Shown: positions 1 through 64,000 of the stretch, in pieces | Position numbering within the stretch: position 1 is the first letter of the stretch | How the letters are laid out: each line of letters starts with the position of its first letter | Sequence record: OM386662.1 | DNA from: Escherichia phage vB_EcoM_ESCO47 | Length of the DNA stretch: 64,000 nt | Direction: 5' to 3' (one strand) | Program-made: the position numbers and the translations under genes | Notes under the pieces: model-generated | The model's database searches: none | Told to the model about the DNA's origin: nothing | Seen by the model: the letters and a program-made list of their open reading frames with translations, nothing else

Positions 1-1
1 T

Positions 2-364
2 AATCTTTGTTTTGATGTCGATGATTGCATCACGGAATGGAATAACACTCGTGATTACGTGAACTTCAAGCCAGACAGCGAAATGGTGTCTGCTATTAAT
101 GCCTTGTATGATGCAGGGCATACCATAACGCTTTACACTGCTCGCGGTATGAAGTCGGTAGGTCCTGGTCGTATAGCAATTGACATTCTCCCAAGTCTGA
201 TTCAGAACTTGGAAAACATTGGTTTGAAGTACCATAATTTGCTAACACATAAACCAGTATATGATTGGATTATCGACGACAAAGCTATGCGTCCTGACGA
301 ATTCAAAGCTCTTATGAATAAAGGCGAATTCGAAACATTTAAATCATATAAACCTAATCTATAA
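2..364 (+). CDS. HAD-superfamily phosphatase, small IIIA-like type; 5' end lies outside the window
   Basis: Frame is open from the window edge; FDVDDC nucleophile motif near the visible N-terminus and a later WIIDDK motif; the listed ORF start at 59 is an internal GTG. Confidence 0.6.
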   Translation, partial: NLCFDVDDCITEWNNTRDYVNFKPDSEMVSAINALYDAGHTITLYTARGMKSVGPGRIAIDILPSLIQNLENIGLKYHNLLTHKPVYDWIIDDKAMRPDEFKALMNKGEFETFKSYKPNL

Positions 365-421
365 TAATTTAAGTAAGACCTGCAAAAACCATCGCGTCAA
401 TTAACGTGAGATGCAAAAAAA

Positions 422-1582
422 ATGAATACTTTTAAAATCGGAACGAATTTTGATTTAGCTCTTCTTGATAAAATCGTAGAGCTCAATAAAACTTATCCTA
501 ATAGCTTAATAAACGAAGTATACGGCTCTACAAGAGAAATGGCTTTTGTAGCAGCCAGACCTGATTTTAGGCTTCCTGACGTTGACAAAAAGATGTTAGA
601 AGATTACGTTAAACGTTGTAACGAATTAGGTATTTGCTTTAACTATACACTCAACACGATAAATCCTGGTTCAAAAAGAGAACTAGTTGAGTGGAAGAAG
701 AAAGCTATTCAGGATTATGTTCAGTATCTTTGGTCAATAGGCGTATGGCGTATTACTATCGCTAACCCTGTTGTTATGGAAATTGTTCGTGAAGTCAATA
801 AAGACATTGAGATTGAAGTTTCAACAATTCTACATGTCGATGCTGTAACTCAAATCAAATACTTGCATGACCAATATAATATTAAAAAGGTCTGTTGCGG
901 AATTCATAAGAACCGTTCAGTTTCTTTCCTGAAGCGTGCAGCAGAGTTTTGCAATAAGAACAATATAATATTTGAAGTTCTTGTAAATGAGTTCTGTTCT
1001 AATGCTGGTAAAGGGTATACAACACATTGTAGTTATCGTGACTCTTGCTATATTTTCCATAGTACTGATGTTACAGTTGATGATGCTAAATCCTTAAACG
1101 GATATCCAATGCAACACTGCATTAAAGCTCGTGATACAGACCCATTTAACTGGTTGAGAACTCGTTTTGTTCGTCCTCAAGATTTGAAACTTTATAATGA
1201 TATTGGTATCACTCAATTCAAAGTTTCAGGACGTACAGGTAGCACAGACTACATTTTGAAAGTTCTTGAAGCATACGCTTCTGAAAAGTTTGAAGGTAAT
1301 TTGTTAGAACTGTGGAAGCCTTTAGAGACTATTTTCACTCTTGAAAATGAAACTGAGTTTTCACATACAGTAAATATTGAAACCTCTTTGTTAGATGGCT
1401 TTTTAGAAAAAAGGTGGTTCAGACATCCAGATTTCGATTGTGCTAATGAAATCTGCGGGACGACGTGTACATATTGTGAAAGATATTATAAACGTCAATT
1501 ATCTAAAAACGGGTTATCAGAAAATTCTATATCTATTATTGATATAACTAACTCTGATGACGCTTTGAGGTACCCGGAATGA
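422..1582 (+). CDS. U32-family-like TIM-barrel protein with Cys-rich C-terminus (putative Fe-S enzyme)
   Basis: 386 aa; NYTLNTIN, VSTILH and FEVLVNEFC...HCSYRDSC segments resemble the peptidase-U32 core; C-terminal CANEICGTTCTYC (CX4CX3CX2C). Confidence 0.45.
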   Translation: MNTFKIGTNFDLALLDKIVELNKTYPNSLINEVYGSTREMAFVAARPDFRLPDVDKKMLEDYVKRCNELGICFNYTLNTINPGSKRELVEWKKKAIQDYVQYLWSIGVWRITIANPVVMEIVREVNKDIEIEVSTILHVDAVTQIKYLHDQYNIKKVCCGIHKNRSVSFLKRAAEFCNKNNIIFEVLVNEFCSNAGKGYTTHCSYRDSCYIFHSTDVTVDDAKSLNGYPMQHCIKARDTDPFNWLRTRFVRPQDLKLYNDIGITQFKVSGRTGSTDYILKVLEAYASEKFEGNLLELWKPLETIFTLENETEFSHTVNIETSLLDGFLEKRWFRHPDFDCANEICGTTCTYCERYYKRQLSKNGLSENSISIIDITNSDDALRYPE

Positions 1583-1818
1583 TTTCTAGAAAAACTTTTA
1601 ACCACCAACTTAATGAAGAGATTTTGACTATGAAAATTAACAGCATCGAACAAATTCTTAAAAAGGCCCTTATGGGCCTGTTTGAAACTAAAGCGGCTAA
1701 AGTGATTAAAGAACCTGTTCAACTAGAATATTACGCTGATGCATTTCTTCATAGTGTTCTTGGAAGTATCGATGCTGAAGCTTTACGTTATATCAACATC
1801 GCTAAGAAATTCAAATAA
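1579..1818 (+). CDS. hypothetical protein (79 aa)
   Basis: ATGA stop/start overlap with upstream gene; no motif recognised. Confidence 0.4.
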   Translation: MISRKTFNHQLNEEILTMKINSIEQILKKALMGLFETKAAKVIKEPVQLEYYADAFLHSVLGSIDAEALRYINIAKKFK

Positions 1819-1860
1819 GCTTTATGAATTGAGTATATAATAAATTGTATTGAGGTAAAC

Positions 1861-2577
1861 ATGGGAAAACATAACACAATGAAATATATCAAAGCCGCAG
1901 ATTTTCAAGCCGCATTTAAAGCAGTCAATCGTGAAATTTTAGAAAACCCGGAATTCGTAACTGATTCTCGTATTGGTCGTTGTAATGAAATTGGGTCTAT
2001 GACAGTAGTTGTTGACACTCCATCATCATTCAAAATGACCGACCCACGTATTAACCGCATCTCTTATGAATATGCCGAAGACTTCTGGAAATTTATGATT
2101 TCTGGTGGTACTGATGCAGAAGAAGCATTTAAGGCATATCCTAACGTTGCTAAATTTATTTCTAAACCAAAATCAGATGCTTTGCCTGCGAACTTCAACA
2201 CTTTCTATGGTCCTCGCATTGCGGCCCAATTACCAACTCTTCTAAAAGAACTTAAAGAGAAGCCTAACTCTCGAAGAGTTGTGTTCCAAATTCTAGAAAG
2301 TTCTGATCAGGCTTTGCTTGATTCGGACGAAACACTTGAATATCCATGTACTGACTCGGTGACTTATTATATTCGCGATGGTAAGCTTTATACCCACTGT
2401 CATATGCGTTCTCAGAACTGTGCTGTTGTTATGCAGTTGGATTTTTATCTCCAAGGAAAATTACTTCATTATATCGCTAACGAATGTGGTGTAGAAGTTG
2501 GTGATTATACTCATACCATGGTAAGTGCCCATGTGTTTGAACGTGATTTTGATTATGTTAAAGGATTCCTTGACTAA
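1861..2577 (+). CDS. 42: deoxycytidylate hydroxymethylase-like enzyme (thymidylate synthase fold)
   Basis: NSRR, YPCTDSVTYYIRDGKL (Cys nucleophile) and RSQN motifs align with the TS family; Asp at the position of TS Asn177; sits where T4 has gene 42, upstream of uvsX. Confidence 0.75.
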   Translation: MGKHNTMKYIKAADFQAAFKAVNREILENPEFVTDSRIGRCNEIGSMTVVVDTPSSFKMTDPRINRISYEYAEDFWKFMISGGTDAEEAFKAYPNVAKFISKPKSDALPANFNTFYGPRIAAQLPTLLKELKEKPNSRRVVFQILESSDQALLDSDETLEYPCTDSVTYYIRDGKLYTHCHMRSQNCAVVMQLDFYLQGKLLHYIANECGVEVGDYTHTMVSAHVFERDFDYVKGFLD

Positions 2578-3476
2578 TGGCTATTTTCCGCGTACCTATC
2601 TTGAGTATGCGGTCTTATGAAACCGGACAGTATGCTATCCTTAAGGATGGCAACTTCCAACTTCATTTGCACCGTGCTAATCCAGGTGATGTGATTACAT
2701 ATCCACGTAATGCATCTGATATTAAAGAATGTGAACGTCTTTTCCCAGAATTTAAGTTTGTTCCATTATGGTATAAAGATAACGCGTATAACACTCGTAA
2801 ATATTTCTGGTCTGAAAATGAATTTGTGGTTGATTCATTAATTGCTTATTATGATTGTGATTTTCTAATCACAGATATCACTGGATATGATGGTGTTTTT
2901 GATGTAGAATTCAATTTCAATATCACTGCAGACCCTAATAAACCACGTTTTTATATTGACGAATTCTTAAAAACCGATATGTTGTCGGTTAATCGTTCAC
3001 TTCAAACTACTGTGTTGAATGAACGTCAAAAAGAAGTGCTGGTTAACGCAGGTGCAGATGGTAATAAGATTATCGTAACGCAGAAAGTTATACGTCCTTC
3101 CATCATGCAGCGTCTTGTAGGTGATTTGGCTCCTATTCATCTAGATGGTATTTTTCATCCATTTCGAATTAGTGACCCGTGCTATCGTTTTGAACAAGTG
3201 GTTGAATGTGCAATTCAATTAGGCCAACCACTTTATATAACCGATCCAAATAATAGCTTCGACAGAAATAAGTATCCTGAAGAAGCGCTGATTCGAATTT
3301 TTAAACCAACTAAAACTGAGTACTATCAAATTCTTAAAGGACGTCCGAAGATTCAATATTTCGAAAATCCTGAAGAAGTATTCCATCCAGGTCTTGGTGA
3401 GTTCATCTACTTTAACGCTTTAATTTCTTCGCCGTATAATATACCTAAATATGAAGATGTCGTAATCGAGGAATAA
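2577..3476 (+). CDS. hypothetical protein (299 aa) in the slot T4 uses for beta-glucosyltransferase
   Basis: TAATG stop/start overlap with gene 42; no resemblance to T4 Bgt as I recall it; no motif recognised. Confidence 0.55.
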   Translation: MAIFRVPILSMRSYETGQYAILKDGNFQLHLHRANPGDVITYPRNASDIKECERLFPEFKFVPLWYKDNAYNTRKYFWSENEFVVDSLIAYYDCDFLITDITGYDGVFDVEFNFNITADPNKPRFYIDEFLKTDMLSVNRSLQTTVLNERQKEVLVNAGADGNKIIVTQKVIRPSIMQRLVGDLAPIHLDGIFHPFRISDPCYRFEQVVECAIQLGQPLYITDPNNSFDRNKYPEEALIRIFKPTKTEYYQILKGRPKIQYFENPEEVFHPGLGEFIYFNALISSPYNIPKYEDVVIEE

Positions 3477-3477
3477 A

Positions 3478-4026
3478 ATGGCTAAAATTATTTTAGTAGA
3501 TGGCCCAGATAATGCTGGTAAAACAACTTTCATTAATGACATAATGGAAATTAGTGAAAGATATGTAAAGATTGATTTCCCTAAACGAACTGTAGATGGA
3601 CGCTTTGATGTTAAGTCTCGAAATGAAGTAGGCTGTTTCGAAACAATGCTAAATTATTTAGACCCTACTAAGATTTATCTGTTAGACCGTGGATATATTA
3701 GTAACTGGGTTTACGGACGTATTCGACAAGATGCGGACTCGGTTCTTGACGTTTATGAACAGGATTATGTTCGTCTTTGCCAAAACCATGATGTGTTCAC
3801 AATTATTTTAACACGTAACGAAATGACTGAAAGTTTTGAAGACGACCTTATCACGTTGTCTGCTCATGGCTTTAATTTTGTTATCTCACTTTTTGAAGAG
3901 TTTGCTGCTCATAATGGAATACAATCTTATCAGTTATTAAACCATGATGGTGCTAACAAAGTTATAGGATTTAATGTAAGTGAACGCAATGCATTGATTG
4001 CAGAAATTATCAAATGGGCTCGTTAA
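3478..4026 (+). CDS. P-loop nucleotide/nucleoside kinase (thymidylate-kinase / deoxynucleoside-kinase-like)
   Basis: Walker A ILVDGPDNAGKTT at N-terminus; LLDRGYIS (DR motif) as in Tmk/dNK kinases; 182 aa. Confidence 0.6.
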   Translation: MAKIILVDGPDNAGKTTFINDIMEISERYVKIDFPKRTVDGRFDVKSRNEVGCFETMLNYLDPTKIYLLDRGYISNWVYGRIRQDADSVLDVYEQDYVRLCQNHDVFTIILTRNEMTESFEDDLITLSAHGFNFVISLFEEFAAHNGIQSYQLLNHDGANKVIGFNVSERNALIAEIIKWAR

Positions 4027-4047
4027 GAGCCTATTTAAAGTTTAAAA

Positions 4048-4072
4048 TGCTGTATAACCTGTAGTATATAAT
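4048..4072 (+). promoter_or_regulatory. candidate MotA-dependent middle promoter upstream of uvsX
   Basis: MotA-box-like TGCTGTA 4048-4054, 12 bp, then -10 TATAAT 4067-4072. Confidence 0.35.
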
Positions 4073-4126
4073 CATCCTATCTTTTAAACGTGAGTAAAAT
4101 ATAATGACGCCTATGGAAAAAATACA

Positions 4127-5299
4127 ATGTCTGATTTAAAATCTCGTCTGATTAAAGCTTCTACTTCCAAAATGACCGCTGACTTGACTAAGTCTAAGCT
4201 CTTTAATAATCGTGATGAAGTCCCTACTCGTATTCCTATGTTGAATATTGCATTAGGTGGTGCATTGAATGCTGGTTTGCAGTCTGGTTTGACTATTTTT
4301 GCTGCCCCGTCTAAACACTTTAAAACATTGTTTGGGTTGACAATGGTTGCCGCATATATGAAGAAATACCCAGATGCGATCTGTTTGTTCTATGATTCAG
4401 AATTTGGTGCTTCAGAATCTTATTTCCGTTCAATGGGTGTTGATTTGGACCGCGTAGTTCACACTCCAATCCAATCAGTAGAACAACTTAAAGTTGATAT
4501 GACTAATCAGCTTGATGCAATCGAACGCGGTGAAAAGGTTATCATCTTTATTGACTCAATCGGTAACACAGCGTCTAAGAAAGAAACTGAAGATGCATTG
4601 AACGAAAAAGTTGTTGGTGATATGTCTCGTGCTAAGGCACTTAAATCTCTGTTCCGCATTGTGACCCCGTATCTGACTATTAAAGATATTCCGTGTGTTG
4701 CAATTAACCATACAGCAATGGAAATCGGCGGATTGTATCCTAAAGAGATTATGGGCGGCGGTACAGGTATTCTTTATTCTGCCAACACGGTATTTTTTAT
4801 CTCTAAACGTCAGGTTAAAGAAGGTACAGAATTGGCCGGTTATGACTTCACGTTGAAAGCAGAAAAATCTCGCACAGTTAAAGAGAAATCTACATTCCCG
4901 ATCACTGTTAATTTTGATGGTGGTATCGACCCATTCAGTGGCTTGTTAGAAATGGCAACTGAAATTGGTTTTGTAGTTAAGCCTAAAGCAGGTTGGTATG
5001 CTCGTGAATTCCTTGACGAAGAAACCGGTGAAATGGTTCGTGAAGAAAAATCCTGGCGAGCTAAAGCCACAGATTGCGTAGAATTCTGGGGACCTTTGTT
5101 TAAACACAAACCTTTCCGAGATGCAATTGAAACTAAATATAAACTAGGTGCTATCTCTTCTATTAAAGAAGTTGACGACGCAGTTAACGAATTAATCAAT
5201 GCTAAAACGTCTTCGAAAATTCCGGTAAAAGCTTCTGGTGCTCCATCTGCAGCTGATATCGAAAATGATTTAGACGATATGGAAGATTTTGATGAATAA
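4127..5299 (+). CDS. uvsX: UvsX recombinase (RecA-like)
   Basis: 390 aa; N-terminus MSDLKSRLIKASTSK and long stretches matching T4 UvsX as I recall it; RecA-type ATPase core. Confidence 0.96.
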   Translation: MSDLKSRLIKASTSKMTADLTKSKLFNNRDEVPTRIPMLNIALGGALNAGLQSGLTIFAAPSKHFKTLFGLTMVAAYMKKYPDAICLFYDSEFGASESYFRSMGVDLDRVVHTPIQSVEQLKVDMTNQLDAIERGEKVIIFIDSIGNTASKKETEDALNEKVVGDMSRAKALKSLFRIVTPYLTIKDIPCVAINHTAMEIGGLYPKEIMGGGTGILYSANTVFFISKRQVKEGTELAGYDFTLKAEKSRTVKEKSTFPITVNFDGGIDPFSGLLEMATEIGFVVKPKAGWYAREFLDEETGEMVREEKSWRAKATDCVEFWGPLFKHKPFRDAIETKYKLGAISSIKEVDDAVNELINAKTSSKIPVKASGAPSAADIENDLDDMEDFDE

Positions 5300-5633
5300 T
5301 CTTGATGATTTGAATCTAGAAATCGTTGATGAATCCCCTTCTTCGGAAGGGGAGGACATTCGCAAAGAACGTGTGTTTAATGAATCTCTTAAAGTTATCC
5401 AATCGGCAATGGAGAACGTCATTCAAGAGATTCTTATTACACTTGAAGATGGTTCTCATCATATAGTCTATATTACAAAATTAGACTGGGTTGATGGAAA
5501 AATCGTAATGGACTTTGCAGTTCTTGATCAGGACAGAAAAGCAGAACTTGTGCCGCATGTTGAAAAGTGTGTTACAATGCAAGTACAACAAGCTTTTAAT
5601 GAACGAACCAAGAAAAAATTTAAATTCTTTTAA
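5289..5633 (+). CDS. 40: gp40-like head vertex assembly protein
   Basis: 114 aa; overlaps uvsX stop and immediately precedes gene 41 as in the T4 uvsX-40-41 operon; assigned by synteny. Confidence 0.6.
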   Translation: MMNNLDDLNLEIVDESPSSEGEDIRKERVFNESLKVIQSAMENVIQEILITLEDGSHHIVYITKLDWVDGKIVMDFAVLDQDRKAELVPHVEKCVTMQVQQAFNERTKKKFKFF

Positions 5634-5642
5634 GGAGTTATC

Positions 5643-7085
5643 GTGGTAGAAATTATTTTGTCTCATCTTGTATATGACCAGACTTATTTTTCTAAAGTCT
5701 GGCCGTATATGGATTCTGAGTATTTTGAGCGTGGACCGGCAAAAAATGTCTTTAAAATTATAAAGAACCACGTTAACGAATACAGTGCTATGCCATCTAT
5801 TAACGCATTAAAGGTGGCTTTAGATAATAGTTCTTTAACCGAAAACGAGTATAAAGGAACTTCCGATTTAATCGATAAATTGGTCGATTCTCCTGAAGAC
5901 CCTGATTGGTTGGTTAAAGAAACCGAGAAATATGTCCAGCAAAAAGCAATGTATAATGCTACGTCTAAAATCATTGAGATTCAGACTAATGCTGAACTTC
6001 CACCTGAACAACGTAATAAGAAAATGCCTGACGTAGGAGCTATTCCAGACATTATGCGTCAAGCACTTTCAATCTCATTTGATAGTTATGTCGGTCATGA
6101 CTGGATGGATGACTATGAAGCTCGTTGGTTATCTTATCAGAATAAAGCACGTAAGGTCCCGTTCAAATTAAACATTTTGAATAAAATCACTAAAGGTGGT
6201 GCTGAAACCGGTACACTGAATGTTTTAATGGCTGGTGTTAACGTCGGTAAATCTTTAGGCCTTTGTTCACTTGCTGCAGATTATCTTCAAACAGGTCATA
6301 ATGTTCTTTATATTTCCATGGAAATGGCTGAAGAAGTTTGTGCTAAGCGTATAGATGCAAACATGCTTGACGTATCACTTGATGATATCGATGATGGTAA
6401 TGTATCTTATGCTGAATATAAAGCCAAGATGGAAAAATGGCGTTCAAAATCCACATTAGGACGTTTAGTAGTTAAACAGTATCCTACCGGCGGAGCTAAT
6501 GCTAATACATTCCGTGCATTACTTAACGAATTAAAACTCAAGAAGAACTTCGTTCCTTCTGTAATCATGATTGACTACTTGGGTATTTGTGGGTCTTGTC
6601 GTATCAGAGTTTACACTGAAAATAGCTACACATTAGTTAAAGCTATCGCAGAAGAACTTCGTGCTTTAGCGGTAGAATCTGAAACTGTTCTATGGACTGC
6701 AGCTCAGGTTGGTCGAGCAGCATGGGACGCTTCTGATATGAACATGAGTGATATCGCAGAATCAGCAGGTTTACCGGCGACAGCAGACTTCATGTTAGCA
6801 GTAATTGAGACCGAAGAACTTGCTCAAGCAGAACAGCAGCTCATTAAACAAATCAAATCACGGTATGGTGATAAGAACAAATGGAATAAATTCCTGATGG
6901 GTGTACGTAAAGGCAATCAGAAGTGGGTTGAAATTGAACAAGAAGGTATGAACACCACAAACACGGTAAATGAAAACGCAGGTGCTCAGATGCGTCACGC
7001 GGAAGCGAATCGTACGGAACGCGTAGGAAAAGCTAAAGCGACTAGAGCAGATTTAGACAATCTAGCCAATGAATTAAAATTTTAA
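5643..7085 (+). CDS. 41: replicative DNA helicase gp41 (DnaB-like)
   Basis: 480 aa; Walker A GVNVGKS; DnaB-family architecture; synteny with uvsX/40/61. Confidence 0.95.
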   Translation: MVEIILSHLVYDQTYFSKVWPYMDSEYFERGPAKNVFKIIKNHVNEYSAMPSINALKVALDNSSLTENEYKGTSDLIDKLVDSPEDPDWLVKETEKYVQQKAMYNATSKIIEIQTNAELPPEQRNKKMPDVGAIPDIMRQALSISFDSYVGHDWMDDYEARWLSYQNKARKVPFKLNILNKITKGGAETGTLNVLMAGVNVGKSLGLCSLAADYLQTGHNVLYISMEMAEEVCAKRIDANMLDVSLDDIDDGNVSYAEYKAKMEKWRSKSTLGRLVVKQYPTGGANANTFRALLNELKLKKNFVPSVIMIDYLGICGSCRIRVYTENSYTLVKAIAEELRALAVESETVLWTAAQVGRAAWDASDMNMSDIAESAGLPATADFMLAVIETEELAQAEQQLIKQIKSRYGDKNKWNKFLMGVRKGNQKWVEIEQEGMNTTNTVNENAGAQMRHAEANRTERVGKAKATRADLDNLANELKF

Positions 7086-7091
7086 TAAAAA

Positions 7092-7110
7092 GGAGACTTC
7101 GGTCTCCTTT
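7092..7110 (+). terminator. terminator-like hairpin after gene 41
   Basis: GGAGAC-TTCG-GTCTCC then TTT; short T tract. Confidence 0.4.
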
Positions 7111-7114
7111 CGGG

Positions 7115-7144
7115 GTTTACACCGCTCTTAAATCATGTTACTAT
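7115..7144 (+). promoter_or_regulatory. early promoter-like element
   Basis: -35 GTTTAC 7115-7120, 18-bp spacer, -10 TACTAT 7139-7144, then conserved AGACCTATCAA; ATG at 7171. Confidence 0.5.
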
Positions 7145-7170
7145 AGACCTATCAACTACTGGAGAACAAA

Positions 7171-7488
7171 ATGAAAACTATCGATTGCAAAGCAGAGTTT
7201 AAAGTTTTTTACCATGGCTCAAGCAGTGCAGCAAACATCGAAAACATGCTTTGTCCTCCTGAAGAAACAGGTGTACTGTCTGAAACCGGACGTAAGAAAA
7301 ACCTAAATCGAGTATTCTTTACTGAAGACATTGGTTTAGCAAAGATTTATGCAGGACGAGCAGCACGATCCTATGGAGGTGAACCACGTCTTTATCGAGT
7401 AATCACTCCGGTAGACGTAGTTCAAATGAATGATACTAAAGGTGCTACGGTATATCACGCCGAATGGGCCTTCTGTGAGGAAATATGA
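7171..7488 (+). CDS. hypothetical protein (105 aa)
   Basis: Preceded by an early promoter element; contains FYHGSS motif; function not recognised. Confidence 0.5.
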   Translation: MKTIDCKAEFKVFYHGSSSAANIENMLCPPEETGVLSETGRKKNLNRVFFTEDIGLAKIYAGRAARSYGGEPRLYRVITPVDVVQMNDTKGATVYHAEWAFCEEI

Positions 7489-7673
7489 GCAAATTAACTA
7501 AAGTTACTTTTATCGGTTGGTTTAAAAGCGGTGAGATGTTCACTAAAGATATCATGTTATCAGGTGATCGCGAAGAAATCGAGTGGGTTACGGTACAACT
7601 TGCTGAAGTGAACAACGCATTAGTTAAAGCATTTGTTAATGACGAGAAAGTTTTCGAAGCAGATTTTCGATAA
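7485..7673 (+). CDS. hypothetical protein (62 aa)
   Basis: Stop/start overlap with upstream ORF; no motif recognised. Confidence 0.4.
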   Translation: MSKLTKVTFIGWFKSGEMFTKDIMLSGDREEIEWVTVQLAEVNNALVKAFVNDEKVFEADFR

Positions 7674-7686
7674 TTTTAAAATAACT

Positions 7687-7716
7687 GTTTACAGGCCCCA
7701 CATACTGTGTTACTAT
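7687..7716 (+). promoter_or_regulatory. early promoter-like element
   Basis: -35 GTTTAC 7687-7692, -10 TACTAT 7711-7716, CTATCAA downstream; ATG at 7745. Confidence 0.5.
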
Positions 7717-7744
7717 CTTTCTATCAACTACAGAGGAAATTGAA

Positions 7745-8113
7745 ATGAAAAAATTAATCGCTTTAGCAATGGTATTTGGATTAACCGGATGTGGTGCCCA
7801 TGGCTTTATCCCTAATAACGTCGGCCAATTGATTTACAATCCGAATGTTAAACAGTATGACCAACCTAAAGTTGAAGTGGAAGACCCAGTTACTGTAGGT
7901 AATCGAATGATTCAAGCTGATGCTCATGCTCAACGTTATCGTGATTCTGATACTGTAGCTGTGTCAAAAGAACAGCGCGTTAAAGAACATTGCTTACAGG
8001 CTACTGAAATCGCATTCATTCGCTATGTTGAAACAACTGGTAAAGAGCCTTCCCAGAAACAAATCGCGAATAACTACGTCCAGTGTATTGAACGTTTAAA
8101 CAAATTTAATTAA
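7745..8113 (+). CDS. putative lipoprotein (122 aa)
   Basis: N-terminal signal peptide with lipobox-like LTGC; promoter element upstream. Confidence 0.55.
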   Translation: MKKLIALAMVFGLTGCGAHGFIPNNVGQLIYNPNVKQYDQPKVEVEDPVTVGNRMIQADAHAQRYRDSDTVAVSKEQRVKEHCLQATEIAFIRYVETTGKEPSQKQIANNYVQCIERLNKFN

Positions 8114-8116
8114 TTG

Positions 8117-8146
8117 GTTTACGCCAAAGTTAAAACAAGATACTAT
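8117..8146 (+). promoter_or_regulatory. early promoter-like element
   Basis: -35 GTTTAC 8117-8122, -10 TACTAT 8141-8146; ATG at 8175. Confidence 0.5.
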
Positions 8147-8174
8147 AAACATAACAAATCAAGAGGAAATTAAC

Positions 8175-8423
8175 ATGGAATTATTCGTAGCTAGTTCAGT
8201 AGCAGTTTTAATCGCAGGTATTGGTTCAATCATCATTTACATGTTGCCTTGGGTAATCGCACTTATTCGTGGCACAAAAAGCACAACAGCAATCTTCTTT
8301 GTATCTTTACTCTTTAACTGGACGATGGTTGGTTGGATTGGAACTTTAATTTGGTCTATCGTTGCCAAAAAGAAATCGGCTCAGCAGCCTCAACAAGTAA
8401 TTATTATTCGAGAAAAAGAATAA
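8175..8423 (+). CDS. imm: superinfection-immunity (Imm-family) membrane protein
   Basis: 82 aa, two predicted TM helices; LPWVIALIRG...FNWTMVGWIGTLIW matches the conserved core of the Imm superinfection-immunity family. Confidence 0.6.
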   Translation: MELFVASSVAVLIAGIGSIIIYMLPWVIALIRGTKSTTAIFFVSLLFNWTMVGWIGTLIWSIVAKKKSAQQPQQVIIIREKE

Positions 8424-8427
8424 ACTT

Positions 8428-8462
8428 GTTTACATTATAGATGGACTATAGTATAGTAGTCC
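8428..8462 (+). promoter_or_regulatory. early promoter-like element with inverted repeat around -10
   Basis: -35 GTTTAC 8428-8433, -10 TATAGT 8452-8457 inside GGACTA...TAGTCC repeat 8443-8462; ATG at 8487. Confidence 0.5.
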
Positions 8463-8486
8463 TATCAAATCAACTAAGGAGATAAA

Positions 8487-8780
8487 ATGAAAAAGTTATC
8501 ATTGGCAGCAATCTTACTTGCAGTATCATGCGCACCGGCTCCAGTTACGGCAGGTTATGATAAAGACCTCTGTGAGTGGTCAATGACTGCAAATCAAGAA
8601 GATGTTGAACAACAAATCTTCTCTGATATCATGAACATCACTAAACGAGACCGTCCTAATATGGTTAATAAAGTTGTTGAACAACTTAAGTCTGGCGGTA
8701 TCATGCAGTACAATTATGTTTTGTATTGTGACCCTAATTTTGATAACAAAGATATCGTAACCGAAATCACAGGTGAATAA
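8487..8780 (+). CDS. sp: spackle-like periplasmic protein (superinfection exclusion)
   Basis: 97 aa with signal peptide; GYDKDLCEWSMTA...QYNYVLYCD resembles T4 Sp as I recall it; adjacent to imm-like gene. Confidence 0.6.
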   Translation: MKKLSLAAILLAVSCAPAPVTAGYDKDLCEWSMTANQEDVEQQIFSDIMNITKRDRPNMVNKVVEQLKSGGIMQYNYVLYCDPNFDNKDIVTEITGE

Positions 8781-8781
8781 T

Positions 8782-9432
8782 ATGATTTATTATATGCACA
8801 AAAATGCGCCATTTAAATATGGTAAATTTCCTAATGCACAATGTTATAATATAACGCCGAATGAAAATAATAACGGATATCATCTCGGTGTAATTTTTGT
8901 AATTGTTAAAGATAACGAAATCGTCGCCTGGGCGGATTTTAAAGGTACAACATATGATGTTAATCCTGTGCCTTTCACATATTACAATATAACGGATTTG
9001 GCATATGATTATAATTGGTTTAATCATGACACGTTGGCTCATATTGAAGGTGTAGGATTTGACATCTCTTATTCTAGCTATTCATTATGTCCTATGAGCC
9101 GAGCTCACGGTAAAGATGCATCATATCTTTCAATTCGTAAACGTGTAAACTTCAAACGTAGTACAGATTATGTTGGTGGTCTCTTTGTTAAAGATAATAA
9201 AATAACCCGTATTAGTTATCCTTTAAGTGTAGGTCAAAAAGATGTTGATGTTGATTTAGACTTAACTGAAAATAACATTAATCGTATTGCTTCTGTATAT
9301 TTTGATATCGATGAAAAAATTGTAGTGTGTGGATACGAATTACCACCTGAAGAAAAGGCTGAAGCAATTGAAGTCGAATTAGAAATTTCTGTTGATGACC
9401 AAATATTTAATGCATTTATGAATCGAGGTTAA
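8782..9432 (+). CDS. hypothetical protein (216 aa)
   Basis: Listed ORF begins at GTG 8773; first ATG at 8782 follows GGTGA; no motif recognised. Confidence 0.5.
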   Translation: MIYYMHKNAPFKYGKFPNAQCYNITPNENNNGYHLGVIFVIVKDNEIVAWADFKGTTYDVNPVPFTYYNITDLAYDYNWFNHDTLAHIEGVGFDISYSSYSLCPMSRAHGKDASYLSIRKRVNFKRSTDYVGGLFVKDNKITRISYPLSVGQKDVDVDLDLTENNINRIASVYFDIDEKIVVCGYELPPEEKAEAIEVELEISVDDQIFNAFMNRG

Positions 9433-9433
9433 A

Positions 9434-9631
9434 ATGGCTACTGCAATTTGCACTGGTTCTAAAATTAGTGTTTTTACAAGTTTTGAAGATTATGAAGTTG
9501 TTTCAAAACACCAATGCCATATTAGCGTAAAAGCTAATGACGGTGTAATTTGGAATATTCCACAGTATGAAGGCACTACATATGAAGTCACAGATATAAA
9601 TGGTGACAAAGCAATCTTTGTAATTGATTAA
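9434..9631 (+). CDS. hypothetical protein (65 aa)
   Basis: Tightly packed after upstream ORF; no motif recognised. Confidence 0.4.
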   Translation: MATAICTGSKISVFTSFEDYEVVSKHQCHISVKANDGVIWNIPQYEGTTYEVTDINGDKAIFVID

Positions 9632-9650
9632 ATATACTCAGGAGGTACCT

Positions 9651-10118
9651 ATGGGTATTATTAACACCGCAATAGATTCTGTTTACGCATATAAGTTTAT
9701 TCGACTAATGCAAAAACCTTTTACCGAATGGAAAGCATACGAAGCCAAAATTATCGATGAACGTGGAAGTGTTCTTAAACGTCCTTCTACTCCCGAAGAA
9801 AAAGCGGCGTATACACCTTTTCATGCTTCAGTTCGTTCAATGAAGCGAATGATGAGCACTGTTCCGGGTCTTAATGGAATGGCCTCAATGATGTCTGCCT
9901 GGAGTGCTGTAGCTTCACGCTATAACATTACGGAAGAACAACAGAAAGAAATATTTAAAGAACTCCCTTTATTTGAGGATATGGTTGCTGGTGATTCAGG
10001 CGGCAGTCCTCAAGCTATTGCATCAGGAACAACTACAGGTGCAGTCGTAAATAAAGGTCCAGACCAAATTCCTTCCAAGAAAAGAAAGCGAATTAAAGTA
10101 AATATTAATAAGTTGTGA
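9651..10118 (+). CDS. hypothetical protein (155 aa)
   Basis: ATG at 9651 preceded by AGGAGG; listed ORF start 9624 is upstream in frame. Confidence 0.5.
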   Translation: MGIINTAIDSVYAYKFIRLMQKPFTEWKAYEAKIIDERGSVLKRPSTPEEKAAYTPFHASVRSMKRMMSTVPGLNGMASMMSAWSAVASRYNITEEQQKEIFKELPLFEDMVAGDSGGSPQAIASGTTTGAVVNKGPDQIPSKKRKRIKVNINKL

Positions 10119-10157
10119 TAAGATGGCCTTATTAATTTAAGGCCTCTGGAGAATACT

Positions 10158-11180
10158 ATGGCTGAATGGATAGATAATGAATTTGCTTATCGTGCGTTTT
10201 CTCACCTACCTCGTTTTAGACAAATCAATAATTCAAGCACATTTAAATTAACATTTCGTTGTCCAGTTTGTGGCGACTCCCAGACAGATGCAATGAAAGC
10301 CCGCGGTTGGTATTATGGCGGTACTCCTGGCAATGTACATTGTTATAACTGTCAATATCATAATACAATTTCTGGATACTTAAAAGAGTATGATGAAGAG
10401 CTTTATCGCGAATATCTAATGGAAGTTCGTAAAGAAAAAGCTAGAATGGAACCAAAGATTGAAAAGTTTCCTGAAGCTAAGCCGGAACCAGAGAAAAAGA
10501 CTATAAATTCTTTGCCGTCTTGTTCTCGTCTGGACAAGTTGCCTGAAGAGCATCCTATTGTGAAATATGTTAAGTCTCGATGCATTCCTAAAGAATCATG
10601 GAATAGACTATGGTTCACATTAGAATGGCCTAAATTGGTCAACAAGATTCAACCAGGGACATACAAGAAAGAGATTCCTGAACCACGTTTAGTGATTCCT
10701 ATTTTTAATAAAGATGGGAAGGCCGAGTCATTCCAAGGACGTGCACTTCGTAAAGATGCTCCTCAGAAATATATCACTATTAAAGCGTTTGAGACGGCAA
10801 CGAAAATATACGGTGTTGAACGTGTTAAGGAAGGAGATGTCTGGGTAATGGAAGGTCCTATTGATAGTTTATTCATACCCAATTCAATAGCTATTACAGG
10901 CGGCTCGATAGATTTAGATATGGTACCATTTAAAGAACGTCGGGTATGGGTAATGGATAATGAACCTAGGCATCCGGATACTATAGCTCGTATGAAACGT
11001 TTGGTAGATGCAGGCGAACGTGTCATGTTCTGGGATAAAGCTCCATGGAGATCAAAGGATGTGAATGATATGGTAATGAAAGAAAATGCAACACCAAATG
11101 AAATCCTTGAATATATGAAACAGAATATTTCAAGTGGGTTGCATGCTAAAATGAGATTATCTAAATATTCTAAAATTTAG
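10158..11180 (+). CDS. 61: DNA primase gp61
   Basis: 340 aa; zinc-ribbon CPVCGDS...CYNC and near-colinear match to T4 gp61 as I recall it. Confidence 0.95.
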   Translation: MAEWIDNEFAYRAFSHLPRFRQINNSSTFKLTFRCPVCGDSQTDAMKARGWYYGGTPGNVHCYNCQYHNTISGYLKEYDEELYREYLMEVRKEKARMEPKIEKFPEAKPEPEKKTINSLPSCSRLDKLPEEHPIVKYVKSRCIPKESWNRLWFTLEWPKLVNKIQPGTYKKEIPEPRLVIPIFNKDGKAESFQGRALRKDAPQKYITIKAFETATKIYGVERVKEGDVWVMEGPIDSLFIPNSIAITGGSIDLDMVPFKERRVWVMDNEPRHPDTIARMKRLVDAGERVMFWDKAPWRSKDVNDMVMKENATPNEILEYMKQNISSGLHAKMRLSKYSKI

Positions 11181-11374
11181 ACCAATCCTACTAGTGCAAA
11201 AGCAATATCAACTACTGTGTCAAGAGGCACAGAAGGAACGATAATACCGTTAGCAACTAGCAATGGAGCAATACCGAAATTCCAAGAAATGATTCCACCA
11301 ATAACAACAGCGGCTAAAATCGTTTTCTTTTTATGTCCTTTGATAGCGGCGATTAACAACGGTAACTTAAGCAT
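11177..11374 (-). CDS. small membrane protein (65 aa), antisense to the early-gene flow
   Basis: Hydrophobic; GGAG 9 nt upstream of ATG; paralogous to the adjacent minus-strand ORF. Confidence 0.5.
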   Translation of the reverse strand: MLKLPLLIAAIKGHKKKTILAAVVIGGIISWNFGIAPLLVANGIIVPSVPLDTVVDIAFALVGLV

Positions 11375-11570
11375 GCAAATTAACTCCGATTGCTTTGATT
11401 ATTGAAAGTATATGCTGTAACTCCACTTGTGGTAATATAATAGCTTGAGTTGCGGCCAATGGAACTATTACTAGATTCCATACTAAAACGTCCACAGCAA
11501 GAAAAAAGAATATCAACTTACGTGATTCTTTATTTGTTAACTTCCAGATTTGATAGAACACAGTTCCCAT
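11367..11570 (-). CDS. small membrane protein (67 aa), antisense to the early-gene flow
   Basis: AGGAGG 4 nt upstream of ATG; overlaps downstream ORF by 8 nt; shared WN(F/L)xI(A/V)PL core with its neighbour. Confidence 0.5.
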   Translation of the reverse strand: MGTVFYQIWKLTNKESRKLIFFFLAVDVLVWNLVIVPLAATQAIILPQVELQHILSIIKAIGVNLHA

Positions 11571-11598
11571 AAATCCTCCTACGTTATAGGTTTATTTA

Positions 11599-11623
11599 TG
11601 CTTTTTATCAGGTTTGGTATAAT
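11599..11623 (+). promoter_or_regulatory. candidate middle promoter upstream of gene 56
   Basis: TGCTTT 11599-11604 followed 13 bp later by -10 TATAAT 11618-11623. Confidence 0.4.
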
Positions 11624-11658
11624 TAACATCTCTTAAACATGAATTGAAAGGAAATAAA

Positions 11659-12180
11659 ATGGCGCACTTTAACGAATGTTCACAACTGATTGCTGGTGTT
11701 GATAAAGCTGAAGAAGCTTATTTTAATGCTCTTATTCACGAAGATAAAGACCCGTTGCAGGTAATGCTTGATATGCAGAAATCTTTACAGGTTCGTCTGG
11801 CAAATGACAAGCCTGAACATAACAAACATCCTGATGAATTGGCCACTGCTGGTGAAGTCGTTGATTGGCTACGCAATCAGAAAGATTATATTGACGATGA
11901 ATTCCGTGAACTTCTGACTTCTCTTGGTGGTATGAGCAATGGTGAAAAAGCCGCCAGCAGTGTATGGAAGCCGTGGAAGGCGCAACATGCTGAATATCGA
12001 AATCGTCGTATCGATGAACTGTCTCCTGAAGACCAGCTTGAAATCAAATTTGAAATGATTGATATTCTCCATTTCGTTCTGAATATGTTCCAAGGTCTTG
12101 GTCTTACTGCTGAAGAAATCTTTAAATTGTACTACCTGAAGAACAAACATAATTTTGAACGCCAGGATAATGGATATTAA
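11659..12180 (+). CDS. 56: dCTP pyrophosphatase gp56 (dCTPase/dUTPase-like)
   Basis: MAHFNEC...DPLQVMLDMQ...YYLKNK...RQDNGY matches T4 gp56 as I recall it; listed ORF starts at TTG 11644, ATG at 11659. Confidence 0.9.
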   Translation: MAHFNECSQLIAGVDKAEEAYFNALIHEDKDPLQVMLDMQKSLQVRLANDKPEHNKHPDELATAGEVVDWLRNQKDYIDDEFRELLTSLGGMSNGEKAASSVWKPWKAQHAEYRNRRIDELSPEDQLEIKFEMIDILHFVLNMFQGLGLTAEEIFKLYYLKNKHNFERQDNGY

Positions 12181-12182
12181 GA

Positions 12183-12190
12183 TATAAATA
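12183..12190 (+). promoter_or_regulatory. late promoter (TATAAATA) for soc
   Basis: Exact TATAAATA 29 nt upstream of the soc ATG. Confidence 0.7.
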
Positions 12191-12218
12191 CACCTGTAAT
12201 TAACTAAAGGAGTAAATT

Positions 12219-12470
12219 ATGGGTGGATATGTAAATATCAAAACGTTCGACCATGAAGTAGCAGGTGGTACAGTAGAAGGTACCGAGGTTTCTGTTGCAT
12301 TTGAAGTTTATTCTAATGCTCATCGAATCTCAGGTGCGCACTATCAGACTTTCCCGTCTGAAGAACCAGCCTATGATACTGTGGTTGACACCGCAGATGA
12401 TTGGGCAACAGCAAATGAAGCTATGTTTACCCCAGAACCTGCACCGGTTCCTCCAGGACCCGGTGCATAA
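12219..12470 (+). CDS. soc: small outer capsid protein Soc
   Basis: 83 aa; GYVNIKTF...VSVAF..Y...H.ISGAHYQTFPSE matches T4 Soc as I recall it; TATAAATA late promoter upstream. Confidence 0.85.
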   Translation: MGGYVNIKTFDHEVAGGTVEGTEVSVAFEVYSNAHRISGAHYQTFPSEEPAYDTVVDTADDWATANEAMFTPEPAPVPPGPGA

Positions 12471-12480
12471 GTTAATTATA

Positions 12481-12506
12481 AGGAATCCTTCGGGATTCCT
12501 TTTTTC
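12481..12506 (+). terminator. rho-independent terminator after soc
   Basis: AGGAATCC-TTCG-GGATTCCT then TTTTT. Confidence 0.7.
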
Positions 12507-12515
12507 GTTTCTACA

Positions 12516-12545
12516 GTTTACATCCTTGTAAAACAGTGTTATAGT
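12516..12545 (+). promoter_or_regulatory. early promoter-like element
   Basis: -35 GTTTAC 12516-12521, -10 TATAGT 12540-12545, then AGTCCTATCAA; ATG at 12574. Confidence 0.5.
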
Positions 12546-12573
12546 AGTCCTATCAAAACAAGAGGAGAACACT

Positions 12574-12789
12574 ATGTTAAATCGTTGGATTAAACCTAAT
12601 CAAACCTTAGATGAAGTTATTGCTCGTCAGGTTATACAGAAATATGATCTTCAACTATGGTATGCTGAAGTTGTTGTGCATTCATTCATGATGCATGCTG
12701 ATGGCTCAGTCGAATTTAATGCAGAAATCCGTAATGATTTTGAAGATGAAGGCCTGCCTAAAGTTGCATTTGTAAGAGGGTTCTTATAA
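12574..12789 (+). CDS. hypothetical protein (71 aa)
   Basis: Early promoter element and RBS upstream; no motif recognised. Confidence 0.45.
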   Translation: MLNRWIKPNQTLDEVIARQVIQKYDLQLWYAEVVVHSFMMHADGSVEFNAEIRNDFEDEGLPKVAFVRGFL

Positions 12790-13130
12790 TGTTTAAGTGG
12801 TTTAAAGAATTGTTTGCTTCCACCCCAGGACAAGGAATGGTTCCTATTGATACCCATGCACCTAAAAAAGAGTATATCTACGCGGGTGATGGTATGATGG
12901 AAGAAGTGGTTTGTCCGGCTGAAAAAGCAGATAATGTTGGACAGGTGGCATCTAGTTTAAACGCGTCAGAGTTAAAGTCTCAATTAGAAAAATTAAAAGA
13001 AGAACGTTCTCAAAGGCAAACATACATAGACGCTGCGGCAATAACGACAGTAGCTTCTGTAAGCTCATGGTCTGGGGATTCCTGTTCAAGTTCTTCTGAT
13101 TGTAGTTCAAGCTCTGGGAGCTGCGACTAA
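12789..13130 (+). CDS. hypothetical protein with Ser/Cys-rich C-terminal tail
   Basis: 113 aa; C-terminus SWSGDSCSSSSDCSSSSGSCD. Confidence 0.45.
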   Translation: MFKWFKELFASTPGQGMVPIDTHAPKKEYIYAGDGMMEEVVCPAEKADNVGQVASSLNASELKSQLEKLKEERSQRQTYIDAAAITTVASVSSWSGDSCSSSSDCSSSSGSCD

Positions 13131-13309
13131 TGAATAAAATTGTCAAGTGGTTTAAAAGTTGGAACGATGGTATTGAGCATAAAGACTGGCTTGATGTTCT
13201 TGATGAGAATTTATCTAAAGAGATTCAAGAACACGAAAAGAAGCAAGTTGAAGCCGAAGGTATCCGTCTTGTGAAACTTTATATGGGCGAACCTAGGAGA
13301 ACATTATGA
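13130..13309 (+). CDS. hypothetical small protein (59 aa)
   Basis: TAATG stop/start overlap with upstream ORF; below the ORF-track length cutoff. Confidence 0.3.
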
Positions 13310-13455
13310 CGTGTACCAAAGAAGCTGAAGCCAGAGCAAAGGAAGCTTTAGATTTGCTTCTCAAAATCGGTAGTAAAATGATGGAAGAGAACGAAAAATA
13401 CATCCAAGAAAATAAAACTCCGGATGGTCCATTAGTTGGTAAGAGGAAATCATAA
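13306..13455 (+). CDS. hypothetical small protein (49 aa)
   Basis: ATGA overlap with upstream ORF and ends exactly at the next ATG; below the ORF-track cutoff. Confidence 0.3.
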
Positions 13456-13853
13456 TGAAAGCTAATTTATACCACATACATATCGACGGTCAAAAATTCC
13501 CTATTGAAGTATTGATCCCTAGTGAGTGGTCAGCGTATAACACTGAAATGTACCGGCGCATTGAAGAACAGTTTTTAACGAGTATTTCTCCTAAAGGTTA
13601 CGAAGTAGAAATCCGACTGGCCGGTGAATTCCACTATGACCCATCTTCGCCATTTGACGTAAGTGAAATCATCATTAATAAAGGATTCGTTAGTCCTGGC
13701 AATAGTTCGTCTCTTTATGGTTACATAAACGATATCATTATCTGCGGAAATAAATTCAGTATATTCCATGAAGAAGACTTGAGAGAGTTCAAAAAGTTGG
13801 TATGGAACTACTTCGGTGAAACCGGGTTTAATTTTATTAAGGCGCCTAAATGA
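13455..13853 (+). CDS. hypothetical protein (132 aa), paralog of next gene
   Basis: Shares SSPFDVSEIIINKGFVSPGN-type block with the downstream ORF. Confidence 0.5.
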   Translation: MKANLYHIHIDGQKFPIEVLIPSEWSAYNTEMYRRIEEQFLTSISPKGYEVEIRLAGEFHYDPSSPFDVSEIIINKGFVSPGNSSSLYGYINDIIICGNKFSIFHEEDLREFKKLVWNYFGETGFNFIKAPK

Positions 13854-14332
13854 TGGCTAAAATACTCGAATTAGAATTTTATATTCGTGATAACCGTGGC
13901 CAAACTCGTCCTTATGATGACACAGTTTGCGTTATCTTAGTACCATCTGACACTAGTAACAGTTCATCTGAAAGCCTCGAAAAGGCTATTAATAGTATGG
14001 CTCTTCCTGAAAACGTTATGCTTAAAATAAAGCATAATAAAAATGTTGAGATGCAACCAGGTAGCCCATTTACAGTAGTAGAAGCATTGCTGATTAAAGG
14101 TTATAGTTATCCTAACAACAGATCAGAAGGCGAGAACTCTAAAGAAATTTTCTTTACAACTCCTGATAAAGACTGTCTCGAAGGACGAAGCTATCTTGTA
14201 GGAAGCACTTCTGACGTACTCGAAATCCAACGTCAGATCTGGACGCATTTTGATATCGGACTTCGCTTTACGTTAACAGAGTCAGCCCTTCTAGAACAAT
14301 CTCTTCGTCGACGCATGTACGGTGGTTTCTAA
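13850..14332 (+). CDS. hypothetical protein (160 aa), paralog of previous gene
   Basis: GSPFTVVEALLIKGYSYPNN block similar to the upstream ORF; ATGA overlap. Confidence 0.5.
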   Translation: MMAKILELEFYIRDNRGQTRPYDDTVCVILVPSDTSNSSSESLEKAINSMALPENVMLKIKHNKNVEMQPGSPFTVVEALLIKGYSYPNNRSEGENSKEIFFTTPDKDCLEGRSYLVGSTSDVLEIQRQIWTHFDIGLRFTLTESALLEQSLRRRMYGGF

Positions 14333-14511
14333 TGGATTTAATGAGCATGTTTGATGAGCCTGAAGTTGAGGCTCCTAAAGCACAACGTGGAGAACTCGTT
14401 GACGAACTGGACATTATTATACAGCGTCACGGGTTTAATCTTCCTATAGAAGTCCTGAAAGACCTAGCGTCTTACTACGATGATCCACCTCCTTGGGCCC
14501 CTTGGTCATAA
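14332..14511 (+). CDS. hypothetical small acidic protein (59 aa)
   Basis: TAATG overlap with upstream ORF; below the ORF-track cutoff. Confidence 0.3.
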   Translation: MDLMSMFDEPEVEAPKAQRGELVDELDIIIQRHGFNLPIEVLKDLASYYDDPPPWAPWS

Positions 14512-14596
14512 CAGTTATCCCTCCTTAACGACGTGGTATCCAACTATCACGTCGCCTCTTAGAGTATACATCACTCACAATTTAGCCGAATTTTTA

Positions 14597-14626
14597 GTGT
14601 ACATCCTTAAAGAACAGTGTTACTAT
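14597..14626 (+). promoter_or_regulatory. early promoter-like element
   Basis: -35 GTGTAC 14597-14602, -10 TACTAT 14621-14626; ATG at 14655. Confidence 0.45.
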
Positions 14627-14654
14627 TCTCCTATCAACTTCAGGAGAAATCAAA

Positions 14655-15266
14655 ATGTTTTTACCTTATAATGAATGTGAAATTGAAGAAATGGTTCGCC
14701 GAGCACAAGACCCTGTGTTCCAAGAAGACCTGCAATACAAAATTGATGAAGTGTTCAGTGATTCTGAGCAGAGCACTCTTTGGCAGTGCATGGAAAATAA
14801 ACCGGATTGCATTCAACAAGAGTTGGATTCAATCATTCGTAAAAATTGGTCATCTTCTGTGCCAACGGTCCTTTATCGTGGAATTTCTAAGAAAACTCTA
14901 AAAATGTTAGATTCTGTAGGATGTGTAGGAGCTACTATCAAGTTTGACCGAGTAATGAGCTTTAGTTCAGTATTTGGTGTAGCACGTAATTTTGCTTCAC
15001 ACAATTTTTATGGAACTAAACAAATATTCTGTGTTAAGAATGCTCCATTCGCTTTTAACTTCAGAGAAACAATGCTTGACATGATTTTGGCTGCGCCATC
15101 TTGCGAGTTCAGCGGAGCTTTCCCTGAAGCGACTAGACGGTCTAATGTTCGTTTAGTATCTGATGAGTGTGAATTTATGTTCCCGATCGGGACTACACTA
15201 CGTGTAGATTCTGTTACTGAAGAAGGAACTTATCGGATATGGAATCTGTCTATTATCGGTTACTGA
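14655..15266 (+). CDS. ADP-ribosyltransferase (ModA/ModB-like)
   Basis: R-S-ExE triad: YRG, FSS and ECEF motifs in correct order; position matches the T4 modA/modB locus between 56 and dda. Confidence 0.7.
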   Translation: MFLPYNECEIEEMVRRAQDPVFQEDLQYKIDEVFSDSEQSTLWQCMENKPDCIQQELDSIIRKNWSSSVPTVLYRGISKKTLKMLDSVGCVGATIKFDRVMSFSSVFGVARNFASHNFYGTKQIFCVKNAPFAFNFRETMLDMILAAPSCEFSGAFPEATRRSNVRLVSDECEFMFPIGTTLRVDSVTEEGTYRIWNLSIIGY

Positions 15267-15417
15267 CCGGATTGGAATAACCGGAAGGAACTCAGAACCA
15301 TTATAATACATAAATTTTTAAAGCATTTTACGAAAAAGAGTGTACAATACCTGAGAACATGATACTACAGACTTATCAGCTAAATGCCCCAACGTCCGTA
15401 AGACGGAAGAAAATATT

Positions 15418-16170
15418 ATGAAATTATCAAACATCCAAATCAAGAAAATCGAACGTCGTTTAGATCACACCAGAGCTTCTGCAAAGAGGCGCTCTAAGGA
15501 TTTTAACTTAGACTTTAATTACCTTAAAAACATTCTTGATCAAAAGGTCTGCGCTTACTCAGGTGAAACCTTTGATAACAAGGTTGAAGGTGAGAAATTA
15601 TCCTTAGAACGTTTTAATAACGATATCGGTTACATTAAAGGTAACGTTATTCCTGTCAAGAAAAAATATAACGCAGCACGTTCAGATTTTACTTTAGCCG
15701 AACTCATCGAGAAACGTGAAATAATCGCTGGACGTATCGCTACTCCTAGCGCAAAGAAAGTTGAAAAGCTTAATCTCGATGAAAAGAAATGGGCTGAAAT
15801 CAAACACACTTATACACAAATTAAAAATATCCAAAACAAACGTAAGAGCCGTATCGATCATATTGAAAAAATGACTAAAGGTAAAAGCACCTTATCTAAA
15901 GAAGACCAATTAAAAGTTGTCGGATTAAAAGCCCGCATCGATGGTTCCAGAGTTGCCGAAGGACGTGAAGTAACAAAGTTAAATGTTCTTCTTAAAGGTT
16001 CTGATTGGAAAACTAAAACCAAGTTATCCGACGCAGAAACGCTTTTTGATACATATGATAAAGTTATCCAAGGATTACAACGTTTCGAAAAGATTGGTTT
16101 CATCGGTAAATTAAAATTGAAACGTGGTTTACCACTTAACACTTCTATCTTTAAATTGATTAAAGGTTGA
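15418..16170 (+). CDS. hypothetical protein (250 aa), Srd-like by position
   Basis: Lys-rich; lies between the mod-like gene and dda where T4 has srd; no diagnostic motif. Confidence 0.4.
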   Translation: MKLSNIQIKKIERRLDHTRASAKRRSKDFNLDFNYLKNILDQKVCAYSGETFDNKVEGEKLSLERFNNDIGYIKGNVIPVKKKYNAARSDFTLAELIEKREIIAGRIATPSAKKVEKLNLDEKKWAEIKHTYTQIKNIQNKRKSRIDHIEKMTKGKSTLSKEDQLKVVGLKARIDGSRVAEGREVTKLNVLLKGSDWKTKTKLSDAETLFDTYDKVIQGLQRFEKIGFIGKLKLKRGLPLNTSIFKLIKG

Positions 16171-16171
16171 T

Positions 16172-16483
16172 ATGATGTATTATGCTTATTCAATAGCTTA
16201 TCGGGATTTCGAAGGATTCGTCCAACCGGTTCAGCTAGACTCTGAAAAACCGGCAATATTTTTTAAAAAGGAAGTTGCTGACAAAGTTTTCGATTATATT
16301 AAAAAGGAATACAAACAGGCTTTACGCATGGGAAGAATGAAAATGGTGGTTACACCTCGTAAGTTTTGGTTTGATAAAGTCGAAATGAAACATATAAAAT
16401 TAGATGAGGAGACTGAAAAATTATACCGACGAATTCTTGAAACAGGACGAGTCATTCGTGTACAGGTGGCAGGATTATTATGA
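16172..16483 (+). CDS. hypothetical protein (103 aa), dda.1 position
   Basis: Immediately upstream of dda with overlap; assigned by position only. Confidence 0.45.
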   Translation: MMYYAYSIAYRDFEGFVQPVQLDSEKPAIFFKKEVADKVFDYIKKEYKQALRMGRMKMVVTPRKFWFDKVEMKHIKLDEETEKLYRRILETGRVIRVQVAGLL

Positions 16484-17793
16484 AATTTGATGATTTGACG
16501 GACGGCCAGAAAAACGCCTTTAATGTTGTTATGAAGGCAATCAAAGAAAAGAAACACCATGTAACTATTAATGGTCCGGCTGGTACAGGTAAAACAACAC
16601 TCACACGGTTTATTGTTGAAGCTCTTATTTCAGCAGGTGAATCAGGTGTTATCTTAGCAGCCCCGACTCACGCCGCCAAAAAGGTTCTAAGTAAATTGGC
16701 CGGACAAGAAGCATCTACTATCCATAGTATTCTTAAAATCAACCCAACAACATACGAAGAAAACGTGTTATTTGAACAGAAACAGGCTCCTGATCTGGCA
16801 CTATGTCGAGTATTAGTGTTTGATGAAGCATCGATGTGTGATCGAAAACTTTTCCAGATTATGTTGGCAAGTATTCCAAAATGGTGTACAGTAATTGGCG
16901 TAGGTGACAGATGTCAGATTCGTCCTGTTGACCCAGGTGAAACAACAGCATATTTGAGCCCATTCTTTACGCATAAAGATTTTGTCCAATGTGACCTTAC
17001 AGAAGTCAAACGTAGTAATGCACCAATTATTGATGTTGCTACCGATATTCGTAATGGTAAATGGATTTATGATAAAATTGTTGACGGACATGGCGTTCAT
17101 GGCTACACTGATTTAAAATCATATATGATGAACTATTTTAATATCGTCAAAACGCCGGAAGACCTTTTCGAAAATCGAATGATGGCCTTCACAAATAAAT
17201 CTGTGGATAAATTAAATTCTGTTATTCGACGTAAGCTTTATCAAACAGAAGCTCCATTTATTAAAGATGAAGTTATTGTCCTTCAAGAACCTGTCACCAA
17301 GTCGTATAAACTCGATGGCAAAAATATGACTGAAATGCTTTTCAATAATGGCCAATTCGTTCGTATTAGAGACGCAGTTGAAACGTCCACATTTGTTAAA
17401 GCAAAGGGTGTTCCAGGCGAATATATGATACGATACTGGAATCTTAGTATTGAAACCTACGGTGATGATGAAGAATATAACAGAGAAGATATAAAGGTTA
17501 TTTCTTCGGATGAAGAGCTTTACAAATTTAATCTATTTTTAGCAAAAACAGCTGAAACGTATAAGTTCTGGAATAAAGGCGGTAAAGCTCCTTGGAATGA
17601 TTTCTGGGATGCTAAGCGAATGTTCACAAAGGTTAAAGCCCTTCCGGTATCAACCTTCCATAAAGCACAAGGTATGTCTGTTGATACGGCCTTTGTTTAT
17701 ACACCGTGTATCCATTACGCTGATTCTGAATTAGCAAAACAACTTCTGTACGTCGGTGCCACTCGTGGACGATTTGACGTCCATTATATTTGA
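16480..17793 (+). CDS. dda: Dda DNA helicase (SF1)
   Basis: 437 aa; Walker A GPAGTGKTT; near-colinear match to T4 Dda as I recall it. Confidence 0.95.
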   Translation: MKFDDLTDGQKNAFNVVMKAIKEKKHHVTINGPAGTGKTTLTRFIVEALISAGESGVILAAPTHAAKKVLSKLAGQEASTIHSILKINPTTYEENVLFEQKQAPDLALCRVLVFDEASMCDRKLFQIMLASIPKWCTVIGVGDRCQIRPVDPGETTAYLSPFFTHKDFVQCDLTEVKRSNAPIIDVATDIRNGKWIYDKIVDGHGVHGYTDLKSYMMNYFNIVKTPEDLFENRMMAFTNKSVDKLNSVIRRKLYQTEAPFIKDEVIVLQEPVTKSYKLDGKNMTEMLFNNGQFVRIRDAVETSTFVKAKGVPGEYMIRYWNLSIETYGDDEEYNREDIKVISSDEELYKFNLFLAKTAETYKFWNKGGKAPWNDFWDAKRMFTKVKALPVSTFHKAQGMSVDTAFVYTPCIHYADSELAKQLLYVGATRGRFDVHYI

Positions 17794-18482
17794 TTGAGGA
17801 AATTATGAATAATGATGTTATTATAGACTTTGAAACATTCGGTAATACGTCTAAAGCTGCGGTTATTGACCTTGCAGTTATTGCGTATAATTCCAACCCT
17901 GAAGTCGTAGAGACGTTTGAAGAACTCGTTCAACGTGGTAAACGAATTAAATTTAATCTTGCTTCACAGAAAGGAAAACGTGTTTTTGCTAAGACTACTA
18001 TGAAATGGTGGAAAGAGCAGTCAGATGAAGCTCGCAAAAACTTGGCACCAACTGAAGACGATGTTACCACTTTAGAGGGTATTAAAATCTTTTTGGACTA
18101 TTGCCGAGATAATAAAGTGGACCAATGGAAATCACAGATGTGGTGTCGTGGTATGAGCTTTGACTTTCCGATTCTGGTTGATTTAATTCGAGATCTTTAT
18201 CGTGACGAAGGTGTCCCAGAAGCAGAAATCGATACTGATAAACTTGAACCGGTTAAATTCTGGGCTCAACGTGACATCCGTACTGCAATTGAAGCTTACT
18301 CGTTGACGCGTGGATTAAGTATGTGTCCATTGCCAATGGGTACATTAAAAGGATTCGTTGCCCACGACAGTATTCATGATTGTGCTAAAGATATTTTGAT
18401 GTTAAAATATGCTCAACGTTATGCACTTGGACTTGAAGATGTGCCCGAGAATCCAGACCCATTAAGTGTAAAACAACGATAA
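17790..18482 (+). CDS. dexA: exonuclease A (DEDD 3'-5' exonuclease)
   Basis: IIDFETFG exo motif I near N-terminus; follows dda as in T4. Confidence 0.75.
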   Translation: MIEEIMNNDVIIDFETFGNTSKAAVIDLAVIAYNSNPEVVETFEELVQRGKRIKFNLASQKGKRVFAKTTMKWWKEQSDEARKNLAPTEDDVTTLEGIKIFLDYCRDNKVDQWKSQMWCRGMSFDFPILVDLIRDLYRDEGVPEAEIDTDKLEPVKFWAQRDIRTAIEAYSLTRGLSMCPLPMGTLKGFVAHDSIHDCAKDILMLKYAQRYALGLEDVPENPDPLSVKQR

Positions 18483-18486
18483 AACA

Positions 18487-18536
18487 GTTTACATCCTCTG
18501 TAGATATGTTATAATTCGTTCTATCAACTACAGAGG
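18487..18536 (+). promoter_or_regulatory. early promoter-like element with inverted repeat
   Basis: -35 GTTTAC 18487-18492, -10 TATAAT 18510-18515; arms CCTCTGTAG 18495-18503 and CTACAGAGG 18528-18536. Confidence 0.5.
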
Positions 18537-18556
18537 TAAGTAATACGATTACTGAT

Positions 18557-19048
18557 ATGGATCTAGCAAGTATGTACGGCACTCTTATTAAACCATTAAA
18601 AATTAAGGAACCAAAAATGGCTATCAAAATCGGCAAAACCTACAAACTGGTTGAACCTGAAATTAAAACTCCTGTACTGGTCGCTTCATATCATACTTTA
18701 AGCCTCCTTTTAGGTGATGAAGATTTCGAAATCGTATCTTTTAAAAGACATGTTTGGTTTGAAGGTTATGAAATAACGACTCGTCATCGTTCTTCAGGCC
18801 GAGTGGAAAATATTACTGTTTATACACACGAACTCGAGTTGTTTGAAGAATTGGTTCAAAAAGTTGTTGAAGACCCCACCGATCTTCTGTGTAAAGCAGT
18901 AAGCATTCGTCGTCCATTTGATAATCGTCGGATTTGTGGATGGGTAACTGATCAGTGGATTGAAGATGGTGTTGAGCTCTTGAACGTGGTCCATGATGGT
19001 GATTTTACTGTATGTCCACGTAGTGCAGTGGTTAATGTATTGAATTAA
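18557..19048 (+). CDS. hypothetical protein
   Basis: Alternative start ATG 18617 has AAGGAA RBS (143 aa); promoter element upstream. Confidence 0.45.
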   Translation: MDLASMYGTLIKPLKIKEPKMAIKIGKTYKLVEPEIKTPVLVASYHTLSLLLGDEDFEIVSFKRHVWFEGYEITTRHRSSGRVENITVYTHELELFEELVQKVVEDPTDLLCKAVSIRRPFDNRRICGWVTDQWIEDGVELLNVVHDGDFTVCPRSAVVNVLN

Positions 19049-19051
19049 TAG

Positions 19052-19099
19052 TTTTACTTCTCCTCTAGACATGATACTATAAACTTATCAACTAGAGGA
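19052..19099 (+). promoter_or_regulatory. early promoter-like element with inverted repeat
   Basis: -35 TTTTAC 19052-19057, -10 TACTAT 19075-19080; arms TCCTCTAG 19061-19068 and CTAGAGGA 19092-19099; ATG at 19107. Confidence 0.45.
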
Positions 19100-19106
19100 G
19101 AATAAT

Positions 19107-19634
19107 ATGTTAGTTTATCGAGTAGAACGTAGTTTTTGTACCCAAAGAGAATATTTGCCTTCAGTCGGATACGAAAACGGTGAAATGGTTCGTACCTGGG
19201 AGATATCCTGGAATAAAGAACCACGCTCACCTTACGGATGGTCTGGCACCGACAACTCTGAAGAAACCTGGGAATTCCTTGATAAACACGGGATATTGTC
19301 AGGCAACTTCTATCATAACGACGGCAATATAAACGCCCCTAATCGTCCTACAATCAAAAATGATCACCTCTTATCAAAAAATATTTTAAAACAAAATAAC
19401 CTTGATTTCATAGACCAAATAGCTGATTGGTTAGAGACAGGTGAATTTTACTTTGCGTTTGATACGGTCGACACGGTGTACCGATGGTTTGATAACTCCG
19501 ATGACATAGAACTCTTGAAGGCTAAAGGTTACTACATCGCGGTCTATGATGCTCCTGACGTCATTTTAGGCGACTCTCAACTTTTGTTCAAACGTTCTTC
19601 GGCAGAACAAGTTGATTTTATTTTAATAAAATGA
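19107..19634 (+). CDS. hypothetical protein (175 aa)
   Basis: Promoter element and GAGGAG RBS upstream; no motif recognised. Confidence 0.5.
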   Translation: MLVYRVERSFCTQREYLPSVGYENGEMVRTWEISWNKEPRSPYGWSGTDNSEETWEFLDKHGILSGNFYHNDGNINAPNRPTIKNDHLLSKNILKQNNLDFIDQIADWLETGEFYFAFDTVDTVYRWFDNSDDIELLKAKGYYIAVYDAPDVILGDSQLLFKRSSAEQVDFILIK

Positions 19635-19663
19635 TGTACAAACTGATAGTATTTTGTTACTAT
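19635..19663 (+). promoter_or_regulatory. early promoter-like element
   Basis: -35 TGTACA 19635-19640, -10 TACTAT 19658-19663, then AGACCTATCAA; ATG at 19692. Confidence 0.45.
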
Positions 19664-19691
19664 AGACCTATCAAAACAAGAGGAGAACATT

Positions 19692-19886
19692 ATGAAAACT
19701 TTATTAACTCAAGATCAATTTGAAGATATCCTTTTCGACCCAGAATTAGTTGTTGTTCAAAAAGAAATTACTAGTGGTCTTGAACACCATTCTTACGTAT
19801 ACGTTTATGAAAATGACAAACCAGTTATGGTTGCAGTACGTCACATCACAGGCGAAGGCACAACTTACTGGAAGGAAGCAATCTAA
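19692..19886 (+). CDS. hypothetical protein (64 aa)
   Basis: Promoter element and AGGAG RBS upstream. Confidence 0.45.
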
Positions 19887-20308
19887 TGGCTATTAAATTT
19901 GAAGTTAACAAATGGTACCAATTTAAAGATAAACGTGCCCAAGAAGAGTTTATTAAAGACCACACTGATAATGGGATTTATGCACGACGTCTTGGCATGG
20001 AACCATTTAAAGTATTAGATGTTGACCATCTTGGTCGTCCTACTAAAATTGTGACATCTACTGGCATGGTTGGATACGCAACAGGCGGTGATATCCTTGA
20101 TGAAAACTTTATCTGGCTCTCCACGAATGAAGCAGAGTTCTTTGTCGAAGTTGGAAATCCATACCAGGCAGCTGAAGAACAAGAACATGAAGAGCAAGAA
20201 CCAATGCCAGAATTGACTGAGTTCCCTTTACTGAAAGTTACTATTGAAAATAATGAACAAGCATGGTCTTTGTATCAAATGTTGAAAGCTCACTTTAAGG
20301 AACAATAA
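19886..20308 (+). CDS. hypothetical protein (140 aa)
   Basis: Stop/start overlap with upstream ORF; acidic C-terminal half. Confidence 0.5.
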
Positions 20309-20487
20309 TGCCGTTATACGACTATAAATGCCAATCTGAAGATTGTGGTCATGAATATGAAAAAATTAAAAGAATTTCTGAACGAGAAAACGATGTTTGC
20401 CCTGAATGTCATCGTCTGTCTACTCGTCGGGTTTCTGCTCCTAAACATGTGAACGGTGGTTTTTACGACTTACTTAAGAAGGATTGA
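20308..20487 (+). CDS. zinc-ribbon protein (FmdB-like, 59 aa)
   Basis: [18 protein letters not shown]...CPECHRLS: two CxxC pairs typical of FmdB-family Zn ribbons; below the ORF-track cutoff. Confidence 0.45.
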   Translation: MPLYDYKCQSEDCGHEYEKIKRISERENDVCPECHRLSTRRVSAPKHVNGGFYDLLKKD

Positions 20488-20489
20488 TT

Positions 20490-20915
20490 ATGGCTTTTAA
20501 AGGTTTTGAAGTTGGTAAGAAATATCGTATTATCAAAGGACAGGAAGATAATTTCTTGAGAATTCTTAATACGACTGGTAAACGTCTTAATACTAATCTG
20601 CATACTACTTTATTGTCCAAAGATTTTATTGTGGAAGAGATGATTGGTTATGGTGTTTCGATTATTGCTGTAGAAGCTGTAGGCGATTACGGCCGAACTA
20701 TTCATAGTATGCAAGGTGATATTCTGCTTTATGGTGCAGAATTTAAATTCTTTGAAGAAGTTCCGGAACCAGATACAGCTGTCGATTTCAAAAAAGGCTC
20801 TATAGAATTTGTTGATGGTTCGGTGATCGTATCAGGCGATGTGGTCATTACAGTTAAAAGTGAACAAGGGCGTTTGGCTGCAATTGATGCACTTCAGAAA
20901 ATTAAATTTAAATAA
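20490..20915 (+). CDS. hypothetical protein (141 aa)
   Basis: ATG 20490 preceded by AAGGA; listed ORF begins at TTG 20484; terminator follows. Confidence 0.5.
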   Translation: MAFKGFEVGKKYRIIKGQEDNFLRILNTTGKRLNTNLHTTLLSKDFIVEEMIGYGVSIIAVEAVGDYGRTIHSMQGDILLYGAEFKFFEEVPEPDTAVDFKKGSIEFVDGSVIVSGDVVITVKSEQGRLAAIDALQKIKFK

Positions 20916-20933
20916 GGGCTTCGGCCCTTTTTG
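20914..20933 (+). terminator. rho-independent terminator
   Basis: AAGGGC-TTCG-GCCCTT then TTT directly after stop at 20915. Confidence 0.6.
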
Positions 20934-20956
20934 CTTTAGATTTCGGATGATAGAAT
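20932..20956 (+). promoter_or_regulatory. candidate MotA-dependent middle promoter upstream of gene 39
   Basis: MotA box core TGCTTTA 20932-20938, 12-bp spacer, -10 TAGAAT 20951-20956. Confidence 0.5.
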
Positions 20957-20978
20957 ACCTTCATAACGAGGAGACAAC

Positions 20979-22796
20979 ATGATTAAAAATGAAATTAAAG
21001 TATTATCAGACGTAGAACATATTAAGAAACGTAGTGGTATGTATATTGGTTCTTCGGCTAAAGAAGCACATGAGCGTTTTTTGTTTGGTAAATATCAACA
21101 AGTTGAATATGTTCCTGGTCTGGTTAAATTAATCGATGAGATTATTGACAACTCGGTTGATGAAGCTATTCGTACATCATTTAAGTTCGCAAATAAAATT
21201 GATGTGCAAATTAAAAATAATCAAGTTTCGGTGGAAGATAACGGACGTGGTATTCCTCAAGGTTTAGTTACCGACCAAACAGGTGAACAAATTCCTGGGC
21301 CTGTAGCAGCCTGGACTATTCCAAAGGCCGGCGGTAACTTTGGCGATGACTCTGAACGCAAGACCGGTGGTATGAACGGCGTCGGGAGTAGTTTAACTAA
21401 TATCTTCTCTACGTTGTTTACAGGCATCACGTCAGATGGCGAAAATGAAATCACTGTTAATTGTTCAAACGGAATGGAAAACAAATCATGGTCTTCTAAG
21501 AAATCTAAAGGTAAAGGAACTAAAGTAATCTTCACTCCTGATTTCTCTTCATTTGAAGAGCATAATTTATCTCAAATTTATTTAGATATTACTTTAGACC
21601 GACTTCAAACATTGGCAGTCGTTTATCCTGATATCAAGTTCACATTTAATGGTAAAAAGGTTGATGGTAATTTTAAACGATTTGCTAAACAATTTGGCGA
21701 AGATAACATCATTCAAGAAAACGATAAAGTGTCAATCGCATTCACAACATCGCCTGACGGTTTTCGACATTTGACGTATGTGAACAACATTCATACTAAA
21801 AATGGTGGACATCATGTTGAATGTGTAATGGATGATATCTGCGAACATCTTTTGCCCGGTATTAAAAAGAAATATAAGGGTATTGAGGTAACTAAAGCTC
21901 GTGTTAAAGAATGTCTCACGATGCTGATGTTTATTCGTGATATGAGCAACATGCGTTTTGATTCTCAGACTAAAGAACGTTTAACGTCAACGTATGGTGA
22001 TATTCGTAATCATATCCAATTAGATGCTAAGAAAATTGCTCAGTCACTTCTTAAAAATGAAGCTCTGATTATGCCTATTGTTGAAGCAGCATTAGCTCGT
22101 AAATTAGCAGCAGAAAAGGCCGCCGAAACTAAAGCAGCTAAAAAGGCCACTAAAGCAAAAGTTCATAAGCATATTAAAGCTAATCAATGTGGTAAAGATG
22201 CAGATACGACATTGTTCTTAACAGAAGGTGATTCGGCAATTGGTTATCTCATTGATGTTCGTGACCGTGAACTACACGGCGGATTCCCATTACGTGGTAA
22301 GGTGATGAATAGCTGGGGTATGTCATATGCTGATATGATGAAGAACAAAGAGCTCTTTGATATCTGTGCTATCACAGGTCTTATTCTCGGTGAAAAGGCA
22401 GAGAACACGAACTATCGTAATATCGCAATTATGACCGATGCCGATCATGACGGTCTTGGAAGTATCTATCCGGCTTTGCTTGCTTTCTTTAGTAATTGGC
22501 CTGAATTGTTTGAACAAGGACGTATTCGCTTTGTTAAAACTCCGGTAATTATTGCACAAATTGGCAAAACACAAAAATGGTTTTATACTGTAGCTGAGTA
22601 TGAAGAAGCTAAAGAATCATTACCAAAACACGGTATTCGATATATTAAAGGACTTGGTTCACTTGAAAAATCCGAATACCGTGAAATGATTCAGAATCCA
22701 GTTTATGACGTAGTTAAATTGCCTGAAAACTGGAAAGAGTTGTTTGAAATGTTGATGGGTAATGACCCGGATCTTCGTAAAGAATGGATGTCCTAA
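20979..22796 (+). CDS. 39: DNA topoisomerase II large (ATPase) subunit, fused gp39+gp60 equivalent
   Basis: 605 aa GyrB-like; continuous frame with no bypass gap or inserted element. Confidence 0.92.
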   Translation: MIKNEIKVLSDVEHIKKRSGMYIGSSAKEAHERFLFGKYQQVEYVPGLVKLIDEIIDNSVDEAIRTSFKFANKIDVQIKNNQVSVEDNGRGIPQGLVTDQTGEQIPGPVAAWTIPKAGGNFGDDSERKTGGMNGVGSSLTNIFSTLFTGITSDGENEITVNCSNGMENKSWSSKKSKGKGTKVIFTPDFSSFEEHNLSQIYLDITLDRLQTLAVVYPDIKFTFNGKKVDGNFKRFAKQFGEDNIIQENDKVSIAFTTSPDGFRHLTYVNNIHTKNGGHHVECVMDDICEHLLPGIKKKYKGIEVTKARVKECLTMLMFIRDMSNMRFDSQTKERLTSTYGDIRNHIQLDAKKIAQSLLKNEALIMPIVEAALARKLAAEKAAETKAAKKATKAKVHKHIKANQCGKDADTTLFLTEGDSAIGYLIDVRDRELHGGFPLRGKVMNSWGMSYADMMKNKELFDICAITGLILGEKAENTNYRNIAIMTDADHDGLGSIYPALLAFFSNWPELFEQGRIRFVKTPVIIAQIGKTQKWFYTVAEYEEAKESLPKHGIRYIKGLGSLEKSEYREMIQNPVYDVVKLPENWKELFEMLMGNDPDLRKEWMS

Positions 22797-22818
22797 GCTC
22801 CTTCGGGAGCTTTATTTT
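22796..22818 (+). terminator. rho-independent terminator after gene 39
   Basis: AGCTCC-TTCG-GGAGCT then TTTATTTT. Confidence 0.6.
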
Positions 22819-22838
22819 AATTTTAATAAGGCTTAATT

Positions 22839-23939
22839 ATGAAAGTTATGTTTATCCCATCTCGTGCAGTCCCATTTAATCCTGACCGTGTACAAGGTGG
22901 TCTTGAAGCGGTACATTTAAATGTGTTGAAATATTTAGTTTCTATCGGTGCCGATATTGATTATATCGGTTTTGATAACGACACATTTGGTGATTGGAAA
23001 GTTACACACCATCCTGTTGGCCATCTTACTAAATTCAGTCTAGGTATGAGTTATACTATGGCTCGTAAGATTGTTGAACTGGCCGGCATCCATGAATACG
23101 ATTTTGTTGTTACTATGGAACCGACTAAACTAACCGTTCAGGCAATTAAAGACGCAGGTCTCTCTAAAGTTCATAAGAATTTTATGGCAACACCATTTGA
23201 ACCTGTATCTCGTGGCATTGTTCAAATTTGGGACCAGACTATTCAAATTCATAAGAACGGTGGTAAGAGTTATGCTCCTACTAAAGCCTTCCGTGAATTT
23301 GAACGCAAATATTGTCATATGACTTCAGGTCTGACAGACAAAATTGATTATGATTATTGGCGAGCAAATCCGTTGTTTGAAGCCGAAGATTATCCGGTTA
23401 TTTGTTTGAATGAGAAACCTGAAGTTCTTCCAGCAACTGATCTGATTATTAGTGCACAACGTTATGACACTAAAATGCGTCGTACTGATGTTGCTCTTGA
23501 AGCGATTAAAGCGCTCGGCGAAAATGGTGCAGGATACTGTCCTAGTAAATGGGCACCACCGGCTAAGTATCCAGTAACTATTGATGCTCCACATAGTGAA
23601 ATCATGGAACGCCTTAAAACAGCTAAAGCACTTATCAATACGTGTCCTGACACCGGCACGGTAGAGAATAGTTCTATTGAAGCTATTTCTAAAGGTGTAC
23701 CTGTGATTCAGCTAGTCTTTAAAGATTATCCACATGCTACGTTTGAATATGACCCTGACACGGTACGTGTAGAGATTGATGCTTCCACCCCTAAGAAAGA
23801 AGTAGTTATGCTTTACACAAAAGCTGTATTAGAATTCACTGACACATACGAATCACGAGTCAAACGTGCAGAATATGTATGGCAAAAGTATAATCGGGAT
23901 GCAGTTGTAGCGATGTGGGATAAAATCTTCACAGCGTAA
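22839..23939 (+). CDS. GT-B fold glycosyltransferase (candidate DNA hmC glycosyltransferase)
   Basis: 366 aa; C-terminal TGTVENSSIEAISKGVPVIQ resembles the nucleotide-sugar binding motif of GT-B enzymes; T4 has no such gene between 39 and rIIA. Confidence 0.55.
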   Translation: MKVMFIPSRAVPFNPDRVQGGLEAVHLNVLKYLVSIGADIDYIGFDNDTFGDWKVTHHPVGHLTKFSLGMSYTMARKIVELAGIHEYDFVVTMEPTKLTVQAIKDAGLSKVHKNFMATPFEPVSRGIVQIWDQTIQIHKNGGKSYAPTKAFREFERKYCHMTSGLTDKIDYDYWRANPLFEAEDYPVICLNEKPEVLPATDLIISAQRYDTKMRRTDVALEAIKALGENGAGYCPSKWAPPAKYPVTIDAPHSEIMERLKTAKALINTCPDTGTVENSSIEAISKGVPVIQLVFKDYPHATFEYDPDTVRVEIDASTPKKEVVMLYTKAVLEFTDTYESRVKRAEYVWQKYNRDAVVAMWDKIFTA

Positions 23940-24031
23940 ATCCTGAATAGCCTGAGGCACTATTACACATAAGATGATAAATTATATGGTCTTTGGTAAT
24001 AGTGTCATAGGAATCTACTGAAGAGAATATT

Positions 24032-24232
24032 ATGAGAACATATAACGTGGACTTGGAACTTTTTGATAAAGCGGTGCTCCGGGAATTCCGGCTTATCCAA
24101 AGATTTTTTGATATCGAGTCAGCAGAGTCCTTTAAAGAACGCTTTAAAGAAATTCGATATAAAATACAAACCGATACAGCTACTAAAGAAGAACTTCTTG
24201 AAGTAGCAGAAATTTTTAAACGTAACTTGTGA
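24032..24232 (+). CDS. hypothetical protein (66 aa)
   Basis: Immediately upstream of rIIA; no motif recognised. Confidence 0.45.
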   Translation: MRTYNVDLELFDKAVLREFRLIQRFFDIESAESFKERFKEIRYKIQTDTATKEELLEVAEIFKRNL

Positions 24233-24244
24233 CGAGAGAAAAAT

Positions 24245-26458
24245 ATGATTATTGAAACGGCTAAAGAAACGATTATTGGTTCAGGCGGTAAGAGCACAGC
24301 ATTCACTATTCAAGCAAACAGTAAAGTGTATAAGATTCTTTCTAACGATCTTTACACAAACAAAGAACGAGCTTGTGTACGTGAATTAATCACAAACTGT
24401 ATTGATGGGCAAATTCTTAATGGCTGCACTGATAAGTTTATTGTTCAGGCACCAGGTCGTTTAGACCCACGTTTTGTAGTTCGAGACTTTGGTCCTGGTA
24501 TGAGTGATTTCACCATTCGAGGTAATGACGAAGAGCCAGGAATTTATAACTCATATTTTGCTTCAACTAAAACATCGAGTAACGATTTCATTGGTGGATT
24601 CGGACTCGGTTCTAAAGCTCCATTAGCATATACTGATACGTTTAACATTACTTCTTATCATAATGGTGAAGTTCGTGGTTATGTAATTTATCAAGATGAC
24701 AGTGGTCCACAGATTAAGCCAACCTTCGTAGATAAGATGGGTCCTGATGACCGGACCGGTGTTGAAGTAGTTGTGCCTGTTAACCCAGAAGATTTTGAAA
24801 AGTTCGCATCCGAAATTGCTTATGTTATGCGTCCTCTCGGCGATATTGCAGAAGTTCGTGGTGTTAAAGATATCAAATACTTCCCTGATTTCGACGACGT
24901 TTATCTGGCCAAGGATGCTCCATGGGGTGAACGTGGTAACATCATGGCTGTTTATGGTGGTATTGTATATCCTATCAGTGACGCTATTAAAGAACAAACA
25001 TGGATGATGACGCGATGCACTACAGCTTATATTAAATTCCCCATGGGTGAACTAGATGTAGCCCCGTCTCGTGAAGCATTGTCATTTGATAAACGTACAG
25101 TAGCAAATATCCATAAACGTGTTGCAGAAATTGATGCAAAATTATTTGCTGAAGATTCTAAGAAATGGATTGATTGTGAATATCCACGTCATGTATTCCG
25201 TGAAATCGATTCTCTTGGTTACTCTGCTCGTAAATACATGGAAAAAGCTGGTTCTAATATTGAATCACTGAAATATTCTAAAGAACAGCTAACTTATTCT
25301 GAGTTGTACAAACGTTTTAAAATGGGTCCTGAATGGTGCAACCTTGGTGTTGTATACGATATCGTTTCAGACCCACGTCTTCGTCGTATTCGTGAAAGCG
25401 GAAGCTCGTCTGCAACTATTTCAATTAATAGCCTGCTAGGTATTAGCCGTAAGCATATTGATATTGTTATTGACGATGTGAAAGGCCGCGTACCAATGAT
25501 GCGTGCTCTGAACGATGCTTTGACTTCCACTGATGCATCAACACTCGTTGATAAGGTTCCTTCCGGATGGGGTAGTAGCGTATTATTCATTAACCCGGAA
25601 GATGAAGTTGCAATGAAACTTCTAGAACGATTAAAGGTTATTTTCGCTGGGGATAGCCTTAAATTTTATAAGACATCTGAAATTCTTGCATTAGTTAAAC
25701 CGTGGATTGAAGTTAAAGAACGTTCATCGCAGCCTCGTCCTAAATCCCCAAGTGCTCATCGGTTCTTTAAGAATGAAAACGATGTTTGGGTATCAGAAGA
25801 TCTCTTTATTCCAGCGAGTGAAGCTGATGAAATCCAAGGTTATGCTATAGTTCGTAATCGTTCTAATGCTGAATGTCTTGACGCAGATAAAGGTTGGTTG
25901 AACTATGACTCCAATTTCTTGACCCGTATTGCTGATTTGTCAGGTATTAAAGAGTTCACTGTAGTCCGTCCACAGATTGCTAAGAAAGTTCGTAAACTTG
26001 GTGAAGTAGAATGCTTGTTCGAAAAATCAATTAATGACTATATTACGCTAATTGATAAAGTGGATTATGATGAGTATGTATCACCAAGTCGTAGAGCACA
26101 GCCTTATTTGAATCATATTACTCGTAATGAAGAGCTTAACTTCCTTAGTAAGTATTTTAGCTCTAAGAACAAAGAAATCAGTAAAGATTTTGCAAAACTT
26201 TCAACAGTAAATAATCGTTGGGGATGGAATCGATTCTCAGGTGTTACTAACAGAGAACTGAATAAGAAGTTGGAATTGTGTGCTAAAATTTTCGATAAGC
26301 TTAAAGATAATGCTTACGATAATGATGATAAAATGGTTATTGAATTCGAAACCAATTATCATATTGTGTCAGACTACATGGGACGACGTGGTACTCTTTC
26401 CAAAGAACAGGTCGCTCAAATCGTTAAATTCATGAAGGCCGTGGAAGCGGCCAAATAA
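24245..26458 (+). CDS. rIIA: rIIA membrane-associated protein (GHKL ATPase-like N-domain)
   Basis: 737 aa; Bergerat-fold motifs ELITNCIDG, DFGPGM, GGFGLGSKA; followed by rIIB. Confidence 0.9.
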   Translation: MIIETAKETIIGSGGKSTAFTIQANSKVYKILSNDLYTNKERACVRELITNCIDGQILNGCTDKFIVQAPGRLDPRFVVRDFGPGMSDFTIRGNDEEPGIYNSYFASTKTSSNDFIGGFGLGSKAPLAYTDTFNITSYHNGEVRGYVIYQDDSGPQIKPTFVDKMGPDDRTGVEVVVPVNPEDFEKFASEIAYVMRPLGDIAEVRGVKDIKYFPDFDDVYLAKDAPWGERGNIMAVYGGIVYPISDAIKEQTWMMTRCTTAYIKFPMGELDVAPSREALSFDKRTVANIHKRVAEIDAKLFAEDSKKWIDCEYPRHVFREIDSLGYSARKYMEKAGSNIESLKYSKEQLTYSELYKRFKMGPEWCNLGVVYDIVSDPRLRRIRESGSSSATISINSLLGISRKHIDIVIDDVKGRVPMMRALNDALTSTDASTLVDKVPSGWGSSVLFINPEDEVAMKLLERLKVIFAGDSLKFYKTSEILALVKPWIEVKERSSQPRPKSPSAHRFFKNENDVWVSEDLFIPASEADEIQGYAIVRNRSNAECLDADKGWLNYDSNFLTRIADLSGIKEFTVVRPQIAKKVRKLGEVECLFEKSINDYITLIDKVDYDEYVSPSRRAQPYLNHITRNEELNFLSKYFSSKNKEISKDFAKLSTVNNRWGWNRFSGVTNRELNKKLELCAKIFDKLKDNAYDNDDKMVIEFETNYHIVSDYMGRRGTLSKEQVAQIVKFMKAVEAAK

Positions 26459-26467
26459 GGAAACATT

Positions 26468-27403
26468 ATGTACAATATCAAATGCTTGTCCCAAGAAGAA
26501 CAGTTAGAAGCTTACGGCCTGGTTGAATCAGGCAAATGGACCCGTAAAGAAATTGCCGATTACTTTGACATTTCAACAGATACTCTTCGTAAGATTGTTA
26601 AGAATTTTAAAGCTGAAGAGAAAGCCTCTGAATTTGAAGACGAAGAACAGGTCCCAGAAAATAATGAACCTATTATTACAGGTCATCGTCCAGAAATCGT
26701 ATGGAACGCGTCGTCTAAATTTATTTCAATTATTGAAGGACGCGATTCATATAATGCGACACCAACAAGCCATGCGAATTTTGAAGAAATTAAAGCTAAT
26801 TTGGTCGCAGGAAACTTTGCTAAAGCTATCGAACTTATTAACCTCAAGAAAGCTATTACTAAGTATGTTGATGGTAATATTATTATTGAAGGTGGTCGCC
26901 TATTTTATCAAGGAATAGAAATTCGTTCAGGACTTGTCGATCGTATTATCGACTCTATGGAAAAAGGCGAAGACTTTAAATTTTATCTGCCATTCCTTGA
27001 AAACTTGTTAGAAAACCCAAGTGAAAAAGCAGTTCAACGCTTATTCGACTTCTTGGTTGCAAACGATATTGAAATCACTGAAGACGGTCATTTCTACGCA
27101 TGGAAAGTAGTTCGTAAAGACTATTTAGATTGCTATAGTGGCACATTTGATAACTCGCCTGGTAAAGTTGTTTCAATGCCTCGTACTCGTGTTAACGATG
27201 ATGATACTCAAACTTGTTCCAGTGGTCTACATGTTTGTGCTAAATCATATATTCGTTACTTTGGTTCTAGCTCAGATAAAGTTGTTAAGGTTAAAGTTCA
27301 TCCACGTGATGTTGTATCCATCCCAGTTGACTACGGTGATGCTAAGATGCGTACTTGTCGTTATGAAGTAATTTCAGACGTTACTGAATTATTTGCAGAA
27401 TAA
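26468..27403 (+). CDS. rIIB: rIIB protein
   Basis: 311 aa; MYNIKCL... and C-terminal half closely match T4 rIIB as I recall it. Confidence 0.93.
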   Translation: MYNIKCLSQEEQLEAYGLVESGKWTRKEIADYFDISTDTLRKIVKNFKAEEKASEFEDEEQVPENNEPIITGHRPEIVWNASSKFISIIEGRDSYNATPTSHANFEEIKANLVAGNFAKAIELINLKKAITKYVDGNIIIEGGRLFYQGIEIRSGLVDRIIDSMEKGEDFKFYLPFLENLLENPSEKAVQRLFDFLVANDIEITEDGHFYAWKVVRKDYLDCYSGTFDNSPGKVVSMPRTRVNDDDTQTCSSGLHVCAKSYIRYFGSSSDKVVKVKVHPRDVVSIPVDYGDAKMRTCRYEVISDVTELFAE

Positions 27404-27408
27404 TAATT

Positions 27409-27431
27409 GGGGACTTCGGTCCCCTTTTTTC
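27409..27431 (+). terminator. rho-independent terminator after rIIB
   Basis: GGGGAC-TTCG-GTCCCC then TTTTTT. Confidence 0.75.
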
Positions 27432-27444
27432 TTTAGGGGTAATT

Positions 27445-27732
27445 ATGATTCATCCATTTGACGTATCAGAATCCAAAATTGCTAATCTTCGCGGTCATCA
27501 TAAGTGTAAATCAGTTTATTGTGCTAAATTGGTAAAACATCCTGGCGATGCACACTACGGCTGGTTAGAATGTGACGAAGTTGTTATTGAAATCCCTCCT
27601 GTGGATGCAGAATACCTTGAAGAAGGTGATCGCATTTATTTAGGTGAACTACATATTAGAGGTATCTATGGTAAAGACGAACTTGGGACTACTGAGACTG
27701 AAGAGTCTTCCGACATTTATCCTGTCGAATGA
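27445..27732 (+). CDS. hypothetical protein (95 aa)
   Basis: Follows rIIB terminator; Cys/His-containing N-terminal half. Confidence 0.5.
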   Translation: MIHPFDVSESKIANLRGHHKCKSVYCAKLVKHPGDAHYGWLECDEVVIEIPPVDAEYLEEGDRIYLGELHIRGIYGKDELGTTETEESSDIYPVE

Positions 27733-27748
27733 GTTTCTGACTAGCGAA

Positions 27749-28225
27749 ATGAAGGTAAAGATCGCGGATACAGCCAAGTATTCTCTTAGTCAAGACCCTG
27801 ATCAAATCAAAGAAGACGTAGTTCGTCGTTGTAAGGTTGCAGTCTTTGCCGAGTATGTAGTCGCTAATTGGTTAGATGGATATGTTAATAAAGGCATTGA
27901 AGATGTTGAAGACCCTTACACGTATGCATGGGATGTTCTAGCTCATCCTAAATACTGTGGATTGCGTGTAGAAGTCAAGACTCATCAGATGGACTCACGT
28001 TGGATTTCAGTCACTACAGGATATAGTGGCGATTATCCGGGTGGTAATGGAATCAATATAGGGCCCTTCTTGAATCATCGAGTCGCAGATTGCATTATTA
28101 TATTAAATGCCAAAGAAACCTCACCTGACGTCTTCTCTTATTCTATAAAGTTCGCGGGAGACCATGAAGACCTAAAGAAAATCGTCCGCAAGAGCAACTA
28201 CAACGGGTGGTATCTTCATCTTTAA
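27749..28225 (+). CDS. putative PD-(D/E)xK-type nuclease (DenB position)
   Basis: D...EVK-like motif WDVLAHPKYCGLRVEVKT; start ambiguous (GTG 27644, ATG 27668 with AGAGG, or ATG 27749). Confidence 0.4.
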   Translation: MKVKIADTAKYSLSQDPDQIKEDVVRRCKVAVFAEYVVANWLDGYVNKGIEDVEDPYTYAWDVLAHPKYCGLRVEVKTHQMDSRWISVTTGYSGDYPGGNGINIGPFLNHRVADCIIILNAKETSPDVFSYSIKFAGDHEDLKKIVRKSNYNGWYLHL

Positions 28226-28237
28226 TTTCATAAAAGT

Positions 28238-28273
28238 GTTTACAGCTAAGTAGGACTATGATATAGTAGTCCT
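28238..28273 (+). promoter_or_regulatory. early promoter-like element with inverted repeat
   Basis: -35 GTTTAC 28238-28243, -10 TATAGT 28262-28267; arms AGGACTA 28252-28258 and TAGTCCT 28267-28273; ATG at 28294. Confidence 0.5.
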
Positions 28274-28293
28274 ATCTAAAGGAGGATAACATC

Positions 28294-28557
28294 ATGAAAT
28301 TTAAATTTTTCTACGCAAAACATAAAGTGACCGGTGAGTTTGTTTCAATGTACAACACCGCAGATGACGAAGGGATGATTTATACCCATTTGGGTCTATC
28401 TCATTGGGATTCAGACGTGCCTTATATGTCATCTGAAGCCGAAATAACTCGTCTGGTTAATGGACATATGAACGACCATTTTGGTGTTATTCTTTCTAAA
28501 GACCTTAAAGAGGTTATCAACAAAGGATATATGGAACTCGCGGAAGTTGAGATATGA
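28294..28557 (+). CDS. hypothetical protein (87 aa)
   Basis: Promoter element and GGAGGA RBS upstream. Confidence 0.5.
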   Translation: MKFKFFYAKHKVTGEFVSMYNTADDEGMIYTHLGLSHWDSDVPYMSSEAEITRLVNGHMNDHFGVILSKDLKEVINKGYMELAEVEI

Positions 28558-28640
28558 GCTCTAAAATGTGGATAGGAATATGGTTGCTTAGTATCCCAAT
28601 GATTTGTATAATATTTTCAATTGCATTGAGGTACTTATGA
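28554..28640 (+). CDS. hydrophobic micro-protein (28 aa)
   Basis: ATGA-coupled to upstream ORF; single predicted TM segment. Confidence 0.25.
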   Translation: MSSKMWIGIWLLSIPMICIIFSIALRYL

Positions 28641-28747
28641 AAAATGCACTTCTTATTGTACTAAGAACAATTTGTGATACGGGTTTTTACATTGCATGTT
28701 CGTTCACTGGAACATGGTTGGCTTTAACATATTTTAATGTAATTTAA
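28637..28747 (+). CDS. hydrophobic micro-protein (36 aa)
   Basis: ATGA-coupled to preceding micro-ORF; hydrophobic. Confidence 0.25.
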   Translation: MKNALLIVLRTICDTGFYIACSFTGTWLALTYFNVI

Positions 28748-28749
28748 TT

Positions 28750-28779
28750 GTTTACATCAAGGTAGGATTATGGTATAGT
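28750..28779 (+). promoter_or_regulatory. early promoter-like element
   Basis: -35 GTTTAC 28750-28755, -10 TATAGT 28774-28779, then AGTCCTATCAA; ATG at 28808. Confidence 0.5.
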
Positions 28780-28807
28780 AGTCCTATCAAAATATGAGGA
28801 ACACAAA

Positions 28808-29008
28808 ATGACTAAGCTTTTTAAAGATGTTGAAATTGGTGAAAAATTTGTCCTGAATAATGGTCAGCAGCTTATTCGTGTAGCTTCTATAGCCGGACAA
28901 ACTCATAACTGCATCGCCCCGACGTATTGGACCCGATTCTTTATTGAGGATGACACCGAATGTTTAACTGTTGAAGAGCTTTTTGAACGTTCTGATATAA
29001 CCGAATAA
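28808..29008 (+). CDS. hypothetical protein (66 aa)
   Basis: Promoter element and GAGGAA RBS upstream. Confidence 0.45.
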   Translation: MTKLFKDVEIGEKFVLNNGQQLIRVASIAGQTHNCIAPTYWTRFFIEDDTECLTVEELFERSDITE

Positions 29009-29010
29009 AA

Positions 29011-29046
29011 TTGTACAAACTCCTGAGAGCAGAGTATAATGCTCTC
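29011..29046 (+). promoter_or_regulatory. promoter-like element (TTGTAC type) with inverted repeat
   Basis: TTGTAC 29011-29016, -10 TATAAT 29035-29040; arms GAGAGCA 29025-29031 and TGCTCTC 29040-29046; near-identical copy at 56780; ATG at 29085. Confidence 0.5.
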
Positions 29047-29084
29047 ATGGATTACAAAACATCAACTTACTTGAGGAAATTTAT

Positions 29085-29534
29085 ATGAACAATTACATGA
29101 CTCGTCGCGATATCCTGGCAGCTGGTGGTACTACGGTTGCTTACGTTCAGAATGGTAAATACCAGTCAGGTGAACCATCTAAAGCGGTTGCAGCACAACC
29201 TGGATTCTACTTCTTTGTTAAAGGTTTTAGTAACTCTCGTGTAGTAGCTGCCCGGTTTTATGTAGGTAATCAACGTTCTAAACAGGGACTTGATGGTATT
29301 GTAGCTAATATCCGTAAACAACGTTCTCAAGCTGCTCGCACCATGGCCACCAACAACGTAATTTACGAAGTGTTATACGTCCCAGCATCTAAGATGAAAC
29401 CTCTGACAACCGGCATTGGTAAAAGACAGTTAGTGATGGCTTTCACTCGCAATCACAGTTCAGATCTACAGACACTGGAAGAAATGAACCGAATTCTGGC
29501 CGACAACTTTAAATTCATCTTACAGAGTTACTAA
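29085..29534 (+). CDS. ndd: nucleoid disruption protein Ndd-like
   Basis: 149 aa; [13 protein letters not shown]...[12 protein letters not shown]...TLEEMNR.LADNFKF matches T4 Ndd as I recall it; position between rIIB and 52. Confidence 0.6.
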
Positions 29535-29576
29535 TCCGGTAATAAAACGGCGTCTTAGGACGCCACTGGGGAAATT

Positions 29577-29741
29577 ATGCAACCGATTTTAACTTTTATC
29601 TGGTTAGTGACTGTTATTGTGTTGGTAACCCTTTTTGCAGCAGGTGTATGGGTTCCAGGTCCTTTTGTTGTTGGATTTATTTGTGTGTGGTTCATACTAG
29701 ACGCAATCGTTAAATTTTTAGTAACGGTATTTAACCGATGA
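29577..29741 (+). CDS. small membrane protein (54 aa)
   Basis: Hydrophobic; between ndd and 52 where T4 carries small peptides (stp/ac region). Confidence 0.4.
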   Translation: MQPILTFIWLVTVIVLVTLFAAGVWVPGPFVVGFICVWFILDAIVKFLVTVFNR

Positions 29742-29878
29742 TTAAACAAATCTTTGGCTACTCGATAGCCCTTGCTGCTTTATTAGTGGCATTATATTAT
29801 GGTGTTATGTTCGGGCTAATCCAAGTCGTGCTTTTCATTTCTGATGTTATTATGGCACTACATTCACTAGTATGGTAA
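29738..29878 (+). CDS. small membrane protein (46 aa)
   Basis: ATGA-coupled to upstream ORF; hydrophobic. Confidence 0.35.
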   Translation: MIKQIFGYSIALAALLVALYYGVMFGLIQVVLFISDVIMALHSLVW

Positions 29879-29882
29879 ATTT

Positions 29883-31208
29883 ATGCAACTGAATAATCGT
29901 GATTTAAAAAGTATTATTGATAATGAAGCACTAGCGTATGCAATGTATACGGTTGAAAACCGTGCAATCCCAAACATGATTGATGGGTTTAAACCGGTTC
30001 AACGATTTGTTATTCATCGTGCATTGGACTTGGCTCGTGGAAACAAAGAAAAATTCCATAAACTGGCTTCAATCGCTGGTGGTGTAGCTGATCTCGGTTA
30101 TCACCACGGTGAATCTTCAGCACAAGATGCCGGTGCTCTGATGGCTAACACATGGAATAACAACTATCCATTATTAGATGGACAAGGCAACTTTGGTTCA
30201 CGAACGGTTCAAAAGGCTGCAGCATCTCGTTATATTTTTGCTCGTATCAGTAAAAATTTCTATAACGTCTATAAAGATTCTGAGTATGCTCCAGAACATG
30301 AAGATAAAGAACACGTTCCACCAAAATTCTATCTTCCAATTATCCCGACGGTTCTATTGAACGGTGTTTCTGGTATCGCAACCGGGTATGCAACAAGCAT
30401 TCTGCCTCATAGTTTTAAATCTGTTAAGAAGGCTGTATTACAAGCTCTTCAAGGTAAAAATATCACTAAGCCTAAAGTTGAATTCCCAGAGTTTCGCGGC
30501 GAAGTGCATGAAGTTGAAGACCGATATGAAATTCACGGCACATATAAATTCACATCTCGGACTCAAATGCAAATCACCGAGATTCCATATAAATTTGATC
30601 GTGAAACGTATGTGAGTAAAGTTCTCGACCCGTTAGAAGATAAAGGGTTGATTACATGGGAAGATGACTGCGGTGAACATGGTTTCGGATTTAAGGTGAA
30701 GTTCCGTAAAGAGTATTCGCTTCCGGACGATGAAGCTCTTCGTCATGAGAAAATCATGAAAGACTTTAGTCTTATTGAACGTCGTTCCCAGAACATTACT
30801 GTTATCAATGAAAAAGGCAAGTTGGCTGTATATGATAACGTTGTTGATTTGATTAAAGATTTTGTTGAAGTCCGTAAGACTTACGTTCAAAAACGTATTG
30901 ACAACAAAATCGTTGAATCAGAAAAAGCTTTTAAACTAGCTTTTGCCAAGGCGCATTTTATCAAGAAAGTTATTGCCGGTGAAATCGTGATTCAAGGCAA
31001 GACTCGTAAAGCTTTGACCGAAGAGTTATCACAAGTGGAAATGTATAAAGAACATGTAGACAAGTTAGTAGGTCTTAACATCTTCCATATCACATCAGAT
31101 GAAGCACGTAAACTAGCAGAAGAAGCTAAAGCTAAGAAAGAAGAAAATGAGTACTGGAAATCTACAGATGTCGTAGCAGAGTACACTAAAGACCTGGAGT
31201 CTCTATGA
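29883..31208 (+). CDS. 52: DNA topoisomerase II medium subunit gp52 (GyrA-like)
   Basis: 441 aa; MIDGFKPVQRFV motif. Confidence 0.93.
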   Translation: MQLNNRDLKSIIDNEALAYAMYTVENRAIPNMIDGFKPVQRFVIHRALDLARGNKEKFHKLASIAGGVADLGYHHGESSAQDAGALMANTWNNNYPLLDGQGNFGSRTVQKAAASRYIFARISKNFYNVYKDSEYAPEHEDKEHVPPKFYLPIIPTVLLNGVSGIATGYATSILPHSFKSVKKAVLQALQGKNITKPKVEFPEFRGEVHEVEDRYEIHGTYKFTSRTQMQITEIPYKFDRETYVSKVLDPLEDKGLITWEDDCGEHGFGFKVKFRKEYSLPDDEALRHEKIMKDFSLIERRSQNITVINEKGKLAVYDNVVDLIKDFVEVRKTYVQKRIDNKIVESEKAFKLAFAKAHFIKKVIAGEIVIQGKTRKALTEELSQVEMYKEHVDKLVGLNIFHITSDEARKLAEEAKAKKEENEYWKSTDVVAEYTKDLESL

Positions 31209-31288
31209 GCTTCACAGGCCTAGCCCTCGGGTTCTTGGTCACAGTCACATTGTTAGTCATCTTACTTCTATGGTTAGACCGTGAATGA
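31205..31288 (+). CDS. hydrophobic micro-protein (27 aa)
   Basis: ATGA-coupled to gene 52 stop; ends at the terminator hairpin. Confidence 0.25.
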   Translation: MSFTGLALGFLVTVTLLVILLLWLDRE

Positions 31289-31310
31289 GGAGCCTTCGGG
31301 CTCCTTTTTG
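31288..31310 (+). terminator. rho-independent terminator after gene 52 region
   Basis: GGAGCC-TTCG-GGCTCC then TTTTT. Confidence 0.7.
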
Positions 31311-31329
31311 TGCATTTTTACACAAAACA

Positions 31330-31358
31330 GTTTACATGCGCGTCAAGCATGATATTAT
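31330..31358 (+). promoter_or_regulatory. early promoter-like element upstream of motA
   Basis: -35 GTTTAC 31330-31335, -10 TATTAT 31353-31358; CATGC...GCATG repeat in spacer; ATG at 31397. Confidence 0.5.
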
Positions 31359-31396
31359 AGACCTATCAAAACAAAACAACCATTTGGAGAAATAAA

Positions 31397-32029
31397 ATGT
31401 CTAAAGTTACTTACATCATCAAAGCTTCTGAAAACGTCCTGAATGAAAAAACCGCTGCGATAATGGTTTATATCATTAAGAACAACTTCTGCACCGCTGC
31501 TGATGTCCGTGAAGCCCTGGAAGCAGAATACAATGCATCAATTGTTAACTCTAACATTGGTGTACTGATTAAGAAAGGTTTAATCGAAAAATCAGGTGAT
31601 GGACTTGTAGCAACTGGTGAAGCAATGGATATAGTCCAGAAAGCAGCTGATCTGTTTGCTCAAGAAAATGCACCGGAACTTCTGCGGAAACGTAACACTC
31701 GTAAAGCTCGCGGAGTTACTCCTGAGATGCAAGTTCTTGCAGATTTTGTTTTCGAAAATATTAAAGACAAAGTTGAAGTTAAAGAAATTGGTGAAAACCG
31801 TAGTAACTTAGAAGTTCGATTCGCAAAACGAGTTTTAGGTATTCGTCAAATTGAAATTCGTCGAGATGGATGTCTTCGTATCTTTGCATACAACATGACA
31901 GAAACCGAGTCAAAACTGTTTACTTCTCTTGAAAACGGTGTTAAGATAAAAGTCGGTGGTAAATATACCTACATTGATTTCCCTAATGTAACAAAAGAAA
32001 TCATTACTCTTGTAACTAACGTACTGTGA
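31397..32029 (+). CDS. motA: middle-transcription activator MotA
   Basis: 210 aa; MSKVTYIIKAS...NSNIGVLIKKGL.EKSGDGL matches T4 MotA as I recall it. Confidence 0.9.
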   Translation: MSKVTYIIKASENVLNEKTAAIMVYIIKNNFCTAADVREALEAEYNASIVNSNIGVLIKKGLIEKSGDGLVATGEAMDIVQKAADLFAQENAPELLRKRNTRKARGVTPEMQVLADFVFENIKDKVEVKEIGENRSNLEVRFAKRVLGIRQIEIRRDGCLRIFAYNMTETESKLFTSLENGVKIKVGGKYTYIDFPNVTKEIITLVTNVL

Positions 32030-32039
32030 GGAATACACG

Positions 32040-32369
32040 ATGAATAAGTTGAATATTGTTAATGAACTTCGTAAATGTGCAGAACCTACTCAGGAAGGAT
32101 GGGATATTTGGTACCACGGTGCTTATCTTGGAACTATTGTAAAGATTAAAGCTGGTAAATATATGATTCTTCGTGAAGATAAGGATGCTCCAGTAGGTAT
32201 TCGCAATAACTTCATGGCTGCAATTGGTTCATTCGTTGATGCTGCATACGAAGTGTATAAAGAAGATTACAAAGAACTTATGGAATCACAACCAGTTATT
32301 CGTTCGATTGGCGTTAACAAAGTTCAACAGAAAAGCCTATGGCAACGTGTTAAAGGATGGTTCAAATGA
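32040..32369 (+). CDS. hypothetical protein (109 aa)
   Basis: Directly downstream of motA. Confidence 0.5.
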
Positions 32370-32827
32370 AAACCTTTGAAGAACGTTTAGCTTTGTTAGA
32401 TAAAGCCCTATCACGTGAGACCCCTGAAAGTCTGGCTGCTAAATTACAGTCATATGGATACGAATATACGAAACAAGATGTTTTAGATGAAGTTCCTGAA
32501 ATTTGTTGGGAAATTGGTCATTGGTGTAATGACCAGAAATTCCAACGACGAATTGTCTGTGCAGCCAACCGATTTAAATTAAAGGATGGTGGAACACTTG
32601 TTATTCCAGGTGCTCGTCATTATTCTAAAGATATGGCTGCGGTATTAGATGCAGTTGAAGATAAGGTTGTTTCATGTCAGGTTTGTGGCGACGACCAAGG
32701 CTTTATCGACCAGTATAGCAATTATTGGACTCGTAAAGAAGCAATGATTATTGCTACTTATGCCGGTCAGGTACGTATTGAACGCGGTGGTCGTGAAGAC
32801 GAACTTTATTCAGAGGACCTTTACTAG
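32366..32827 (+). CDS. hypothetical protein (153 aa)
   Basis: ATGA coupling at 32366; listed ORF starts at 32357; Cys pairs CWEIGHWC and CQVC. Confidence 0.5.
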
Positions 32828-33105
32828 TGAATCTTAAACAAATGCAGATTGATGATATTGAAACCCATATTAATCATATCAACCGCGGGAATGCCATGGT
32901 GGAAGATAATTGGGGAACTTATGTTAACCAACCTGCATGGGACGCTTTAGATCACGAATATATAAACAATATTTCTCCTATTGACATTCACAAAAATATG
33001 AACGGTTTAAAACCATTTTTACGTGATATGTATATTGCTACAAACAAAGAAATTATTAGTTCGTTGGAATATCAATTAAGGAAACTAAAAGATGAGGACT
33101 CTTGA
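32827..33105 (+). CDS. hypothetical protein (92 aa), Arn position
   Basis: Between motA and asiA where T4 has arn; by position only. Confidence 0.45.
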   Translation: MNLKQMQIDDIETHINHINRGNAMVEDNWGTYVNQPAWDALDHEYINNISPIDIHKNMNGLKPFLRDMYIATNKEIISSLEYQLRKLKDEDS

Positions 33106-33301
33106 TTCAAAGTCGGAATATTTTAATTCTTTAAATGACAAAACCAAAGCTTTAATACGTCATTTTATAGTTGAAATGGGCTATACCAACTCAAGCGACC
33201 TTAGAGAACATATAATTGAATGTGGTGTAGCCAAGAAATTCTCATTCACTGGAAAATGTTTAAACGTGGTAATTGCCCATTATGAACAATCTTGTAGCTA
33301 A
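33092..33301 (+). CDS. hypothetical protein (69 aa)
   Basis: Overlaps upstream ORF end. Confidence 0.45.
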   Translation: MRTLDSKSEYFNSLNDKTKALIRHFIVEMGYTNSSDLREHIIECGVAKKFSFTGKCLNVVIAHYEQSCS

Positions 33302-33390
33302 GCACAACTTCAATAAGGCTTCCGTCCACAAAGACAAGAAGAAAAACTTTAAAGAGTCTAACCGTAAGCAGAAACATAAAGGGAAAGGCT

Positions 33391-33678
33391 ATGATTACTA
33401 AGATCAAAGAACTACCGGCAACTGAACTTGTTCTGCACTGCGAATTGTTAGCCGAGTTATATTCCGTCAATAAAAATGTCTACCGTAGTGTCATTGTTGA
33501 TATGGAAGATGAAGTGTGTTCTCGCGTCAGGTTTCCTGTCGAGTTTAGTTACCATCCACCAGGTAACATTACGGTTGTTTTTGGTTCTGATTTTACCGAA
33601 GAAGAGGTCTTAGCAAAGCTCAAAGAAGAAATTGAAGCCTTTGAATTGCAAGATTATATTGACGACTATAGAGGGTAA
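33391..33678 (+). CDS. hypothetical protein (95 aa)
   Basis: No motif recognised. Confidence 0.5.
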   Translation: MITKIKELPATELVLHCELLAELYSVNKNVYRSVIVDMEDEVCSRVRFPVEFSYHPPGNITVVFGSDFTEEEVLAKLKEEIEAFELQDYIDDYRG

Positions 33679-33681
33679 AGT

Positions 33682-33840
33682 ATGAGCCATAACTTAGAGA
33701 ACGTAGTAGATGCCGAACGTGAAAGGGAAGCCTTAGTCTATAATGAACTATTATCTCATCTTACTACCTTACACTCGTATGAGCAGGAAGACTATACAAA
33801 ATATGTAGAAAGTGTAGAAAAATATGTTTACAATCCGTAA
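33682..33840 (+). CDS. hypothetical small protein (52 aa)
   Basis: GAGGG RBS 5 nt upstream of ATG; below the ORF-track cutoff. Confidence 0.35.
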   Translation: MSHNLENVVDAEREREALVYNELLSHLTTLHSYEQEDYTKYVESVEKYVYNP

Positions 33841-33854
33841 GGATATGTTAATAT
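33826..33854 (+). promoter_or_regulatory. early promoter-like element upstream of asiA
   Basis: -35 GTTTAC 33826-33831, 17-bp spacer, -10 TAATAT 33849-33854, CCTATCAA downstream; ATG at 33889. Confidence 0.45.
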
Positions 33855-33888
33855 ACACCTATCAACTAAATGGAATGAATAAAACATT

Positions 33889-34164
33889 ATGACTACCAAA
33901 AATATTGAAATCGTCCGTGAAATTATTACTGTTGCTTCTATTCTGATGAAATTTTCAAGGGAAGACATTGTTGAGGATCGTCAAACATTTATCGAATTCT
34001 TGAATGAGATAGGAATTAGAAATGATGGCCGACAGTTAAATCAAAACTCATTTAAAAAGCTAGTTTCGAATTTAACTGTCGAAGAAAAGAAAACACTGAT
34101 CAGTGAATTCAATGAGGGTTACGAAAATATTTATCGTCATTTAGTGATGCATTCTAACAATTGA
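33889..34164 (+). CDS. asiA: anti-sigma70 factor AsiA
   Basis: 91 aa; IEIVREIITVASILMKFSREDIV...LNEIG matches T4 AsiA as I recall it. Confidence 0.9.
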   Translation: MTTKNIEIVREIITVASILMKFSREDIVEDRQTFIEFLNEIGIRNDGRQLNQNSFKKLVSNLTVEEKKTLISEFNEGYENIYRHLVMHSNN

Positions 34165-34169
34165 TTCAA

Positions 34170-34829
34170 TTATTTAGCCCTTCCTAAAATCCTGGCCGCT
34201 TGGTTACAAATAGAAGCTAAGCGGTCTTCTCCTATTATTTTAGTCCCCTTATACCAATACATTGAAACAGCCCCAGCATATACGTTGTCCAAATTAAAAT
34301 AAGGGCAACTATACATGTAGTTTAGTTCCTCAGTTTTAGACTTTGTTGGCAGAAATGCGAACTCTGTTTTAGAATCAAAGTGCCTTCCACTTAAATGAAT
34401 TAAATATTCATTCATAGTCTTATCCACCGGAAATCCACCTAAAGACTTCTCGGAAATGGTAGTAGGTAGTTTACCCTCATATGCAATAAGGTCCACAAAA
34501 TAATTTAAATTTTTAGGGCGGAAAGAATACACTGCACTAAAATCTGCACCGGAAGAGATATGAACTATCTGTAATTGTTCTAAAGCCGCAGATTCAAAAC
34601 GTTGGTCTCTTTCCTTTTGTATAACTTCTGTGTATGTGTCATATTTGGCTCTCACATAATAGTCGAGGAATATAGTTCCTTTATACCATATCAAAGCCAT
34701 AATGAATAAAAGAACAACAACGGCCACACGAGAAACAAGAACTTTCCCGGTGGCATTATCTTTGAAAATACGATCTAACAACCCAAATAGAATATCACTA
34801 GGAGAGAATGATACTCTAGGCGCTGCCAT
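34170..34829 (-). CDS. t: holin T
   Basis: 219 aa; MAAPRVSFSPSDILFG...single TM...C-terminal periplasmic domain matching T4 T as I recall it. Confidence 0.93.
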   Translation of the reverse strand: MAAPRVSFSPSDILFGLLDRIFKDNATGKVLVSRVAVVVLLFIMALIWYKGTIFLDYYVRAKYDTYTEVIQKERDQRFESAALEQLQIVHISSGADFSAVYSFRPKNLNYFVDLIAYEGKLPTTISEKSLGGFPVDKTMNEYLIHLSGRHFDSKTEFAFLPTKSKTEELNYMYSCPYFNLDNVYAGAVSMYWYKGTKIIGEDRLASICNQAARILGRAK

Positions 34830-34839
34830 AATACCTCCT

Positions 34840-35391
34840 TTATCTGAAGATATTTATCACTCTTTTAAAAAATGATTTTCGTTCTTTTTCTGGCCATGCC
34901 GGGAATTCGCCACCTAAATGCTCATGCTTTTCATAAAGAGCAAAGAAACGTTTAAGATTCTGGTAATAGAATTTCTCGTCTTTATTTGCAACAGAAGCTT
35001 CAACCAAATTAGACAAGACTTGGTACTCTTTAAAAAGTTGATCAAGTTTTCTATTTCTAAGAGTCAAACGTTTATAACACTCATCCTCTTTCCAGCCGCC
35101 ATCTATCCAAAGATCAAACTCGCCAGGCTCATCAAATGTTGCACCCTGTAAGCTTCCTATACTATCAATTTTAACGGGTTGTTTATCGAAGGTCCAAGCT
35201 AGTTTACCGCGATGATCTTCTTCGTAAATCCAATCTTGAATGCGTTCGTCAAAAACAATCGCATATCCTTCTTTATGATCAAGTGGTTTTTTAGTTGTAG
35301 AATGCGCCGGGAGCCCAATGCCTTTAACAGGTTTATATGTTTCTTCTTTATAAAATTCTTTAGTGTCAAAATAGTAGTGGTAAATTTTCAT
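34840..35391 (-). CDS. 38: tail fibre assembly protein gp38 (T4-type)
   Basis: 183 aa; MKIYHYYFDTKEFYKEE...HLGGEFP matches T4 gp38 as I recall it. Confidence 0.9.
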   Translation of the reverse strand: MKIYHYYFDTKEFYKEETYKPVKGIGLPAHSTTKKPLDHKEGYAIVFDERIQDWIYEEDHRGKLAWTFDKQPVKIDSIGSLQGATFDEPGEFDLWIDGGWKEDECYKRLTLRNRKLDQLFKEYQVLSNLVEASVANKDEKFYYQNLKRFFALYEKHEHLGGEFPAWPEKERKSFFKRVINIFR

Positions 35392-35399
35392 TATTATAA

Positions 35400-35415
35400 A
35401 GGGCCCGAAGGCCCT
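35400..35415 (-). terminator. hairpin between genes 37 and 38 (minus strand)
   Basis: Minus-strand AGGGCC-TTCG-GGCCCT with weak U tract; likely attenuator or stability element. Confidence 0.35.
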
Positions 35416-35419
35416 CTCC

Positions 35420-38400
35420 TTAAGCTAAACGAACGATATAGTTAAACGCAACGTTTTTAACAGTGTTCTCTGTATTACCTGTTGCGTTAACTGTTATTGT
35501 GTGACTATGTGAGCCTAATGCAACGGTGTGTGTATGAGCACCAATACCTACAGTATGCGTATGAGCACCAACGGCCACGTTATGTGTATGTGCTCCAGCC
35601 GAAGCAGCAGTACCAGATAAAGAGTGACTGTGGTTGCCCTGACTGTCTGTTTTCGCACAATAACCAGCTCCCTGCTGGTTGGTTCCTTTAACCGTGGATA
35701 CACTTGCCGGAATGGTTACTGTTCCGTATTGGCTCCAACCACTACTGCTCATCCTTAAACCATCTGTGTGAGCATGGGCGCCGGTTGAGTTTGTGGAACC
35801 GCTCAGACTATGTGTATGCGCACCAGCTGAAGCAGCAGATTTGGTACCGTAGTCAAAACTCGAACTTGTCTTAGTACCGTAGTCAAAACTTGACGACGTT
35901 TTTGTACCTAGATCAACCGAGTTAGAAGAAGCACTATGGGTATGAGATTTAACACCATCTGCTTCTGTACTCAACACTGCACGACCACTCGGTTTACCTT
36001 TAATAGTTTGTCCACGCATATCAGGAATAGTTCCTGAAGTATATACTGCACCTAATTTAGGATACGCCGCTTTGTCAAAAGTCTGGCCTTCCATAATAGC
36101 ATAACCCACAGGAGGTGTATCAGTTGGCCATGGAATCGGAGCACCAATCGGATAACTAGAGATGATATCCGTCTTAAGACTATTTATCGTCGTATTTAGG
36201 TTAGCAAAGTTACCAGTACCACCTGTGATATTACCATCAGTACCAATTATAACGGTATTAATTTCAATTTTATTAGGTGAACGGAACGAGCCATCACGTC
36301 TAAATTGCCATGCTAAATCCGCCTTTTGTGGACCTGTTGAATCATTATCACCGCCTTCATGATAGTGAATTCTAAAATCACCCGTACTAATTAATGTACC
36401 CAAAGAATAACAACTATCGCCCTGGACATATCGTTGTTTCAAAATAGGAACGTAAGTACTTGTATCTGTACGATTAATATTCATGTAGAATGGGGCACGA
36501 ACATTTTCATTATTTTGCGAGACAAATGAACCAGCCCCTGCTGGTTTAACAATATCAGTACATTCAGCATCAATATATGTCGACTGCCCTAATTGCATAC
36601 GGAAATTAGGACTTATACGCGAATTAGTGGTCAACACAACGAGTTTTGTATCATTGTCTACGGTGACCATATTACCGCCGGCACCATCATCACCTAATGT
36701 AACGGTATGACGCATTTGTACCATGCCATTATTAAGACTAATACTTAATGGGCGGAGATTACTTATTCCACCGCTTTCACCAGCATCTTTGGGAGTTGGA
36801 ATAATATGCAATGCTGCTTCAGAGCGGCGGAAAATAGCACCGTATTCGGCATTCCAAATTCTTAATGCATCATTAGTTCCACCAATTTTAACTTGACCAC
36901 TAATAGAAGAACCGCCTGTTAAACTAAGTCCATTGCTCATGGTAACTGCACCATTTAAAGTGCTCAAACCATCAACTTTAAGACTTCCTGCAGTGTTAAT
37001 AGAGCCGTTAGCATTAACTTGTCCATTGAACTGGGATACAACAGGCCCAGTAGTTTCAGAGCCACTTGGAGCCATACGCTGTGAATAAAAATAATATCCT
37101 TGTCCATCAGAAACTTCGAATACTGTTTCGCGCGCTTTGTCACCGGTAGCATTAAAACTATTACCCCAAGCTTTAACAGTCACATAACTTTTATTCTGTC
37201 CTGCTCTAGAACCAGCTTCCCACAAGATTTGTTTTGTGCCGTCTACCCCTGTAGGAGCTTTAAATGTTAAAGCCGACGTATTATCGTCACCTGCAAAATA
37301 CATGCCGGATCGTATAGAAATACGTTGGGTTGAATAGATGGTACCATCAGCCCTAAGATTTAATTCATTATTACCGGTTTTGATGTTTAATATGCCAGGT
37401 TCAACAATAAGACCCTCGGACATAGATACTGCCATACGTCCTGTGCCACGGAAATAATGATAAAACTTACCATTACTATTATACCCAAGATGAGTTTGTC
37501 CATCACCGTTAGCATTACCATCAGGAGTTGTTTGAATTGTTAAAACAGAAGCGTTATTTCCAGGCATTACCCAGGTGGCACCAGAGTCATCTGAGCGACC
37601 GACAGTCAAACGTTTCGTACTTAAAAATACCCCATTTGTTAAAGTCGCAGTAGAAGTACCTTGTGCAACAAAATCAATTTTACCTGAAGCGATAGATTTG
37701 AATCCAGTAGATGGGTCCCCTAGAACTATATAACATTCGCCCATAGCGCCAGTTGAACCATAGTTATTAATGTTTTCATCTGCGGTAATTGTGCCAATTG
37801 CGAGAGAACGACGTAATACTAAAGATCCATCATTACGAAGACCCATCCGTTTATTAATCGCGGTGTCACCTGTCCACCAAGAAATCTCTTCGCTTTTACC
37901 AGTTTGTGAAGAAACTAATTCATGATAAATCGTGCCGCCGGATTTTGCGCGGAATTTACGAAGATAGTTAATACCGTTTTCTTCACCTGTGCCAGGATAA
38001 ACATACTGAACTAATGATTGCGAATCGTATTGTCCAAATGCTTTTGTGTCTAAAACAATGGTTTTCGTATTAACTTGTGGAGCAGAAACTATACCAGTAG
38101 CGGAGTTAATATTGCCTGACGCAGAAATATTACCTGTTGCAACAACCAAGCTACCAGAATCAACCGTAAATCCACCATCGCGTCGGAAAGTCCAATATTT
38201 CGAAGTGCCTGTTTCATCAATATAATGCATCTTCATTGAGCCTTCATTAACTAAGGTCCCTAATGAGAAAGTACCATCTTTATAACGTTGCTTAATTAAC
38301 GGGTTATATTCTGAAGTAGCGGTTGATGCGGAAATATCCATGAAAATAGGGGCTTTTGCCGTGTGTTGACCGGCCCAAGAACCAACTCCGGTGCCCTTAT

Positions 38401-38674
38401 AAGCAAATTCGATATATCCACCTGATGCAACATTTTGTGAGCCTATTAAATTAAATGTACCTGTCTGAGTATAGTTACCTACATGAGTTACATTACCATT
38501 AATATCCCCACCTTTAGCGAACCCAAGGTTAATAATATTGCCTAAATCATCTTTTGTAAAAATAGTACGATCTTTTAAGTTTATAGCCAATTCACCTTCG
38601 GCTAATTGCGCAGCTGTTGGATTAACACCAGCTACTTTGCTTCTTTTAAATTGTATTTGCTTAATAGTAGCCAT
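35420..38674 (-). CDS. 37: long tail fibre distal subunit gp37
   Basis: 1084 aa; C-terminal His boxes GAHTHN/GAHTHT/GAHTHT/GSHSHT and terminal [11 protein letters not shown]. Confidence 0.9.
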
Positions 38675-38688
38675 AAGTCCTCTTTAAC

Positions 38689-39351
38689 TTAATAATAGCC
38701 GAAATCTTGTACAGAATCTTTAATAACAATTTGGTCAAAACGAGGAACGTGTGAAGGATCTGACGCAGGGTTCTGGGAGAAAAAGTTTGGAGCTGTTAAT
38801 GCACCAATCATAGTATCGCCTGAACGAAGTACACGGCTGTTTGCGTTATTATTAACTGTATTTATTTGCCCATCAACATAATCTTTACGAGTAAGGTCAT
38901 TAGCCGCGATAGGAGCAACTGCATTACTTCTTATTTGACCTACTGCTGTCACAACGCCTTTTGTACTAATATCACCATTACGTGCATTAATTACAACAGT
39001 TCGGTCTGCTGAACCTTGTGATGATTTAAAACCAATACCATTCCACGAAACGATGTCGATATTTGCCATATCAAAAGTAGCTGAATCACCGTTACCTGGA
39101 TAAACACCACACTGTTGACTACTACCTACGGTAGGAACATGTACGCCTCCATTAAATCGAACAGTTGCAGCGTAAGTACCACCATTAGCTTTAGAAACGA
39201 AATCGTTATCAGCCGCTTGTGGTTTGTTATATTCAGAATATAATTTAAACGTTTTGTATAAGATGTCGTCGCCAGCTGGCATTAAAGGGAAATTACCTTG
39301 GTGCCAAATGACCGAACCACCTGTTGTTGAACCTGCTTTTAAATCTGCCAT
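38689..39351 (-). CDS. 36: long tail fibre protein gp36
   Basis: 220 aa; size and position between 35 and 37. Confidence 0.85.
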   Translation of the reverse strand: MADLKAGSTTGGSVIWHQGNFPLMPAGDDILYKTFKLYSEYNKPQAADNDFVSKANGGTYAATVRFNGGVHVPTVGSSQQCGVYPGNGDSATFDMANIDIVSWNGIGFKSSQGSADRTVVINARNGDISTKGVVTAVGQIRSNAVAPIAANDLTRKDYVDGQINTVNNNANSRVLRSGDTMIGALTAPNFFSQNPASDPSHVPRFDQIVIKDSVQDFGYY

Positions 39352-39377
39352 TATTTGGCCTCCTTATAAGTATACCG

Positions 39378-39385
39378 TATTTATA
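39378..39385 (-). promoter_or_regulatory. late promoter (TATAAATA) for gene 36
   Basis: Plus strand TATTTATA = minus TATAAATA, about 27 nt upstream of the gene 36 start codon at 39351. Confidence 0.7.
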
Positions 39386-39410
39386 CAAAAATGGGAGACC
39401 GAAGTCTCCC
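39386..39410 (-). terminator. rho-independent terminator after gene 35 (minus strand)
   Basis: Minus-strand GGGAGAC-TTCG-GTCTCCC then ATTTTTG; immediately precedes the gene 36 late promoter. Confidence 0.6.
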
Positions 39411-39414
39411 TAAA

Positions 39415-40542
39415 TTATTCCGATGCTTCTCTAAATTCTTGACCAAATACTTTACCCGTATCAGTTGAAGATTGGGTAGGGAACGTCATAATATCTGGAG
39501 GACTTAAAGATTCTGAAACATAATTTACACGAATACCATTTACACCAAATTCTGCGGCCTTCGGTATACTTCCATTACACGAAACTTCAGTGAATATAAT
39601 ATTTCGTAATCCACCTTGACCGGCTGCCGCAGTTCGATAACAATAAATTGTGAACCCGTCAGCATCAGCAGGAATTTTAGTATACTCTTCAAATATCTTC
39701 CATTGTCCTGCTGTTCCATCAAAGTTTAAATCTTTAAATGAAATAGGAGACGTTGAAGGAGATTTAAAGAAACGTATAGAAAGTCTTGTGGTTCCTTGAG
39801 CTAACAAATCAGCGTCAGCCATCATCTGGAATTTCGTATAAAGAAAATCACCAGGCTTTAAATTGTAGTTAGCAAGAGGAGTCACTAGTGATGTTGTAGG
39901 CATCCTTTTAACTTCATTATTAGTTCCACCAACGGTAGATAAAAATGTATCCGTCGATTCAAATGTGCGAACAGGGAAACCGGTAGCACCTATATCATCA
40001 ATTGTATCATAAACGACTTCTAACGGAGTGCTATAATCAGCACGAGACTTTTTATTTCCATATTTTATATGCTCTAAAGCAATAGCGTTCTTTCCTGACA
40101 CATAAAACGCGGAATATGAAATGTCCACGATATTTAACACCGGTTGAGCCATAGGAATAACTGAACTACCTGCTTTAGTGAACCAAGTTAAAACTTCAGG
40201 CGGGAAGTTAGTCTTATTATTTGTCACAAAAGCAAATATGAATCCGGGAGCGTAAGAGTTCATAAATGCAACAAAAGCATTTGAAGTTGCGTCGTTTACA
40301 GTAGAAAAATTATAAACTTTACTTTCTACTATGGCACCTGACGACGGATTTATAATGCGAACATTTAATCCAACTGCGAAAACTTGACCACCGAGCGGAC
40401 TATCCTGAAAATTTATATACGGGTTTGTAGTTGAAAGCGGGCATGAACCCGCTATACTTAATTTAAATCTTACTGAATTGCTTTCCGATAAAAATGGCGT
40501 TTGGACGTATCCTTGTCCAAACTTAGCCATAAATTTTTCCAT
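39415..40542 (-). CDS. 35: long tail fibre hinge protein gp35
   Basis: 375 aa; size and position between 34 and 36. Confidence 0.85.
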   Translation of the reverse strand: MEKFMAKFGQGYVQTPFLSESNSVRFKLSIAGSCPLSTTNPYINFQDSPLGGQVFAVGLNVRIINPSSGAIVESKVYNFSTVNDATSNAFVAFMNSYAPGFIFAFVTNNKTNFPPEVLTWFTKAGSSVIPMAQPVLNIVDISYSAFYVSGKNAIALEHIKYGNKKSRADYSTPLEVVYDTIDDIGATGFPVRTFESTDTFLSTVGGTNNEVKRMPTTSLVTPLANYNLKPGDFLYTKFQMMADADLLAQGTTRLSIRFFKSPSTSPISFKDLNFDGTAGQWKIFEEYTKIPADADGFTIYCYRTAAAGQGGLRNIIFTEVSCNGSIPKAAEFGVNGIRVNYVSESLSPPDIMTFPTQSSTDTGKVFGQEFREASE

Positions 40543-40550
40543 AATACCTC

Positions 40551-43500
40551 TTATTCAATCCATTCGAATTTAACGGTTTTATTAATTGGATCTGGAACAA
40601 TTCTAACATTACCTATACGCAAGAAGTCACGAATAGTAAGGTTACCAATTACCGCGTTATCTGAAGGCAGAGCACCGACATCTGACGGTGAAGGTGGGTT
40701 ACCACTATCAAACACCATAGCAAAAGACGTCCAAGCATCTTTATTTCTCTGCCAGGTTCTAGTGTAACGTATACTACCGCCATTAGCTCCTGTCGGATAA
40801 CAAATCCAATCTTGATAAAGAGAATTTAAACTATTACCGAATTGGGTTAATGTGCCTGGATATTTAATTTCTTGAACACGATTACCTGCAGCATCCCTAG
40901 TCCAATAACCTGGGAACTGAGTATATGTCGCTTCATCATTAATATCGATAGACCAGAATCCAACCGTGCCTTCGGTAGGTTTACGAGTATAAAGATCAGC
41001 CGTTTTAGAGCCACTAGAAATGATTCGACTGTTTACAGTTAAACCACCTGAAGTAATAGTAGCACCATTTGTTATCTGTACACCGTTATCTAATCTAACC
41101 AGACCTGTAGCATTATTGATAGTCAATGGGCGTAATGAGTTAAATGTCCCAGACTGATTACCAGAATCGGTTAAAACGAAATATGAACTATTTCCGGCGT
41201 TATGAATCATAAAGCCGTAGTTACCATTAATCGCTCTAAATGCTATAGGAGATCGAGAAACAATTTCACCATTAGACGAAATAGAACCGGTAGAAGTGGT
41301 CGTACCTGTCACAGTCAAATTACCTGTTGCATTAAGGTTTACGGATGTCAATCCACCATTAACGTTCATCTGGATATTGCCAAGATTATTTCTCTGAGTA
41401 TAGAAATGATGGCTTGTTTCATCACTAACTTCAAATACTGTAGCTCGTGTTTTATCAGCACCGCTGCCAAACGTATTACCAAAAACTCGAATAGAAACGT
41501 TTTCTGTTGAACTTGTGGCGTACTGATTTCCCTTTTCGAAAATTAGACGCGGAGCAGTATCGGTATTAGCAATAGTTAATGTACTATTTGCGGATACTGA
41601 ACCACCAAAGAATCCGGTGCTTGTAGATACTAAAGGAGCACTCAGGTTCAATTGTTTAGTCAGACTTAAAGAACCATTAACTGTCTGGTCGATATCTCTA
41701 CGGATAAACTGAAGAGAATCCAGGCCATCTAACAACTCAGTATCAGCGGCTTTTGCTTTCAATGGTAAATAGTTAGCAAGCACACGGTTAAATTCATAAG
41801 GAGAAATAGCATAACTATTTTTCTCGTATAAGTTTAGATCCTGAGTATTGCCTTGTGTATCATTACCAACAAAAGTGATAGAACCGGATGAAGTTTTAAC
41901 GAATCCGCGAATCGCCGTAGTAGCAGCCCATGTTGGTTCATTCTGGACAATCCATTTTAAATTCTTAGGAGATACAGCGGTATTAGCTGAAGTACCAGTA
42001 ACTGTTTCTGCTTGGGTGGCGACTTTAATTACACCTTCAGAAGTTTCAGTGGACTTAGTCCCTAAAAGCTTTTTAGGAGTAATAAGAACATCATCTAAAG
42101 TTCCTGCATTAGATTCTGCCTGGGTCGCTACGCGAAGTGTACCACGTTGTGTTTCATTTGCTTTAGAAATATCGAGAGTATAATGGTTCCACAAGGTTCC
42201 TTCTTCAATAAGTCCGGAATCAGAATTAACACCAGTACGGTCAGAAGAATCAAAATGAGTTTTAACTTTCAAGGGAGTTGAAATTCGAGTATCATCAGTC
42301 CCAGCATCAAATTCAACTTGAGTTGCAATCTCTGCAATACCACTTAAAGCTTCTGTAGCTTTCCTGTCATTTAACGTTTTAGGCGTTACCGCACGAGTAT
42401 AATCAGTCCCAGCATCAGTCTCTGCTTGCGTAGCAATTTCAATTAAACCAATACGTCCGTCTGTAGAAGTTTTCTTATGCAGAGTTTCGGGGGTGACAAC
42501 AGCATGAGAATAACCAGCTTGAGATTGACCTGCAATTACTTCACTTTCAAGAGCCAGAATAGTAGCACCCTGTTGAGTAGAAGTCGCTTTATACTGATCG
42601 AGAGCTTTAGGCGAAATAGTTAACGTAGTTGTGTCTTTATTATAAACGTTAGTGCCTGCAGTCCCACGAGTAGCAGCAGGAGTAGCTGAAGCAGTCGATA
42701 CATATTTAACTATACCTGATAGAGTTTCTGAACCCTGACGTGCCTGTAATTTCTTAGGAGTGATAATAGTTGTATCATCGGTCCCAGCATCAGTCTCTGC
42801 TTGAGTAGCTATTTCTGCTAAACCGCGACGAGTTTCAGTCGCTGTACGCTCATTTAATTTCTTAGGTGTAACAATTGTATCATCAACAAATGTTGCAGTA
42901 GAATCCTGATTAACTTGAGCGGTAGTAGCAGTTTTTGCAATACCACGTCGAGTTTCAGTCGCTGTACGATTAGCTAATGTCTCTGGGGTAATTGCAACTT
43001 CTTTAGCCGGAGAATTTTCTAAATCAACATTTGCTTGTGCTTGGTTAGCCAAAGCAATAACACCTACACGAGCACGAGTAGTATCATTTAATGAATCAAC
43101 ACGTTCTACAGTCGGTATGTTTTGTTGAACAATCCAATAGTTGTTTCTACCGGCTTCTTCGATATAAGCTAATTCAATTACAGGAACATAAGAAGTAGTC
43201 CCATTAAATTCTAACTCTGTAACGGAAACCCAATCGGCATCAGGTGGATATTCTGAACGTTTAGGGAACTGAAGAAGTTCTACACTACTATAAATTGTAT
43301 CGGTACTTGCGGCTTTAATTTTAACCGTTTGACCTTTACGCATATAGTTTAATGAAATTTTAACAGTGTCTCCACTCAAAATTCCGGTAGGAAGAGTAAG
43401 ATTCACAGTTGATACTGAAGCATTGTTAGCACCAAACACGAGAATTTCTTCGTTAGGGCTAATTACGGTGTCAGTTCGTACAATGCGCAGTCGTGATTTC

Positions 43501-44396
43501 TGGTCACCTTCCCATACTCTCCACAAACTAGATGCTGCATCAAAAATAAAAAGAGCATCAGCAAAATTACGACCTTCAGCGATATGTGTCCCAACTTCAC
43601 GGATAGAAGTCGTATCATCAAATGTTTTAACAATTGTATGATACAAAGGGTTTAATTTATCCAAATCGACGAGATTAATTACGTCACCGTTATTAGCGTT
43701 GCGTGGCAATGTAATATTAATAGGAGCTGCACTGGTAAAACGACGAATAATAAAATCATTAGCTTGCGCCTGATAAGGTGCCGCTGGAGTTACTATAGTA
43801 GATTTGTTACCATAATCAACAAGATACATGTGCCATAAACGATTGCTGAAAACTAAAACAATCTGAGATTTAGGGTGAGTCATTAAAACCGAACGAACCT
43901 GTTCGCCTTTAAAGTTCACAATACTCTGAACTGAAGCGTTGATTTGCACTTTAACTGTGCCTGGTTTGCCACCAATATCCGCTAAAACGATTGTATCACC
44001 ATCAACAGGAGAGCTAGGCAAAGTGAAGTCCATGTCATTCCCGGCGGCTGTATTAACAGAAATCGATTCACCTGATGCTAATTGATATGACCCAGTAGAA
44101 ACGGTTATCCACTGTGCATCTGTACGAACTGCACGCCACAGACCTAAATTGAAATTACCTGCCGGAGAAGGAATATCATTAATTGCTTGATATAAGCGGT
44201 TATCATAAAGAACAACAAACCCGCGCACGTATCCGCGTGTATTACTATAATTCTGTACGGTGTTTTCTTGTACCAGGAAGTCAACGTTTACGCCATCAGT
44301 ACCAACTGTACGGTCGGCTAATGCTACGTTAACAATCTTGTCGCCACCGGCGTCCAGTCCGTCTTCGGCTCTGAACTTACGTTTGATGTCGGCCAT
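40551..44396 (-). CDS. 34: long tail fibre proximal subunit gp34
   Basis: 1281 aa; internal repeats of roughly 30 aa (ATQAETDAGTDDT...TPKKL type). Confidence 0.9.
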   Translation of the reverse strand: MADIKRKFRAEDGLDAGGDKIVNVALADRTVGTDGVNVDFLVQENTVQNYSNTRGYVRGFVVLYDNRLYQAINDIPSPAGNFNLGLWRAVRTDAQWITVSTGSYQLASGESISVNTAAGNDMDFTLPSSPVDGDTIVLADIGGKPGTVKVQINASVQSIVNFKGEQVRSVLMTHPKSQIVLVFSNRLWHMYLVDYGNKSTIVTPAAPYQAQANDFIIRRFTSAAPINITLPRNANNGDVINLVDLDKLNPLYHTIVKTFDDTTSIREVGTHIAEGRNFADALFIFDAASSLWRVWEGDQKSRLRIVRTDTVISPNEEILVFGANNASVSTVNLTLPTGILSGDTVKISLNYMRKGQTVKIKAASTDTIYSSVELLQFPKRSEYPPDADWVSVTELEFNGTTSYVPVIELAYIEEAGRNNYWIVQQNIPTVERVDSLNDTTRARVGVIALANQAQANVDLENSPAKEVAITPETLANRTATETRRGIAKTATTAQVNQDSTATFVDDTIVTPKKLNERTATETRRGLAEIATQAETDAGTDDTTIITPKKLQARQGSETLSGIVKYVSTASATPAATRGTAGTNVYNKDTTTLTISPKALDQYKATSTQQGATILALESEVIAGQSQAGYSHAVVTPETLHKKTSTDGRIGLIEIATQAETDAGTDYTRAVTPKTLNDRKATEALSGIAEIATQVEFDAGTDDTRISTPLKVKTHFDSSDRTGVNSDSGLIEEGTLWNHYTLDISKANETQRGTLRVATQAESNAGTLDDVLITPKKLLGTKSTETSEGVIKVATQAETVTGTSANTAVSPKNLKWIVQNEPTWAATTAIRGFVKTSSGSITFVGNDTQGNTQDLNLYEKNSYAISPYEFNRVLANYLPLKAKAADTELLDGLDSLQFIRRDIDQTVNGSLSLTKQLNLSAPLVSTSTGFFGGSVSANSTLTIANTDTAPRLIFEKGNQYATSSTENVSIRVFGNTFGSGADKTRATVFEVSDETSHHFYTQRNNLGNIQMNVNGGLTSVNLNATGNLTVTGTTTSTGSISSNGEIVSRSPIAFRAINGNYGFMIHNAGNSSYFVLTDSGNQSGTFNSLRPLTINNATGLVRLDNGVQITNGATITSGGLTVNSRIISSGSKTADLYTRKPTEGTVGFWSIDINDEATYTQFPGYWTRDAAGNRVQEIKYPGTLTQFGNSLNSLYQDWICYPTGANGGSIRYTRTWQRNKDAWTSFAMVFDSGNPPSPSDVGALPSDNAVIGNLTIRDFLRIGNVRIVPDPINKTVKFEWIE

Positions 44397-44426
44397 TCGT
44401 TTTTCCTTTATTGTTTCAATAATACT

Positions 44427-44434
44427 TATTTATA
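44427..44434 (-). promoter_or_regulatory. late promoter (TATAAATA) for gene 34
   Basis: Plus strand TATTTATA = minus TATAAATA, about 30 nt upstream of the gene 34 start codon at 44396. Confidence 0.7.
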
Positions 44435-44437
44435 CCA

Positions 44438-44467
44438 GTTTACGCTTTCAAACGGTTATGTTACTAT
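44438..44467 (+). promoter_or_regulatory. early promoter-like element upstream of rnh
   Basis: -35 GTTTAC 44438-44443, -10 TACTAT 44462-44467; ATG at 44500. Confidence 0.5.
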
Positions 44468-44499
44468 AGACAAGTTGACTAACTGAACAAGAGGTTCAT

Positions 44500-45417
44500 A
44501 TGGATTTAGAAATGATGTTGGATGAAGATTATAAAGAAGGTGTTGTGCTTGCAGACTTTAGTAACATCGCGTTAGCTGCAGCATTAAACAACTTTGAAGA
44601 CGGTGATAAGATCACAGTACCTATGGTTCGCCATGTAATCTTGAATTCTATTCGTAAAAACGTTGTGATGTTTCGTAAACAAGGTTATTCAAAATTTGTT
44701 CTATGTATGGATAACGCTACTTCGGGTTACTGGCGACGTGACTTTGCATACTACTACAAGAAAAACCGTAAAACTGATCGCGAAGCTTCAAAATGGGATT
44801 GGGAAGGTTATTTCACTGCTCTCCGTCAAGTTGTTGATGAGCTAAAGAAATATATGCCTTATGTTGTAATGGACATTGACAAATATGAAGCGGATGACCA
44901 TATTGGTGTTCTTTCTAAACACTTATCCCTTTTAGGATATAAAGTTCTCATCGCTGCATCTGATGGTGACTTTACACAATTGCACAAATATCCTAACGTA
45001 AAACAATGGTCTCCACCACAGAAAAAATGGGTTAAAACTAAGAATGGTTCTGCTGAAATCGATTGCATGACCAAAATTCTTAAAGGTGACCGTAAGGATG
45101 GTGTCGCATCGGTTCGAGTTCGTGGTGATTTCTGGTTCACACGTCTTGAAGGTGAACGAACTCCAAGCATGAAAACAAGCATTATTGAAGCTATTGCTAA
45201 TGATCGTAGTCAAGCCGAAGTGCTTCTTAGCGCTGAAGAATATAAACGTTATCAAGAAAACTTGGTTTTAATTGATTTCGATTATATTCCTGACAATATT
45301 GCTTCAAACATTATAGAGTATTATAACTCTTACAAACCACAACCTAAAGGCAAGATTTATTCATATTTCGTTAAATCAGGTCTTTCTAAATTAACAAGCG
45401 TAATTAATGAATTCTGA
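44500..45417 (+). CDS. rnh: RNase H (5'-3' exonuclease, FEN family)
   Basis: 305 aa; MDLEMMLDEDYKEG... near-colinear with T4 RNase H as I recall it. Confidence 0.93.
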   Translation: MDLEMMLDEDYKEGVVLADFSNIALAAALNNFEDGDKITVPMVRHVILNSIRKNVVMFRKQGYSKFVLCMDNATSGYWRRDFAYYYKKNRKTDREASKWDWEGYFTALRQVVDELKKYMPYVVMDIDKYEADDHIGVLSKHLSLLGYKVLIAASDGDFTQLHKYPNVKQWSPPQKKWVKTKNGSAEIDCMTKILKGDRKDGVASVRVRGDFWFTRLEGERTPSMKTSIIEAIANDRSQAEVLLSAEEYKRYQENLVLIDFDYIPDNIASNIIEYYNSYKPQPKGKIYSYFVKSGLSKLTSVINEF

Positions 45418-45424
45418 GGTAAAC

Positions 45425-45694
45425 ATGGCTAAGAAAGAAGCAGTCGAATTTAATCAAGATGTACACGGTGAAGAACTGGCGAAACTGGTCAAGGAAGCTT
45501 CCGATAATAAACTTAAAATTTCTGGGTATAACGAACTGATTAAAGACATTCGTATTCGTGCTAAAGACGAACTTGGCGTCGATGGTAAAATGTTTAATCG
45601 TTTGCTGGCTCTTTATCATAAAGATGCTCGCGATCAATTTGAAGCCGAAACCGAAGAAGTGGTGGAATTATATGACACTGTTTTCACTAAGTGA
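45425..45694 (+). CDS. dsbA: double-stranded DNA-binding protein DsbA
   Basis: 89 aa from ATG 45425 (GAGG RBS); listed ORF begins at 45407. Confidence 0.8.
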   Translation: MAKKEAVEFNQDVHGEELAKLVKEASDNKLKISGYNELIKDIRIRAKDELGVDGKMFNRLLALYHKDARDQFEAETEEVVELYDTVFTK

Positions 45695-46010
45695 TATTAA
45701 ACCGGTCGATGAGGCCGGTCTCTCCGAAAAAGAGTTAGCGGTAAAACAAGACAAAGATGATATTGCTAAACTCCTTGATCGCCAAGAAAATGGCTTCTTA
45801 ATCGAGTCTATGGTAAATCAGTACGGTATGACTTATTTAGAAGCAACGACTGCTTTTCTGGAAGAGAACTCTATTCCTGAAACCCAGTTTGCTAAATTTA
45901 TTCCATCAGGAATTATTGAAAAAATTACAAGCGAAGCCGTTGATGAGAATATGCTTCGCCCTTCAATTGCTCGCGGTGAAAAAACTAATACGTTAGATTT
46001 CTTATTATGA
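45672..46010 (+). CDS. 33: late transcription co-activator gp33
   Basis: 112 aa from ATG 45672; ...LDRQENGF...EATTAFLEENSIPETQFAKFIPSGIIEKI matches T4 gp33 as I recall it. Confidence 0.8.
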   Translation: MTLFSLSDIKPVDEAGLSEKELAVKQDKDDIAKLLDRQENGFLIESMVNQYGMTYLEATTAFLEENSIPETQFAKFIPSGIIEKITSEAVDENMLRPSIARGEKTNTLDFLL

Positions 46011-46660
46011 TTAAAATACGCATGCCTCCTGATGGAGAACGTTATATTAATGGAAAATCGGTATACAAACTATACTTGATGTGCAAACAACATTTCAACG
46101 GTCGGTATGACGTAATCAAATATAACTGGTGCATGCGTGTTTCGGATAATGCATATCAAAAACGCCGAGATAAATATTTCTTTGAGAAACTAGCAGAGAA
46201 ATATAAGTTAAAGGAACTCACTCTGATATTCATTAGTAACTTAGTTGCTAACCAAGATGCTTGGATTGGTGAGATATCAGACGCTGATGCATTAGTTTTT
46301 TATAGGGAATATATTGGACGTCTTAAACAAGCCAAGGAGTCGTTCGCTGAAGACGTACGTAACATCTACTATTTCAGTAAGAAAGTGGAAGTTAACGCGC
46401 TTCAAGAAATATTTGATTATAATAATAAAGTTCAGTCGAGCTACATATTCAAACTACTACAAAGTAGTATAATTTCATTTGAGACCTTCTTGTTGTTGGA
46501 CTCATTCCTGAATATTATAGATAAGCATGACGAACTAACCGATAATTTAGTCTGGCAAAACTATTCTACCAAATTAAAGGCATATCGAAAAATACTTCAA
46601 ATCGATAGTAATGCCGCTAAGAAATTGTTCATAGAAACAATCAAATCTTGTAAATATTAA
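46007..46660 (+). CDS. 59: helicase loader gp59
   Basis: 217 aa; near-colinear with T4 gp59 as I recall it. Confidence 0.93.
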   Translation: MIKIRMPPDGERYINGKSVYKLYLMCKQHFNGRYDVIKYNWCMRVSDNAYQKRRDKYFFEKLAEKYKLKELTLIFISNLVANQDAWIGEISDADALVFYREYIGRLKQAKESFAEDVRNIYYFSKKVEVNALQEIFDYNNKVQSSYIFKLLQSSIISFETFLLLDSFLNIIDKHDELTDNLVWQNYSTKLKAYRKILQIDSNAAKKLFIETIKSCKY

Positions 46661-46690
46661 GCTTTATGCTTTGTGTGATAAAATTTATCG

Positions 46691-46698
46691 TATAAATA
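46691..46698 (+). promoter_or_regulatory. late promoter (TATAAATA) upstream of gene 32
   Basis: Exact TATAAATA in the gene 32 leader. Confidence 0.6.
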
Positions 46699-46708
46699 AA
46701 ACATACCA

Positions 46709-46734
46709 GCTACGAGGTGTAGTGTCGTAGCACC
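46709..46734 (+). promoter_or_regulatory. candidate gene 32 leader pseudoknot (translational operator)
   Basis: Stem GCTACG 46709-46714 / CGTAGC 46726-46731; loop GGTG 46716-46719 can pair with CACC 46731-46734; followed by A/U-rich leader to the RBS. Confidence 0.4.
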
Positions 46735-46769
46735 AACTGTAAAATTTAATAATCTAAAAGGTAAATATA

Positions 46770-47678
46770 ATGTTTAAACGTAAATCTACTGCTGACCTCG
46801 CTGCTCAAATGGCTAAACTGAATGGTAATAAAGGTTTCTCTTCAGAAGATAAAGGCGAATGGAAGCTGAAGCTAGATGCATCAGGTAATGGTCAGGCGGT
46901 AATTCGTTTCTTGCCAGCAAAAACTGATGATGCACTACCATTTGCAATTCTTGTTAACCACGGTTTCAAGAAAAATGGTAAATGGTATATTGAAAATTGC
47001 TCTTCTACACATGGTGATTACGACTCTTGTCCTGTATGTCAGTACATTAGTAAAAATGACCTGTACAATACCAACAAAACCGAATATTCTCAACTGAAAC
47101 GTAAAACTTCTTATTGGGCTAATATTCTGGTTGTTAAAGACCCTCAAGCTCCAGATAACGAAGGTAAAGTATTTAAATATCGTTTCGGTAAAAAGATTTG
47201 GGACAAAATCAATGCAATGATTGCTGTTGATACCGAAATGGGTGAAACTCCGGTTGATGTTACTTGTCCTTGGGAAGGTGCTAACTTTGTTCTTAAAGCC
47301 AAGCAGGTTTCTGGTTTCAGTAACTACGATGAATCTAAATTCTTGGGTCAATCTGAAATTCCTCGTATTAACGACGAATCTTTCCAGAAAGAATTGTTTG
47401 ACCAGATGGAAGACCTGTCTGAAATGACTGCTAAAGACAAGTTCAAGTCCTTTGAAAAATTGACTGAATCTTTTGTTAAGGTTCTTGGTACTGCAGCAAT
47501 GGGTGGTGCAGCAGCTGCCGCAGCTAGTGTTGCAGATAAAGTTGCTTCTGATCTTGATGATTTTGATAAAGACATGGAAGCATTCAATACAACATCCACC
47601 AAATCCGCTGATGATTTCATGAGTTCTAGCACATCTTCTGATGATGGCGACCTCGATGACCTGTTAGCTGGTCTATAA
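46770..47678 (+). CDS. 32: single-stranded DNA-binding protein gp32
   Basis: 302 aa; zinc-site CxxC...C region and acidic C-terminal tail. Confidence 0.95.
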
Positions 47679-47684
47679 TAAATC

Positions 47685-47706
47685 GGGAGACTTCGGTCTC
47701 CCTTTT
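47685..47706 (+). terminator. rho-independent terminator after gene 32
   Basis: GGGAGAC-TTCG-GTCTCCC then TTTT. Confidence 0.75.
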
Positions 47707-47732
47707 GAGTATCTGTAAATTGCCGAAAAGTT

Positions 47733-47761
47733 GTTTACTTCTTCCCTGGATGTGTTAGTAT
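47733..47761 (+). promoter_or_regulatory. early promoter-like element
   Basis: -35 GTTTAC 47733-47738, -10 TAGTAT 47756-47761, then AGACCTATCAA; ATG at 47791. Confidence 0.5.
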
Positions 47762-47790
47762 AGACCTATCAACAACATGAGGAAATCAAA

Positions 47791-48183
47791 ATGGAAATCG
47801 GAAAATCTTATATCATTAACCCTTTATTTAAAGACGACTTTGTTCAAGAAGCACCGCACAATAACGCTAAGATGTTAAAATTGATTGAACTCCATGGGCC
47901 CAGTTTTGTTGTAAACGGAATGGAACCTGATTATGATAGCGATACGCTAAACGTAGTAAGTGTAACTATGGAAGACGGTACTGTATGTTCTGCCGGCGGT
48001 GAAATTGAAACTTATTTTGAGATTTATTACGATGAGTTCAAATACTTTACTGAGGTAGATTTAGTAAAGCCTCAACCTACTAACAAAGGTATAGCTTTAG
48101 GTGTAACAAAAATCCATTGTATCGTAGATGAAACCAATGTCGACGAAGTCATCGAACTTTTGCAAAAAACTTTTAAAAAGTAG
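47791..48183 (+). CDS. hypothetical protein (130 aa)
   Basis: Promoter element upstream; no motif recognised. Confidence 0.5.
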   Translation: MEIGKSYIINPLFKDDFVQEAPHNNAKMLKLIELHGPSFVVNGMEPDYDSDTLNVVSVTMEDGTVCSAGGEIETYFEIYYDEFKYFTEVDLVKPQPTNKGIALGVTKIHCIVDETNVDEVIELLQKTFKK

Positions 48184-48222
48184 TTTATAACAAGATAGGG
48201 CTATGTTATAGTAGCCCTATCT
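48183..48222 (+). promoter_or_regulatory. early promoter-like element with long inverted repeat
   Basis: -35 GTTTAT 48183-48188, -10 TATAGT 48207-48212; 11-bp arms AGATAGGGCTA 48193-48203 and TAGCCCTATCT 48212-48222; ATG at 48247. Confidence 0.5.
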
Positions 48223-48246
48223 AATAAAAGTGAAGAGGAGAATAAA

Positions 48247-49926
<1,680 letters not shown>

Positions 49927-50181
49927 ATGATTTTACGTTTTATTAATTCATATGGCACCACAATTTTTGAAATAAAAAATCCTACCGAACTAGATATCCC
50001 TTCACCGAATAGTGAAATCACAGTTAAAGGTGAACGATTCATTTGTTATTCACACGAACGAATTTATGAATATCGCGAATTTTGTGGTGGTTACGGTATG
50101 GAAAAAGAACCATTGGTTTATTTCGATATCACGGTCTTGACACCTAAAGAATACAAAGAAATTATTGCTGAGGATAATTAA
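49927..50181 (+). CDS. hypothetical protein (84 aa)
   Basis: Between td and nrdA. Confidence 0.5.
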   Translation: MILRFINSYGTTIFEIKNPTELDIPSPNSEITVKGERFICYSHERIYEYREFCGGYGMEKEPLVYFDITVLTPKEYKEIIAEDN

Positions 50182-50268
50182 CGCTTCAGTTTAAAAGTGT
50201 ATAATAAATTAACGGGATAAATACTATCCCGTTTGGAGTAATGATTACCAACCTATGCTGAGGAATAT

Positions 50269-52524
50269 ATGCAAGTAACTAAGAGCAGTGGTGTATCCCA
50301 AAATTTTGATGCACAGAAAATTATTCAAGTCTTAACTTGGCAATGTGAAGGAACACAAATTGACCCATATGAATTGTACGAAGAAATTAAGACCCATCTT
50401 GTCGACGGGATGAGCACCAAAGATATCCAGAAGATTTGTATTAAAGTTGCAGCTAACTCGATTTCTGTCGAAGAACCTGATTATCAGTATGTCGCTGCCA
50501 AAGGGCTAATGTTTGCACTTCGTAAAGATGTATATGGGCAGTTTGAACCGCCTGCTTTTATCGACCATATTTCTTATTGTGTTAATGAAGGCAAATATGA
50601 TCCTGAGTTGTTGTCTAGATATTCTGCAGAAGAAATCATTTATCTTGATTCTCGGATTAAACATGAGCGAGATTTTGATCTGACTTATGCTGGTGCTATG
50701 CAGCTTAAAGAAAAATACCTGGTTAAAGATAAAACAACTGGTAAGATTTATGAAACTCCACAGTTTGCTATCATGGCTATCGGTATGGCCTTACATCAAG
50801 ACGAAACTCATGACCGTTTGAAACATATTATTCGTTTTTATGATGCCGTTTCTACTCATCAAGTTTCATTGCCTACTCCAATTATGGCAGGTGCTCGTAC
50901 TCCGACTAGACAGTTTTCCAGCTGTGTAGTTATTGAATCCGGTGATTCGTTGAAGTCTATTAACAAAACGTCAGCATCAATTATCGAATATATTTCCAAA
51001 CGAGCTGGTATTGGTATTAACGTTGGTATGCTTCGCGCTGAAGGTTCTAAAATTGGCATGGGTGAAGTGCGTCATACAGGTGTTATTCCGTTCTGGAAAC
51101 ATTTCCAAACAGCAGTAAAATCTTGTTCTCAAGGTGGTATTCGTGGTGGTGCTGCAACCGCATATTATCCGATGTGGCATTTGGAAGTAGAGAACCTGTT
51201 AGTTCTTAAAAATAACAAAGGTGTTGACGAAAACCGTATCCGTCATATGGACTATGGAATTCAGATTAATGACCTTATGATGGAACGCCTTGGTAAAAAT
51301 GATTATATTACTTTATTTAGCCCTCACGAAATGTCCGGCGAATTGTATTACTCGTTCTTTGAAGACCAAGATAAGTTCCGTGAGCTTTATGAAAAAGCAG
51401 AAAAAGACCCGGCAATCAGAAAGAAACGAATCAAAGCATTAGAACTTTTTGAATTGTTTATGACTGAACGTTCAGGTACTGCTCGAATTTATCCACAGTT
51501 TGTTGATAACACGAATAACTACACTCCGTTTATTCGTGAAAAAGCTCCAATTCGTCAGAGTAACTTATGTTGTGAAATCGCTATTCCGACTAATGATGTT
51601 AACAGTCCTGACGCTGAAATTGGTTTATGCACGTTATCTGCTTTTGTATTAGATAAATTTGATTGGCAAGACCAAGATAAAATTAATGAACTTGCTGAAG
51701 TACAAGTACGTGCACTTGATAACCTGTTAGACTATCAAGATTATCCGGTTCCAGAAGCTTTAAAAGCTAAAAAGCGTCGAAATCTCGGTGTCGGTGTTAC
51801 TAACTATGCAGCTTGGTTAGCTTCTAACTTTGCCTCATATGAAGATGCTAACGATTTGACCCACGAATTATTTGAGAGATTACAGTATGGACTCATTAAA
51901 GCTTCAATCAAGTTGGCCAAAGAAAAAGGACCTTGCGAGTATTATTCAGACACTAAATGGTCTCGAGGCGAATTACCTATCGACTGGTACAATAAAAAGA
52001 TTGACCAAATCGCAGCTCCAAAATACGTTTGTGACTGGTCGGGGCTACGTGAAGACCTTAAGCTCTTTGGCATTCGCAACAGCACATTATCAGCTCTTAT
52101 GCCATGTGAATCAAGCAGCCAGGTTTCCAACTCTACAAACGGTATCGAGCCTCCACGTGGTCCGGTAAGTATTAAAGAATCTAAAGAAGGTAATTTCCGC
52201 CAGGTAGTTCCTAATATCGAACACAACATTGGTCTTTATGACTACGCCTGGAAACTTGCTAAGAAAGGTAATAAACCTTATTTGACTCAAGTTGCTATTA
52301 TGTTGAAATGGGTATGTCAATCGGCTTCAGCCAATACGTACTACGACCCAGAGAATTACGAGAAAGGTAAAGTGCCAATGTCTGTAATGCTTGACGATTT
52401 GCTTTACTTCTGGTACTTCGGCGGTAAAAACCTCTACTATCATAATACTCGCGATGGTTCTGGTACTGACGACTATGAACTAGAAACTCCAAAAGTTGAT
52501 GATTGTTCAGCTTGTAAGCTTTAA
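50269..52524 (+). CDS. nrdA: ribonucleotide reductase class Ia large subunit
   Basis: 751 aa; N-terminal ATP-cone; catalytic core. Confidence 0.95.
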   Translation: MQVTKSSGVSQNFDAQKIIQVLTWQCEGTQIDPYELYEEIKTHLVDGMSTKDIQKICIKVAANSISVEEPDYQYVAAKGLMFALRKDVYGQFEPPAFIDHISYCVNEGKYDPELLSRYSAEEIIYLDSRIKHERDFDLTYAGAMQLKEKYLVKDKTTGKIYETPQFAIMAIGMALHQDETHDRLKHIIRFYDAVSTHQVSLPTPIMAGARTPTRQFSSCVVIESGDSLKSINKTSASIIEYISKRAGIGINVGMLRAEGSKIGMGEVRHTGVIPFWKHFQTAVKSCSQGGIRGGAATAYYPMWHLEVENLLVLKNNKGVDENRIRHMDYGIQINDLMMERLGKNDYITLFSPHEMSGELYYSFFEDQDKFRELYEKAEKDPAIRKKRIKALELFELFMTERSGTARIYPQFVDNTNNYTPFIREKAPIRQSNLCCEIAIPTNDVNSPDAEIGLCTLSAFVLDKFDWQDQDKINELAEVQVRALDNLLDYQDYPVPEALKAKKRRNLGVGVTNYAAWLASNFASYEDANDLTHELFERLQYGLIKASIKLAKEKGPCEYYSDTKWSRGELPIDWYNKKIDQIAAPKYVCDWSGLREDLKLFGIRNSTLSALMPCESSSQVSNSTNGIEPPRGPVSIKESKEGNFRQVVPNIEHNIGLYDYAWKLAKKGNKPYLTQVAIMLKWVCQSASANTYYDPENYEKGKVPMSVMLDDLLYFWYFGGKNLYYHNTRDGSGTDDYELETPKVDDCSACKL

Positions 52525-52575
52525 GAATTTTAATTATAATTGACTCATGGATGAGTCACTATTGAGAGAATATAA

Positions 52576-53754
52576 ATGAGTACAGTTTTTAATACACAAC
52601 AAGTTGATGTTTTGAACGAACCTATGTTCTTCGGTTCAGGTCTCGGTCTTGCACGTTACGATATTCAACGACATAAAGTTTTTGAAGAGCTTATCGAAAA
52701 GCAGCTCTCGTTCTTTTGGCGTCCCGAGGAAGTAAACTTGATGTTGGATTCAGCCCAGTTTAATAAGCTTCCACAGTTCCAACAGGACATCTTTACCAAC
52801 AACCTTAAGTATCAATCATTATTAGATTCTATCCAAGGCAGAGCACCATCTGCGGTACTTATGTCATTGCTTTCAGACCCTTCATTAGATACATGGGTCG
52901 CTACATGGACTTTCAGTGAAACTATTCACTCTCGTTCATATACTCATATTATGCGAAATCTTTATACAGATCCATCGAAAGTATTTGATGAGATTGTATT
53001 AGATGACGCAATTATGAAGCGTGCCGAATCTATCGGACGATATTATGATGATGTTCTGGTTAAAACTCGAGCTTGGGAAAATTCTAAAGAATTTGTAGAA
53101 CAAGCTAAAGAATCTCCTGATGCCGACCTTCGTTTAAACCAAGCTATTAAACAAGAGTCTGAAGCTAAACGAGACCTAATGAAATCTCTTTATCTTTGTT
53201 TGCATGTCATCAATGCATTGGAAGCTATTCGTTTTTACGTGTCTTTTGCTTGTACTTTCAACTTCCATAAGAATATGGAAATTATGGAAGGCAATGCGAA
53301 GATTATGAAGTTCATTGCTCGTGATGAACAGCTCCACCTCAAGGGCACTCAATATATTATTCGTGCTTTACAAGACGGTGAAGACGGTGATGAATGGGTC
53401 AAAATTGCTCAAGAGTGTGAACAAGAAGCAGTTGATATTTTCATGGAAGTTAACGCTCAAGAAAAAGAATGGGCTGAACACTTGTTTAAAGATGGTGCTC
53501 TTCCAGGCCTAAATGTTAAAATCCTAAGTGAATTTGTAGATTATCTAACCGTGTCTCGTATGCGTAGTTGCGGTCTACCATGTCCTCTTAAAGACATATC
53601 AACTCGTCATCCTATTCCATGGATTCGTGAGTATTTGAACTCTGATTTGGTTCAAGCTGCACCACAAGAAGTTGAGATCAGTTCTTATCTTGTCGCTCAA
53701 ATTGATAATGACGTCAACCAAGATGTAATAAATTCATACAAAAAATATTTCTAA
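52576..53754 (+). CDS. nrdB: ribonucleotide reductase class Ia small subunit (uninterrupted)
   Basis: 392 aa continuous; di-iron/tyrosyl radical protein pattern. Confidence 0.95.
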   Translation: MSTVFNTQQVDVLNEPMFFGSGLGLARYDIQRHKVFEELIEKQLSFFWRPEEVNLMLDSAQFNKLPQFQQDIFTNNLKYQSLLDSIQGRAPSAVLMSLLSDPSLDTWVATWTFSETIHSRSYTHIMRNLYTDPSKVFDEIVLDDAIMKRAESIGRYYDDVLVKTRAWENSKEFVEQAKESPDADLRLNQAIKQESEAKRDLMKSLYLCLHVINALEAIRFYVSFACTFNFHKNMEIMEGNAKIMKFIARDEQLHLKGTQYIIRALQDGEDGDEWVKIAQECEQEAVDIFMEVNAQEKEWAEHLFKDGALPGLNVKILSEFVDYLTVSRMRSCGLPCPLKDISTRHPIPWIREYLNSDLVQAAPQEVEISSYLVAQIDNDVNQDVINSYKKYF

Positions 53755-53757
53755 GGA

Positions 53758-53773
53758 AGGGACTTAGGTCCCT
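53758..53773 (+). terminator. hairpin between nrdB and denA
   Basis: AGGGAC-TTAG-GTCCCT; weak T tract. Confidence 0.3.
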
Positions 53774-53781
53774 CTTATATT

Positions 53782-54192
53782 ATGAAAGATATCGCCGCAG
53801 AATATTCTTTTATTAAATATACAGAGTTAGAATTATTGGAAGACGCGACAATTAAAACGGTTGAAGTCCCTAATAAGAAAAACGTTATCTATGCGATTGT
53901 AATAGATGATGAACTCATGTATATTGGTAAAACTAAGAATCTAAAGAAACGCATTAACTATTATCGAACTGCTATAAATCGAAAAGACCAGACTTCAGAC
54001 TCTAGAAAATCTTTAATGATTTTAGACGCGTTAATGCAAGGTCTAAAGGTCGAATTCTGGGCCCGCCAATGTTTCGACCTATCGGTCACCAACGAACTCG
54101 GTTCTATGACCATCGCAACGATGGACCTTGAAGAGCCACTGTTTATTAAGAAGTTCAACCCGCCTTGGAATATCCAATACAAGAAAAAGTAG
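53782..54192 (+). CDS. denA: endonuclease II (GIY-YIG family)
   Basis: 136 aa; YAIVIDDELMYIGKTKNLKKRINYY GIY-YIG-like motif; position after nrdB. Confidence 0.8.
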   Translation: MKDIAAEYSFIKYTELELLEDATIKTVEVPNKKNVIYAIVIDDELMYIGKTKNLKKRINYYRTAINRKDQTSDSRKSLMILDALMQGLKVEFWARQCFDLSVTNELGSMTIATMDLEEPLFIKKFNPPWNIQYKKK

Positions 54193-54221
54193 TTTACATA
54201 CCACATGGACTGTGGTATAAT
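54192..54221 (+). promoter_or_regulatory. early promoter-like element upstream of rnlA
   Basis: -35 GTTTAC 54192-54197, -10 TATAAT 54216-54221; CCACA...TGTGG repeat in spacer; ATG at 54248. Confidence 0.5.
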
Positions 54222-54238
54222 TTTTAAAAATCAAATGA

Positions 54239-55372
<1,134 letters not shown>

Positions 55373-55374
55373 TG

Positions 55375-55404
55375 GTTTACAAACGCCAAGGATGGTGTTA
55401 CTAT
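55375..55404 (+). promoter_or_regulatory. early promoter-like element upstream of alc
   Basis: -35 GTTTAC 55375-55380, -10 TACTAT 55399-55404; ATG at 55433. Confidence 0.5.
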
Positions 55405-55432
55405 GGACATATCAATTACCTAGGAGAACATT

Positions 55433-55933
55433 ATGAACATGCAATTGATTACTAATGATATGGTTGTAGCAGCATTTGGGGATTCAACCGACGGCATCCA
55501 AGTCTTTAAGAAAGGACGTGCAGTTGGTTACCTCACTGATCTTCGTACTACCCTGGCTAAAAATGCTAAAAAGAAGGTGAAGCAAAAGGAATACTCTACA
55601 CGATATGTTGAAGAAAAACGCGAAGCAATGCCGGAAGCAGTAAACGCAATGGTAGAGTTCCTTCAAAACAATCTGTCTAAATATGACGCTAATGTGTTCA
55701 TTAATATTAGTCAACCTAATGTTCATATTGCTGATAACAAATTTTATATCATTTGCGATCCTTTGTCTGATAAATTCAATCGTCTCGGAATTTCAAGCCC
55801 TTATCATACAGCAGAAGAGTTGTGTGTACTGTTTGAGACTTATAAAATCCAATGTGATGGTCCTAAGACAGTCTTGATTAATGGTTTGTCCCGAGACGAA
55901 ATCATTGAGATTATTGAAAAATGCTTAAAGTAA
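55433..55933 (+). CDS. alc: Alc-like transcription termination protein (by position)
   Basis: 166 aa; between rnlA and pseT as in T4; no diagnostic motif. Confidence 0.6.
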   Translation: MNMQLITNDMVVAAFGDSTDGIQVFKKGRAVGYLTDLRTTLAKNAKKKVKQKEYSTRYVEEKREAMPEAVNAMVEFLQNNLSKYDANVFINISQPNVHIADNKFYIICDPLSDKFNRLGISSPYHTAEELCVLFETYKIQCDGPKTVLINGLSRDEIIEIIEKCLK

Positions 55934-56277
55934 ATCCGATTTATGCTGTCATCGGAGCATTTGCTCTGGTTTCAGTGGTTACAATAGTTTTCTTAAATCA
56001 TAAAGTTGACTCGTTAACAACCGAATTGACCACAGTTAAACAGGTCGCTAAAAACAACGCTGAAGCGTTAGATTCATTCAAGATTCAATATGAGTCCATT
56101 AAAACCATGACTTATAAGAATCAGGCATTAGTTGAGCAAATTAAGGCTGAAAATGAAAAACTCCGGAAGGATGCGAAGAAGAGCAGCGTGGTGGCAAAGA
56201 AACCAGGACTCGTCGAGAACCAAATCAACAAGTCCTTTAACGCCTATGCAGAAGACCTCAGGAAGCTTTCAGAATGA
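55921..56277 (+). CDS. inner-membrane spanin-like protein
   Basis: N-terminal TM anchor followed by coiled-coil-type sequence; precedes lipoprotein gene. Confidence 0.55.
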   Translation: MLKVNPIYAVIGAFALVSVVTIVFLNHKVDSLTTELTTVKQVAKNNAEALDSFKIQYESIKTMTYKNQALVEQIKAENEKLRKDAKKSSVVAKKPGLVENQINKSFNAYAEDLRKLSE

Positions 56278-56564
56278 TTAAATTATCTGTACTTGTATTA
56301 TCTATTGGTCTTTTGGTTGGATGTGCTCAGGACATTCCTGTAAGCCCTAAAGAGACTTTACACCCATCATGGCCTAGTCCTATTGCAGAGTATAACCAAA
56401 AATGGCAAGTTAAAGTCATTGACGGTATTCCATGGGTAGGTATGCCTTTTGAAGACTCTCAAGAATTCCGAATCTGGATGAATGACGTAAAAAGATATGT
56501 ACATGACCAGAAAACTATGATATGTTATTATCGTAGTGGTTTAAAAGAGGACAAATGCAAATGA
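56274..56564 (+). CDS. outer-membrane spanin-like lipoprotein
   Basis: Signal peptide with lipobox LLVGC; ATGA coupling to the upstream i-spanin-like gene. Confidence 0.55.
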   Translation: MIKLSVLVLSIGLLVGCAQDIPVSPKETLHPSWPSPIAEYNQKWQVKVIDGIPWVGMPFEDSQEFRIWMNDVKRYVHDQKTMICYYRSGLKEDKCK

Positions 56565-56779
56565 CACCTACTCAACTAGAACATCTTAAAGGGTTGATCT
56601 ATGAGTCTGAAATGGCCGCAATGATTTACGGACGGCAGATTCAACGTTTAGAATCTTTACCTCCTTCAGGTGACCCACTGATAGTTCAGTCTAGAGCTAA
56701 TCTTAAAAATGAGTACCAAAACAAGTGGGGCAAAGCGGCCAATGCACTTCATGAGTACATTCAAACTCTAGTAAAATAG
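56555..56779 (+). CDS. hypothetical protein (74 aa)
   Basis: Immediately upstream of pseT. Confidence 0.45.
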   Translation: MQMTPTQLEHLKGLIYESEMAAMIYGRQIQRLESLPPSGDPLIVQSRANLKNEYQNKWGKAANALHEYIQTLVK

Positions 56780-56814
56780 TTGTACAAACTCTTGGGAGCA
56801 GAGTATAATGCTCC
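56780..56814 (+). promoter_or_regulatory. promoter-like element (TTGTAC type) with inverted repeat, upstream of pseT
   Basis: TTGTAC 56780-56785, -10 TATAAT 56804-56809; arms GGAGCA 56795-56800 and TGCTCC 56809-56814; near-identical to element at 29011. Confidence 0.5.
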
Positions 56815-56826
56815 TATGGACAATAA

Positions 56827-57743
<917 letters not shown>

Positions 57744-57744
<1 letters not shown>

Positions 57745-57935
57745 TGAAACTATTATATGAAGTGATTGAGGCCATCGAACAGCATAAAGAATATTTGTTT
57801 GTAGCCTGGCCTTTAGTAAATGGACAGTTCGGTATTGATGTGCTGGACTATGAGCATGAAGAACGTTTGGACGGTGGTATATTTGATAACGTCGACCAGG
57901 CAATTGAATGGTTAAATGAAAACTATGTACGATAA
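57744..57935 (+). CDS. hypothetical protein (63 aa)
   Basis: Overlaps pseT stop. Confidence 0.4.
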
Positions 57936-58140
57936 ACATCATGAAATCGAAGATGAAGCATACAAAATGCTTCGTAAACTAGTGGGACTTAATATGAGTC
58001 CTACATTAATCAACAAACTCGCAGGAATTCGTAATGATCTGAATACTCGTTACAAAGGCGAATATCATGTAGAGTTTGTTCCTGTAGGTGAACCGACCGA
58101 GCGATTTGTTGTTCGAGTTAAAGTAAATACTGTACACTGA
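57916..58140 (+). CDS. hypothetical protein (74 aa)
   Basis: Overlaps upstream ORF. Confidence 0.4.
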   Translation: MKTMYDKHHEIEDEAYKMLRKLVGLNMSPTLINKLAGIRNDLNTRYKGEYHVEFVPVGEPTERFVVRVKVNTVH

Positions 58141-58147
58141 GGTAATT

Positions 58148-58423
58148 ATGTTCCCAACTTATTCTGAAATTGTAAAGGTAGTCTTCAGTCAGATTATTGC
58201 TAATAATATGTTTGAAGTGCTTGATAATGCAGCCGAACTCAGAGTTCATGCTCAACTAACTCATGTACTCAATGCTTTGCTCCCGGACCAAGTAGATTCT
58301 ATTGCTATTACTCTTCTCCCTGGGTCTGCACACGTCATAGTGGTATTTGATCTTGACGGCGATTTAGTTATCCAATGTGATATCAATTTCGGTACACAAA
58401 AAATTGAATGCAAAGCAATTTAA
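58148..58423 (+). CDS. hypothetical protein (91 aa)
   Basis: No motif recognised. Confidence 0.45.
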   Translation: MFPTYSEIVKVVFSQIIANNMFEVLDNAAELRVHAQLTHVLNALLPDQVDSIAITLLPGSAHVIVVFDLDGDLVIQCDINFGTQKIECKAI

Positions 58424-58425
58424 TG

Positions 58426-58455
58426 GTTTACAACATGGTGGAGTTGTGATACTAT
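58426..58455 (+). promoter_or_regulatory. early promoter-like element
   Basis: -35 GTTTAC 58426-58431, -10 TACTAT 58450-58455; ATG at 58484. Confidence 0.5.
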
Positions 58456-58483
58456 AACTCTACCAACAAATGAGGAAATAGAA

Positions 58484-58720
58484 ATGCTAAGTGAAAACCC
58501 AATTACAGTACACGAATTTCAGATTAAAGTAAAAGAATTTGCTCAAGCACTCATCAATAAAGTGTCTGAACGTTTCCAAGATGCAACATTACGAGTTATT
58601 CAAGAATCTCCACGTTCTTTTCTCATAATCGTTAATCCTAAAGACGGTGACCAAATTACTAATCTTAAATTAGGCAGTGATGGTCTTGTTGAAGCAACTC
58701 GAGTATATGGAACACTATAA
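58484..58720 (+). CDS. hypothetical protein (78 aa)
   Basis: Promoter element and GAGGAA RBS upstream. Confidence 0.45.
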   Translation: MLSENPITVHEFQIKVKEFAQALINKVSERFQDATLRVIQESPRSFLIIVNPKDGDQITNLKLGSDGLVEATRVYGTL

Positions 58721-58828
58721 TGAGAGCTATCTCATTACTATCGAGAATGGTCATAAATCTGAGCACTACCAACTTAGCCTGTCTAATCCGGTTAAAGGTA
58801 TTGTTGTTTATATCTCCTAAGGATTGTT

Positions 58829-59821
58829 ATGTTACCTGTCATCAGAAAACTTATTTCTCCAAAAGAACTGGCTGAGATTATTCCTTTGTCGGAAGCTTAC
58901 GCATCACAAGTGGCTTCTCATCGCGAACAAGTTAATTCGATTATGAACGGTGAAGACCCACGCAAACTTATTGTTGTAGGTCCTTGTTCAATTCATGACC
59001 CTATTGCTGCTGTTGAATACGGCAAACGTCTGGCTGAACTTCAAACTCGTCTTCCTAATGTTCTGTTAGTGATGCGCGTTTATTTTGAAAAGCCTCGAAC
59101 TACCGTAGGTTGGAAAGGTCTTGTAAATGATCCATATCTTGACGGAAGTTTTGATATGAACCACGGTCTTATAGTTGCACGAACATTGTGTCGTAAACTT
59201 CTGCGTATGGGACTTCCATTAGCAACTGAAGTATTAGACCCATTCACGATTAAGTATCTTTCTGGTATTTTCTCATGGGTTGCTATTGGCGCCCGTACGA
59301 CTGAAAGTCAGACACATCGTGAAATTGCTTCAGGTCTACCGATGTGCGTAGGCTTCAAGAACGCAACCAATGGTTCTATTAAAGTAGCTACAGACGCGAT
59401 GTATAGTGCCGCCCAGCCTCATCGGTATATGGGTATGGACGTCGATGGTACTGTAGGCATTGTTGAAGCTGAAGGTAATCAGAATACGCATATCGTATTG
59501 CGTGGTGGGACTAACGGTCCGAACTATCATTCTTCTGATATTCAAGAAGCTTCTAACAAAGCAAGTGCGGTAGGTCTGAATCATTATGTAATGGTTGACT
59601 GTAGCCATGCAAACGCTGGTGGGTATTATAGCAATCAAATTGATATTGGTAAAAATTTAGCAGCTAATGATTTGGTCAAAGGAATTATGATAGAATCATT
59701 CCTACATGAAGGAAATCAAAAAATTTCTGATAATATGTCCTATGGCGTTTCCATTACCGATGCGTGCATCAGTTGGGAACAAACTAAAGAGCTGTTAACT
59801 TATATTAATAAGGTTCAATAA
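58829..59821 (+). CDS. 3-deoxy-D-arabino-heptulosonate-7-phosphate (DAHP) synthase, class I AroG/AroF/AroH-like
   Basis: 330 aa; hallmark motifs GPCSIHD, RVYFEKPRTTVGWKGL, GARTTESQ, GFKN and ESFLHEGNQ; AAGGA RBS. Confidence 0.85.
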   Translation: MLPVIRKLISPKELAEIIPLSEAYASQVASHREQVNSIMNGEDPRKLIVVGPCSIHDPIAAVEYGKRLAELQTRLPNVLLVMRVYFEKPRTTVGWKGLVNDPYLDGSFDMNHGLIVARTLCRKLLRMGLPLATEVLDPFTIKYLSGIFSWVAIGARTTESQTHREIASGLPMCVGFKNATNGSIKVATDAMYSAAQPHRYMGMDVDGTVGIVEAEGNQNTHIVLRGGTNGPNYHSSDIQEASNKASAVGLNHYVMVDCSHANAGGYYSNQIDIGKNLAANDLVKGIMIESFLHEGNQKISDNMSYGVSITDACISWEQTKELLTYINKVQ

Positions 59822-60402
59822 TGAAAGCTAGCACATATCTTCAAATTGCTTATTTGATTTCTCAAGAATCAAAATGTTGTTCATGGAAAGTTGGTGCCGT
59901 CATTGAAAAAGATGGACGCATTATCTCTACTGGATATAATGGTTCACCTGCAGGTGGCGTTAACTGTTGCGAACAGGCATCCGAAAATGGTTGGTTGAAG
60001 AATAAACCGAGTCCGGTCATCGTTGCTGGACATAAAGAAGGCACTACGGCATTTGGACGGGCAGATAATTTTGTTTTGGCTAAAGAACATCGAGCGGCTC
60101 ATAGTGCATGGTCTGCTAATAATGAAATCCATGCTGAACTGAATGCAATTTTATTTGCAGCTCGTAAAGGTAATTCTATTGAAGGTGCTACGTTGTATAC
60201 GACGCTTTCTCCGTGTCCTGATTGCACTAAAGCTATTACACAGTCGGGTATTAAAAAGGTTGTATACGCAGAATTATATGACAGATCTCCTGAAAATTGG
60301 GCAGACATTCTTAAACAAGCTGGTATTGAAGTAATTCAGTACTCTCGTAATAATCTTCGTTCTCTGAATTGGGAACAAATCCGAAACTTTTGTGGTGAAT
60401 AA
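59821..60402 (+). CDS. cd: dCMP deaminase
   Basis: 193 aa; zinc-binding HAELNAI and SPCPDCT motifs. Confidence 0.9.
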   Translation: MKASTYLQIAYLISQESKCCSWKVGAVIEKDGRIISTGYNGSPAGGVNCCEQASENGWLKNKPSPVIVAGHKEGTTAFGRADNFVLAKEHRAAHSAWSANNEIHAELNAILFAARKGNSIEGATLYTTLSPCPDCTKAITQSGIKKVVYAELYDRSPENWADILKQAGIEVIQYSRNNLRSLNWEQIRNFCGE

Positions 60403-60403
60403 T

Positions 60404-60700
60404 ATGATTTTAACTGAACAAGAAACTACGGTTCTTCGTGAACGTATTAAAACTATTCTGTCTGTAGGCGTTCATTGTGTTGTATTTGAAAAGGCTAATG
60501 GTGATGTTCGTACGATGTTTGCCTCCCGCGATGAACTTGAAGTCAAATATGAAAATAGAAATCCGGCAACAGAAGTTCGTTCTGAACCTCGTGAATCAGT
60601 TCGAGCATTCGATACCAAGTTAGGTCAGTGGCGTTCTTTTCGCCTTGATAAAGTAATTTCGGTTGATGGTACTCCGGTAGAACGTTTGCTTCTTCTGTAA
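60404..60700 (+). CDS. hypothetical protein (98 aa)
   Basis: ATG 60404 just after cd stop; listed ORF begins at GTG 60392. Confidence 0.5.
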   Translation: MILTEQETTVLRERIKTILSVGVHCVVFEKANGDVRTMFASRDELEVKYENRNPATEVRSEPRESVRAFDTKLGQWRSFRLDKVISVDGTPVERLLLL

Positions 60701-60702
60701 TT

Positions 60703-60727
60703 TGCTTTACGTTTAATATGTTATTAT
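60703..60727 (+). promoter_or_regulatory. candidate MotA-dependent middle promoter upstream of gene 31
   Basis: MotA box core TGCTTTA 60703-60709, 12-bp spacer, -10 TATTAT 60722-60727. Confidence 0.45.
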
Positions 60728-60757
60728 TAATCTATCGTTAAACAAAAAGGAAATAAG

Positions 60758-61090
60758 ATGTCTGAAGTACAACTCCCAATTCGTGCTGTTGGTGAATATG
60801 TTATTCTGGTTTCTGAACCCGCTCAAGCAGGTGATGAAGAAGTTACCGAATCAGGACTTGTGATTGGTAAACGTGTTCAAGGTGAAGTTCCTGAACTATG
60901 TGTAGTTCATTCTGTAGGTCCTGATGTTCCTGAAGGTTTCTGTGAAGTTGGTGATTTGACTCCACTACCAGTTGGACAAATTCGAAATGTTCCACATCCA
61001 TTTGTGGCTTTAGGACTTAAACAACCTAAAGAAATTAAACAGAAATTTGTCACTTGTCATTACAAAGCAATCCCGTGTCTTTATAAGTGA
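60758..61090 (+). CDS. 31: co-chaperonin gp31 (GroES-like)
   Basis: 110 aa; matches T4 gp31 as I recall it. Confidence 0.9.
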
Positions 61091-61098
61091 TATAAATA
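61091..61098 (+). promoter_or_regulatory. late promoter motif (TATAAATA) downstream of gene 31
   Basis: Exact TATAAATA immediately after the gene 31 stop, upstream of the rIII-like gene. Confidence 0.5.
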
Positions 61099-61216
61099 AT
61101 AATATGAATTGAGTTCCAATTCTATGAGGTAGTCTACAACTGAGAGATCTGTCGAAAGAAGATGAAATTCAGAAGAACGTGACTACCAAGTTTTAATCTC
61201 TAACGAGAATTTTTAA

Positions 61217-61465
61217 ATGATTAAACAATTACAACACGCTCTCGAACTGCAACGCTCTGCATGGAACAACGGTCACGAAAACTACGGTGCATCAATTGAT
61301 GTTGAAGCCGAAGCACTGGAAATCCTGCAGTATTTCAAACATCTGAATCCTGTCCAAGCTGATCTTCGTGATGTTCTGGCTCAGAAAGATGAACTGAAAT
61401 ATGCTAAGCCTCTGGCTTCTGCCGCACGTAAAGCAGTTCGTCATTTTGTTATTACTTTGAAATAA
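61217..61465 (+). CDS. rIII: rIII-like lysis inhibition accessory protein
   Basis: 82 aa; position after gene 31; MIKQLQHALELQR... resembles T4 rIII as I recall it. Confidence 0.65.
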   Translation: MIKQLQHALELQRSAWNNGHENYGASIDVEAEALEILQYFKHLNPVQADLRDVLAQKDELKYAKPLASAARKAVRHFVITLK

Positions 61466-61628
61466 TTGCTATCATGCGTCAGCAAAAGGTTAGCTGTGTA
61501 AGTCATGGTAGGTATGATGACAGGTTTATGGTTATCCTGTCGGTAAATATACAAAACCTATGTTCCCCTCGAGGGCTTACGCAGGCAATGTCAATAAGTC
61601 CTGCATTTTCATTTAAAGAGAATTTATA

Positions 61629-61808
61629 ATGGCAAAACAAGCTAAAGCAAAGAAAGCAGTTGAAAAGAAAGTTGATGGTACCTCTAAACGCGCTGGATAC
61701 AAGCGTGGGTCGAACTCTCGTATTAATCAAACCGTTGAGAAGATCATGCGCAGAGCACGTGCAGTTCTTCGAGATGATGCTTCTCGTTTTGGAAAGGTTG
61801 TTGCATAA
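61629..61808 (+). CDS. small basic protein (59 aa)
   Basis: Lys/Arg-rich; followed by a strong terminator; weak RBS; below the ORF-track cutoff. Confidence 0.4.
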   Translation: MAKQAKAKKAVEKKVDGTSKRAGYKRGSNSRINQTVEKIMRRARAVLRDDASRFGKVVA

Positions 61809-61813
61809 TTTTA

Positions 61814-61836
61814 GGGAGACTTCGGTCTCCCTTTTG
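61814..61836 (+). terminator. rho-independent terminator
   Basis: GGGAGAC-TTCG-GTCTCCC then TTTT; same hairpin sequence as at 47685. Confidence 0.75.
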
Positions 61837-61872
61837 TGCGTTTAGGGCAGAAAAAGTTTAAAAAAAAAAGAT

Positions 61873-61902
61873 GTTTACTCTCCTGTAGGATGTGTTACTA
61901 TA
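61873..61902 (+). promoter_or_regulatory. early promoter-like element
   Basis: -35 GTTTAC 61873-61878, -10 TACTAT 61897-61902; ATG at 61943. Confidence 0.5.
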
Positions 61903-61942
61903 GACTTGTACCACCTAATCAATAAAACAACCGGAGAATAAA

Positions 61943-62314
61943 ATGAACACTATCAATTTAAATGCTACAATTAAATGCCGTGACCATGATGGATATAAAT
62001 CTCAAGTTGTTAACGAGTTACAGTGGATGGTTCGTTCAGTTCAAGGTGATGTGGTTTATTGTACAACTCCTGATGGCCCTTCAGACGATTTTTGTTATCA
62101 TATCGAAATCGAAAACTTTTTCACTGGTGAAATTTACCGTCTGAATTCTACAGTTTATGGCTGTATTCGTTCTAAAACTTACGAAGATGAAGAAACTGGT
62201 TACTCTGAAGATGTTGTATGGTACGAAAACGCCAGAAATCGCGCAGAGACATTAATCGAGAAGATTAAAGCAAAAGGTGTTATTGATTCAGCTAAGTGGA
62301 CAAAAATCAAATAA
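61943..62314 (+). CDS. hypothetical protein (123 aa)
   Basis: Promoter element and GGAG RBS upstream. Confidence 0.5.
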   Translation: MNTINLNATIKCRDHDGYKSQVVNELQWMVRSVQGDVVYCTTPDGPSDDFCYHIEIENFFTGEIYRLNSTVYGCIRSKTYEDEETGYSEDVVWYENARNRAETLIEKIKAKGVIDSAKWTKIK

Positions 62315-62318
62315 AAAT

Positions 62319-62358
62319 GTTTACTTTGGTACAGGATATGTTATTATATACCTGTACC
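62319..62358 (+). promoter_or_regulatory. early promoter-like element with inverted repeat
   Basis: -35 GTTTAC 62319-62324, -10 TATTAT 62342-62347; arms GGTACAGG 62328-62335 and CCTGTACC 62351-62358; ATG at 62389. Confidence 0.5.
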
Positions 62359-62388
62359 AACAAACAACTTAAACATCTGGAGAATAAA

Positions 62389-62754
62389 ATGAACTACACC
62401 AACTTCGAACGCAAATATGTTTCTAACGGTATCGCTGGTTCTATTGATACGATTTGCTTATGGAAACATAACAATGGTTCAGTATGTGAAATTGAGCAGT
62501 ATATGACACCTAATTATGTTTATATGCGATTTGAAAATGGTATCACCCTTTCAATTACAATGGAAGGTTCCAACTTCAAAATCGCTCTGGATGATGACTT
62601 CCGTCAACGTGATTTAGGTACTCATCCTTGTTGGAATGGTGATAATCGTAAGCTTCTGGTTAAAACTTGGATTCGCCATATTCTGAGTAATAGAGCTAAA
62701 CCTGAACATCTTGAAGCAATCTTTGATGTAGTTCTTAACGAATTCGATATTTGA
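62389..62754 (+). CDS. hypothetical protein (121 aa)
   Basis: ATG 62389 with GGAG RBS and promoter element upstream; listed ORF start 62296 lies inside that promoter element. Confidence 0.5.
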   Translation: MNYTNFERKYVSNGIAGSIDTICLWKHNNGSVCEIEQYMTPNYVYMRFENGITLSITMEGSNFKIALDDDFRQRDLGTHPCWNGDNRKLLVKTWIRHILSNRAKPEHLEAIFDVVLNEFDI

Positions 62755-62764
62755 TCTAACAAAC

Positions 62765-62780
62765 AGGGGCTTCGGCCCCT
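62765..62780 (+). terminator. terminator-like hairpin
   Basis: AGGGGC-TTCG-GCCCCT; weak T tract. Confidence 0.35.
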
Positions 62781-62795
62781 ATTGAGGAAATTAAA

Positions 62796-62990
62796 ATGAA
62801 TTTATTTGTATCGCAAACTGTCCGGTTAAAAGGCGATGGAATTCCCGGAATGATTTCTAAAGTGTTACCTGCATTTAAATTGGGAGATATTCAGATCAAA
62901 GAAACCTATGTGGTCTTATGGGTAGACGGTACTGAAGATGTTCGTATGGGTTCTGAATTAGCAGTAATCAAATGTTTAAAGCGAGGATAA
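62796..62990 (+). CDS. hypothetical protein (64 aa)
   Basis: GAGGAA RBS upstream. Confidence 0.45.
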   Translation: MNLFVSQTVRLKGDGIPGMISKVLPAFKLGDIQIKETYVVLWVDGTEDVRMGSELAVIKCLKRG

Positions 62991-63115
62991 TATGATTAAG
63001 AAGCTAATCCAAAAATTGCTTGGCACTGAAATAGTTGAAGTTACTTATCGTGTGACTGACGTAAGCCCACGGACCCGAAATATTGGACCGTACTAAAACA
63101 ATTGAGAGATTCATT

Positions 63116-63952
63116 ATGAAACCCGTGATTTTAACCGATATTGATGGAGTATGTTTGAGCTGGCAGTCAGGTCTTCCATATTTTGCACAAAAATATAATC
63201 TGCCTTTAGAACATATCCTTAAAATGATTCAAGACGAAAAGTTTATTGCTCCTGGTAAACTTTTCAATACTGACGATAATCTTGGTAAACAATTAATCGA
63301 AAAATATAATTGTTCTGATTTTATTCGTTATTTAGCTCCATATACTGACGCTTTGCGTGTAATCAATAAGCTCAAATCCGACTACAATTTTGTAGCTGTA
63401 ACGGCTCTAGGTGATTCAATTGATGCCCGTTTGAATAGACAATTTAATCTAAACGCATTGTTCCCTGGCGCTTTCTCAGAAGTTATGATGTGCGGTCATG
63501 ATTCTTCAAAGGAACAATTGTTTAAAAAGGCTAAAGAGAAATATAATATTGTATGTTATGTCGATGATTTGGCTCACCACTGTGACCATGCATCAGAAAT
63601 TCTTAATGTGCCGGTATACTGGTTAGCTCGTGGTGAACGTGATGCAATTCCACGTACTGCACAACGTGTTTATACGTGGGACGATATTGAGCATCGTTTG
63701 GTTCCACCCGAGCATAATTCAGATTCAGATCGTGAAGACCTTTTAAAACGATTGGCGGATTTGCTTAAAGAATCCGGTGCAACAAGTCCAGGTGCGTGGC
63801 CTAATCAAATTGGCGCTCCGTCGAATCCGTATACCTGGCGAACCCCAGGACCAACCGATATGCAGCCTCATTGGCGATACACTAATGTAGGCGAACATCC
63901 TGTTCCTCCGTATTGGGCAGTTCCACAAGGTTACGGCACAACTAAGGGTTAA
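63116..63952 (+). CDS. HAD-family 5'(3')-deoxyribonucleotidase-like protein with Pro/Trp-rich C-terminal extension
   Basis: ATG 63116; VILTDIDGV nucleophile motif; C-terminal 80 aa Pro-rich (PGPTDMQPHWRY...PPYWAVPQGYG). Confidence 0.55.
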   Translation: MKPVILTDIDGVCLSWQSGLPYFAQKYNLPLEHILKMIQDEKFIAPGKLFNTDDNLGKQLIEKYNCSDFIRYLAPYTDALRVINKLKSDYNFVAVTALGDSIDARLNRQFNLNALFPGAFSEVMMCGHDSSKEQLFKKAKEKYNIVCYVDDLAHHCDHASEILNVPVYWLARGERDAIPRTAQRVYTWDDIEHRLVPPEHNSDSDREDLLKRLADLLKESGATSPGAWPNQIGAPSNPYTWRTPGPTDMQPHWRYTNVGEHPVPPYWAVPQGYGTTKG

Positions 63953-64000
63953 TTATGTTTGTAGTTCATGATATTACAGACGGCAAAAACACAACGCGTG

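What the first reader, a model, noticed from the sequence alone, without database searches (positions are those of the whole stretch)
2..4026. Non-T4 enzyme block wrapped around the hydroxymethylase gene: candidate nucleotide/DNA hypermodification module
In T4 the interval between DNA polymerase and uvsX carries imm, gene 42 and beta-glucosyltransferase. Here the same slot holds one tightly coupled co-directional block (ATGA overlap at 1579, TAATG overlap at 2577): a HAD phosphatase, a U32-like Cys-rich TIM-barrel protein, a 79-aa ORF, a TS-fold pyrimidine hydroxymethylase, a 299-aa protein with no motif I recognise, and a thymidylate-kinase-like P-loop kinase. Phosphatase + kinase + TS-like enzyme + a transferase-sized unknown is the kind of gene set found in phage base-hypermodification pathways. 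I do not know this particular combination, with a U32-like protein, to be described.
Basis: partly seen in the sequence, partly recalled or inferred. Interest (0 to 1): 0.8.

Follow-up and report, generated by a model that had tools for sequence, protein, structure and literature searches.

The report
Known arabinosyl-hydroxycytosine cluster; unexplained U32 enzyme
This gene block is the already published pathway by which RB69-like phages replace cytosine in their DNA with arabinose-decorated 5-hydroxycytosine, but one strongly conserved gene in it (a U32-family iron-sulfur protein) has no explained role and looks like an oxygen-independent back-up hydroxylase.

Summary
The six co-directional ORFs exist exactly as described. 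The window is a Mosigvirus, 97% identical to RB69. The block equals RB69 gp51–gp45, part of the published gp45–gp55 cluster that makes arabinosylated 5-hydroxycytosine (Lee 2026, which cites He 2026 and Mahler 2025). Its "hydroxymethylase" is wrong: the TS homologue is the flavin/O2-dependent dCMP 5-hydroxylase. It is about 98% identical to PDB 9iqc and carries the N169 signature.

The 299-aa unknown is the first arabinosyltransferase. The HAD protein matches the phosphatase assigned to UDP-arabinose synthesis.

The residual interest is the U32 protein (gp50). It is the most conserved gene in the block (81–87% across genera; dN/dS 0.04), yet Lee 2026 only lists it as "sugar or heterocycle reductase". 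Known U32 enzymes are Fe-S, prephenate-dependent, O2-independent hydroxylases, and RlhA makes 5-hydroxycytidine.

In eight other genera of T4-like phages the U32 gene sits next to a chorismate mutase, the enzyme that makes prephenate. In 30 unrelated viral lineages it sits with the same glycosyltransferase (21) and kinase (20), sometimes with chorismate mutase or DAHP synthase (6), and never with the TS-type hydroxylase.

I propose that gp50 is an anaerobic twin of gp48 (probability about 0.55). Two key papers could not be read.

The parts
2..364 (+). HAD-superfamily phosphatase, with its 5' end cut off by the window start. It is the RB69 gp51 homologue. Lee 2026 equates gp51 with HY126 AfhF, a sugar-phosphate phosphatase in UDP-arabinofuranose synthesis.
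   Evidence: 97.5% identical to RB69p051 residues 9-128. Matches TIGR01689 capsule-biosynthesis phosphatase at E = 4e-13 and phrog_1238 at E = 1.5e-40. The role comes from PMC13326640 and was not tested here.
422..1582 (+). U32-family, Cys-rich TIM-barrel protein (RB69 gp50 homologue). Proposed here to be a prephenate-dependent, O2-independent pyrimidine C5 hydroxylase. This is an inference.
   Evidence: PF01136 scores 42.4 bits against a cut-off of 22.4. 99% identical to RB69p050. The AF2 model has pLDDT 91 and its top PDB fold hit is the U32 protein 5d88. Ten Cys are invariant across 41 homologues. The best profile match among E. coli U32 enzymes is RlhA (probability 84%). 81-87% identical across genera. 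dN/dS 0.038.
1579..1818 (+). 79-aa three-helix protein (RB69 gp49 homologue), translationally coupled to the U32 gene through an ATGA overlap. Function unknown. It is not a chorismate mutase.
   Evidence: phrog_8601, unknown function. hhalign against the phage CM family gives probability 5%. The conserved core is Y51, D54-A55-F56, H58-S59, G62, E67 and R70. The model has pLDDT 83 and no fold match. Homologues sit as a separate ORF beside a true CM in TG1, PM2 and 92A1.
1861..2577 (+). Thymidylate-synthase-fold dCMP 5-hydroxylase (5hodCMP synthase; RB69 gp48 homologue). It is flavin- and O2-dependent. It is not a hydroxymethylase.
   Evidence: 99.2% identical to RB69p048. E = 1.6e-161 to PDB 9iqc/9ir2. 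The signature is ThyA D169->N, N177->D and L143->E, with C146 kept; T4 gp42 keeps D169. The activity was shown for RB69 gp48 in PMC13326640.
2577..3476 (+). 299-aa glycosyltransferase (equivalent to RB69 gp46:47). It is the predicted first arabinosyltransferase acting on 5-hydroxycytosine.
3478..4026 (+). Thymidylate-kinase-like P-loop kinase (RB69 gp45 homologue). Its substrate is unproven. Inferred here to be a kinase for the modified dNMP.
   Evidence: 94.5% identical to RB69p045. phrog_761 'thymidylate kinase' at E = 2.3e-43. Only the P-loop matches TIGR00041 (E = 0.017). Listed as 'nucleotide kinase' and untested in PMC13326640. A TMK-like kinase lies within 10 kb of the U32 gene in 20 of 30 unrelated viral lineages.
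11644..12180 (+). dCTPase (T4 gp56 / RB69 gp28 homologue). It lies outside the finding's coordinates but belongs to the pathway: it removes dCTP and supplies dCMP.
   Evidence: tblastn match at 11659-12177, 96.5% identical to RB69p028. ORF bounds. Role from the RB69 annotation and PMC13326640 Table 1.
22839..23939 (+). Second arabinosyltransferase (RB69 gp3 homologue), lying between the topoisomerase gene and rIIA. It is outside the finding's coordinates but part of the pathway.
   Evidence: 97.5% identical to RB69p003 over 366 aa. ORF bounds. Predicted beta-arabinosyltransferase 2 in PMC13326640.

Best explanation
The block is the uvsX-proximal half of the RB69-type gene cluster that replaces every cytosine in virion DNA with mono- or di-arabinosylated 5-hydroxycytosine.

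Steps shown by others for RB69 or close relatives:
- dCTPase supplies dCMP.
- The TS-fold enzyme (window 1861..2577) hydroxylates dCMP at C5 using a flavin and O2.
- A dNMP kinase phosphorylates the product, which is then incorporated during replication.
- UDP-arabinofuranose is made from ribulose-5-phosphate by an isomerase, a bifunctional kinase/uridylyltransferase and the HAD phosphatase (window 2..364).

Steps predicted by others:
- The 299-aa glycosyltransferase (2577..3476) attaches the first arabinose.
- The gp3 homologue (22839..23939) attaches the second.

Steps inferred by me:
- The U32 protein (422..1582) is an Fe-S, prephenate-dependent, O2-independent C5 hydroxylase of a pyrimidine deoxynucleotide.
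- It would supply 5-hydroxy-dCMP when the O2-dependent gp48 cannot work, for example in the anoxic gut.
- This would parallel E. coli's own aerobic/anaerobic pairs TrhO/TrhP and UbiI,H,F/UbiU,V.
- The TMK-like kinase (3478..4026) would be the dedicated kinase for the hydroxylated dNMP.
- In Mosigviruses the prephenate would come from host PheA/TyrA. Sister genera carry their own minimal chorismate mutase.

The 79-aa protein stays unassigned.

My confidence is about 0.97 that the block is this cluster and about 0.55 for the U32 mechanism.
For: Identity of the cluster:
- The block is 97% identical at the DNA level to RB69 23974-28071.
- Each protein is 94-100% identical to RB69 gp45-gp51.
- The TS homologue is about 98% identical to PDB 9iqc/9ir2 and has the N169/D177/E143 signature.
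- The pathway chemistry and the 18O2 labelling are in PMC13326640.
- The dCTPase and the second arabinosyltransferase are also in the window.

U32 hypothesis:
1. It is a genuine U32 member by Pfam and by fold.
2. Characterised U32 proteins (RlhA, TrhP, UbiU/V) all act in O2-independent hydroxylation of aromatic carbons. They need Fe-S clusters and prephenate, and RlhA makes 5-hydroxycytidine (PMC5727448; PMC10990095).
3. Ten Cys are invariant in the viral subfamily, including three of the four canonical U32 positions, a Cys that aligns with UbiU's 'GYPTLC' cysteine, and a C-terminal CX4CX3CX2C motif. The best E. coli profile match is RlhA.
4. In Winkler-, Kanagawa-, Teguna-, Marfa-, Mosuguk-, Braga- and Kagamiyamavirus, and in Shewanella phage Thanatos-2, the U32 gene is followed by a CM_2 chorismate mutase scoring 32.8-46.2 bits against a cut-off of 27. 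These keep R11, R28, K39, E52, S84 and Q88 of the E. coli CM domain. The pair stays adjacent even where the cluster is rearranged.
5. The CM occurs in 56 phage records, always in this cluster.
6. JS98 and Acinetobacter phage Maestro lack the U32 and the CM together.
7. Among 30 non-T4-like viral U32 lineages, 21 have a gp46:47-type GT within 10 kb (11 adjacent) and 20 have a TMK-like kinase. Six have a CM, a DAHP synthase or a DAHPS-CM fusion, and two have a TET-associated glycosyltransferase. None has a 5hodCMP-synthase-type TS.
8. U32 homologues occur only in phages of facultative anaerobes. They are absent from all 57 Acinetobacter phage records and all 20 Rhizobium phage records that carry the TS hydroxylase, and no Agrobacterium phage record is among the named U32 genera or the listed U32 rows.
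9. It is the most conserved protein in the block and is under strong purifying selection.
Against: - gp48 plus a dNMP kinase is enough to put 5hodC into E. coli DNA aerobically.
- Dhakaviruses (JS98), which also infect E. coli, and Acinetobacter phages make do without the U32 gene. The gene is therefore accessory.
- The window's own lineage has no chorismate mutase anywhere in 64 kb (no Mosigvirus). The prephenate link is borrowed from relatives.
- The second Cys of the canonical CX6C U32 motif is missing.
- Similarity to the E. coli hydroxylases is remote. Pairwise BLAST is not significant, and the hhalign probability is 84% for RlhA but 8% or less for the others.
- No U32 protein has yet been reconstituted as a hydroxylase in vitro (PMC10990095).
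- The host-aerobiosis correlation rests on only a few independent phage clades.
- TS-type hydroxylases could lie beyond the +-10 kb examined in the metagenomic contigs.
- I could not read He 2026 or Mahler 2025, which may assign gp50 differently.
Confidence: 0.85

Rival explanations
1. The U32 protein works on the sugar branch. It would be a reductase, epimerase or ring-contracting enzyme involved in making or editing the NDP-arabinose donor. This follows the label 'sugar or heterocycle reductase' in Lee 2026.
For: It lies between the HAD phosphatase and the base-modifying genes. PMC13326640 Table 1 gives that label, and BASEL annotators wrote 'putative enzyme involved in UDP-arabinose biosynthesis'. 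Generic TIM-barrel fold hits include sugar-phosphate isomerases and aldolases. Some metagenomic neighbourhoods contain SIS, NTP-transferase, epimerase or GLF genes.
Against: The isomerase, the kinase/uridylyltransferase and the phosphatase already account for every step to UDP-Araf. Phages without the U32 gene (DLP3, Maestro, Bas-type relatives of JS98) still arabinosylate their DNA. No U32 enzyme is known to act on a sugar. A sugar role does not explain the adjacency to chorismate mutase or DAHP synthase. In TS-less phages the U32 gene sits with the kinase and GT, often without any sugar-activation genes.
Confidence: 0.12
2. The U32 protein is an RNA hydroxylase like TrhP or RlhA. It would modify host or phage tRNA or rRNA (ho5U34 or ho5C2501) to tune translation, and is only accidentally placed in the DNA-modification cluster.
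For: The only characterised nucleic-acid U32 enzymes act on RNA. The best E. coli profile match is RlhA. Prephenate also feeds cmo5U synthesis through CmoA. T4-like phages encode tRNAs (own knowledge).
Against: The gene is always inside the DNA-modification cluster and is translationally coupled to its neighbours. In 21 of 30 unrelated viral lineages it lies within 10 kb of the base glycosyltransferase, and in 20 of 30 within 10 kb of a dNMP-kinase-like gene. Other neighbours include dCMP deaminase, dUTPase and UDG. It lacks the long C-terminal extension of RlhA.
Confidence: 0.1
3. The U32 protein helps gp48 indirectly. It could be an Fe-S electron-transfer partner that reduces the loosely bound flavin, or a maturation factor.
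For: gp48 binds FMN loosely and needs reduced flavin. gp50 has ten invariant Cys, consistent with redox clusters. The two genes are neighbours in all U32-bearing T4-like phages examined.
Against: gp48 works in E. coli without gp50. The U32 subfamily is widespread in phages with no gp48-type enzyme nearby. The link to prephenate supply would be unexplained.
Confidence: 0.08
4. One reading: a hydroxymethylase-based pathway in which 5hmC is made and then further decorated, as in T4 but with a different sugar.
For: The TS fold and the dCMP-specifying Asp at position 177 are shared with T4 gp42. Many database records annotate the gene as dCMP hydroxymethylase. Thomas 2018 originally reported arabinosyl-hmC (PMC6024577).
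Against: NMR and MS show an ether link directly to C5 with no methylene group. 18O2 is incorporated, and the enzyme carries flavin. The Durham-collection paper calls the hmC assignment erroneous. The window protein has the N169 signature of the hydroxylases.
Confidence: 0.02
5. The U32 protein is a collagenase-type protease, as its database name says.
For: Database annotations such as 'peptidase' and 'collagenase-like protease'.
Against: The name is historical. No catalytic protease residues are defined for this family, and all functional studies point to hydroxylation. The gene context is nucleotide metabolism.
Confidence: 0.02

Closest known systems
RB69 / HY126 / DLP3 arabinosyl-5-hydroxycytosine pathway (RB69 gp45-gp55; 'Afh' genes of He 2026; Lee 2026, PMC13326640; Mahler 2025)
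   Same: Gene for gene the same block, at 94-100% protein identity to RB69 gp45-gp51. It has the same TS-fold hydroxylase signature, the same glycosyltransferase, the same HAD phosphatase and the same genome position between DNA polymerase and uvsX.
   Different: Nothing substantive. The 299-aa GT is intact here but split in the RB69 record. The published descriptions I could read leave gp50 (U32), gp49 and gp45 without a tested or discussed role.
T4 glucosyl-5-hydroxymethylcytosine pathway (gp56 dCTPase, gp42 dCMP hydroxymethylase, gp1 kinase, alpha/beta-glucosyltransferases)
   Same: The logic is the same: destroy dCTP, modify dCMP with a TS-fold enzyme, incorporate it, then glycosylate on DNA. 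The genomic slot is also the same.
   Different: The chemistry at C5 is hydroxylation with flavin and O2, not folate-dependent hydroxymethylation. The sugar is arabinofuranose made by phage enzymes rather than host UDP-glucose. The U32, gp49, TMK-like kinase and HAD genes are extra.
Prephenate-dependent U32 hydroxylases with aerobic twins in E. coli: RlhA (ho5C2501), TrhP versus TrhO (ho5U34), UbiU/UbiV versus UbiI/H/F
   Same: U32 domain and fold, and conserved Cys clusters. The viral subfamily is genomically linked to prephenate supply (chorismate mutase, DAHP synthase). The proposed product, a 5-hydroxy-pyrimidine, is the same base chemistry as RlhA and TrhP. A flavin/O2 enzyme coexists with a U32 enzyme for the same product.
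   Different: It is only a remote relative: a separate, virus-associated subfamily with a shortened Cys motif and its own C-terminal CX4CX3CX2C. The presumed substrate is a deoxynucleotide or DNA, not RNA or a quinone. The activity is untested.
Phage TET/JBP dioxygenase plus TET-associated glycosyltransferase (TAGT) systems
   Same: A hydroxylase creates a hydroxyl handle on cytosine C5 that a dedicated DNA glycosyltransferase then decorates. In contigs L026 and L052 a TAGT directly follows the U32 gene.
   Different: TET enzymes are Fe/2-oxoglutarate, O2-dependent, and act on 5mC in DNA. Here a U32 protein sits in that position, and no TET is present.

Membership tests
RB69-type arabosyl-5-hydroxycytosine cluster | TS-fold enzyme with the 5hodCMP-synthase signature (Asn at E. 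coli ThyA position 169, Asp at 177, acidic residue at 143, catalytic Cys146) | tested here: met
   Alignment A4: the window protein has N, D, E and C at these positions, as do RB69 gp48, JS98, Maestro and Thanatos-2. T4 gp42 has D at 169.
RB69-type arabosyl-5-hydroxycytosine cluster | Close homology to an enzyme with demonstrated dCMP 5-hydroxylase activity or a solved structure | tested here: met
   99.2% identical to RB69 gp48. E = 1.6e-161 over the full length to PDB 9iqc/9ir2. Activity shown in PMC13326640.
RB69-type arabosyl-5-hydroxycytosine cluster | gp46:47-type first glycosyltransferase next to the hydroxylase, and a second arabinosyltransferase near rIIA | tested here: met
   Window 2577..3476 matches RB69p047 plus RB69p046. 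Window 22839..23939 matches RB69p003 at 97.5%.
RB69-type arabosyl-5-hydroxycytosine cluster | UDP-arabinofuranose supply genes (arabinose-5-P isomerase, bifunctional kinase/uridylyltransferase, HAD phosphatase) | tested here: inconclusive
   Only the HAD phosphatase lies inside the window, and it is partial. The other two lie upstream of the window start. They are present in the syntenic genomes Bas46 and RB69.
RB69-type arabosyl-5-hydroxycytosine cluster | Virion DNA actually contains arabinosylated 5-hydroxycytosine | not testable with these tools
   Needs LC-MS or NMR of this phage's DNA. It has been shown for RB69 and for the Mosigvirus NP.
Peptidase U32 family (PF01136) | U32 domain above Pfam's gathering score, and the U32 TIM-barrel fold | tested here: met
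   42.4 bits against a cut-off of 22.4. The AF2 model has pLDDT 91. The top PDB hit is 5d88, U32 protein Mk0906, at E = 6e-8.
Prephenate-dependent U32 hydroxylases (RlhA/TrhP/UbiU-V) | Four-Cys motif that binds the [4Fe-4S] cluster (CX6CX15CX3-4C, or the UbiU variant) | tested here: inconclusive
   C192, C203 and C209 align with the first, third and fourth positions. The second position is absent. Invariant C233 aligns with the Cys of UbiU's 'GYPTLC' motif.
Prephenate-dependent U32 hydroxylases (RlhA/TrhP/UbiU-V) | Dependence on prephenate | tested here: inconclusive
   The evidence is genomic and comes from relatives only. A CM_2 gene adjoins the U32 gene in eight other T4-like genera, and six of 30 other viral lineages have a CM or DAHPS. 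The window itself has no CM. Biochemistry is not testable here.
Prephenate-dependent U32 hydroxylases (RlhA/TrhP/UbiU-V) | O2-independent hydroxylase activity on an aromatic carbon | not testable with these tools
   Requires anaerobic genetics or biochemistry.
AroQ chorismate mutase (CM_2), considered for the 79-aa ORF | CM_2 domain with catalytic residues R11, R28, K39, E52, S84 and Q88 | tested here: not met
   No Pfam hit at E <= 10. hhalign against the phage CM family gives probability 5%. It is a separate ORF from the true CM in TG1, PM2 and 92A1.
   Asn at position 169. The near-identical RB69 enzyme makes 5hodC using O2 and carries flavin.
Thymidylate kinase (for the 182-aa kinase) | Full-length match to TMK models, including the lid and the NMP-binding region | tested here: inconclusive

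The most novel reading that the evidence does not exclude
The U32 protein gp50 (window 422..1582) would be the founding T4-like member of a virus-wide family of prephenate-dependent, O2-independent pyrimidine C5 hydroxylases acting on deoxynucleotides or DNA.

In enterobacterial T4-like phages it would be the anaerobic twin of the flavin/O2 hydroxylase gp48. That would let the phage keep replacing cytosine in the anoxic gut.

In many other phages the conserved unit of TMK-like kinase, gp46:47-type glycosyltransferase and U32 would be the sole route to glycosylated hydroxypyrimidines. Some of these phages add chorismate mutase or DAHP synthase to boost prephenate.

This would be the first DNA-directed U32 enzyme. 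It would also be the first viral hijacking of the shikimate pathway to supply an oxygen-atom donor.

The stated probability includes the chance that this is already published in the two papers I could not read.
Probability: 0.4. Interest if true: 0.85.

Novelty: already known. Interest (0 to 1): 0.5.

Why it matters
As a whole, the block is a textbook-in-the-making example that has already been published. It explains why RB69-like phages resist most restriction enzymes and are sensed by specific type IV systems. Finding it again adds nothing new.

What could matter is the gene nobody has explained. The published hydroxylase takes its oxygen atom from O2, yet these phages infect gut bacteria and replace all of their cytosine.

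If the U32 protein is an oxygen-independent, prephenate-driven hydroxylase, four things would follow:
- It would explain how the modification is kept up without oxygen.
- It would extend the newly discovered use of prephenate as an oxygen donor from RNA and quinones to DNA precursors.
- It would give U32 enzymology a small, soluble, highly expressed viral model with a simple nucleotide substrate. No U32 hydroxylase has yet been reconstituted in vitro.
- It would flag dozens of uncultured phage lineages, including jumbo phages, as carriers of undiscovered hydroxypyrimidine-based DNA modifications.

It is also relevant to phage therapy, because modification status, and hence sensitivity to host defences, could depend on oxygen and on the host's aromatic amino-acid metabolism.

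Tried and rejected
- **79-aa ORF as a diverged chorismate mutase.** Rejected: no CM_2 hit and hhalign probability 5%. In TG1, PM2 and 92A1 it coexists with a true CM as a separate ORF.
- **A chorismate mutase hidden elsewhere in the window.** None found: best 12 bits, against 118 bits for the control. No Mosigvirus appears among the 56 phage records with the CM.
- **Pairwise BLAST of gp50 against RlhA, TrhP and UbiU.** Not significant. Only the profile comparison with RlhA was informative.
- **PDB sequence search** for gp50, the GT and the kinase. No useful hits.
- **Fold search of the gp49 model.** Nothing.
- **PADLOC scan** of four proteins. Nothing.
- **AFDB50 fold search.** The library was unavailable.
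- **Model coordinates** were not exposed, so Cys-Cys distances could not be measured.
- **Promoter and terminator scan.** Counts did not exceed those in shuffled sequence.
- **The TS-like gene in contig L046.** It is a canonical ThyA that keeps D169 and N177, not a hydroxylase.
- **My first DAHPS profile** was contaminated with CM residues and gave spurious 20-36-bit hits on the small CMs. Only hits above 200 bits were counted, and Pfam confirmed them.
- **One dN/dS row** (U32 against Bas46) was mis-framed and is discarded.
- **Literature.** He 2026 and Mahler 2025 are not held. Searches for U32, chorismate mutase or prephenate in a phage DNA-modification context found nothing. The search for Afh gene names returned only unrelated papers.

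Full report
**1. What is there**

The two start/stop overlaps (ATGA at 1579, TAATG at 2577) can be read in the sequence.
- Peptidase_U32 for the 386-aa protein and Thymidylat_synt for the 238-aa protein, both above Pfam's cut-offs.
- A HAD-type capsule-biosynthesis phosphatase model for the truncated first ORF.
- A phage 'thymidylate kinase' PHROG for the last ORF.
- Nothing in Pfam or NCBIfam for the 79-aa and 299-aa ORFs.

**2. Where it comes from**

The 4.1-kb block is 97.2% identical to phage RB69 (23974-28071, minus strand). It is at least 95% identical in 154 phage records, all Mosigvirus-like. Protein by protein, it matches RB69 gp51, gp50, gp49, gp48, gp47+gp46 and gp45 at 94-100% identity. 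The 299-aa ORF is intact here. The RB69 record splits it in two, which Lee et al. attribute to a sequencing error.

**3. It is a published system**

RB69 DNA was reported in 2018 to carry an arabinose on cytosine (PMC6024577). Lee et al. (NAR 2026, PMC13326640) showed the following:
- The base is beta-D-Araf-(1-3)-alpha-D-Araf-5-hydroxy-2'-deoxycytidine, with the sugar ether-linked directly to C5.
- The region gp45-gp55 encodes the pathway.
- The TS homologue gp48 converts dCMP to 5-hydroxy-dCMP. 18O2 is incorporated and the enzyme co-purifies with an FMN-like flavin.
- According to their summary of He et al. 2026, the crystal structure of the HY126 homologue contains a flavin, and O2 is the oxygen source.

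The window's TS homologue is about 98% identical to the new PDB entries 9iqc/9ir2/9iqu. In an alignment with E. coli ThyA and T4 gp42, it has Asn at ThyA-169, Asp at 177 and Glu at 143, and it keeps Cys146. T4 gp42 keeps Asp169. Lee et al. name the position-169 change as the predictor of 5hodCMP synthases.

The other assignments in the literature are:
- The HAD protein corresponds to AfhF, a sugar-phosphate phosphatase in UDP-arabinofuranose synthesis.
- The 299-aa protein is the predicted first arabinosyltransferase.
- The kinase is listed only as 'nucleotide kinase', untested.

Two further pathway genes lie elsewhere in the window: the dCTPase (11644..12180) and the second arabinosyltransferase (22839..23939). 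The isomerase and the bifunctional kinase/uridylyltransferase lie just upstream of the window start, as seen in Bas46 and RB69.

**4. What is not explained**

In Lee et al., gp50 appears only in Table 1 as 'sugar or heterocycle reductase', with 5d88 as its fold hit. gp49 is not mentioned at all. [quoted passage not shown] It does not connect these to gp50, although RlhA and TrhP are U32 proteins.

I could not obtain He 2026 or Mahler 2025. Full-text searches found nothing that links U32, chorismate mutase or prephenate to phage DNA modification.

**5. Evidence on gp50 from the protein itself**

- It is a bona fide U32 member by Pfam.
- The AlphaFold model built from 41 homologues is confident (pLDDT 91, pTM 0.90). 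Its best PDB match is the only solved U32 structure, 5d88; the other hits are generic TIM barrels.
- Across homologues down to 48% identity, ten Cys are invariant: C158, C177, C192, C203, C209, C233, and a C-terminal CX4CX3CX2C at 340/345/349/352.
- Aligned with E. coli UbiU, UbiV, TrhP and RlhA, C192, C203 and C209 fall on the first, third and fourth positions of the family's Fe-S motif. The second position is missing. C233 lies in a 'GYPMQHC' segment that matches UbiU's 'GYPTLC'.
- Pairwise BLAST to the E. coli enzymes is not significant.
- A profile of the viral subfamily aligns with RlhA, the 5-hydroxycytidine synthase, at 84% probability over 206 columns. The figures are 8% for TrhP, 5% for UbiU and 0.3% for UbiV.
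- It is the most conserved protein in the block, at 81-87% identity to every other genus. In the distant phages it exceeds UvsX.
- Its dN/dS against RB69 is 0.038, equal to the TS enzyme and UvsX.

**6. Evidence from T4-like relatives**

The U32 gene occurs in 221 phage records. All named host genera are Enterobacterales plus Shewanella. The TS-type hydroxylase occurs in 373 records. These include 57 Acinetobacter and 20 Rhizobium phage records, and neither genus appears among the U32 hits. Several Agrobacterium phage records also carry the TS gene, and no Agrobacterium phage appears among the named U32 genera or the listed U32 rows.

In eight other lineages a small ORF following the U32 gene, directly or after one or two other small ORFs, scores above Pfam's cut-off for chorismate mutase type II (32.8-46.2 bits against 27). 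The lineages are LC53 (Winklervirus), Entb_45 (Kanagawavirus), TG1 (Tegunavirus), PhiKpNIH-6 (Marfavirus), Pectobacterium PM2 (Mosugukvirus), phiP4-3 (Bragavirus), EcS1 (Kagamiyamavirus) and Shewanella phage Thanatos-2.

All of these ORFs, and the equivalent ORF of Serratia phage 92A1, keep R11, R28, K39, E52, S84 and Q88 of the E. coli PheA mutase domain. To my knowledge these are its catalytic residues. In Thanatos-2 the cluster is rearranged, but the U32 and CM genes remain adjacent with a 4-nt overlap.

The CM is found in 56 phage records, always in this context and never in a Mosigvirus. JS98 (Dhakavirus, an E. coli phage) and Acinetobacter phage Maestro lack the U32 and the CM together, while keeping the phosphatase, kinase, TS and GT genes.

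The window's 79-aa ORF is not this mutase. It belongs to a separate small family with a conserved YxxDAFxHS core, and in TG1, PM2 and 92A1 it sits beside the true CM. Its first ~15 residues recur at the N-terminus of the 114-aa CM of LC53 and EcS1, which suggests a past fusion or deletion. Its predicted fold is three helices with no structural match.

The window lineage therefore has the U32 gene but no chorismate mutase of its own.

**7. Evidence from unrelated viruses**

The subfamily has 268 database homologues. Beyond the T4-like set they are 48-58% identical and sit on phage-like contigs of up to 466 kb. A scan of IMG/VR gave 48 loci, of which 32 are not T4-like.

A Pfam census of the three genes on each side of the U32 gene in 23 dereplicated loci gave these counts:
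- Thymidylate_kin: 7
- DAHP_synth_1: 5
- CM_2: 4
- dUTPase families: 5
- UDG: 2
- SIS, NTP-transferase and HAD genes in smaller numbers

The CM_2 and DAHP-synthase hits are domains of the same proteins in four loci. Those proteins are therefore shikimate-pathway enzymes, not KDO8P synthases. In another lineage a stand-alone CM directly follows the U32 gene.

The unannotated ~326-aa ORF that overlaps the U32 start codon in many of these phages is homologous to the window's 299-aa glycosyltransferase (phmmer E = 9e-18 to 4e-10).

The tally for 30 lineages (clustered at 80% U32 identity), counting genes within 10 kb of the U32 gene, was as follows:

| Gene near the U32 gene | Lineages (of 30) |
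|---|---|
| gp46:47-type GT | 21 (11 directly adjacent) |
| TMK-like kinase | 20 |
| CM or DAHPS | 6 |
| TET-associated glycosyltransferase, directly after the U32 gene | 2 |
| TS homologue | 1 (a canonical ThyA that keeps D169 and N177) |

A kinase-GT-U32 unit therefore recurs in phages that have no gp48-type hydroxylase nearby.

**8. Interpretation**

Published work shows that U32 proteins act in O2-independent hydroxylations that require Fe-S clusters and prephenate:
- Prephenate donates the oxygen atom in anaerobic ubiquinone synthesis.
- The chorismate-mutase domain of PheA alone restores the pathway.
- RlhA yields 5-hydroxycytidine.

These points come from PMC10990095 and PMC5727448.

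The simplest reading of sections 5-7 is that gp50 is an O2-independent, prephenate-dependent C5 hydroxylase of a pyrimidine deoxynucleotide, or possibly of DNA. It would provide the hydroxyl handle for the adjacent glycosyltransferase. The TMK-like kinase would phosphorylate the product.

In enterobacterial T4-like phages it coexists with the O2-dependent gp48, just as E. coli keeps TrhO with TrhP and UbiI/H/F with UbiU/V.

A phage-encoded chorismate mutase or DAHP synthase could escape the host's end-product control of prephenate supply. That last point is inference from general knowledge of aromatic amino-acid regulation.

**9. Caveats**

- gp48 alone suffices aerobically.
- Some E. coli phages lack the U32 gene.
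- The window lineage lacks the CM.
- One canonical Cys is missing.
- No U32 hydroxylase has been reconstituted in vitro.
- The host correlation rests on few independent clades.
- The contigs were examined only within ±10 kb.
- Two primary papers were unreadable.

I put the mechanism at about 0.55. I put the chance that it is both true and unpublished at about 0.4.

**10. Verdict**

As a finding it is 'already known'. The moderate interest score reflects only the unexplained, unusually conserved U32 gene and the specific, cheap experiments that would test its role.

Noticed in passing
L047:8434-11083, L060:4301-6862, L057:8549-11080, L051:2182-4759, L073:8489-11071 (IMG/VR contigs); L027-L029: A contiguous unit of TMK-like kinase, gp46:47-type glycosyltransferase and U32, with start/stop overlaps, recurs in unrelated phage contigs. 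It lies next to DnaG primase, PolIII-alpha and radical-SAM genes, and there is no TS-type hydroxylase within 10 kb. It looks like an undescribed DNA base hydroxylation-glycosylation module.
   Followed up: partly
L055:8411-9430, L056:9-968, L059:8332-9384, L069:11079-12194; L061:11107-11433 and L066:10953-11420: Viral contigs of about 41 to 294 kb encode DAHP-synthase/chorismate-mutase fusion proteins (DAHPS at the N-terminus, CM_2 at the C-terminus), or a stand-alone CM, beside the U32 gene. Shikimate-pathway genes are unusual in phages (own knowledge).
   Followed up: partly
L026:6001-7997 and L052:10001-11976: A TET-associated glycosyltransferase (PF20691, 33.9 bits against a cut-off of 27.5) directly follows the U32 gene with a 4-nt overlap. 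In L026 a UDP-galactopyranose mutase (GLF) and a second sugar transferase are nearby. The U32 gene sits where TET normally would.
   Followed up: partly
L017:7447-9086 and L025:5504-7083: In two large phage-like contigs (466 kb and 60 kb) a dCMP deaminase gene immediately precedes the U32 gene, and overlaps it in L017. UDG, SSB and PolIII-alpha genes are nearby. This hints at a uracil-directed variant (5-hydroxy-dUMP?).
   Followed up: no
L018:8001-15428: An 86-kb contig that also carries dockerin and GH43 genes, which suggests an anaerobic Firmicute (own knowledge). The U32 gene is surrounded by NT5C, an NMN transporter, a deoxynucleoside kinase, a radical-SAM/SPASM protein, a second very divergent U32 paralogue and a nucleoside deoxyribosyltransferase-like gene.
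   Followed up: no
window 1579..1818 and its alleles in other Mosigviruses: The 79-aa gene varies far more than its neighbours. Several isolates have frameshifted or shortened alleles: AV113, JS09 and phi25-307 match in two pieces, HX01 and AV117 are only 76-77% identical, and PHB12 and DCP548 match only residues 1-47. It may be dispensable or decaying in this lineage.
   Followed up: no
L003:7158-7499 and L010:6155-6496: The 114-aa chorismate mutases of LC53 and EcS1 begin with 'MRRINHxMNE', which matches the N-terminus of the gp49 family. This suggests that a deletion fused the start of a gp49-like gene to the CM gene.
   Followed up: partly
L002:2261-3022 (NRG-P0074) and L003:5352-5990 (LC53): Homing-endonuclease genes are inserted inside the modification cluster. 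In NRG-P0074 the insert lies between the uridylyltransferase/kinase gene and the HAD phosphatase gene; in LC53 it lies between the HAD phosphatase gene and the U32 gene. In NRG-P0074 the HAD gene start is displaced.
   Followed up: no
window 1836..1846 and 4068..4078: TATAAT-containing A+T-rich stretches (GTATATAATA) lie just upstream of the TS gene and of uvsX. The block may therefore have internal promoters rather than being one transcription unit. The generic scan was not enriched over shuffled sequence.
   Followed up: partly
RB69 record NC_004928.1, 19011-19689 (L021): In RB69 the imm and imm.1 genes are not in the polymerase-uvsX interval as they are in T4. They lie about 4 kb beyond uvsX, next to the spackle gene sp. 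The modification cluster therefore displaced more than gene 42 and beta-gt.
   Followed up: no

What the first reader, a model, noticed from the sequence alone, without database searches (positions are those of the whole stretch)
422..1582. U32-family-like Fe-S enzyme encoded by a phage next to the pyrimidine hydroxymethylase
The 386-aa protein has the alternating pattern and motif segments of the peptidase-U32 TIM-barrel family, plus a C-terminal CX4CX3CX2C cluster. Characterised U32 members (RlhA, TrhP, UbiU/UbiV) are oxygen-independent hydroxylases of RNA pyrimidines or ubiquinone precursors and depend on prephenate. A phage copy adjacent to a TS-fold enzyme suggests a base-hydroxylating or related redox step on a nucleotide or nucleic acid. 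The same window encodes a DAHP synthase (58829..59821), the entry enzyme of the pathway that makes prephenate; that link is purely hypothetical.
Basis: inference. Interest (0 to 1): 0.75.

Follow-up and report, generated by a model that had tools for sequence, protein, structure and literature searches.

The report
Phage U32 enzyme: likely anaerobic cytosine hydroxylase
An RB69-like phage carries a strongly conserved iron-sulfur-type "U32" enzyme inside its DNA-modification gene cluster that most likely hydroxylates cytosine nucleotides without oxygen, using the metabolite prephenate, so that the phage can still build its sugar-coated DNA in the oxygen-free gut.

Summary
ORF 422..1582 (386 aa) passes Pfam Peptidase_U32 (42.4 bits, cut-off 22.4). 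Its AF2 model (pLDDT 90.5) best matches 5D88, the only solved U32 structure found. The CX4CX3CX2C motif and six other Cys are invariant across relatives down to 46% identity.

The window is an RB69-like Mosigvirus and the gene is RB69 gp50. The neighbouring TS-fold gene is not a hydroxymethylase: published work shows it is a flavin- and O2-dependent 5-hydroxy-dCMP synthase feeding arabinosyl-5-hydroxycytosine DNA. gp50 has no tested function in any paper I could read.

Comparative genomics supports the prephenate idea:
- In sister genera and in unrelated jumbo-size phages, the U32 gene is followed by a chorismate mutase or a DAHP synthase–chorismate mutase fusion.
- In T4-like phages, DAHP synthase occurs only where U32 does.
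- In 20 of 34 non-T4 lineages, U32 sits in a glycosylation cassette with no TS-fold enzyme nearby.
- Phages of obligate aerobes (Acinetobacter, Rhizobium) have the O2-dependent synthase but no U32.
- dN/dS is 0.01–0.04.

Best reading (confidence about 0.55): an O2-independent, prephenate-dependent C5 hydroxylase of pyrimidine nucleotides, the anaerobic counterpart of gp48. Nothing biochemical is shown. Two key papers were unreadable.

The parts
422..1582 (+). U32-family gene (RB69 gp50 ortholog, 386 aa): proposed O2-independent pyrimidine-nucleotide C5 hydroxylase
   Evidence: ORF. Pfam PF01136 42.4 bits against cut-off 22.4. AF2 pLDDT 90.5. Best fold match 5D88. 99.5% identical to RB69 gp50. 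dN/dS 0.009-0.038.
989..1120 (+). U32 core motif region, E190 to C233: NEFC(192)...HC(203)SYRDSC(209)YIFHS...QHC(233)
   Evidence: E190, C192, C203, R206, C209, Y210, H213 and C233 are invariant in 30/30 sequences. hhalign to RlhA aligns E190/C203/C209 with RlhA E161/C169/C176, which are functionally required in RlhA.
1439..1477 (+). C-terminal CX4CX3CX2C motif (C340, C345, C349, C352), candidate second Fe-S site
   Evidence: All four Cys plus G346 are invariant in 30/30 sequences down to 46% identity. RlhA likewise needs C-terminal Cys residues. Metal binding is not tested.
1579..1818 (+). gp49-like 79-aa ORF, start overlapping the U32 stop (ATGA); unknown function; predicted two-helix hairpin
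   Evidence: No CM_2 Pfam hit. hhalign against the phage chorismate mutases gives probability 0.1%. AF2 hairpin with pLDDT 83; no fold match. Found in 162 phage records, always beside U32. Broken by indels in HY126.
1861..2577 (+). TS-fold 5-hydroxy-dCMP synthase (RB69 gp48 ortholog), flavin- and O2-dependent
   Evidence: Pfam Thymidylat_synt. 99% identical to RB69 gp48. Activity and 18O2 labelling are published in PMC13326640.
2577..3476 (+). DNA arabinosyltransferase 1 (RB69 gp46:47 ortholog), an intact 299-aa ORF here
   Evidence: Assignment from PMC13326640 Table 1. Homologs lie next to U32 in 21 of 34 distant lineages.
3478..4026 (+). Thymidylate-kinase-like nucleotide kinase (RB69 gp45 ortholog)
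   Evidence: PHROG 761. PMC13326640 Table 1.
1..364 (+). HAD phosphatase (RB69 gp51 / AfhF-like); its 5' end is cut by the window edge
   Evidence: PHROG 1238 aligns from profile position 42. TIGR01689. Role taken from PMC13326640.
58829..59821 (+). Class I-alpha DAHP synthase (AroFGH type), proposed to raise shikimate-pathway flux toward prephenate for the U32 enzyme
   Evidence: TIGR00034 430.9 bits. Phyletic pattern mirrors U32. Absent from U32-less JS98 at the syntenic pseT-cd site. Found in 9/12 U32+ contigs against 0/7 U32- contigs.

Best explanation
The gene encodes a divergent, virus-borne member of the U32 family of iron-sulfur, prephenate-dependent, O2-independent hydroxylases.

Proposed mechanism. 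In oxygen-poor hosts it adds the C5 hydroxyl to a pyrimidine deoxynucleotide, most likely converting dCMP to 5-hydroxy-dCMP. The oxygen atom comes from prephenate, which is released as phenylpyruvate plus CO2. One or two [4Fe-4S] clusters carry away the two electrons. One cluster would sit in the U32 core, held by C203, C209 and probably C192 and C233. The other would sit on the C-terminal CX4CX3CX2C. The product then follows the published route: nucleotide kinases, incorporation by the phage polymerase, and arabosylation of the 5-OH on DNA by gp46:47 and gp3.

The enzyme would therefore be the anaerobic counterpart of the adjacent flavin/O2-dependent 5hodCMP synthase gp48. This is the same pairing as TrhO/TrhP for tRNA ho5U and UbiI/H/F versus UbiU/V for ubiquinone. 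The phage DAHP synthase (and, in sister genera, a chorismate mutase next to the U32 gene) would raise prephenate supply. This phage has no recognisable chorismate mutase and would rely on host PheA/TyrA.

Shown: family, fold, conserved residues, gene context, co-occurrence and selective constraint.
Inferred: Fe-S binding, prephenate use, hydroxylase activity, substrate and O2 independence.
For: 1. Family and fold. Pfam U32 above cut-off. Fold match to 5D88. Among E. coli U32 proteins the best match is RlhA, the rRNA cytidine-C5 hydroxylase (hhalign 81%, 203 columns; TrhP, UbiU and UbiV score below 8%). RlhA's functionally important E161/C169/C176 align with invariant E190/C203/C209, and both proteins carry essential or invariant C-terminal Cys.

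2. Pathway context. The gene lies between the sugar-activation genes and the 5hodCMP synthase, glycosyltransferase and kinase.

3. Distant lineages. In 34 dereplicated non-T4 lineages (40-58% identity), 21 have a gp46:47-like glycosyltransferase within 6 kb. These often come with an A5P isomerase, a nucleotidyltransferase/kinase, a KdsC-like phosphatase, MazG and a TMPK-like kinase. 20 of the 21 have no TS-fold protein, by a six-frame HMM search with a working positive control. U32 thus occupies the base-modifier slot.

4. Prephenate link.
- A Pfam-confirmed chorismate mutase lies directly downstream of U32 in Kanagawavirus, Winklervirus and related genera.
- In unrelated jumbo-size phages U32 is followed by a stand-alone CM (3-nt gap in L044) or by DAHPS(I-beta)-CM fusions.
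- Two different DAHPS classes (I-alpha here, I-beta there) have been recruited.
- Among T4-like contigs DAHPS is present in 9/12 U32+ and 0/7 U32-. JS98 lacks U32, gp49 and DAHPS together. Every U32+ T4-like phage examined has CM and/or DAHPS.

5. Oxygen ecology.
- The O2-dependent synthase occurs in 57 Acinetobacter and 20 Rhizobium phage records. U32 appears only in phages of facultative anaerobes.
- Most of the 11 hits in 185,579 species genomes carry labels of anaerobic taxa.
- RB69 encodes the anaerobic ribonucleotide reductase NrdD/NrdG.
- gp48 takes its oxygen from O2 (18O2 labelling, PMC13326640), so another oxygen source would be needed anaerobically.

6. Constraint. dN/dS is 0.009-0.038, at least as tight as gp48.

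7. Established knowledge. RlhA, TrhP and UbiU/V need prephenate and Fe-S, and prephenate is the oxygen donor for UbiU/V (PMC5727448, PMC6747719, PMC10990095).
Against: - No biochemical or genetic datum exists for this protein in anything I could read. No U32 hydroxylase had been reconstituted in vitro as of PMC10990095.
- The canonical CX6CX15CX3/4C motif is not kept: the spacing is CX5C, and there is no Cys at the third and fourth canonical positions.
- Three-dimensional clustering of the Cys residues could not be checked.
- This phage has no recognisable chorismate mutase. gp49 is unrelated to CM and is disrupted in HY126, which is reported to make the modification.
- Dhakaviruses infect E. 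coli yet lack U32, so the enzyme is not obligatory for enteric phages.
- Only 10 of 34 distant lineages show CM or DAHPS within 6 kb, and about 12 show no informative context.
- Absence of TS-fold enzymes was tested only within +/-6 kb.
- The co-occurrence counts are not phylogenetically independent.
- The substrate could instead be dUMP (a dCMP deaminase abuts U32 in L003), a di- or triphosphate, or DNA itself.
- Lee et al. guessed 'sugar or heterocycle reductase'.
Confidence: 0.55

Rival explanations
1. It hydroxylates cytosine (or another base) after replication, on DNA rather than on free nucleotides. It would then serve as a repair or back-up step for any unmodified C, still using prephenate.
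For: Its nearest characterised relatives, RlhA and TrhP, act on polynucleotides. The prephenate and Fe-S arguments apply equally.
Against: The conserved cassettes include a dedicated nucleotide kinase and a MazG or dUTPase-like dNTPase, the signature of pre-replicative nucleotide-level modification. The protein is a compact 386 aa with no recognisable nucleic-acid-binding domain; RlhA's DUF3656 is absent.
Confidence: 0.1
2. It acts on the sugar branch or on a later tailoring step, as a 'sugar or heterocycle reductase' or oxidoreductase that alters the NDP-pentose or the glycosylated base, as guessed in PMC13326640 Table 1.
For: The gene sits directly after the sugar-activation genes, and in distant phages next to the isomerase, nucleotidyltransferase, phosphatase and GT genes.
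Against: The published route Ru5P -> A5P -> A1,5P2 -> A1P -> UDP-Araf is complete without it. DLP3 and Maestro have no U32 in their clusters, and the paper reports arabinosyl-5hoC in both. A reductase role does not explain the repeated recruitment of chorismate mutase and DAHP synthase. No characterised U32 enzyme is a sugar reductase.
Confidence: 0.12
3. It modifies RNA (host or phage tRNA/rRNA, ho5U or ho5C) to tune translation during infection, unrelated to DNA modification.
For: RlhA is the closest characterised homolog. T4-like phages encode tRNAs and RNA-modifying functions (general knowledge).
Against: Synteny with DNA-glycosylation genes is conserved in lineages sharing only 45-55% identity. 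It co-occurs with the 5hoC pathway and is absent from T4-like phages that use hmC: all 221 tblastn hits are at least 80% identical and belong to 5hoC-type clusters. There is no RNA-binding domain.
Confidence: 0.08
4. It is an electron-transfer or flavin-reducing partner of the TS-fold hydroxylase gp48.
For: It probably binds Fe-S. It lies two genes from gp48, whose flavin needs a reductant.
Against: 20 lineages carry U32 with a glycosyltransferase but no TS-fold protein nearby. Acinetobacter phages run gp48-type chemistry without it. The idea does not explain the CM/DAHPS linkage.
Confidence: 0.05
5. It is a protease (collagenase-like), as most database annotations say.
For: Historical family name and the annotations 'peptidase' or 'collagenase-like protease'.
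Against: The characterised family members are hydroxylation factors, and the peptidase mechanism was never established. Ten invariant Cys and a nucleotide-metabolism context do not fit a protease.
Confidence: 0.02

Closest known systems
RlhA (YdcP), E. coli 23S rRNA 5-hydroxycytidine-2501 synthase (U32 family)
   Same: Best profile match among the characterised U32 proteins (hhalign 81%, 203 columns). The same reaction type is proposed, C5 hydroxylation of cytosine. RlhA's essential Glu and two U32-motif Cys are conserved, and both proteins have additional C-terminal Cys. RlhA depends genetically on prephenate synthesis and Fe-S biogenesis.
   Different: The phage protein is 386 aa against 653 aa. 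It has no DUF3656. The third and fourth Cys of CX6CX15CX3C are missing, and a compact CX4CX3CX2C is present instead. The proposed substrate is a deoxynucleotide for DNA, not rRNA. It is virus-encoded.
TrhP/TrhO and UbiU-UbiV/UbiI-H-F: paired O2-independent (U32, prephenate) and O2-dependent hydroxylases for one product
   Same: The same logic of two non-homologous enzymes covering the whole O2 range. Here these would be U32 gp50 and the flavin/O2-dependent gp48, encoded two genes apart.
   Different: Sequence similarity to TrhP, UbiU and UbiV is marginal (hhalign below 8%; NCBIfam UbiU 19 bits against a cut-off of 440). No UbiT-like partner is present. The O2-dependent partner here is a TS-fold flavoenzyme, not a TrhO- or UbiI-type enzyme.
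RB69 gp48 / DLP3 gp80 / HY126 5-hydroxy-dCMP synthase pathway (arabinosyl-5-hydroxycytosine DNA)
   Same: Same gene cluster and, as proposed, the same product (5hodCMP) feeding the same kinases and arabinosyltransferases.
   Different: Unrelated fold (U32 TIM barrel against TS fold), different cofactors (Fe-S/prephenate against flavin/O2), and an optional distribution: absent from Acinetobacter, Rhizobium and Dhakavirus phages.
Mk0906 (PDB 5D88), the only solved U32 structure found
   Same: Best structural match (E 1.6e-7, TM 0.71 on the target, rmsd 3.8 A).
   Different: 11% sequence identity. The target is 247 aa and covers only the barrel; the phage protein adds about 100 C-terminal residues carrying the 4-Cys motif. 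No sequence-level PDB hit, even with a profile.

Membership tests
Peptidase U32 family (Pfam PF01136) | Profile-HMM match above the curated gathering score | tested here: met
   42.4 bits against 22.4, E 6.3e-11, residues 94-286. Nearly all listed homologs carry a precomputed PF01136 hit.
Peptidase U32 family (Pfam PF01136) | U32 TIM-barrel fold | tested here: met
   AF2 model with pLDDT 90.5. Top Foldseek PDB hit is 5D88, U32 peptidase Mk0906, TM 0.71 on the target.
U32 hydroxylases (RlhA/TrhP/UbiU/UbiV) | Conserved Glu and first Cys pair of the U32 motif (RlhA E161, C169, C176; UbiU C169, C176) | tested here: met
   hhalign aligns invariant E190, C203 and C209 with them, though the spacing is CX5C rather than CX6C.
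U32 hydroxylases (RlhA/TrhP/UbiU/UbiV) | Full four-Cys [4Fe-4S] motif CX6CX15CX3/4C (or the UbiU/UbiV variants) | tested here: inconclusive
   The third and fourth canonical positions hold no Cys. Other invariant Cys (C192, C233; C340/345/349/352) could substitute.
U32 hydroxylases (RlhA/TrhP/UbiU/UbiV) | Binds [4Fe-4S] cluster(s) | not testable with these tools
   Needs anaerobic purification with UV-vis/EPR and Fe/S analysis.
U32 hydroxylases (RlhA/TrhP/UbiU/UbiV) | Dependence on prephenate (shikimate pathway) as O donor | not testable with these tools
   Genomic proxy only, but a strong one: chorismate mutase or DAHPS-CM fusions adjacent to U32 in several lineages, and co-occurrence with DAHPS.
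U32 hydroxylases (RlhA/TrhP/UbiU/UbiV) | O2-independent hydroxylation activity | not testable with these tools
   Ecological proxy only: absent from phages of obligate aerobes, and present in contigs binned with anaerobes.
RlhA orthologs | U32 domain plus DUF3656, about 650 aa | tested here: not met
   No DUF3656 hit at E<=1; 386 aa. It is therefore not an RlhA ortholog, only its nearest characterised relative.
UbiU equivalog (NCBIfam NF047963) | Score above the curated cut-off | tested here: not met
   19.4 bits against 440.
Radical SAM enzymes (considered because C345-X3-C349-X2-C352 fits CxxxCxxC) | Radical_SAM profile match, with the motif near the N-terminus of a partial TIM barrel and a free fourth iron site | tested here: not met
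   No Radical_SAM Pfam hit at E<=1. The motif is C-terminal, and a fourth invariant Cys (C340) would complete the ligation.
AroQ chorismate mutase (for the 79-aa ORF 1579..1818) | CM_2 profile match or profile-profile homology to the phage CMs; three-helix AroQ topology | tested here: not met
   No CM_2 hit at E<=10. hhalign probability 0.1%. Predicted two-helix hairpin. Some phages carry both genes in tandem.
DAHP synthase class I-alpha (for 58829..59821) | AroFGH equivalog score above cut-off | tested here: met
   TIGR00034 430.9 bits against 173.2; PF00793 254 bits.

The most novel reading that the evidence does not exclude
This U32 subfamily defines a widespread, previously unrecognised O2-independent route to 5-hydroxypyrimidine DNA. 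In phages of strict anaerobes it would be the only base hydroxylase, working with phage-encoded prephenate supply (chorismate mutase, DAHPS-CM fusions) and DNA glycosyltransferases. In enteric T4-like phages it would back up the O2-dependent TS-fold enzyme. It would be the first viral U32 hydroxylase, the first acting on a DNA precursor, and the first with a small soluble substrate. That last point would finally allow in vitro reconstitution of prephenate-dependent hydroxylation chemistry.
Probability: 0.4. Interest if true: 0.85.

Novelty: new variant of a known kind. Interest (0 to 1): 0.75.

Why it matters
- **A gap in a newly described pathway.** These phages replace all their cytosine, and the published hydroxylase takes its oxygen from O2. 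Yet the phages infect enteric bacteria, whose usual habitat is the largely anoxic gut, and they carry the anaerobic ribonucleotide reductase. An O2-independent hydroxylase would explain how they manage.
- **Two puzzling phage genes explained.** DAHP synthase and chorismate mutase, so far read as aromatic-amino-acid helpers (PMC11845039), would become suppliers of an oxygen donor.
- **A wider family role.** The U32/prephenate hydroxylation paradigm would extend from RNA and quinones to DNA precursors and to viruses. It points to uncharacterised glycosylated DNA in jumbo-size phages associated with anaerobes.
- **A tractable model enzyme.** No U32 hydroxylase had an in vitro assay as of 2024. 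A soluble single-chain enzyme with a nucleotide substrate would be a good test system.
- **A practical point.** The modification state of therapeutic Mosigvirus phages, and so their sensitivity to restriction and defence systems, may depend on oxygen and on this gene.

Tried and rejected
- **PDB by sequence.** A single-sequence search and a profile search gave nothing meaningful.
- **gp49 as a diverged chorismate mutase.** Rejected: no Pfam hit, hhalign 0.1%, different predicted topology, and both genes occur in tandem in Yersinia and Pectobacterium phages. The gp49 fold search gave no hit.
- **C4 proteins of the distant phages as KDO8P synthases** (which would mean sugar chemistry). Rejected: 216-237 bits to DAHP synthase models against 63 to KDO8PS, and several are fused to CM.
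- **Window ORF 20979..22796 as NrdD.** My guess was wrong; it is the gp39-like topoisomerase subunit. nrdD and nrdG were then confirmed in the RB69 record instead.
- **Radical-SAM reading of CxxxCxxC.** Rejected.
- **Promoter and terminator scan of 1..4200.** No richer than shuffled sequence.
- **Closed papers.** He et al. 2026 and Mahler et al. 2025 could not be retrieved by DOI or PubMed id. Full-text searches found no paper linking U32 to phage DNA hydroxylation.
- **Strict host-aerobiosis rule.** Weakened, because the E. coli phage JS98 lacks U32.
Full report
**1. What is there**

The ORF at 422..1582 (+, ATG, 386 aa) exists as described.
- Pfam Peptidase_U32 scores 42.4 bits against a gathering score of 22.4.
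- PHROG 5757 ('peptidase') matches end to end.
- No NCBIfam equivalog is reached; UbiU scores 19 bits against 440.

The window is 97% identical in DNA to Escherichia phage RB69, a Mosigvirus. The protein is 99.5% identical to RB69 gp50.

The local gene order is:
- HAD phosphatase gp51 (cut by the window edge)
- U32 gp50
- a 79-aa ORF, gp49, whose ATG overlaps the U32 stop codon
- TS-fold gp48
- glycosyltransferase gp46:47
- kinase gp45
- UvsX

**2. What the literature says**

Lee et al. (NAR 2026, PMC13326640) report the following:
- RB69 DNA carries mono- and di-arabosylated 5-hydroxycytosine, not hydroxymethylcytosine.
- The TS homolog gp48 makes 5-hydroxy-dCMP. It binds a flavin and incorporates 18O from 18O2.
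- UDP-arabinose comes from an isomerase, a bifunctional kinase/uridylyltransferase and the HAD phosphatase.

gp50 appears only in their Table 1, as 'sugar or heterocycle reductase' with a 5D88 fold hit. It is never discussed. Their discussion cites the RNA pyrimidine-hydroxylation papers but does not connect them with gp50.

Earlier work lists gp50 as 'homologs among peptidases'. The BASEL annotation calls it a 'putative enzyme involved in UDP-arabinose biosynthesis'.

Two papers could not be read: He et al. 2026 (phage HY126) and Mahler et al. 2025. HY126's GenBank record calls the gene 'hypothetical protein'. No searchable paper links U32 proteins to phage DNA hydroxylation.

**3. The protein**

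The database search found 268 relatives: a phage clade at 76% identity or more, and a large unnamed metagenomic family at 46-58%.

In a 30-sequence alignment, ten Cys are invariant: C158, C177, C192, C203, C209, C233, C340, C345, C349 and C352. E190, R206, Y210 and H213 are invariant too.

Profile comparison with the four characterised E. coli U32 proteins gives:

| Protein | hhalign probability |
|---|---|
| RlhA (rRNA cytidine-C5 hydroxylase) | 81% over 203 columns |
| TrhP | 7.8% |
| UbiU | 4.2% |
| UbiV | 0.5% |

The alignment places phage E190, C203 and C209 on RlhA E161, C169 and C176. In RlhA the E161A mutant retained only a trace of activity, and two Cys of the U32 motif plus two C-terminal Cys are essential. 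RlhA also needs prephenate synthesis and the ISC system (PMC5727448).

UbiU and UbiV each bind a [4Fe-4S] cluster through four Cys, and most U32 families share CX6CX15CX3/4C (PMC6747719). Prephenate is the oxygen donor for the UbiU/V pathway (PMC10990095).

The phage family keeps only the first Cys pair, with spacing 5. It has no Cys at the third and fourth canonical positions. It does have other invariant Cys and a compact C-terminal four-Cys motif. This makes it a variant, not a textbook member.

The AF2 model is confident (pLDDT 90.5, pTM 0.89). Its top solved match is the U32 structure 5D88. I could not read coordinates, so the spatial clustering of the Cys residues is untested.

**4. The prephenate link**

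*T4-like phages.*
- In Enterobacter phage Entb_45 and Serratia phage LC53, the gene overlapping the U32 stop codon is a true AroQ chorismate mutase (CM_2 at 40.9 and 44.6 bits, cut-off 27).
- 56 phage records have this CM, always between U32 and the TS homolog.
- 162 records, mostly Mosigvirus, have gp49 there instead.
- Yersinia and Pectobacterium phages have both in tandem.
- gp49 is not homologous to CM (hhalign 0.1%). It is predicted as a two-helix hairpin with no fold match.

So this window's phage has no recognisable CM. It does have a class I-alpha DAHP synthase 57 kb away.

*DAHP synthase distribution.*
- Across phage records it mirrors U32 genus by genus: Klebsiella 25 against 26, Proteus 7 against 7, Serratia 6 against 7, Enterobacter 4 against 4, Edwardsiella 3 against 3.
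- JS98, which has the arabinosyl-5hoC-type cluster but no U32 or gp49, also lacks DAHPS at the syntenic pseT-cd site.
- Among IMG/VR T4-like contigs, DAHPS is present in 9 of 12 near-complete U32+ contigs and in 0 of 7 U32- contigs that carry the synthase.
- The complete U32+ contigs without DAHPS are exactly those with gp49 plus CM.

*Unrelated phages.* In jumbo-size phage contigs whose U32 is only 45-55% identical, the U32 gene is followed by one of three things:
- a stand-alone CM (3-nt gap in L044; also L047, L049, L050, L053, L055, L166 and L167);
- a DAHP synthase(I-beta)-CM fusion (L038, L040-42, L164; overlapping the U32 stop in L052);
- a DAHPS alone (L006, L027).

All domain assignments were confirmed by Pfam or NCBIfam. 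Two different DAHPS classes, and both fused and separate CMs, have thus been recruited next to this U32 in independent lineages.

**5. The DNA-modification link**

After dereplication at 90% identity there are 34 non-T4 U32 lineages.
- 21 have a homolog of the DNA arabinosyltransferase gp46:47 within 6 kb.
- These commonly come with a KpsF/KdsD-type A5P isomerase, a nucleotidyltransferase + APH-kinase protein (AfhE-like), a KdsC-like HAD phosphatase, a second glycosyltransferase, MazG, a dUTPase-like protein, a TMPK-like kinase, UDG or dCMP deaminase.
- A six-frame search with a TS-family HMM finds a TS-fold protein in only one of these loci (L029), and that protein is ThyA-like. The same HMM recovers gp48 and td in the window as a positive control. 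It finds none in the 11 genomic loci.

The minimal recurring cassette, MazG / TMPK-like kinase / GT / U32, has the logic of the T4 module (dNTPase, base modifier, kinase, glycosyltransferase), with U32 in the base-modifier position. That position favours a nucleotide-level substrate.

**6. Oxygen ecology and constraint**

- The O2-dependent synthase is found in 373 phage records, including 57 Acinetobacter and 20 Rhizobium phages.
- U32 is found in 221 records. All listed hosts are facultative anaerobes, and none of the listed genera is Acinetobacter or Rhizobium.
- Acinetobacter phage Maestro has the phosphatase abutting the synthase with nothing in between.
- In 185,579 species-representative genomes the subfamily occurs in only 11 loci. 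Most carry labels of anaerobic taxa: Erysipelotrichales, Oscillospiraceae, Gastranaerophilaceae, Romboutsia, Tannerella, Phocaeicola and Woesearchaeota.
- RB69 encodes NrdD and NrdG.
- Against RB69, Bas46 and HY126, the U32 gene has dN/dS of 0.038, 0.018 and 0.009. gp48 gives 0.039-0.052 and gp49 about 0.10-0.12.

The rule is not absolute, because Dhakaviruses infect E. coli without U32.

**7. Interpretation**

The best-supported explanation is an O2-independent, prephenate-dependent C5 hydroxylase of a pyrimidine deoxynucleotide. It would supply 5-hydroxy-dCMP when the flavin/O2 enzyme gp48 cannot work, with DAHP synthase (and CM in sister genera) boosting the oxygen donor.

Family, fold, conserved residues, context, co-occurrence and constraint are shown. 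Fe-S binding, prephenate use, activity, substrate and oxygen independence are inferred.

Rivals are action on DNA or RNA polymers, a sugar or tailoring oxidoreductase, an electron donor for gp48, and a protease. Each explains less of the evidence, in particular the repeated CM/DAHPS recruitment together with the absence of TS-fold enzymes.

**8. Novelty and verdict**

The gene has long been annotated, and its family is known. The following do not appear in any literature I could read:
- the assignment as the anaerobic hydroxylase of the 5hoC pathway;
- the functional reading of phage DAHPS and CM;
- the related cassettes in phages associated with anaerobes.

The two unread papers are the main risk to this claim. 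I rate it a new variant of a known kind (a divergent U32 subfamily with a new substrate class, in viruses), with interest 0.75 and confidence in the mechanism about 0.55.

Noticed in passing
window 58829..59821: A class I-alpha DAHP synthase is inserted between pseT (56836..57744) and cd (59821..60402), with its stop codon overlapping the cd start. JS98 has no such gene at this site. Published work reads phage DAHPS as an aromatic-amino-acid auxiliary gene (PMC11845039). Its distribution instead tracks the U32 gene.
   Followed up: yes
window 1579..1818: gp49-like 79-aa ORF, translationally coupled to U32 (ATGA overlap). It is a predicted helical hairpin with invariant Y51, D54-A55-F56, H58-S59, R70 and N73, and has no homolog of known function. 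It is interrupted by indels in HY126 and appears as two-piece tblastn hits in several other isolates (AV112, phi25-307, AV118, SSE1). It might be a U32 accessory factor or a decaying gene.
   Followed up: partly
L038, L040-L042, L052, L164 (e.g. L041:4321-5376): Phage-encoded fusion proteins with DAHP synthase (class I-beta) at the N-terminus and AroQ chorismate mutase at the C-terminus, lying next to U32. B. subtilis AroA has the same two domains, but I did not compare the domain order. I found no phage example in the papers I searched, though I did not search for this specifically.
   Followed up: partly
L030, L034, L035, L039, L043, L056 and L036/L045/L051/L057: Jumbo-size, low-GC viral contigs carry cassettes of MazG, TMPK-like kinase, gp46:47-like GT and U32, with or without an A5P isomerase, nucleotidyltransferase/kinase and KdsC-like phosphatase. 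They sit next to a PolIII-alpha-type polymerase and have no TS-fold enzyme nearby. This suggests an uncharacterised glycosylated-hydroxypyrimidine DNA in these phages.
   Followed up: partly
L004/L005/L162 (U32 at 8001-9098 of L004; second U32-like at 13227-14360): A contig from a Bacillota MAG has two U32 paralogs together with NT5C, an NMN transporter, a deoxynucleoside kinase, a nucleoside 2-deoxyribosyltransferase-like protein, a radical SAM/SPASM protein and an AlaRS-like protein. This is a different, salvage-type nucleotide context for the same U32 subfamily. A dockerin/GH43 protein nearby points to a cellulolytic anaerobe.
   Followed up: no
L003:7447-8004: In a 466-kb JGI contig a dCMP deaminase gene overlaps the start of the U32 gene. 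This raises the possibility that in some lineages the substrate is dUMP (giving 5-hydroxy-dUMP) rather than dCMP.
   Followed up: no
window 2577..3476, versus RB69 record 24597..25497: The arabinosyltransferase is one intact 299-aa ORF in this window. The RB69 reference record splits it into ORF046c and ORF047c. This agrees with Lee et al.'s statement that the split is a sequencing error in the reference.
   Followed up: partly
window 1..364: The HAD phosphatase (gp51/AfhF-like) is widely annotated 'phosphoheptose isomerase' or 'capsule biosynthesis protein' in phage records. PHROG 1238 carries the isomerase name, which looks like a propagated misannotation.
   Followed up: no
window 411..424: A run of eight A (415-422) ends in the U32 start codon (ATG at 422-424). 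An out-of-frame ATG at 411 would terminate at once. RB69's annotated gp50 start lies 9 nt further upstream. Homopolymer length may affect the start site or expression.
   Followed up: no
L020, L023, L015, L028 (between U32 and the TS homolog): The phages that carry both gp49 and a chorismate mutase (Yersinia TG1 and fHe-Yen9-01, Pectobacterium PM2, one metagenomic contig) are the complete U32-bearing T4-like contigs in which no DAHP synthase was found. The pattern is unexplained.
   Followed up: partly

What the first reader, a model, noticed from the sequence alone, without database searches (positions are those of the whole stretch)
1861..2577. TS-fold hydroxymethylase is divergent but retains the cytosine-specificity Asp
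The catalytic Cys lies in YPCTDS, and the residue 31 positions downstream, equivalent to thymidylate synthase Asn177, is Asp (MQLDF). Asp at this position favours cytosine over uracil substrates in this fold. The protein looks more divergent from T4 gp42, as I recall it, than the neighbouring replication proteins are from theirs, which fits a hydroxymethylase co-evolving with the adjacent non-T4 enzymes.
Basis: partly seen in the sequence, partly recalled or inferred. Interest (0 to 1): 0.45.

Follow-up and report, generated by a model that had tools for sequence, protein, structure and literature searches.

The report
Phage dCMP 5-hydroxylase, not a hydroxymethylase

Summary
ORF 1861..2577 (+, 238 aa) is a thymidylate-synthase-fold protein. 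Cys163 (YPCTDS) and Asp194 (MQLDF) align with E. coli ThyA C146/N177 and T4 gp42 C148/D179. It is 25% identical to T4 gp42, whereas neighbouring UvsX, gp40 and gp41 are 68-85% identical to their T4 counterparts.

The label "hydroxymethylase" is wrong. The window is an RB69-like Mosigvirus. The protein is 99.2% identical to RB69 gp48 and differs at 4 of 238 residues from the phage HY126 enzyme (PDB 9IQC/9IR2). Published work (NAR 2026, PMC13326640, which cites He et al. 2026) shows these enzymes convert dCMP to 5-hydroxy-dCMP. They bind a flavin, and the oxygen comes from O2. The product is the precursor of arabinosyl-5-hydroxycytosine DNA.

The ORF carries the published diagnostic D169N (Asn186). 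In my alignments it also has E58F, W80A and G173V, positions that T4-type hydroxymethylases and the window's own td keep as E/W/D/G.

Verdict: already known, low interest.

One side lead remains untested. The adjacent U32-family gene sits next to a chorismate mutase in related phages, which suggests an O2-independent, prephenate-dependent second route to 5-hydroxycytosine.

The parts
1861..2577 (+). 5-hydroxy-dCMP synthase (TS-fold, flavin/O2-dependent dCMP 5-hydroxylase). Ortholog of RB69 gp48 (RB69ORF048c) and of the phage HY126 enzyme in PDB 9IQC/9IR2/9IQU.
   Evidence: Pfam PF00303 at E 1.9e-15. 99.2% identical to RB69 (H22). Differs at 4 of 238 residues from PDB 9iqc, whose sequence is 100% identical to phage HY126. 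Function was shown for RB69 gp48 in PMC13326640.
2347..2349 (+). Codon of Cys163, the catalytic nucleophile (E. coli ThyA C146, T4 gp42 C148).
   Evidence: Sequence read directly; alignments.
2440..2442 (+). Codon of Asp194, the cytosine-specificity residue (ThyA N177, T4 gp42 D179).
2416..2418 (+). Codon of Asn186 (ThyA D169, T4 gp42 D171), the published diagnostic D169N of 5hodCMP synthases.
   Evidence: the diagnostic is stated in PMC13326640, section 28.
2338..2340 (+). Codon of Glu160 (ThyA L143). An acidic residue sits here, as in enzymes whose C5 product is not a methyl group.
   Evidence: PMC13326640.
2577..3476 (+). DNA arabinosyltransferase 1 (RB69 gp46:47 homolog). Its start overlaps the hydroxylase stop codon.
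   Evidence: PHROG 3891. Assignment from PMC13326640 Table 1. It follows the TS homolog in most related loci.
3478..4026 (+). Thymidylate-kinase-like nucleotide kinase (RB69 gp45 homolog); its exact substrate is unassigned.
   Evidence: PHROG 761, thymidylate kinase, E 2e-43. PMC13326640 Table 1. Co-occurs with the TS homolog and glycosyltransferase.
422..1582 (+). U32-family protein (RB69 gp50 homolog). Function unproven; I propose an O2-independent, prephenate-dependent hydroxylase.
   Evidence: Pfam Peptidase_U32 at E 6e-11. Partial match to the U32 Fe-S Cys motif. In 13 of 17 related loci it is followed by a chorismate mutase.
1579..1818 (+). 79-aa ORF of unknown function (RB69 ORF049 position). 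It overlaps the U32 stop codon and is not a chorismate mutase.
   Evidence: PHROG 8601. No Pfam hit. hhalign probability 0.3% against the phage chorismate mutases. It sits beside a separate chorismate mutase in L022, L024, L026 and L027. It is truncated to 40 aa in HY126.
1..364 (+). 3' part of the HAD-type phosphatase gene (RB69 gp51 / HY126 AfhF homolog), cut by the window edge. It belongs to the UDP-arabinose pathway.
   Evidence: Bas46 annotation, 'putative phosphatase', L001 2963-3364. PMC13326640.
11659..12180 (+). dCTPase/dCDPase (T4 gene 56 homolog), which supplies dCMP and removes dCTP.
   Evidence: tblastn, 97.7% identical to Bas46 0125; annotation.
22839..23939 (+). Second DNA arabinosyltransferase (RB69 gp3 homolog), between the topoisomerase and rIIA genes.
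   Evidence: tblastn, 97% identical to Bas46 0103. PMC13326640 Table 1.
49066..49926 (+). The phage's bona fide thymidylate synthase (td), used as an internal control. It keeps E58, W80, L143, D169, G173 and N177.
   Evidence: tblastn, 46% identical to E. coli ThyA and 92% to Bas46 td; signature table.

Best explanation
The ORF encodes a 5-hydroxy-2'-deoxycytidylate (5hodCMP) synthase, a thymidylate-synthase-fold enzyme that has switched from folate to a flavin cofactor.

Shown for near-identical orthologs: dCMP is converted to 5hodCMP. The hydroxyl oxygen comes from O2. An FMN-like flavin is bound. The phage gp1-type dNMP kinase converts 5hodCMP to the diphosphate. The base is incorporated into DNA, and DNA arabinosyltransferases then attach arabinose to the 5-OH through an ether bond.

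Inferred by me from the fold and the conserved residues:
- Cys163 adds to C6 of dCMP, as in all TS-family enzymes.
- Asp194 hydrogen-bonds or protonates N3/N4 of cytosine. This selects dCMP over dUMP and stabilises the enamine intermediate.
- The activated C5 attacks a flavin C4a-(hydro)peroxide that occupies the former folate site.
- Elimination of the Cys thiolate releases 5hodCMP.
- The clade-specific replacements E58F, W80A, D169N and G173V remodel the old pterin pocket for the isoalloxazine ring.
For: - The window is 95% identical in DNA to RB69, Bas46 and JK42.
- The protein is 99.2% identical to RB69ORF048c (H22). It differs at 4 of 238 residues from PDB 9iqc/9ir2, whose sequence is 100% identical to phage HY126.
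- PMC13326640 reports the following. RB69 gp48 with dNMP kinase puts 5hodC into E. coli DNA, with an 18O2-derived mass shift and bound FMN-like flavin. The paper cites He et al. 2026 for a flavin-containing HY126 crystal structure and in vitro reconstitution. It identifies D169N as diagnostic, and nine diverse D169N homologs were active.
- PMC13390438 independently states that Mosigvirus DNA is arabosyl-5-hydroxy-dC (5-ara-dC) made via a 5-hodCMP synthase.
- My alignments give the ORF the signature F75/A97/E160/C163/N186/V190/D194. JS10, Minot, Thanatos-1, PTm5 and RL38J1 share it. T4, STP4-a and 44RR gp42 have E/W/D/C/D/G/D, and E. coli ThyA and the window's td have E/W/L/C/D/G/N.
- All 52 full-length IMG/VR relatives, down to 30% identity, keep F/Y, a small residue or K, E, C, N, V, D at these positions.
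- The genomic context matches the arabinosyl-5hoC cluster: phosphatase, U32 protein, glycosyltransferase, kinase, dCTPase and a second arabinosyltransferase.
Against: No biochemistry exists for this exact allele, which has 2 substitutions relative to RB69 and 4 relative to HY126. None of these lies at a signature position.

I could not read the two primary papers (He et al. 2026; Mahler et al. 2025), so their content is known only through PMC13326640 and PMC13390438.

The chemical mechanism (Cys addition, flavin hydroperoxide) is my inference. The physiological flavin reductant is unknown to me.

My own structure model was unusable (pLDDT 40).

One of the two patterns used in the IMG/VR scan contained the N169 position, so the invariance of N169 is partly selected for.
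Confidence: 0.93

Rival explanations
1. One reading: a divergent but classical folate-dependent dCMP hydroxymethylase (a T4 gp42 ortholog) that makes 5-hydroxymethyl-dCMP, which is then arabinosylated.
For: The gene occupies the gp42 position between gene 43 and uvsX. It keeps the catalytic Cys, the Asp179-equivalent and an acidic L143-equivalent, as gp42 does. Many GenBank records annotate it as dCMP hydroxymethylase. The 2018 RB69 paper assumed hmC.
Against: Direct experiments on the 99%-identical RB69 protein give 5hodC, not 5hmdC, in a side-by-side run with T4 gp42. NMR and MS show an ether link to C5 with no methylene. Residues conserved in all T4-type hydroxymethylases and true thymidylate synthases are replaced: E58 to F, W80 to A, D169 to N, G173 to V. 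Identity to T4 gp42 is only 25%.
Confidence: 0.03
2. A second thymidylate synthase or dUMP-modifying enzyme (dUMP methylase or hydroxymethylase), as many database records label it.
For: The best NCBIfam, PHROG and Pfam names are all 'thymidylate synthase'. The depositors of the PDB entries also named the molecule 'Thymidylate synthase'.
Against: All NCBIfam thymidylate-synthase hits fall far below their curated cut-offs, for example 69 bits against a cut-off of 174.55. The specificity position is Asp, not Asn. The phage already has a canonical td with dihydrofolate reductase beside it at 48485..49926. Experiments show dCMP is the substrate.
Confidence: 0.01
3. An inactive or regulatory TS-fold relic, with 5-hydroxycytosine actually made by the adjacent U32-family protein.
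For: U32 proteins RlhA and TrhP are required for C5 hydroxylation of pyrimidines in RNA. The U32 gene lies directly upstream.
Against: All catalytic and nucleotide-binding residues are intact and invariant across the clade: C146, R126, R127, R166, S167, Y94, H207. Expression of gp48 with a dNMP kinase, without the U32 gene, is sufficient for 5hodC formation in E. coli. Acinetobacter and Dhakavirus phages have the TS homolog but no U32 gene in the cluster.
Confidence: 0.01

Closest known systems
RB69 gp48 / phage HY126 dCMP hydroxylase (PDB 9IQC, 9IR2, 9IQU); DLP3 gp80; RL38J1 gp216 (5hodCMP synthases)
   Same: 99.2% identical to RB69 gp48 and 98.3% to the HY126 enzyme. It has the same length, the same gene neighbourhood and the same active-site signature: C146, N177D, L143E, D169N, plus E58F, W80A and G173V.
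   Different: It has 2 substitutions relative to RB69 and 4 relative to HY126 (A17S, E31Q, E88K, T126A), all outside the signature positions.
T4 gp42, dCMP hydroxymethylase
   Same: TS fold, dCMP substrate, catalytic Cys (C148), Asp179 at the specificity position, an acidic residue at the L143 position, a similarly short protein (246 aa against 264 for ThyA), and the same position downstream of gene 43.
   Different: Only 25% identity. gp42 keeps Glu60, Trp82, Asp171 and Gly175 and transfers a one-carbon unit from methylene-tetrahydrofolate. This enzyme has F, A, N and V at those positions. Its orthologs use flavin plus O2 and add OH directly to C5.
MilA, CMP 5-hydroxymethylase (PDB 5JNH, 5B6D)
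   Same: It is among the best non-orthologous PDB hits and the only one that aligns nearly full length (E about 1e-11, residues 14-237). It is cytosine-specific with Asp at the N177 and L143 positions (PMC13326640).
   Different: MilA acts on a ribonucleotide, depends on folate and makes a hydroxymethyl product.
Thymidylate synthase (E. coli ThyA; the phage's own td at 49066..49926)
   Same: The same fold and the same phosphate-binding and catalytic core: R126, R127, R166, S167, Y94, H207, C146.
   Different: Thymidylate synthase has N177 (dUMP), L143, E58, W80, D169, G173 and a C-terminal extension. Identity to E. coli ThyA is about 20%.

Membership tests
5hodCMP synthase (flavin-dependent TS-fold dCMP 5-hydroxylase) | Close sequence relationship to an experimentally characterised member | tested here: met
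   99.2% identical to RB69 gp48. Differs at 4 of 238 residues from PDB 9iqc, which is the HY126 enzyme.
5hodCMP synthase (flavin-dependent TS-fold dCMP 5-hydroxylase) | Asn at the position of E. coli ThyA Asp169 (the published diagnostic D169N) | tested here: met
   Asn186; the criterion comes from PMC13326640.
5hodCMP synthase (flavin-dependent TS-fold dCMP 5-hydroxylase) | Catalytic Cys (C146), Asp at N177 and Glu at L143 | tested here: met
   C163, D194 and E160.
5hodCMP synthase (flavin-dependent TS-fold dCMP 5-hydroxylase) | Clade-wide replacements E58 to F/Y, W80 to a small residue or K, and G173 to V (my addition, not a published criterion) | tested here: met
   F75, A97 and V190. All 52 full-length IMG/VR relatives share these replacements, while T4-type hydroxymethylases and true thymidylate synthases have E/W/G.
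5hodCMP synthase (flavin-dependent TS-fold dCMP 5-hydroxylase) | Bound flavin, and a 5hodCMP product whose oxygen comes from O2 | not testable with these tools
   Shown for RB69 gp48 and reported for the HY126 enzyme, not for this allele.
5hodCMP synthase (flavin-dependent TS-fold dCMP 5-hydroxylase) | Embedded in a cytosine-glycosylation cluster (glycosyltransferase, kinase, NDP-sugar genes, dCTPase) | tested here: met
T4-type dCMP hydroxymethylase (gp42) | Catalytic Cys148 and Asp179 | tested here: met
   C163 and D194 align without gaps.
T4-type dCMP hydroxymethylase (gp42) | Residues shared with folate-dependent thymidylate synthases: Glu60, Trp82, Asp171, Gly175 (ThyA E58, W80, D169, G173) | tested here: not met
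   F75, A97, N186 and V190.
T4-type dCMP hydroxymethylase (gp42) | Product is 5-hydroxymethyl-dCMP made from methylene-tetrahydrofolate | not testable with these tools
   Published data for the RB69 ortholog show 5hodC instead, with T4 gp42 run as a comparison.
Thymidylate synthase (ThyA/td) | Asn177, Leu143, and a score above the curated family cut-off | tested here: not met
   D194 and E160. The best NCBIfam thymidylate-synthase hit scores 69 bits against a cut-off of 174.55.

The most novel reading that the evidence does not exclude
The O2/flavin-dependent TS-fold hydroxylase may be only one of two routes to 5-hydroxycytosine in these phages. The U32-family protein directly upstream (422..1582) could be an O2-independent, prephenate-dependent cytosine C5 hydroxylase. 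That would let the phage modify its DNA in the anoxic gut, much as E. coli has UbiI/H/F and UbiU/V for ubiquinone, and TrhO and TrhP for ho5U.

Grounds:
- U32 proteins RlhA (ho5C in 23S rRNA), TrhP (ho5U in tRNA) and UbiU/V are linked to O2-independent hydroxylation, with prephenate as the oxygen donor.
- In 13 of 17 related viral loci the phage U32 gene is immediately followed by a chorismate mutase, the enzyme that makes prephenate.
- The sugar pathway and aerobic 5hodC formation do not appear to need the U32 protein. Acinetobacter phages make the same modification without it in the cluster, and UDP-arabinose was reportedly made from arabinose 5-phosphate with AfhE and AfhF alone.

Caveats:
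- This window's lineage has lost the chorismate mutase.
- E. coli Dhakaviruses lack the U32 gene in the cluster.
- Only 3 of the 4 canonical Fe-S cysteines align.
- I could not read He et al. 2026 or Mahler et al. 2025, which may already address this.
Probability: 0.3. Interest if true: 0.7.

Novelty: already known. Interest (0 to 1): 0.15.

Why it matters
For the finding itself, the value is a correction. It is in fact the recently characterised dCMP 5-hydroxylase that starts arabinosyl-5-hydroxycytosine DNA hypermodification. That modification shapes sensitivity to restriction, CRISPR and type IV systems in Mosigvirus phages, a genus that includes phages isolated against pathogenic E. coli strains.

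A simple sequence rule separates hydroxylases from hydroxymethylases and true thymidylate synthases, and could fix annotation at scale. The rule is ThyA positions 58/80/169/173 reading F / small residue or K / N / V instead of E/W/D/G, with D177 and E143.

The only open biology I saw is next door. The U32 / chorismate mutase association hints at an anaerobic, prephenate-dependent hydroxylation route.

Tried and rejected
- **Single-sequence AlphaFold2 model.** Mean pLDDT was 40, too poor for a fold search, so none was run. The link to the PDB entries was made by sequence instead.
- **Primary papers.** He et al. 2026 (Nat Chem Biol) and Mahler et al. 2025 (Cell Host Microbe) are not held in the library. 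A keyword search for them found only citing papers.
- **Is the 79-aa ORF at 1579..1818 a diverged chorismate mutase?** Rejected. There is no Pfam hit even at E up to 10, no BLASTP similarity, and hhalign probability is 0.3%. It also sits beside a separate chorismate mutase in four loci.
- **Is there a chorismate mutase elsewhere in the window?** tblastn found none.
- **Is there a T4-type gp42 elsewhere in the window?** T4 gp42 hits only this ORF, and E. coli ThyA hits only this ORF and td.
- **Sigma-70 promoter and terminator scan of 300..4300.** The counts were no higher than in shuffled sequence.
- **tRNA scan.** None found.
- **Searches not run.** I did not run the large protein-database searches, because 98-99% identity to characterised enzymes already settles membership.

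Full report
**What is there.**
ORF 1861..2577 on the + strand encodes 238 aa. It has an ATG start with a GAGG Shine-Dalgarno 5 nt upstream, and its stop codon overlaps the start of the next gene. It matches Pfam Thymidylat_synt at E 1.9e-15 over residues 122-235.

The window is an RB69-like T-even phage (genus Mosigvirus). The first 9 kb are 95% identical in DNA to RB69, JK42, Bas46 (ChristianSchoenbein) and about 150 other records. Gene order around the ORF is:
- HAD phosphatase, cut by the window edge
- U32-family protein
- 79-aa ORF
- this ORF
- about 300-aa glycosyltransferase
- thymidylate-kinase-like kinase
- uvsX, 40, 41

This matches Bas46 and RB69.

**Checking the observation.**
The Cys in YPCTDS is residue 163 (codon 2347-2349). 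The Asp in MQLDF is residue 194 (codon 2440-2442), 31 residues later.
- An ungapped BLASTP block against T4 gp42 puts C163 on T4 Cys148 and D194 on T4 Asp179.
- MAFFT alignments with E. coli ThyA put them on C146 and N177.
- The role of this position in pyrimidine specificity is established knowledge. The cited work is Hardy & Nalivaika 1992, Liu & Santi 1992 and Graves et al. 1992, listed as references 46, 58 and 60 of PMC13326640.

The divergence claim is also correct. Identity to the T4 counterpart is 25% for this ORF, against 68% for UvsX, 81% for gp40 and 85% for gp41. All parts of the observation are confirmed.

**What it really is.**
The protein is 99.2% identical to RB69ORF048c. In the PDB it matches 9IQC/9IR2 (238 aa) and 9IQU at E about 1e-160, with four substitutions. 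The 9IQC sequence, which I rebuilt from the alignment, is 100% identical to the homolog in Escherichia phage HY126.

Lee et al., NAR 2026 (PMC13326640), report the following:
- RB69 and Acinetobacter phage DLP3 DNA contain arabinose joined directly to C5 of cytosine through an ether oxygen.
- RB69 gp48, together with the phage dNMP kinase gp159, causes 5-hydroxy-dC to appear in E. coli DNA.
- Under 18O2 the product gains 2 Da, while T4 gp42 run in parallel gives 5hmdC.
- The purified enzyme is yellow and releases an FMN-like flavin.
- He et al. 2026 found a flavin in the crystal structure of the HY126 homolog and reconstituted the O2-dependent reaction.
- The diagnostic residue is Asn at ThyA position 169, and nine diverse D169N homologs all made 5hodC.

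A second paper states that the earlier arabinosyl-hydroxymethyl-cytosine assignment for RB69 was erroneous. It calls the Mosigvirus enzyme a 5-hodCMP synthase (PMC13390438). The 2018 RB69 paper had simply assumed a gp42-type hydroxymethylase.

**My own sequence tests.**
I aligned three groups of proteins:
- the ORF and five relatives (JS10 gp39, Acinetobacter phage Minot 075, Shewanella phage Thanatos-1 062, Tenacibaculum phage PTm5 ORF167, Rhizobium phage RL38J1 gp216);
- three T4-type hydroxymethylases (T4, STP4-a, 44RR2.8t);
- E. coli ThyA and the window's own thymidylate synthase (td, 49066..49926).

Residues at ThyA positions 58/80/143/146/169/173/177 were as follows.

| Group | 58 | 80 | 143 | 146 | 169 | 173 | 177 |
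|---|---|---|---|---|---|---|---|
| True thymidylate synthases | E | W | L | C | D | G | N |
| T4-type hydroxymethylases | E | W | D | C | D | G | D |
| This ORF and its clade | F | A (K in PTm5) | E | C | N | V | D |

The phosphate-binding and catalytic core (Y94, R126, R127, R166, S167, H207) is conserved in all three groups.

A scan of IMG/VR returned 54 loci. All 52 full-length relatives, down to 30% identity, keep F/Y, A/S/T/K, E, C, N, V, D at these positions. One caveat applies: one of the two search patterns included the N169 position, so its invariance is partly selected for.

Residues E58, W80, D169 and G173 lie in or next to the folate/C5 pocket of thymidylate synthase. W80, D169 and G173 are among the 12 residues within 6 Å of C5. 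The role of E58 is from general knowledge of thymidylate synthase. Their concerted replacement fits a change of cofactor. The published paper highlights only D169N. In my data, G173V and E58F(Y) separate hydroxylases from hydroxymethylases just as cleanly.

**Mechanism.**
Shown for orthologs: dCMP plus O2, with a flavin, gives 5hodCMP. The gp1-type dNMP kinase then makes the diphosphate. The base is incorporated into DNA and then arabinosylated by the adjacent glycosyltransferase (2577..3476) and a second one (22839..23939). The gene 56 dCTPase (11659..12180) feeds dCMP into the pathway.

Inferred by me:
- Cys163 adds to C6.
- Asp194 handles N3/N4 of cytosine.
- C5 attacks a flavin C4a-hydroperoxide held in the remodelled folate pocket.
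- Thiol elimination releases the product.

Cytosine specificity, divergence, and association with non-T4 neighbours are supported. The TS-homolog / glycosyltransferase / kinase module recurs in Straboviridae, Pootjesviridae and metagenomic contigs. "Hydroxymethylase" is not supported, and the proposed folate assay would miss the activity. The feature is real, but it has been characterised in 2025-2026 papers, so it is not novel.

**Side lead followed part of the way.**
The upstream gene (422..1582) is a U32-family protein (Pfam E 6e-11). It is 79-87% identical across Mosigvirus, Kanagawavirus, Winklervirus and Shewanella phages.

PMC13326640 lists it only as "sugar or heterocycle reductase" and never mentions U32, prephenate or chorismate. 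Yet U32 proteins are the family of RlhA (5-hydroxycytidine in 23S rRNA), TrhP (5-hydroxyuridine in tRNA) and UbiU/V. All are tied to O2-independent hydroxylation with prephenate as the oxygen donor.

Findings:
- In 13 of 17 related viral loci that carry the U32 gene, the next gene is a type II chorismate mutase. Pfam CM_2 scores are 35-45 bits against a threshold of 27. In Thanatos-1 the U32 / chorismate mutase pair sits downstream of the kinase instead, so the pair moves as a unit.
- The phage U32 protein keeps cysteines aligned with three of the four Fe-S ligands of RlhA, TrhP and UbiU. It has a further Cys233 near the position of UbiU C232, which I recall as the fourth UbiU cluster ligand, plus a C-terminal CX4CX3CX2C motif.
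- Acinetobacter phages and Dhakaviruses have the hydroxylase but no U32 gene in the cluster.
- In this window the chorismate mutase is absent. The 79-aa ORF in its place is unrelated to it and is truncated in HY126.

I therefore propose, at about 0.3 probability, that the U32 protein is an anaerobic, prephenate-dependent second route to 5-hydroxycytosine. I could not check whether He et al. or Mahler et al. already address this.

**Scores.**
Novelty: already known. Interest: 0.15, as the finding is a correct observation with an outdated label. The side lead would deserve about 0.7 if it proved true.

Noticed in passing
window 422..1582 (+); related loci L014 4983-6394, L015 3494-5004, L005 6151-7541, L020-L027, L031, L034, L036, L038, L044, L064: The U32-family gene directly upstream of the hydroxylase is followed by a Pfam CM_2 chorismate mutase in 13 of 17 related viral loci. 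U32 enzymes (RlhA, TrhP, UbiU/V) are linked to O2-independent hydroxylation that uses prephenate as the oxygen donor, so this gene may provide an anaerobic route to 5-hydroxycytosine. This window's lineage lacks the chorismate mutase.
   Followed up: partly
window 1579..1818 (+); L073 5718-5840: This 79-aa ORF (PHROG 8601, unknown function) overlaps the U32 stop codon. It is not a chorismate mutase and sits beside a separate one in some phages. It is truncated to 40 aa in phage HY126, so it is probably dispensable.
   Followed up: partly
window 3478..4026 (+): A thymidylate-kinase-like kinase travels with the TS homolog and the glycosyltransferase in nearly all lineages, including Rhizobium phage RL38J1. 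The published 5hodCMP-to-diphosphate step is assigned to the separate gp1-type dNMP kinase, so this kinase's substrate is still unassigned.
   Followed up: no
L006 3983-4654 (Tenacibaculum phage PTm5 ORF167); L066; metagenomic loci L045-L063, L068-L072: Distant relatives (30-60% identity) in a Flavobacteriia phage and in many uncultured viral contigs carry the full hydroxylase signature (F, E, C, N, V, D), so they are predicted 5hodCMP synthases. PTm5 has a guanylyltransferase and a histidine phosphatase upstream, which hints at a different sugar. Several of these loci lack the RB69-type glycosyltransferase and kinase.
   Followed up: no
L009 1011-1817 and 3890-4570 (Bacteroides phage BF503P1): This phage has two TS-fold paralogs, both with Asp at N177. 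One has the T4-type hydroxymethylase signature (E/W/D/D/G). The other is atypical (L58, K80, Q127, L173, with a long C-terminus), and its chemistry is unclear.
   Followed up: no
window 48485..49926 (+) and 59821..60399 (+): The phage keeps a canonical folate pathway alongside the flavin hydroxylase: dihydrofolate reductase (only 65% identical to Bas46's), thymidylate synthase td (46% identical to E. coli ThyA) and dCMP deaminase. The TS fold is therefore used twice in one genome, with different cofactors.
   Followed up: partly
window 34840..38674 (-): The distal long-tail-fibre gene (1084 aa) is only about 28% identical to that of Bas46. It is followed by a 183-aa ORF, whereas Bas46 has a 259-aa gp38 adhesin. 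The receptor-binding module has been exchanged relative to the closest annotated relative.
   Followed up: no
window 1817..1841 (+): AAGCTTTAT (a near match, from memory, to the T4 MotA-box core GCTTtA) lies 10 nt upstream of TATAAT, just ahead of the hydroxylase start. This could be a middle promoter. It rests on reading the sequence only, and the generic sigma-70 scan did not flag it.
   Followed up: no
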